Below are positions 1-15,035 of a stretch of 15,035 nt of DNA, one piece after another. Both the position numbers and the translations under genes were made by a program. Where the stretch lies: positions 1-15,035 of IMG/VR virus record IMGVR_UViG_2565956611_000003. The stretch is one strand, 5' to 3'. This DNA comes from a virus (Duplodnaviria > Heunggongvirae > Uroviricota > Caudoviricetes). The notes beneath the pieces were generated by a model that saw nothing but the letters and a program-made list of their open reading frames with translations, did not search any database and had not been told where the DNA came from. How positions within the stretch are numbered: the stretch's first letter is position 1; every line of letters begins with the position of its first letter.

Positions 1-789
1 AGTTTGCTCCTGCCATAACGTGAAGAAGCAATGACCTGGTGGTCCGTGACTTCCCTACGCTGGCATTATCCAGATCAGGTGATACGGGTATTTCTTACTA
101 ATTCCTGTTAGTAATTGATAATAAATAAGTTTTTAAGAATGCATAAATTAAAAGCCTCAAAACTGACCACACAACTGACCACACATTTCGTTGAAGCTCT
201 ACGAACAACGATGAACAATAACAAACAAAAGGGAAATTTGCTGGTGGTTTTGCGTAACCGTTATCATTTTCCGGCTATCCGTCATGAAGCTGGTGGATGA
301 TCTGCGTGGTGATTTCCACCATTCAGAGCAGGGGCGGTCATCATGACCATGCCATAACAAAAACCCCATATTCGTGGGTTTTCTGTGTTGTGGCTATTCT
401 GCCGTTGCCGTGCTGGTGGATATTTCCGGTATGTGGCTCACCATATCGGCATCAGGCCCACCAGCGTGAAGCGTTTTTCATTTTTCGCGGGTATAAAAAA
501 TCGATGGGGCTGGCAGTCCGGAAGACGTCAGGGTACAGAGATTTGACCCGCCCCTCCCTGTGCATGAGCACAATAAGTAACCGAAGGCGGAATTCCGCCC
601 TCGGTGCTCACATATGAGAAACGATATTTCTTACACCGATACCCTTTATTTGGGTATCGCGAGTAAGCCCCAAAATCTGGGTGTTACTCTTACTACCCAA
701 ACTACGGGTAGTTTCATAGTCGAGTTGCAGATCTGCAACTCGCCACCAGTTGCTAAGTGCATTTTTGCACTTTCGGTAATATCAACCAG

Positions 790-1080
790 TTACCGCCGTA
801 AGTGCTCCGGCTTCCTCCACTGGTAAGTATTTTTCGCGCTCTCCCTCCGTTGTTGAGAACGGCGACGGTATGCCAGCAACTCAAGAACTCTGGTTCGTAT
901 GTTGCGCATATCCACGCCGTTAAGCTCAATACCGTCACGGCGCATTACCTCAGCCACCACACGCGCGTAATTTTCGGCTATCACGCTGTCCGGCTGTGTA
1001 GCCTGTTCGTCAGGCTGCTGACTGATTCCGGTAATGCGGCGAATTATTTTTAGTAGATCAGTTTCAGTCATTCTCGTCAT
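790..1080 (-). CDS. Hypothetical small protein (96 aa) immediately downstream of terL
   Basis: ATG at 1080-1078 overlaps the terL stop (ATGA). The first ~75 residues look protein-like; the C-terminal ~20 residues are Arg-rich with rare codons (CGG, AGG), so the true 3' end is uncertain. Confidence 0.4.
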   Translation of the reverse strand: MTRMTETDLLKIIRRITGISQQPDEQATQPDSVIAENYARVVAEVMRRDGIELNGVDMRNIRTRVLELLAYRRRSQQRRESAKNTYQWRKPEHLRR

Positions 1081-2738
1081 ACCCCATCAAATGCCGCAAG
1101 TCGCTCTTTCTGGCTGTCGCTCATATCAAATGCAAATTCCTCATGCTCAGCCTGGAATGTGCCAAACGCCATCAGCGCCGCAACGCTCGGGTCTATCTTA
1201 TTGGATGATTTTTTCTTGTTCGGCTTGATATTGGCGTTCGCGTCACTCTGCATCACAACATTACTCATTGACCAGGCCAGCACCGGATCACCACGATGAA
1301 CAATCACCTTCCGGTTAACAAAAACTTCGAACGATTTCGCCGCCGGACTAAAACGAAGGTACGTTTGCGGGAACGGCTCCACCTCAAATCCCGCTCCCTG
1401 TAGCTGCGTCCTCAGGTGCGTGGCGTTCCATGTATCGAAACCCACCAGCCTGATATTGAAATTCTCTGCATCCGCCATGATGTCATCACGGATACGGTCA
1501 TAATCAATGCAGTCACCCGGTGTTGTGCGTATCCAGCCCGCCTTTGCCCACTGGCGATAGATGGCGCGGTTTTTATTGGCAGGGTTCTGTAGCTGAAATT
1601 CCGGTAGATAGTGACGTGAAACCAGCATAATCTTTTTACCGACCGGAAAGGCATAGCACACGCTGGAAATATCGCTGGTTGATGATAAGTCCAGCCCCGC
1701 ATAGCACTCCTGCCCGTATAAATCCGCCTCAGCGAACGTTCCGGCGCACTCCGCCCATGCACCGTTACCCATCCACGGCGTAGCCCCCTGACACCAGATA
1801 TTGAATCGCTTGGTGAGCATTTCCACCCACTGCGACGGAATACCCCGCGCTTTCTGGATGGTTGAGGCCAGTTTTTCACGATCGACGGAAACATCGATAT
1901 TGGGATTCGCCTTTATCCACATCGCCGGATCGTCAACCTCGCTTTCATCATCCAGCTCGTAAATCAGTACGAACATGGATTCGTTCACCTCTTCACCATC
2001 CAGTATCTGGCAGCAATAGTCGTAGTGTTGTTTACAGGCTGAAACAACGTTGCTCCCCGATGTGGTGATGGCAAATAACAGCCCCTCCGGACGCGCCCCC
2101 ATCCCCAGTTCAAGTGCGGAATAAACCCCGTTGTCTGGGTGCAGGTGATATTCATCCACAATGGCAAGACTCGGGTTTGTCCCCTCAATGGTTGCCGCTT
2201 TTGCTGCCAGTGGCTTTAACAGGCTGTTGGTTTTCGGGTGTATCACCTTGTGCGCCTGAATATTTACCCGCTTTCGTAACGGTCGGGATAAAAGGCACAT
2301 CTGACGCGCATCATCAAACACGATCCGCGCCTGATCACGACTCACGGCGGCGGTGTAAATATCCTGCTGCCCGTTTTCCATAACCAGAAACCAGTTAGCC
2401 AGGATAGCGGCGACCGTGGATTTGGCATTTTTTCGCGGTACTTCAATGAATGCGCTGGTGTATTTGCGCCGTCCGGTGGCCTTAACCTTAAATCCCAGGA
2501 TGCAGGCAAAGGCGAACTGCTGCCACGGCTCAAGTTCAATGGGGCTACCGCGCATTGCGCCTTTTACGTGCGGGCACACCCGGGAAAAGGCAATAAACCG
2601 CTCCACGACCTCCGGATCGAACGTGTAAAGGGAGTTTTCAAGGTCAGAAAAATACCGTTTAACAGCCTGTTTCAGTCGTTTACAGGCCGTAATTTTGCCG
2701 TTTTTTACGCCTTCTGCGTACTCATGCCAGGCGGTCAA
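1077..2738 (-). CDS. terL: Terminase large subunit (Terminase_1 / HK97-like family)
   Basis: 553-aa ORF with a Walker-A-like motif (VPRKNAKST) near the N-terminus and typical TerL size. Start is TTG at 2738 preceded by a strong SD (AGAGGAAGAGGA) and overlaps the terS 3' end by 17 nt. Sits directly after TerS and HNH. Confidence 0.9.
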   Translation of the reverse strand: MTAWHEYAEGVKNGKITACKRLKQAVKRYFSDLENSLYTFDPEVVERFIAFSRVCPHVKGAMRGSPIELEPWQQFAFACILGFKVKATGRRKYTSAFIEVPRKNAKSTVAAILANWFLVMENGQQDIYTAAVSRDQARIVFDDARQMCLLSRPLRKRVNIQAHKVIHPKTNSLLKPLAAKAATIEGTNPSLAIVDEYHLHPDNGVYSALELGMGARPEGLLFAITTSGSNVVSACKQHYDYCCQILDGEEVNESMFVLIYELDDESEVDDPAMWIKANPNIDVSVDREKLASTIQKARGIPSQWVEMLTKRFNIWCQGATPWMGNGAWAECAGTFAEADLYGQECYAGLDLSSTSDISSVCYAFPVGKKIMLVSRHYLPEFQLQNPANKNRAIYRQWAKAGWIRTTPGDCIDYDRIRDDIMADAENFNIRLVGFDTWNATHLRTQLQGAGFEVEPFPQTYLRFSPAAKSFEVFVNRKVIVHRGDPVLAWSMSNVVMQSDANANIKPNKKKSSNKIDPSVAALMAFGTFQAEHEEFAFDMSDSQKERLAAFDGV

Positions 2739-3078
2739 GTTCGTCCTCTTCCTCTGTTTCCGGTGGATTTCTGCGACGGCTTACCGGGTCAAAACCCAGC
2801 AAAGAAGCCATTTTGATCATTATTCTTTCTGCGTCAGCCTTTGCGCTCAGTGCGGGGTTTCTGCTCTCGCTGCCCTGACTGTTAACAATGCTGAACCCGC
2901 GCGTCGCAAGGTCTTCGACGGCTTTGCGGTATATAGAGTAGTTAACGCAATACAGTTCCAGATTGCTCCAGTCGGCGGGGGTAAGGTCTTCCCGCCCGGA
3001 AAGCTGGCGTGATTTTTCCTTCCACTGCCTGACCGCGATTTCATCCAGGTAAGCGGGGGCTTTTGGTGGTCTTGCCAT
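2722..3078 (-). CDS. terS: Terminase small subunit, P27 family
   Basis: Translation from the internal ATG at 3078 (MARPPKAPAYLDEIAVRQW...LELYCVNYSIYRKAVEDL...RNPALSA...GFDPVSRRR) fits the P27-type small terminase pattern. The ORF-track N-terminal extension to 3219 has non-protein-like composition and would cover the putative cos region. Confidence 0.8.
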   Translation of the reverse strand: MARPPKAPAYLDEIAVRQWKEKSRQLSGREDLTPADWSNLELYCVNYSIYRKAVEDLATRGFSIVNSQGSESRNPALSAKADAERIMIKMASLLGFDPVSRRRNPPETEEEDELDRLA

Positions 3079-3129
3079 GTTCTTTTTTCGCCCAATTATT
3101 TTCAAAAAAATTACCGTGCACAAAAATTT

Positions 3130-3189
3130 GAGGGGGCGGTCGGTGTCCGGCAGGGACGGTTTCGTCCTGAAAACCACCCCCACCCCCTC
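3130..3189. other. Candidate cos / packaging recognition region between HNH and terS
   Basis: 288-bp non-coding gap (3079-3366). GAGGGGG (3130-3136) and CCCCCTC (3183-3189) flank a GGACG-GTTT-CGTCC hairpin (3154-3167), with C5 tracts at 3176-3187. HNH-cos-terS-terL is the usual layout of HK97-like cos phages. Confidence 0.35.
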
Positions 3190-3366
3190 TGACGGCCTCA
3201 CCAGCGATTGCGAAAACATTCCATGACCTCGCGGTCACGGTCGGTTAATCGCTTCGCTGTGGTGCGTTTTGTGCGCCCTGTCCTGTTGGCTTTGTGCTCT
3301 GTCTCCTGTGTCTTCCATGTGTCACGCTGCCTTATCAGTCCACGTATCAGCCTGGTTTGCTCCTGT

Positions 3367-3807
3367 TCAGTCATCATCGCCATACATCCAGTTGTTACGG
3401 TGTGCCGCCCGTTCTTCCTGCTCGCGATACATGCCCGCTTTACGGTTTGCTTTCGTGGCTGGATCTTCTCGTGTCGTCTTACGGTTGTGGCACGTCTGGC
3501 ACAATGCCTGGTGATTCCACTCAGGCCAGAAGAGAACATCACCGCCGCCATTGATGGGAATGATGTGATCCACCACAAGAGCTGGCGTATAAATCCCCTT
3601 AGCCAGACAACGCACGCATAACGGGTTTTTGCTCAGGTACAGGGCGCGGTATTTGTCCCACTGTCGGGAATACCCGCGCGCGCGGCGGTGTCCCCGTCTG
3701 GCATCCTCTGCACGCCATGCAGCCCGCCTGTGCTCTTCACACTTGCCGGACTTCACGCGCTTATTACAGCCAGGCTCAGTGCATCGCCTTAATGGTTGCC
3801 ACGGCAT
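3367..3807 (-). CDS. HNH endonuclease (terminase-associated, phage packaging type)
   Basis: 146-aa ORF with CxxC...DHIIPINGGG...N...CQTCHNRKT, a classic HNH zinc-finger nuclease motif. ATG at 3807 overlaps the connector stop by 1 nt. Located immediately upstream of terS. Confidence 0.85.
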   Translation of the reverse strand: MPWQPLRRCTEPGCNKRVKSGKCEEHRRAAWRAEDARRGHRRARGYSRQWDKYRALYLSKNPLCVRCLAKGIYTPALVVDHIIPINGGGDVLFWPEWNHQALCQTCHNRKTTREDPATKANRKAGMYREQEERAAHRNNWMYGDDD

Positions 3808-4109
3808 CAGTACACCCCTACGTCACGATAAACTGACCAGAGCGCAGAAATAGCCATAGGCAGTTCCGAGTGCTCCACTGGTGAAACCGCTTCCCGGTTC
3901 TCGTACAGGAAAGCGATGTACATCAGGCAACCAACACGCATTGCCGGGGTAAATTCCAGCCCGTCTTCAAAACGTTTCCCGATATGCTTCTGGCAGGCTT
4001 CCAGCGCCGCATCGGTATACATTTTCAGAAGTTCGCCTTCACCGGATAAATCATCATCAAGTCGAAGATGTGCCCTGACTTCATCAGGTGTAATTCTGGC
4101 TTCACTCAT
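3807..4109 (-). CDS. Head-tail connector / adaptor protein, gp6-like
   Basis: 101 aa from ATG 4109 (MSEARITPDEVRAHLRLDDD...LLKMYTDAALEACQKHIGKRF...), matching the gp6-like head-tail connector pattern. SD GGGAGA lies in the portal 3' end; 8-nt overlap with the portal stop. The ORF-track GTG start at 4196 would sit deep inside the portal gene. Confidence 0.75.
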   Translation of the reverse strand: MSEARITPDEVRAHLRLDDDLSGEGELLKMYTDAALEACQKHIGKRFEDGLEFTPAMRVGCLMYIAFLYENREAVSPVEHSELPMAISALWSVYRDVGVY

Positions 4110-5316
4110 CTTTTCTCCCTTTAATTTCCACAGTCTGTTTCCATGCCTGGCTGAACTCATCACCACCTTCACGCGGCGGCATACCCTCACGCTCACGGGC
4201 TTCGTTCGGATTCATGATCCCGTTCTTAATCCCTTTCTCATACGTGGCATAACGTTCGGTGGGTGTGGCGCGTAATAAATCGGCTGAATCAAACTCAACC
4301 AGATAACGGGTACCAGGTACGGGAGAAGCCACCAGCAAAGCGGCCTTGATTTGCTGTTCGAAGTTCGCCAGCCACGGGCGCATTGTCATGGTCAGAAACG
4401 CGCGGCTTGCCTCGCTGAAATTGCTGTAGGTGCTGTTGCTGTATTCCTGCAGAAAAATAGGCGATACGTTGAACATGCGGGCGATGTCTTCAATGGAGAA
4501 GCGACGGGAGGCCAGCCATTCCGCATCCTGGTTACTCATTCCCAGTTGCCTGTAATCCATGCCCCCTTCAAGGATTGGCGTTTTTCCGGCATTTTTCGCC
4601 CCCTTGTAGCGTTCCAGAGCATCCAATGCCTGTTTACCTTTCACGCCGTCCAGCCATTCGCCTGACGTGATAATCCCTGCCGCCATCATGCCATCTTTCA
4701 TAATGCTGGCTCCGTGACGCTGTTGAGCAAGGCCAAGCCCCAGCGCCTCACGGCAAATCGTGACGGGGGAACGCCCCAGAAAGCCATCATCCGAGGCATA
4801 GCGGAGATGCAAAACTTCTTCCTGTAAATACGTGCGCACCGTTCCTGTACAGGGTTCGGTGATGGTATAGCGGTATTTGTGTGCGCCTGTGCGTTCCGGT
4901 ACAACACACCCCGGCGCATAAGGATGAAGTGATTTTGGCTGCCCGTCCTGCCCCCACTCAATAACCGCATAGGCGTTACCGTTCAGCAGGCAGTGACGCA
5001 TCATTGTGCGTTTAAACTGGTAAGGTGTCTGGCACGAATTAGGCTGCTCATTCAGCAGAATATCTACTGGGTGACTGTCCAGCCATTCCCGCGCCTCCCT
5101 GCCCTTGTCATTACGTACCAGATACAGATAACACGGCATCGTGGCCACCGCCTCAGCGATGACAGAAACCGCATTCATCACTGCAGGCAATGATTCAGCC
5201 GTCCCGGCAGAAACATATTCTCCGGATCCGGTATTCGGTACGCCGGACAGCGCCAGAAAATCATCAATGGACAGGTTACGCTGCTCGCTTTTTTTACGAC
5301 TAAAAGGCCACCACAT
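4102..5316 (-). CDS. Portal protein, HK97 family
   Basis: 405 aa from ATG 5316 (MWWPFSRKKSEQRNLSIDDFLAL...), 1 nt after the protease stop. Size and position between protease and connector fit a portal. The ORF-track TTG start at 5406 would overlap the protease gene by about 90 nt. Confidence 0.85.
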   Translation of the reverse strand: MWWPFSRKKSEQRNLSIDDFLALSGVPNTGSGEYVSAGTAESLPAVMNAVSVIAEAVATMPCYLYLVRNDKGREAREWLDSHPVDILLNEQPNSCQTPYQFKRTMMRHCLLNGNAYAVIEWGQDGQPKSLHPYAPGCVVPERTGAHKYRYTITEPCTGTVRTYLQEEVLHLRYASDDGFLGRSPVTICREALGLGLAQQRHGASIMKDGMMAAGIITSGEWLDGVKGKQALDALERYKGAKNAGKTPILEGGMDYRQLGMSNQDAEWLASRRFSIEDIARMFNVSPIFLQEYSNSTYSNFSEASRAFLTMTMRPWLANFEQQIKAALLVASPVPGTRYLVEFDSADLLRATPTERYATYEKGIKNGIMNPNEAREREGMPPREGGDEFSQAWKQTVEIKGRKDE

Positions 5317-5317
5317 A

Positions 5318-5878
5318 TCACAACCCCGCCAGCTCAGACCAGCGATGACGATTATTTCCTGTCGGACGTAATTCAGGGTGCTGTGCAAACAACGAACGGT
5401 GGGCAATCTCCACGCCAGATTCTGGATAAGCAGGCATCGACGTTATTGTGATTTCACGGAGTTCAGCGGCGGTTACGGTACGCAGATACGGTTTTTGCGC
5501 GATACTCCACTCCTCGCATAATGCGCGAAAACCAAAGCTCATTCCTGTAATGTCGCCACGCTCCACCAGCGTAAGCACATCTTTTCCAAGCTGGGTATCC
5601 GGCGGTGTCAGTTCAAAACGTAACCCGGTGTTATCCTCAGTCAGTACCAGAGTGCCGGATTTGGTGCGCCCCAGCAGTTGGGTATAGTCATGCTCATACA
5701 GGCAGCGCACATCATTACCCGTCGCCAGATAGTCAGCAAAAGCCCCCGGCGTGAACTGTTCGCGGAATTCGTCCCAGATAATTTCTGAAAGGCTGTTCCA
5801 GCGAACGGCATACCCCACCAGCTTTTTATTGCTGGCGGTCAGTTCAGATGTGCGGATTTCAAAATCGGTGTTTTTCAT
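5318..5878 (-). CDS. Prohead maturation protease, HK97 family (S78-type)
   Basis: 186 aa with VGYAVRWN...H...ITGMSFGF motifs typical of HK97 prohead proteases. ATG at 5878 with GGAG 8 nt upstream. Confidence 0.85.
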   Translation of the reverse strand: MKNTDFEIRTSELTASNKKLVGYAVRWNSLSEIIWDEFREQFTPGAFADYLATGNDVRCLYEHDYTQLLGRTKSGTLVLTEDNTGLRFELTPPDTQLGKDVLTLVERGDITGMSFGFRALCEEWSIAQKPYLRTVTAAELREITITSMPAYPESGVEIAHRSLFAQHPELRPTGNNRHRWSELAGL

Positions 5879-5897
5879 CGGTGTACTCCATAAAGCT

Positions 5898-5920
5898 GAA
5901 AAAGGAGGCCGCAGCCTCCT
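5898..5920 (-). terminator. Intra-operon stem-loop plus U-run (attenuator-like) between capsid and protease genes
   Basis: On the minus-strand transcript, 7-bp stem AGGAGGC/GCCTCCT with 4-nt loop, followed by UUUUU, in the 54-nt gap after the capsid stop (5933) and before the protease start (5878). Confidence 0.5.
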
Positions 5921-5932
5921 CCTTACTCATGA

Positions 5933-7102
5933 CTAGCCAGCTTTCATTTCCAGAATTTTGATGGCGTTTGAATCCACCACACCACCGCCCAGATATTTAT
6001 CCGTGTGGACCTTGTAGAATCCGGGTTCAGTAATGTTGTCCGGTCGGGTGCGAATCCCTGTTACATGATCAACGATGAAATAACCACGACTGAAATCGCC
6101 AACCGCTAGCGGTGCTTTTCCTGCGCCGATGTCCGGCATGGACTCCAGGCAGTAAACAGGACGACCAAGCAACATATCCGGCGCACCTTCTTTAAGGCTG
6201 TCGCGCCAGATATAATCGCCGTTCTCATTTTTCAGCTTCTGTAGTGTCCCTGCCGTGCCCGAGTTCATCACCCAGACGGCATTTTTGCGGTATTTCGCTT
6301 TCAGCTTGTAGAGAATGTCGATCAGTTCGTCCGCTGTAATGGCGGTTCCACTTGCCGCTACTATTTTTTCAATGGTGCCAAAAGCGCGGGTTTTGTCACT
6401 GGTCGCCGCACGGGTGTAAGCCATGAAGCCTTTCGGCTTGCCGTTACCGTCGCCATTAACAAAATCATCCTCTTCGGTGCTGGCGAACGTGTCGGCAATT
6501 TCGGAGGATAACCAGCCCAGAATATCCACCTCTGAAAAATCCAGGATTTCCTGCGTGGTTTTCGGGTAGGCGTAGATCGGATTCAACTTGATGGTTACGC
6601 GTTCAATTTTCGGGGTGTTGGTTTCACTGCGTGCGCTGCCTTCTGTGCCTCGTCCTACAGTTGCGCCGCCAGTGGAAACCAGTTTCTGAAACTCATTTGA
6701 TTTTGCGGTCTTCACGGTCGCGATCACGCGCATAACACTGTCATCCTGTAGCTGGCGCATGACTTCGCGATCAAGCTCAGGAATTACGGTATATCCGCCA
6801 TCCCTGCCGCTGTCAGTGCTGGTGGACAGTGATCGCACATCTCCGGTTACGATGTAGTTACGCAATTCATCAGATGATAATTTCTGGATGCCCGTTCCTG
6901 GCTTGCTGCGTTCTTCATCAGCCACAGACTCGAGGCGGGAAATTTCTGTGTCGAGGGCATCAGCTTTTGCACGCAGTTCATCAAACTGTTTGCCTTCTTC
7001 AGCGTTCAGACTACGGTTTTCACTGTCGGCTTTTTCCAGCAGGGATCGCATCTGGTTTTTCAGGGCGTTTTTTTGCTGGCGGAGTTCGATTAATTTCTTC
7101 AT
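5933..7102 (-). CDS. Major capsid protein, HK97 family
   Basis: 389 aa with an N-terminal coiled-coil delta-like region (MKKLIELRQQKNALKNQMRSLLEKA...) and a body containing DFVNGDGNGKPKGF, typical of the HK97 fold. First gene of the head operon. Confidence 0.9.
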   Translation of the reverse strand: MKKLIELRQQKNALKNQMRSLLEKADSENRSLNAEEGKQFDELRAKADALDTEISRLESVADEERSKPGTGIQKLSSDELRNYIVTGDVRSLSTSTDSGRDGGYTVIPELDREVMRQLQDDSVMRVIATVKTAKSNEFQKLVSTGGATVGRGTEGSARSETNTPKIERVTIKLNPIYAYPKTTQEILDFSEVDILGWLSSEIADTFASTEEDDFVNGDGNGKPKGFMAYTRAATSDKTRAFGTIEKIVAASGTAITADELIDILYKLKAKYRKNAVWVMNSGTAGTLQKLKNENGDYIWRDSLKEGAPDMLLGRPVYCLESMPDIGAGKAPLAVGDFSRGYFIVDHVTGIRTRPDNITEPGFYKVHTDKYLGGGVVDSNAIKILEMKAG

Positions 7103-7388
7103 GAAGGTTTTCTCGTATTGGTTAAGATTCAGGACGTGAAACCAACACGGGGGGAGCGCCGCCCGACACTCTCGGCATCTCGCAGATCAACCCGGCATCG
7201 CGCAGGGGGTCAGGCGGCATTGTGGCGGCTCACGTCTGAGTGCCACGCTCCAACATATACATAAAAATCAGTATGTAAACACCTGTCAGTCAGACCGAAC
7301 AACCACGAAAGAACACGAACAAATAATTTACAAAAGAAGTAAACCATGGCCTATTATTGCTGTCTCTGACTACAACAAAGGACGCATC

Positions 7389-7895
7389 ATGAATTTAAGC
7401 GCAATGGTATATCCTGATACTTTCATAATTAATGGCGAATCATTCAGAGGTAAAAGAAACGCAAAAGAAAACAAGGTATTAATTCCATATACAAATGAAC
7501 CGGAAGTAACTATTGGTCAACACATTATCCAGCGTGTCGGTAAAAACGAGATAAATCTAAAAATTATAGATATGAAGTTGCTTCCCAATGGAACCCGCAG
7601 ACAGGGAACCAATCATCCAAATATGTTGACTCTCTATATTGAAAATATCACGGGAAATGAACATATGACGCCAACTAAAAGTAATACATTTAACATTGGT
7701 TCAATTAGTGGTGATCAAGTGCAGATAGGTGAGCATAACCATATGCTGGTAAACATCAGCATCACTGAACTGGTTGAAAAAGTCGCTAAATCGGGGGATG
7801 TACAAGCCAAATCAGTATTAAAGCAGTTACTGGAAAACAGTACCGTTGCCAGCATTGTTGGGGCTGGCGCAAGTGCCCTAATAGGCTTACTGTAA
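7389..7895 (+). CDS. Hypothetical protein (168 aa), AT-rich cargo gene with hydrophobic C-terminal segment
   Basis: ATG 7389 with AAGGA 7 nt upstream. Visibly AT-rich compared with flanking genes. The C-terminus (STVASIVGAGASALIGLL) is hydrophobic and Gly/Ala-rich. Stand-alone plus-strand gene followed by a strong terminator. No family recognised. Confidence 0.6.
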   Translation: MNLSAMVYPDTFIINGESFRGKRNAKENKVLIPYTNEPEVTIGQHIIQRVGKNEINLKIIDMKLLPNGTRRQGTNHPNMLTLYIENITGNEHMTPTKSNTFNIGSISGDQVQIGEHNHMLVNISITELVEKVAKSGDVQAKSVLKQLLENSTVASIVGAGASALIGLL

Positions 7896-7932
7896 AAAAA
7901 TGGCCTGGATTTTACCAGGCCTTTATTATTTT
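7896..7932. terminator. Bidirectional rho-independent terminator
   Basis: GGCCTGG (7902-7908), loop ATTTTA, CCAGGCC (7915-7921), flanked by A8 upstream and TTTATTATTTT downstream, so U-runs on both strands. Sits between the convergent 168-aa gene and the minus-strand replication-module operon. Confidence 0.7.
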
Positions 7933-8227
7933 ACCGTTTCACGGGATCTCGCATTCTGCGCCTTATTTTCCACAGATATTCGATCATCGCTTCCACCTGC
8001 TCACGGTTGGTTGCGAAAATTTCCCCGGTCAGTGAGCTACGCAGAAAATCATGATGATCCACAACAAACAACGCATCGGAAGAAAGCAGACGGCGATATT
8101 TTTTTGCTGTCATGGTTTCCAGATCATCAAAATCATGAAACTTTTTATGTTGCTGGACTTCTTCAAATGTCACTGGAATGTCCCCTCTGTTGTCGCTAAA
8201 ACGGTATGTTGTCCCCGTACGGATCAT
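7931..8227 (-). CDS. Hypothetical protein (98 aa)
   Basis: Protein-like composition; last gene of the minus operon running from the iteron region; overlaps the SSB 3' end. The start is ambiguous (ATG 8227 or ATG 8113) and no strong SD is seen. Confidence 0.45.
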   Translation of the reverse strand: MIRTGTTYRFSDNRGDIPVTFEEVQQHKKFHDFDDLETMTAKKYRRLLSSDALFVVDHHDFLRSSLTGEIFATNREQVEAMIEYLWKIRRRMRDPVKR

Positions 8228-8621
8228 CGTGCTGACCCGTCTGCTGTTTTGCCCTGTTCAGTGCGTCAGTGGCCTGCCCCTGCTGGCCTTTTTTGCCGCC
8301 CGGTCGCGCTGTTCGCGCACTGATCACGCTGTCTGCGATAACCTGCCAGCCCTGCCGCGTTTCGCCGTTCTGGCCTGTCCACTGGCTTACCTGCATGTTA
8401 CCCGCCACGCTCACCAGTTCGCCTTTGTGGTGTTTTGCCAGTGCGTCGGCCTGTCTGCCAAACGCCAGGACGGATAACCACATCATCGCCGTTCCGTCAT
8501 CTGCCTGGCTGCACGGAAGGGGGACCGCCATACTAGCCATCGTCATTTGTGTACCCTTGCTGGTGGTCTTTAACTGCGGGTCAGCCACCAGCCGCCCGTA
8601 AGCCGCTATCTGTGCTGTCAT
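8196..8621 (-). CDS. ssb: Single-stranded DNA-binding protein (SSB-like, OB-fold) with acidic C-terminal tip
   Basis: 141 aa. The C-terminus ends ...DDPYGDNIPF, resembling the conserved SSB tail (DDDIPF). The N-terminal region aligns by eye to the SSB OB-fold (IAAYGRLVADPQL...; WLSVLAFGRQADALAKHHKGELVSVAGNMQVSQWTGQNGETRQGWQV). ATGA overlap with the upstream ORF. Confidence 0.7.
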   Translation of the reverse strand: MTAQIAAYGRLVADPQLKTTSKGTQMTMASMAVPLPCSQADDGTAMMWLSVLAFGRQADALAKHHKGELVSVAGNMQVSQWTGQNGETRQGWQVIADSVISARTARPGGKKGQQGQATDALNRAKQQTGQHDDPYGDNIPF

Positions 8622-8863
8622 GCTGTCTGCTCTCCGGTTTTAACGTTGATGGTTGTCACCTGTTCCGCTTCGGCAATCTCCCGTTCTGTCAGCGTGGCAA
8701 AGTTTGCAGCTGCCGTTGTCATGAATGCGCTAATCAGTTCGGGATGTGCTTTCGCATATCCTTCCCCGGCGTTGCGGTCGATGATTTTTATCGACACCCT
8801 TAACCAGTGTTCCGTCAAATCAAGGGCGTGCGATTGTGATTTTTTTGTGTGCTTCGCTGTCAT
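8618..8863 (-). CDS. Hypothetical protein (81 aa), first gene of the operon leaving the iteron region
   Basis: ATG at 8863; translationally coupled to ssb (ATGA). No family recognised. Confidence 0.45.
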   Translation of the reverse strand: MTAKHTKKSQSHALDLTEHWLRVSIKIIDRNAGEGYAKAHPELISAFMTTAAANFATLTEREIAEAEQVTTINVKTGEQTA

Positions 8864-8908
8864 AGGCTTTATCTCACAGCAGTAAATTAAAATTTTTGCG
8901 TTTTAACC

Positions 8909-9136
8909 CTTCACCTGTTCACCTTTTGATATTTTCCATTTAAATTCATACTGTTAAGGGGTGAACAGTTTCACAAAAACTATTCACCAACTGTTCACCA
9001 CTGTTCACCCTTGAAGCTCAATAAACAACCAAAAAGGTGAACAGTGAATAGTTTGGTGAACAGTTCATAAATAACTGTTCACCCTATAATATACTGATAT
9101 AAAAGATAATTATGACAGGCTGAACAGTGGTGAACA
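8909..9136. repeat. Iteron array / candidate origin of replication (P4-type TGTTCACC octamers plus AT-rich segment)
   Basis: Eight perfect octamers: TGTTCACC at 8916, 8992, 9002, 9076 and the reverse complement GGTGAACA at 8960, 9036, 9055, 9129. Degenerate copies near 8909, 8981, 9044, 9119. AT-rich stretch with TATAAT at 9085-9118. Lies directly 3' of the primase/helicase gene. Confidence 0.8.
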
Positions 9137-9150
9137 GTTATTCAATAAGT

Positions 9151-10968
9151 TTAATTTTTGCTATCGTCATTAGTGACCGATACACATGATGGCATCCAGT
9201 CTTCTGATTCCTCCGTCAGTGTCACGTTTGAACGAAAACCGTGCTTCGTTTTCCGTTTCATATACTCCCTGCCATATTCCGCCATTGCCCCCGGCATATC
9301 TTTACCGAAGCGCGTCAGTGTTACAGGTTTACCAAACCCATGTGCCCTCATATAAGCCAGATAGGCATGATAGAGATACCTGCGTGGGCTGAATGGCACA
9401 ATTTCAGCATTACCCACTAACAGGCCATCACACATTACCGACGCCATGAGATAGCCGCAGAAGTCCACCAGCGAATCCCCCTCTCGCTTTATCGCCAGTG
9501 CTTCTTCAGATTTCTGCTGCTCATATAACAGGCGTCTGGCTTCGTCCTGGTCAGCAAACCGTGTAAGCAGATGGCGAATCACTACCGCCAGCTCACCTTC
9601 TATTTTTTCCGCCAGCATTGGATCGCGTTCGTTCTCCGGTACAACTTCCGAAAAATTGAATATCACCCGACGACGTGAGATCCCCCCGCTGCGGTCACTG
9701 AATGACATGGCGTTATTGTTAACCGCCAGCACTACTGCCGGAATACGCGTTGAGTAGGGGGCTTTGTGTTTCGGGTCAATTGCCACCTTGTCACCGCCTG
9801 TAATAGCCTTAATCCCTGCCCCATCACCAGCGTAGCGGGTCATATCCGGCATGATAATCAGCGAAAAGCCAACCACTAACGCGCGTTCCCTTGCATCTTC
9901 CAGCGCCTTCATGCTTGCCGATACTGTGTTGGCCTTACCCGCCAGCATGGTGCAAATCTCCGCCATCACGCTTTTACCACTTCCCCCTGGACCTGTTACC
10001 TCAATGAATAACTGCCAGTCGTACCGGTTCGCCAGCACCATGAATAATGCAGCCAGTACGCGATCCGCCTTGCGGTCATTCTCAGCCACCGAACGGCGTA
10101 ACCACTTCCAGAAATTCGGCGCATGTGTTGCCAGCGTTTCCCCCTCTGCTGGTGGGCTGAAAGGTAATTCACTGGCAATTAACAACCAGTCGTTTTTGTT
10201 ATGCTCCCGAAAATTACCTGTTCTGGTATCAAATACCCCGTTACTGAATCCAATCAGGTTACGGGCTGTATTCCCCATTACAGGCAAACTTAACTTCATG
10301 GTATCGACCGCCGATTTAATGGCGTTCTGCGAATAGCTGATCTCCGCATCAATGAAAATCTGTGCCATAGCTCGCTGTAATTCTTTATCCTGTACTGGCT
10401 CCCATACAACGCCGTTGTAATGGTGAACAGTGTCAGAGTCAGCATGAATCGCCAGTTCACCGCCATAATGTGCCAGGAGAACTTCGCCGCGTTGACTTGC
10501 TCCCATCTGGTTAAGCGCCAGTGATGAAGCGTTATCGTCTTTTACCCGCTCTTTTTTCTTTACAGGCAGTTCAACTACCTTTTTCTTTTCCGCCTGCTCT
10601 GCCCGTTCACGTTCCAGATATTCGCGCCAGTTCTCCCGTTTCTGGCTGTGCATTCCTTCAGGGTAATAATCAGCATCCCTGACACCTGCCACTGCCAGTT
10701 TCTGCCCGATGGTATTAACAAGCCCCGGACGCAATAACCCCGCCTGATAGAGACGCACGCGATAGCGTCCGTCCGATACGATTTGCAGGTTGTCCAGTTC
10801 GGCAAGTTGTTGCTCTCCAAGCCAGACAGGTGGCACGTTATCGCCAGCCAGTCGCCCGTCCTGTTCCTGCCACTGTTTCGCATGTGCCCACGCATCACTA
10901 CCCGCAAAAATGATGACTTCCGTCATTTTGTCACGCGGCTGGTGTTTTAAATTTGGCGCTTTTTTCAT
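9151..10968 (-). CDS. Replication initiator, primase/helicase type (P4 alpha-like / D5-like SF3 helicase with Walker A)
   Basis: About 605 aa from ATG 10968 (SD GGAGAGAG upstream; ATGA overlap with the preceding ORF). Walker A motif TGPGGSGKS mid-protein; large multi-domain protein next to the iterons. The ORF-track start at 10983 is GTG. Confidence 0.8.
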   Translation of the reverse strand: MKKAPNLKHQPRDKMTEVIIFAGSDAWAHAKQWQEQDGRLAGDNVPPVWLGEQQLAELDNLQIVSDGRYRVRLYQAGLLRPGLVNTIGQKLAVAGVRDADYYPEGMHSQKRENWREYLERERAEQAEKKKVVELPVKKKERVKDDNASSLALNQMGASQRGEVLLAHYGGELAIHADSDTVHHYNGVVWEPVQDKELQRAMAQIFIDAEISYSQNAIKSAVDTMKLSLPVMGNTARNLIGFSNGVFDTRTGNFREHNKNDWLLIASELPFSPPAEGETLATHAPNFWKWLRRSVAENDRKADRVLAALFMVLANRYDWQLFIEVTGPGGSGKSVMAEICTMLAGKANTVSASMKALEDARERALVVGFSLIIMPDMTRYAGDGAGIKAITGGDKVAIDPKHKAPYSTRIPAVVLAVNNNAMSFSDRSGGISRRRVIFNFSEVVPENERDPMLAEKIEGELAVVIRHLLTRFADQDEARRLLYEQQKSEEALAIKREGDSLVDFCGYLMASVMCDGLLVGNAEIVPFSPRRYLYHAYLAYMRAHGFGKPVTLTRFGKDMPGAMAEYGREYMKRKTKHGFRSNVTLTEESEDWMPSCVSVTNDDSKN

Positions 10969-11264
10969 TTCTGCTCTCTCCACGCGGCAATCATGTTTTT
11001 TAGTTCCTGTAGTTTTTTATCAACATCCATACATGACACATGGTTATTTCTGGAAAGCGGGATTTCCCGACTGAATCTGCTAATAAAGATCTCCACGTTC
11101 AGCGAACTAAGAAATGAATAGCCATCACGGATAAAATACACACGGTCAAACATCAGTTCTTTTACCGTTACTCTGTTACCGTTCTTATCCAGATAAATAG
11201 CGCCGGGGATAATTTGGGGGTGTGCATAACCGCTGGCAGTCAAGCCAGATAAATACGTTCTCAT
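10965..11264 (-). CDS. Hypothetical protein (99 aa)
   Basis: ATG at 11264; stop overlaps the primase start (ATGA). Moderately AT-rich. No family recognised. Confidence 0.5.
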   Translation of the reverse strand: MRTYLSGLTASGYAHPQIIPGAIYLDKNGNRVTVKELMFDRVYFIRDGYSFLSSLNVEIFISRFSREIPLSRNNHVSCMDVDKKLQELKNMIAAWREQK

Positions 11265-11270
11265 GATTAT

Positions 11271-11591
11271 TTATCCCCGATTTGAATCAGTATTCGCTTT
11301 CTTTATAGCATTTAATGCATCTGTGGCATTTTCAATGGTGCACCGTAACGAAATATCAAAATGTCCAAGCATTGCCAGTAACAAACCGATATTACCCATA
11401 TCAATGCGCATGGCCTTTTCGTCATAGTCCTCATTTTCTGACGCATGCCACATCAGGCTACCAATTGACGCAACAGCCATTGATATATTGTCAGTAGCCC
11501 CATCCGCAGCGGAATAAACCTTTTTAGCAATATCATGCTCACAGTTAAAATGCGGATTAATCAGGTACTGGTAATTTGACATATCAGGCAT
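11271..11591 (-). CDS. Hypothetical protein (106 aa)
   Basis: ATG at 11591 preceded by a G7 run acting as SD; 6-nt gap to the next ORF. No family recognised. Confidence 0.5.
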   Translation of the reverse strand: MPDMSNYQYLINPHFNCEHDIAKKVYSAADGATDNISMAVASIGSLMWHASENEDYDEKAMRIDMGNIGLLLAMLGHFDISLRCTIENATDALNAIKKANTDSNRG

Positions 11592-11787
11592 GGCACCCCC
11601 CCTGACGAATACGGGCGGCGAATACCATCACGCAGCCAGCCGGGGATTGCTGGCGTGCTTCCTGTTCGCTGCTGGCCTCAATGGTAATCACGCGCGGTTG
11701 TGCCGTGCTCAGGGCGATAAAACGCCAGATGTATTTATTCAGGTTGTACGAGTCCCGCCCTTGCGGGTGTATGGTATGATTTCTCAT
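11584..11787 (-). CDS. Hypothetical small protein (67 aa from the internal ATG; ORF-track version starts at a TTG at 11877)
   Basis: ATG at 11787 with GAGG SD. First gene after the leftward promoter. The 3' end contains the G7 tract and overlaps the next gene by 8 nt; it may be the N-terminal part of a frameshifted longer gene. Confidence 0.4.
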   Translation of the reverse strand: MRNHTIHPQGRDSYNLNKYIWRFIALSTAQPRVITIEASSEQEARQQSPAGCVMVFAARIRQGGCHA

Positions 11788-11885
11788 AGCTGCCTCGATA
11801 CTCTCGTTATCGTTGGTGGTTAGACGCCCCGTATGTGTTTCCGGCACTGCGGGGCGTTGCTCTTTGTATTTCAACAATCCTTTCG

Positions 11886-11963
11886 GTGTGTTTCATGTTA
11901 TGAGCGCATGAAACACACGTCAAGGCTTTTTGTATTTCTTTTTTTGTGTATACTGAAACACAC
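11886..11963. promoter_or_regulatory. Divergent promoter/operator region with three TGAAACACAC sites
   Basis: Perfect 12-bp inverted repeat GTGTGTTTCATG (11886-11897) / CATGAAACACAC (11907-11918) overlaps a leftward TTGACG-17-TAACAT promoter (-35 at 11923-11918, -10 at 11900-11895, minus strand). A third TGAAACACAC (11954-11963) overlaps a rightward TATACT -10 (11949-11954) upstream of the 11985 gene. Confidence 0.5.
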
Positions 11964-11984
11964 CGATGATTAGGAGTTTCAGAA

Positions 11985-12290
11985 ATGGCAACGGCTAACA
12001 AAAACGCAAAATCACAACTGACAACTGTCAGAGTCCCACTAGATGTTATGCAAGGGATGGAATCCGTTAAGCTGGACGGCGAAAGCAATGCCGGATTTAT
12101 CGTAACCGCCATGCGCGGAGAAATAGCCCGCCGCCAAGCAGAAGGCAGCGGAGAAAATCCCCTTGTGTCGTCACTGGATGCCCTGGCTAAGGTCGAACAA
12201 ATCGGCATCAAAGCAGCGGAAGAAATCGGGCAGCTTGTCACCGTTGCACGCGAAGAACTCCAGCGTCGCAAGACCAAAGAACCAGAGTAA
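11985..12290 (+). CDS. Putative small DNA-binding regulator (101 aa; possible ribbon-helix-helix type)
   Basis: ATG 11985 with AGGAG 8 nt upstream; typical enterobacterial codon usage. N-terminal QLTTVRVPLDVMQGM resembles a beta-strand-then-helix RHH start; this is a weak inference. Convergent with alpA. Confidence 0.55.
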   Translation: MATANKNAKSQLTTVRVPLDVMQGMESVKLDGESNAGFIVTAMRGEIARRQAEGSGENPLVSSLDALAKVEQIGIKAAEEIGQLVTVAREELQRRKTKEPE

Positions 12291-12332
12291 TCACCATCAG
12301 CGCCGTGGTGTAAGGTATTACGGCGCATTGCT

Positions 12333-12521
12333 ATGCAGGACAACACAATGACCGATAAAGAATTGACCAAAACATTATCACCGGCACGGAAAAGACGGCG
12401 CAGAAAGATAGAGCATGAATCAGAAAGATTCGCGCCATGTGCTTTTGCTCTTGAGAAATTCCTTAAAGAGCACAGGAAAAAGCTCTCGTTGCAAACCTTG
12501 GAACGAACCAAATCTGACTGA
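12333..12521 (+). CDS. Hypothetical basic small protein (62 aa), doubtful
   Basis: Follows the 101-aa gene and precedes the 12590 terminator; contains an RKRRRRK stretch. Weak SD and several rare codons (AGA, AGG, CGG, ATA). Confidence 0.3.
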   Translation: MQDNTMTDKELTKTLSPARKRRRRKIEHESERFAPCAFALEKFLKEHRKKLSLQTLERTKSD

Positions 12522-12589
12522 TCACATTGCCCACCAGCCGCAAATGTGGCATTGTTGGTGATGCGTTCAAGTTTAGTGTGTATCCATTG

Positions 12590-12618
12590 GCGACCGCCCC
12601 CGGTCGTCTTTGTTTTAT
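12590..12618 (+). terminator. Rho-independent terminator for the plus-strand operon
   Basis: Stem CGACCG (12591-12596), loop CCCC, CGGTCG (12601-12606), followed by TCTTTGTTTT. No U-run on the opposite strand. Confidence 0.6.
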
Positions 12619-12635
12619 ATGTCATATGCTCCCCT

Positions 12636-12860
12636 TTACGCTGCCTTACCTGAATTAACGCGGTCACGGCTTTGCACCCAGTCCATAACTTCGGAAAGCA
12701 ACCAGCCTACAGAACGCCCCCCAAGATTACGGCGAGACGGAAAGCCCCCTTTCTTCTCCAGTTCGTAGCGTGTAGTACGGCTGACGCCTGTTAACTTACG
12801 ACATTCATCCTCACGAATTACGCGATCTGTTAGTGATTGAAATTGTGTATTTTGATTCAT
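12636..12860 (-). CDS. alpA: AlpA-family prophage transcriptional regulator (small HTH excisionase-like activator)
   Basis: 74 aa (MNQNTQFQSLTDRVIREDECRKLTGVSRTTRYELEKKGGFPSRRNLGGRSVGWLLSEVMDWVQ...) matches the AlpA/CP4-57 regulator pattern. ATG at 12860 with GAGGG SD. Position near the integrase is typical. Confidence 0.85.
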   Translation of the reverse strand: MNQNTQFQSLTDRVIREDECRKLTGVSRTTRYELEKKGGFPSRRNLGGRSVGWLLSEVMDWVQSRDRVNSGKAA

Positions 12861-12892
12861 AAAAACACCCTCGAACGTAACCGAACAAGGGC

Positions 12893-12920
12893 ATCTTATT
12901 TACCATAGCAGTTGGTGCAA
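12893..12920 (-). promoter_or_regulatory. Candidate sigma70 promoter for alpA
   Basis: Minus-strand TTGCAC (12920-12915), 16-bp spacer, TAAGAT (12898-12893), about 30 nt upstream of the alpA ATG. Confidence 0.35.
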
Positions 12921-12963
12921 TATTGGAAAAATAAACTTTATTCTAATTTATCGTTCTCCATGA

Positions 12964-13818
12964 TTAATTTTCATTAGATAACATTTTTCTTATTTTTTCT
13001 AAAGAATCGCTGCGCATTATTTTTTCTAAGAAGGGTTTTACAGTCTGAGCAATAGCAAAGGTGTCCTTTTCACCATCAGGATACAAAGATACGGCAAGCA
13101 CCCCTAATGAAATTTTTCTATCTGTAGACAACTCCCAAGATAATAAGTCAATTAATGGGATTATCTTATAATCAATAATTTTACGTCGTATGCTCTCCCA
13201 ACTTCCTGCAATTGGTTTGTCTGGCTCAACAATTGAAAGTTCACTACGCCATTTTGGTAATAGTTTTGTAAACGCTTCAATCAACTCATCATCTCTGTTA
13301 TGTAGTAAGTCAACAGAAACAAGCATATTATCTAATGTATCAGAAAGGAGATTCACTGGTTCACGCATCACAGCCCAAAACATCCCATTATCTTCTGATA
13401 TTAAACTTCCAACCATCTCATTATCTATGATGATTGGTTTATCCTTCCAATATCCTCTTTCCGCAGTCAGTTTATTAATCATTGATATATCAAACCTTGT
13501 TACAGGTTTAATTCCATCATCATAACTTAGCTCAATTAACTTCGGTTGCACTTTATGGTCATATTCTTTTTGTTTATCACAAAACCAATCGTCTTCTTTC
13601 AGCTCTCCAAATGGATCCCCGTAATTATTATGCAACGGGTATTCAGCACCAAACATAAATCCATATTCAGGCATCTCAGAATGTTTCATCGTTAAATCAT
13701 CTTGTCGCCAATATAATTGGCGAAATAGATCTTTATCCGACAAGTTTTCTAGGCAATCATATTTGCCTAAATCAAATGACTTTGGTAAATCTTTTTTACT
13801 ATTTACTTTTTTCGTCAT
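12964..13818 (-). CDS. Hypothetical protein (284 aa), AT-rich cargo gene between integrase and alpA
   Basis: ATG at 13818 overlaps the integrase stop (ATGA) with GAGGG SD. Markedly AT-rich compared with int and alpA. Acidic, soluble-looking protein; no family or catalytic motif recognised. Confidence 0.7.
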   Translation of the reverse strand: MTKKVNSKKDLPKSFDLGKYDCLENLSDKDLFRQLYWRQDDLTMKHSEMPEYGFMFGAEYPLHNNYGDPFGELKEDDWFCDKQKEYDHKVQPKLIELSYDDGIKPVTRFDISMINKLTAERGYWKDKPIIIDNEMVGSLISEDNGMFWAVMREPVNLLSDTLDNMLVSVDLLHNRDDELIEAFTKLLPKWRSELSIVEPDKPIAGSWESIRRKIIDYKIIPLIDLLSWELSTDRKISLGVLAVSLYPDGEKDTFAIAQTVKPFLEKIMRSDSLEKIRKMLSNEN

Positions 13819-15035
13819 TGTATCCCTCTCAATATCACAATATTTTCATTATATCCTGCAATCATATCAAGACGCTCAACCCATAGATTCAGTGCGTCCC
13901 GTTTCGCCTGCAAATAGCGTGAATGGTTATAGGTTTTTTGCTGACCTGGCATCTGATGCGCTGTGATGTGCTCCACGATATGCGGATCGACACCTAAATC
14001 ATTCAGCATAGTTGTAAACGTGTGTCGGAAATCATGCAGCGTCCAGTGTTCCTGCTTAAGCCGCTTATGCGCATTTCGTCCATATTGCGCCACCGTGGTA
14101 TCTTTTTTCAGTTCGCCGAGTAATAACCCAGTGTGTGCGTTTTGCTCCACCAGCTTCTGAATGAACGGCAAAATACCATCAGGAATAGGTCGGAATATTG
14201 TTACCTTCGTTTTGCTGTGCTCTTTTGGCACTGTCCACAACATTTCTTTCAGATCCCATTCTTTGATCTCTGAAAGTCTGATCTCTGCCGTTCTGCACCC
14301 GAACACAATTAACAAGCGCATTAACGCACTGTAATAGGGAGCGAACACATCACCATCAATAGCGCGTAGAATTTCTTTTAGTTCGCTGTTGCTGTGCACT
14401 CTCTCGCGGATTTCTGCTCTCTTACCCACATCAGTAACGATCAAATCGTCCAGGGCGTTGCTAAACGCGTAGCGCCGCCTGCGGCAAAACTTTAGCGCCT
14501 GTTTGCATGTCTGCATGACATGGCCCGCTGCTACTGGTGCTTTTTTTCGTACGCGGTCAAAACATGCGATCCACTGCCTTGTATCACACTTATCAAGGGG
14601 AATTGCCCCAATATGGCAAATGATGTGCTTATCCATACGCTGCACCAGCTTTATGTAATCTTTGCGGTTATCCTTCGCGTATTCCTCCAGCCAGTAGTTA
14701 ATCGCTTCCTTCACCGTAACGGGTTTTAGTGCTTCCTGTACTGTGGCGCACAACTCATAACGGGGGTTTTTACCCTCAGCCAGCCATGCCCGGCACAGTG
14801 TGCGTTTTTCCCTTGCGGCTTTCAGCGACAATTCAGGGTAAGCCCCCAGCTTTAACCGCTCTGCGGCAACCTCACGGCCTCCCGTTCGGTACCGGAAATA
14901 CCAGGTTAATTTGCCGCCCTTTGAGTGTTTAATCTCCAGCCCGCCCCCGTCGGAGTAAAAACGCTCTTTTTCTGCCTGGACAGCCGCCAATTTTTTTAAC
15001 GTCGAATCGCTCAGTTTGTTTAGTGCTTTTCCCAC
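13815..15035 (-). CDS. int: Tyrosine integrase, P4 family (5' end at or just beyond the window edge)
   Basis: 406 aa read to the window edge. C-terminal catalytic region with LHDFRHTF (HxxR) and a downstream Tyr (KTYNHSRYL). The N-terminal region (LSDSTLKKL...LGAYPELSLKAAREKR) resembles P4-type integrase arm-binding domains. The first codon in the window is GTG. Confidence 0.9.
   Translation of the reverse strand: MGKALNKLSDSTLKKLAAVQAEKERFYSDGGGLEIKHSKGGKLTWYFRYRTGGREVAAERLKLGAYPELSLKAAREKRTLCRAWLAEGKNPRYELCATVQEALKPVTVKEAINYWLEEYAKDNRKDYIKLVQRMDKHIICHIGAIPLDKCDTRQWIACFDRVRKKAPVAAGHVMQTCKQALKFCRRRRYAFSNALDDLIVTDVGKRAEIRERVHSNSELKEILRAIDGDVFAPYYSALMRLLIVFGCRTAEIRLSEIKEWDLKEMLWTVPKEHSKTKVTIFRPIPDGILPFIQKLVEQNAHTGLLLGELKKDTTVAQYGRNAHKRLKQEHWTLHDFRHTFTTMLNDLGVDPHIVEHITAHQMPGQQKTYNHSRYLQAKRDALNLWVERLDMIAGYNENIVILRGIQ

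What the first reader, a model, noticed from the sequence alone, without database searches (positions are those of the whole stretch)
12964..13818. AT-rich 284-aa cargo gene fused to the integrase by start-stop overlap: candidate accessory or defence gene
This ORF is much more AT-rich than the flanking int and alpA genes, which suggests separate acquisition, yet its ATG overlaps the integrase stop codon (ATGA), so it is probably co-transcribed with int. It occupies the int-proximal slot where satellites and PICIs are reported to carry anti-phage or other accessory cargo. I recognise no family, no catalytic motif and no transmembrane segment, so it may be an uncharacterised single-gene system.
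Basis: partly seen in the sequence, partly recalled or inferred. Interest (0 to 1): 0.75.

Follow-up and report, generated by a model that had tools for sequence, protein, structure and literature searches.

The report
Uncharacterised DUF6387 gene paired with alpA
The AT-rich gene is real and belongs to an already catalogued protein family of unknown function (DUF6387) that sits directly in front of the island's master switch gene alpA in every mobile island examined, so it is more likely a swappable part of that switch than free-standing anti-phage cargo.

Summary
There is a 284-aa ORF on the minus strand at 12964-13818. It has 33.8% GC against 48.4% for int and alpA, its own ribosome-binding site, and an ATGA overlap with the int stop codon. 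The window is a capsid-forming PICI satellite.

The slot between int and alpA is variable. Islands with about 96% identical integrases carry this gene, a 36%-identical DUF6387 allele, an unrelated helix-turn-helix protein ("famB"), or nothing. That supports a cassette.

Family-wide, however, DUF6387 lay immediately upstream of an AlpA-type gene in all 23 lineages examined. [quoted passage not shown] It matches no known defence family, is almost absent from phage and plasmid records, and has no enzymatic motif or solved-structure match.

My best reading (about 0.4) is a non-enzymatic gatekeeper of the AlpA switch, made together with int. Defence cargo remains a live rival (about 0.25). Function is untested.

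The parts
12964..13818 (-). DUF6387-family ORF of 284 aa (the finding). Residues about 1-40 and about 160-280 are conserved; residues about 41-160 are hypervariable.
13815..13818 (-). ATGA start/stop overlap between the int stop (TGA) and the DUF6387 start (ATG).
   Evidence: The same 4-nt overlap is seen in homologous islands.
13824..13830 (-). Shine-Dalgarno GAGAGGG, 5 nt upstream of the DUF6387 ATG and inside the last int codons.
12891..13833 (.). Exchangeable cassette. It holds the last about 6 int codons, the SD, the DUF6387 ORF and about 73 nt of 3' spacer. Homology to islands carrying other cassettes stops at 13834 and resumes at 12890.
13815..15035 (-). P4-type tyrosine integrase, with its 5' end cut by the window edge. 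It is the upstream gene of the presumed int-DUF6387 transcript.
12861..12892 (-). Conserved GC-rich hairpin plus U-run immediately 5' of the alpA ATG. Its 3' arm contains the likely alpA SD (GAGG). It probably acts as a terminator or SD-sequestering insulator between the int-DUF6387 transcript and alpA.
12636..12860 (-). alpA (Phage_AlpA PF05930), the master activator/excision factor of Gram-negative PICIs and the invariant downstream partner of DUF6387.
13842..13870 (-). Weak sigma-70-like site (TTGATA-17-GAAAAT) inside the int 3' end. It may be an internal promoter but is not above chance.

Best explanation
The gene encodes a DUF6387 protein that works with the AlpA switch of the island rather than as independent cargo.

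Proposed mechanism. While the island sits in the chromosome, DUF6387 is made from the integrase transcript, as suggested by the ATGA overlap, its own SD and the absence of a terminator. That transcript is kept from expressing alpA by a conserved hairpin that hides the alpA ribosome-binding site and usually ends in a U-run. The protein is soluble, acidic, mostly helical and has no enzymatic signature. I propose that its conserved N- and C-terminal parts contact an invariant partner. That partner could be AlpA itself, the alpA leader or promoter, or the recombination complex. This contact would hold the excision/induction switch off or set its threshold. The hypervariable middle part would recognise a variable signal, such as a helper-phage or competing-element protein, that releases the block. 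This is functionally like the Stl repressors of staphylococcal islands or the exchangeable immunity cassettes of lambdoid phages.

Shown: family membership; invariant DUF6387->alpA adjacency; cassette exchange uncoupled from int; the conserved-variable-conserved layout; the insulating hairpin; and an alternative cassette encoding a DNA-binding protein with operator-like palindromes.

Inferred: co-transcription with int, any physical contact with AlpA or DNA, and the direction of the regulatory effect.
For: (1) In all 23 DUF6387 lineages examined (22-70% identity to the window protein where measured), an AlpA/HTH_17 gene follows on the same strand within about 40-200 nt. These come from Enterobacterales, Pasteurellaceae and Neptunomonas.
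(2) The integrase is not always adjacent. It is far away in Haemophilus and Avibacterium, and the order or orientation differs in the Serratia island (PMC9964261) and in pINF177.2. The linkage is therefore to alpA.
(3) The pair occurs in different element types: cf-PICIs with three different capsid and three different replication modules, and ROD21-like EARL islands. For those, the literature states that the excision factor gene 'is accompanied by an 843 bp gene of unknown function' in most islands (PMC6035254; PMC10763509 lists ICEKp258.2 ORF27 AlpA and ORF28 DUF6387).
(4) tblastn found it in only 2 of 50,697 phage records, neither a real phage genome, and 4 of 72,556 plasmid records, all island-like.
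(6) Both families share the layout of conserved ends and a hypervariable, recombining middle.
(7) The strong hairpin 5' of alpA is present in the 13 distinct filled-slot islands tested and is weak in empty-slot islands.
Against: The gene is dispensable. E. coli islands with 89-92% identical AlpA proteins carry famB or nothing in the slot, and prototypical PICIs function without it. No DNA-binding domain was confidently detected in DUF6387, and the protein is acidic (pI 5.0; family median 5.3). I found no convincing operator-like repeat in the DUF6387 cassette. Conserved adjacency could also arise if the site upstream of alpA were simply the one permissive cargo site. No experiment on any family member exists in the literature I could search.
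Confidence: 0.4

Rival explanations
1. It is single-gene anti-phage or anti-element defence (or superinfection exclusion) cargo in the int-proximal hot spot. It would be expressed constitutively with int. The variable middle would sense an invader and the conserved ends would deliver a non-enzymatic block.
For: The slot is replaceable among islands with about 96% identical integrases. The cassette has low GC. Alleles are shuffled independently of int (L042 int 96.5% with DUF 36%; L006 int 55% with DUF 70%). Tandem paralogues occur in two lineages. Expression with int would give production in the integrated state. PICIs are reported to carry immune genes at their 5' ends (PMC11364771, citing Fillol-Salom 2022). 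EcCIMP1 has an uncharacterised accessory gene in the same position and gives superinfection immunity through an unidentified factor (PMC11773190).
Against: There is no match to 5,027 PADLOC models for this protein or six homologues. No nuclease, NTPase, TIR, SIR2, pore or other effector signature was found, and no solved-structure match. The family was never seen away from alpA, in defence islands or in prophages, and is almost absent from phage and plasmid records. It is conserved in most EARL islands rather than sporadic (PMC6035254). In about 290 E. coli islands of this type the sampled slots held two protein families (four alleles counted by megablast) or nothing, not the wide assortment typical of defence hot spots.
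Confidence: 0.25
2. It is an island maintenance or stabilisation factor tied to excision. Examples would be an inhibitor of excisive recombination or a post-excision addiction function. It would act on the integrase/AlpA recombination complex rather than on alpA expression.
For: The family lies beside the excision factor gene in EARL islands, next to the attachment site (PMC10763509 section 7). In satellites it overlaps the int stop codon. AlpA-family proteins act as excision factors that bind att regions (PMC8844411).
Against: No toxin-like or antitoxin-like partner or motif was found. The position relative to att sites differs between satellites and EARL islands. Islands lacking the gene are common and stable in genomes.
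Confidence: 0.15
3. It is a passenger gene with no role in the island or host, retained by linkage.
For: Its function is unknown and it is dispensable in related islands.
Against: The intact frame is identical in 50 complete genomes. The family has 1,259 clusters at 50% identity, with strongly conserved N- and C-terminal blocks across bacterial orders. The AlphaFold model is confident (pLDDT 84.8).
Confidence: 0.05

Closest known systems
Pfam PF19924 / DUF6387 family. This includes the '843 bp gene of unknown function' next to the excision factor gene in ROD21-like (EARL) genomic islands, e.g. ICEKp258.2 ORF28 (KPNJ2_RS09320).
   Same: It gives a full-length HMM match. The size is the same, and so is the position directly upstream of an AlpA-family gene on the same strand. 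It sits in an integrative element with a P4-type integrase.
   Different: Here the element is a capsid-forming PICI satellite, not a mobilisable/conjugative EARL island. The gene overlaps the int stop codon instead of lying at the far end of the island next to the att site. Identity to EARL-type members is only about 22-35%. That ROD21's SEN1999 is the DUF6387 member is my inference, not a test.
Stl master repressors of staphylococcal pathogenicity islands (SaPIs).
   Same: By analogy only. Both are int-proximal genes expressed in the integrated state. Both are highly divergent between otherwise similar islands. Both have a conserved part plus a variable part that could set helper specificity. 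Both sit next to the gene that launches the island cycle.
   Different: No helix-turn-helix was detected in DUF6387. It is transcribed in the same direction as the gene it would control, not divergently. There is no sequence or fold similarity, and no evidence of DNA or inducer binding. It is optional.
Accessory or immune genes at the 5' end of PICIs (Fillol-Salom 2022, as cited in PMC11364771; EcCIMP1_002 in PMC11773190).
   Same: It occupies the same position between int and alpA, is variable among related islands, and has low GC.
   Different: No defence phenotype or homology is known. Unlike typical hot-spot cargo, the family is bound to alpA in every element type examined.
The 'famB' cassette protein (WP_000775337 / WP_044860658) of EcCIEDL933-type cf-PICIs.
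   Same: It occupies exactly the same slot with the same ATGA overlap on int. It has a similar length and the same layout of conserved ends with a hypervariable middle. The cassette junctions are the same.
   Different: It is an unrelated sequence (hhalign probability 0.2). famB has an excisionase/MerR-type winged helix, a beta-rich middle and flanking GTGATATCAC palindromes. DUF6387 is mainly helical and has no such repeats.

Membership tests
Pfam DUF6387 (PF19924) | Whole-protein HMM score above the curated gathering threshold, covering most of the model. | tested here: met
   108.8 bits against a cut-off of 28.9, E=4.6e-31, residues 3-272 on model positions 2-252 of 258. RefSeq names it a DUF6387 family protein.
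EARL-island 'excision-factor-associated conserved gene of unknown function' | An ORF of about 840-860 bp immediately adjacent to the AlpA-family excision factor gene. | tested here: met
   The ORF is 855 bp and lies 103 nt upstream of alpA on the same strand. This is the same arrangement as ICEKp258.2 ORF28/27 and loci L040 and L057.
EARL-island 'excision-factor-associated conserved gene of unknown function' | The host element is an EARL island: Asn-tRNA insertion, MOBQ relaxase/TraD, type IV pilus genes, H-NS homologue. | tested here: not met
   The element lies between thiM and rcnR. It carries primase, SSB, HK97 capsid, protease, portal, HNH, TerS and TerL, which makes it a cf-PICI.
Known anti-phage defence systems (PADLOC-DB v2) | Match to a model of a known or candidate defence protein. 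| tested here: not met
   0 families at E<=10 for the window protein and at E<=1 for six homologues.
Known anti-phage defence systems | Reduces phage plating when expressed. | not testable with these tools
   This needs cloning and plaque assays. No paper reports it.
PICI/cf-PICI 5'-end accessory (hot-spot) cargo | Lies between int and alpA and is present or absent, or replaced, among closely related islands. | tested here: met
   Islands with int 96% identical at the same rcnR site carry DUF6387-284, DUF6387-331, famB-264 or famB-257. cspD-site relatives carry famB or an empty spacer of about 410 bp.
PICI/cf-PICI 5'-end accessory (hot-spot) cargo | The gene family is independent of the island core, i.e. 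also found in other contexts or hot spots. | tested here: not met
   23 of 23 lineages lie directly upstream of an AlpA/HTH_17 gene. tblastn with the window protein matched only 2 phage records and 4 plasmid records.
SaPI Stl-like master repressor (functional analogy) | DNA-binding helix-turn-helix domain. | tested here: inconclusive
SaPI Stl-like master repressor (functional analogy) | Binds operators at the promoter of the island activator and is released by a helper-phage protein. | not testable with these tools
   No operator-like repeats were found in the DUF6387 cassette. Binding needs experiments.
Excisionase / recombination directionality factor | Small (about 60-100 aa) winged-helix protein of the Xis/AlpA/MerR-like type. 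| tested here: not met
   The protein is 284 aa with no HTH_17 or Phage_AlpA match. That role is filled by the adjacent alpA.

The most novel reading that the evidence does not exclude
DUF6387, and in parallel the unrelated famB protein, are interchangeable 'gatekeeper' cassettes that decide which signal (helper phage, competing element or stress) can switch on AlpA. They would supply the missing link in how Gram-negative phage satellites and ROD21-like islands are induced. The hypervariable middle domain would be the specificity determinant. The conserved hairpin that hides the alpA ribosome-binding site would be the controlled step.
Probability: 0.2. Interest if true: 0.8.

Novelty: new member of a known kind. 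Interest (0 to 1): 0.5.

Why it matters
How helper phages switch on alpA in Gram-negative PICIs is described as phage-activated without a stated mechanism in the PICI papers I read (bioRxiv 10.1101/2022.09.08.507074; PMC11773190). What controls excision of ROD21-like islands, including ICEKp258.2 of K. pneumoniae ST258, is described as mechanistically unknown for most islands (PMC10763509). DUF6387 is large (1,259 clusters at 50% identity) and lay directly upstream of alpA in both element types in everything I sampled. It also carries a hypervariable, recombining centre. This makes it a concrete and easily testable candidate for that control. If it proves instead to be a defence gene, it would be a new non-enzymatic one. 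In either case, the finding links two bodies of literature, on satellites and on EARL islands, that each noted an unexplained gene at this position.

Tried and rejected
- Sequence searches against solved structures, using profiles of 40 and 81 DUF6387 sequences, found nothing at E<=10.
- NCBIfam gave no match. PHROGs gave only an unknown-function family over the C-terminal part.
- hhalign between DUF6387 and famB showed no homology.
- Collection scans with the 81-sequence alignment failed because no stretch was conserved enough. The second word-seeded protein search added few distant members.
- The search for operator-like repeats in the DUF6387 cassette and upstream of int gave only chance-level matches.
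- The promoter scan found one weak site, fewer than in shuffles.
- Rfam found nothing in the window.
- The Fillol-Salom 2022 Cell paper is not in the held library, so I cite its claim about 5' and 3' hot spots second-hand.
- I could not check whether EcCIMP1_002 belongs to DUF6387 or famB.
- I considered and rejected excisionase, replication factor, membrane protein and PD-(D/E)xK nuclease. For the last, the 'PDGEK' stretch is not conserved across the family.

Full report
**What is there**

The window matches a capsid-forming phage-inducible chromosomal island (cf-PICI) of E. coli, at 100% identity over the 1,601-nt stretch searched, in strain SMS-3-5 and others. The island lies between thiM and rcnR. 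Its gene order is int, DUF6387, alpA, ylcI/icd, DUF4222, primase, SSB, an AT-rich 168-aa ORF, HK97 capsid, protease, portal, connector, HNH, TerS and TerL.

The ORF in question runs 12964..13818 on the minus strand and encodes 284 aa.
- Its ATG (13816-13818) overlaps the TGA of int (13815-13817).
- A GAGAGGG Shine-Dalgarno lies 5 nt upstream.
- GC is 0.338 (GC3 0.274), against 0.484 for both neighbours. This is the lowest-GC stretch of that length in the window.
- The frame is much longer than in 500 shuffles, which reached at most 156 codons. There is no transmembrane segment.

**Family**

The protein is a full-length member of Pfam DUF6387 (PF19924, 108.8 bits, E=4.6e-31), and RefSeq names it so (WP_000163378.1).
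- NCBIfam and PADLOC give nothing. PHROGs gives only an unknown-function family over residues 161-252.
- A profile search of 1.84 billion cluster representatives finds 1,259 clusters at E<=0.001. Among the 150 listed, almost all are stand-alone proteins of 250-330 aa.
- Conservation is concentrated in residues about 1-40 and about 160-280. Residues about 41-160 are hypervariable and rich in indels.
- The AlphaFold2 model is confident (pLDDT 84.8) and mainly helical.
- No catalytic motif is apparent. The protein is acidic (pI 5.0; family median 5.3).

**Is the slot variable?**

Yes. Homology between the window and related islands stops at 13834, inside the last six int codons, and resumes at 12890, 30 nt before the alpA ATG. 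The unit exchanged is therefore 12891-13833. The states seen are:

| Site | Occupant of the int-alpA slot | Calls |
|---|---|---|
| rcnR (integrases about 96% identical) | this gene (DUF6387, 284 aa) | window |
| rcnR | a 331-aa DUF6387 allele, only 36% identical (L042) | 78, 116 |
| rcnR | unrelated protein 'famB', 264 aa (L002) | 22 |
| rcnR | 'famB', 257 aa (L003) | 23 |
| cspD (int 66% identical) | the identical famB-257 (L004) | 24 |
| cspD | an empty spacer of about 410 nt (L005, L043-46) | 25, 79-82 |

Conversely, Enterobacter and Klebsiella islands whose int is only 55% identical carry a DUF6387 that is 70% identical. Cassette and integrase histories are therefore uncoupled.

Among 5,426 complete E. 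coli genomes, megablast finds DUF6387-284 in 50, DUF6387-331 in 3, famB-257 in 47-55 and famB-264 in 10-11. In total, 291 genomes match the query region, most of them only over alpA. All filled slots that I inspected keep the 4-nt overlap with the int stop. It also fits the published statement that PICIs carry immune genes at their 5' or 3' ends (PMC11364771 section 6) and the uncharacterised accessory gene between int and alpA in EcCIMP1 (PMC11773190).

**Family-wide picture**

This points elsewhere. In all 23 DUF6387 lineages examined, the next gene on the same strand is an AlpA-type gene, about 40-200 nt downstream. In Neptunomonas it is only a weak HTH_17 match. The lineages are:
- E. coli (two alleles);
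- Citrobacter/Enterobacter and Klebsiella (two lineages);
- Enterobacter soli, Providencia, Yersinia, Tenebrionibacter and Serratia;
- six metagenomic lineages (seven looked up; one contig ended before the downstream gene);
- a K. pneumoniae plasmid-borne island;
- two E. coli EARL-type islands;
- Haemophilus, Avibacterium and Neptunomonas;
- two islands described in the literature.

Supporting calls: 47, 48, 50, 53, 54, 60-63, 71-73, 78, 100, 103, 132, 134-136.

The integrase is usually directly upstream, but not always.
- In Haemophilus and Avibacterium it lies about 7 kb away on the other strand.
- In pINF177.2 it is divergent.
- In the EARL-type E. coli islands the gene is the first one after the att site.
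- In the Serratia HRI island the order is DUF6387-alpA-int (PMC9964261).

The downstream modules differ freely. Replication genes are D5 primase, AAA_25 helicase or DUF927. Capsid genes are HK97, lambda-E-like or a Clp-protease-capsid fusion.

The pair also occurs in elements that are not satellites. The literature on ROD21-like (EARL) excisable islands already states two things. [quoted passage not shown] In ICEKp258.2 these are ORF27 (AlpA) and ORF28 (DUF6387). No paper I could search assigns a function.

tblastn with the window protein matches 2 of 50,697 phage records, neither a true phage genome. It matches 4 of 72,556 plasmid records: an excised satellite, a mislabelled chromosome, and two large records (one a conjugative plasmid) carrying the island-type DUF6387-alpA module.

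**The slot-mate**

famB is informative.
- It is unrelated to DUF6387 (hhalign probability 0.2) but has the same layout: a conserved N-terminus, a hypervariable recombining middle and a conserved C-terminus.
- Two perfect 10-nt palindromes, GTGATATCAC, lie between its stop codon and alpA.
- Those palindromes are absent from DUF6387 cassettes, although the AlpA proteins are 89-92% identical.

The most economical reading is that famB binds there. The slot can thus hold a probable regulator of alpA, not only cargo.

**An insulating hairpin**

Immediately 5' of the alpA ATG (12861-12892, minus strand) is a GC-rich hairpin followed by a U-run. Its 3' arm contains the likely alpA Shine-Dalgarno (GAGG, 7 nt before the ATG).
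- The 121-nt region folds at -29.2 kcal/mol (z=-3.4).
- The hairpin is present, with different stem sequences and compensatory changes, in the 13 distinct filled-slot islands tested (-11.6 to -20 kcal/mol). It is weak (-3.7 to -5.4) in empty-slot islands.
- Rfam has no family for it.

It probably keeps transcription and translation of the int-cassette unit from leaking into alpA. This in turn implies that the cassette gene is expressed in the integrated state.

**Weighing the readings**

*For independent defence cargo:* replaceability, low GC, allele shuffling, tandem paralogues in two lineages, expression with int, and the published hot spot.

*Against independent defence cargo:*
- there is no similarity to any known defence protein;
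- there is no effector-like domain;
- the family is confined to the position in front of alpA in every element type;
- it is conserved in most EARL islands;
- the sampled slots held two protein families or nothing, rather than a broad assortment.

*For an AlpA-linked role:* the invariant gene pair across orders and element types, the regulator-like slot-mate with operators, the shared conserved-variable-conserved layout, and the insulating hairpin.

*Against an AlpA-linked role:* the gene is dispensable, no DNA-binding domain was detected, the protein is acidic, and no operators were found.

**Verdict**

I put about 0.4 on a non-enzymatic gatekeeper or modulator of the AlpA switch, about 0.25 on defence or exclusion cargo, about 0.15 on an excision-linked maintenance factor, and the rest on other or no function. 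The mechanistic steps beyond gene order and sequence features are inference.

As an object, the gene is ordinary. It is an annotated member of a catalogued family of unknown function and is identical in many genomes. Three points go beyond the annotation:
- the pairing with alpA holds across satellites and EARL islands;
- the gene behaves as a recombining specificity-like cassette, interchangeable with an HTH protein;
- a conserved hairpin insulates alpA from it.

These make the family a testable candidate for the control of AlpA in Gram-negative satellites, which the PICI papers I read describe as phage-activated without giving a mechanism. I score interest as moderate.

Noticed in passing
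window 12861-12892 (- strand); also L002, L003, L006-L010, L014, L022, L030, L041, L042: A conserved GC-rich hairpin plus U-run lies directly 5' of the alpA ATG, with the probable alpA Shine-Dalgarno in its 3' arm. Stems differ between islands with compensatory changes. The hairpin is strong in islands with a filled int-alpA slot and weak in empty-slot islands. There is no Rfam family for it. It may be the controlled step of alpA induction, by antitermination or SD release.
   Followed up: partly
L002 3326-3356, L003 3325-3355, L004 4324-4354: Two perfect 10-nt palindromes GTGATATCAC, 21 nt start-to-start, lie between the stop codon of the alternative cassette gene famB and alpA. famB has an excisionase/MerR-type winged helix at its N-terminus. 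Together they look like a repressor-operator pair in front of alpA in EcCIEDL933-type cf-PICIs.
   Followed up: partly
window 7389-7895 (+ strand): A second low-GC (0.379) ORF of 168 aa lies on the opposite strand between the SSB gene and the capsid module. It gives a full-length match to phrog_5789 (unknown function) and no Pfam or PADLOC match. It lies in the mid-island accessory region where Tai defence genes were reported in other PICIs.
   Followed up: partly
window about 11875-11970 (L001 15273-15367): Repeated and inverted copies of TGAAACACAC(CGA) lie in the divergent region between the icd-like operon and ylcI. They include a 13-nt perfect inverted pair and a 26-nt imperfect palindrome. 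They look like operator sites for an island regulator.
   Followed up: no
L041 = CP018459.1 (K. pneumoniae, 16,971-bp circular 'plasmid'): This record is deposited as a plasmid but looks like an excised, circular cf-PICI-like satellite. It carries int, DUF6387 (70.8% identical), alpA, a helicase, capsid and terminases. It also carries a gene annotated as a 1,135-aa tail tape measure protein, which is unexpected for an element said to lack tail genes.
   Followed up: no
L007 7980-9684 (Providencia) and L059 1619-3330 (metagenome): Two DUF6387 paralogues lie in tandem between int and alpA. In L059 they overlap by 4 nt.
   Followed up: no
L024 (Klebsiella, GCA_001011375.1): Two related satellites are integrated in tandem at one site. 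The first ends with an Abi_C-domain gene right before the int of the second.
   Followed up: no
A4/A5 alignment of famB proteins (P0211, P0213, P0218 against L003): Some famB alleles have C-terminal 70 residues identical to the EDL933-type allele but N-terminal and middle parts of another lineage. This shows recombination inside the gene.
   Followed up: no
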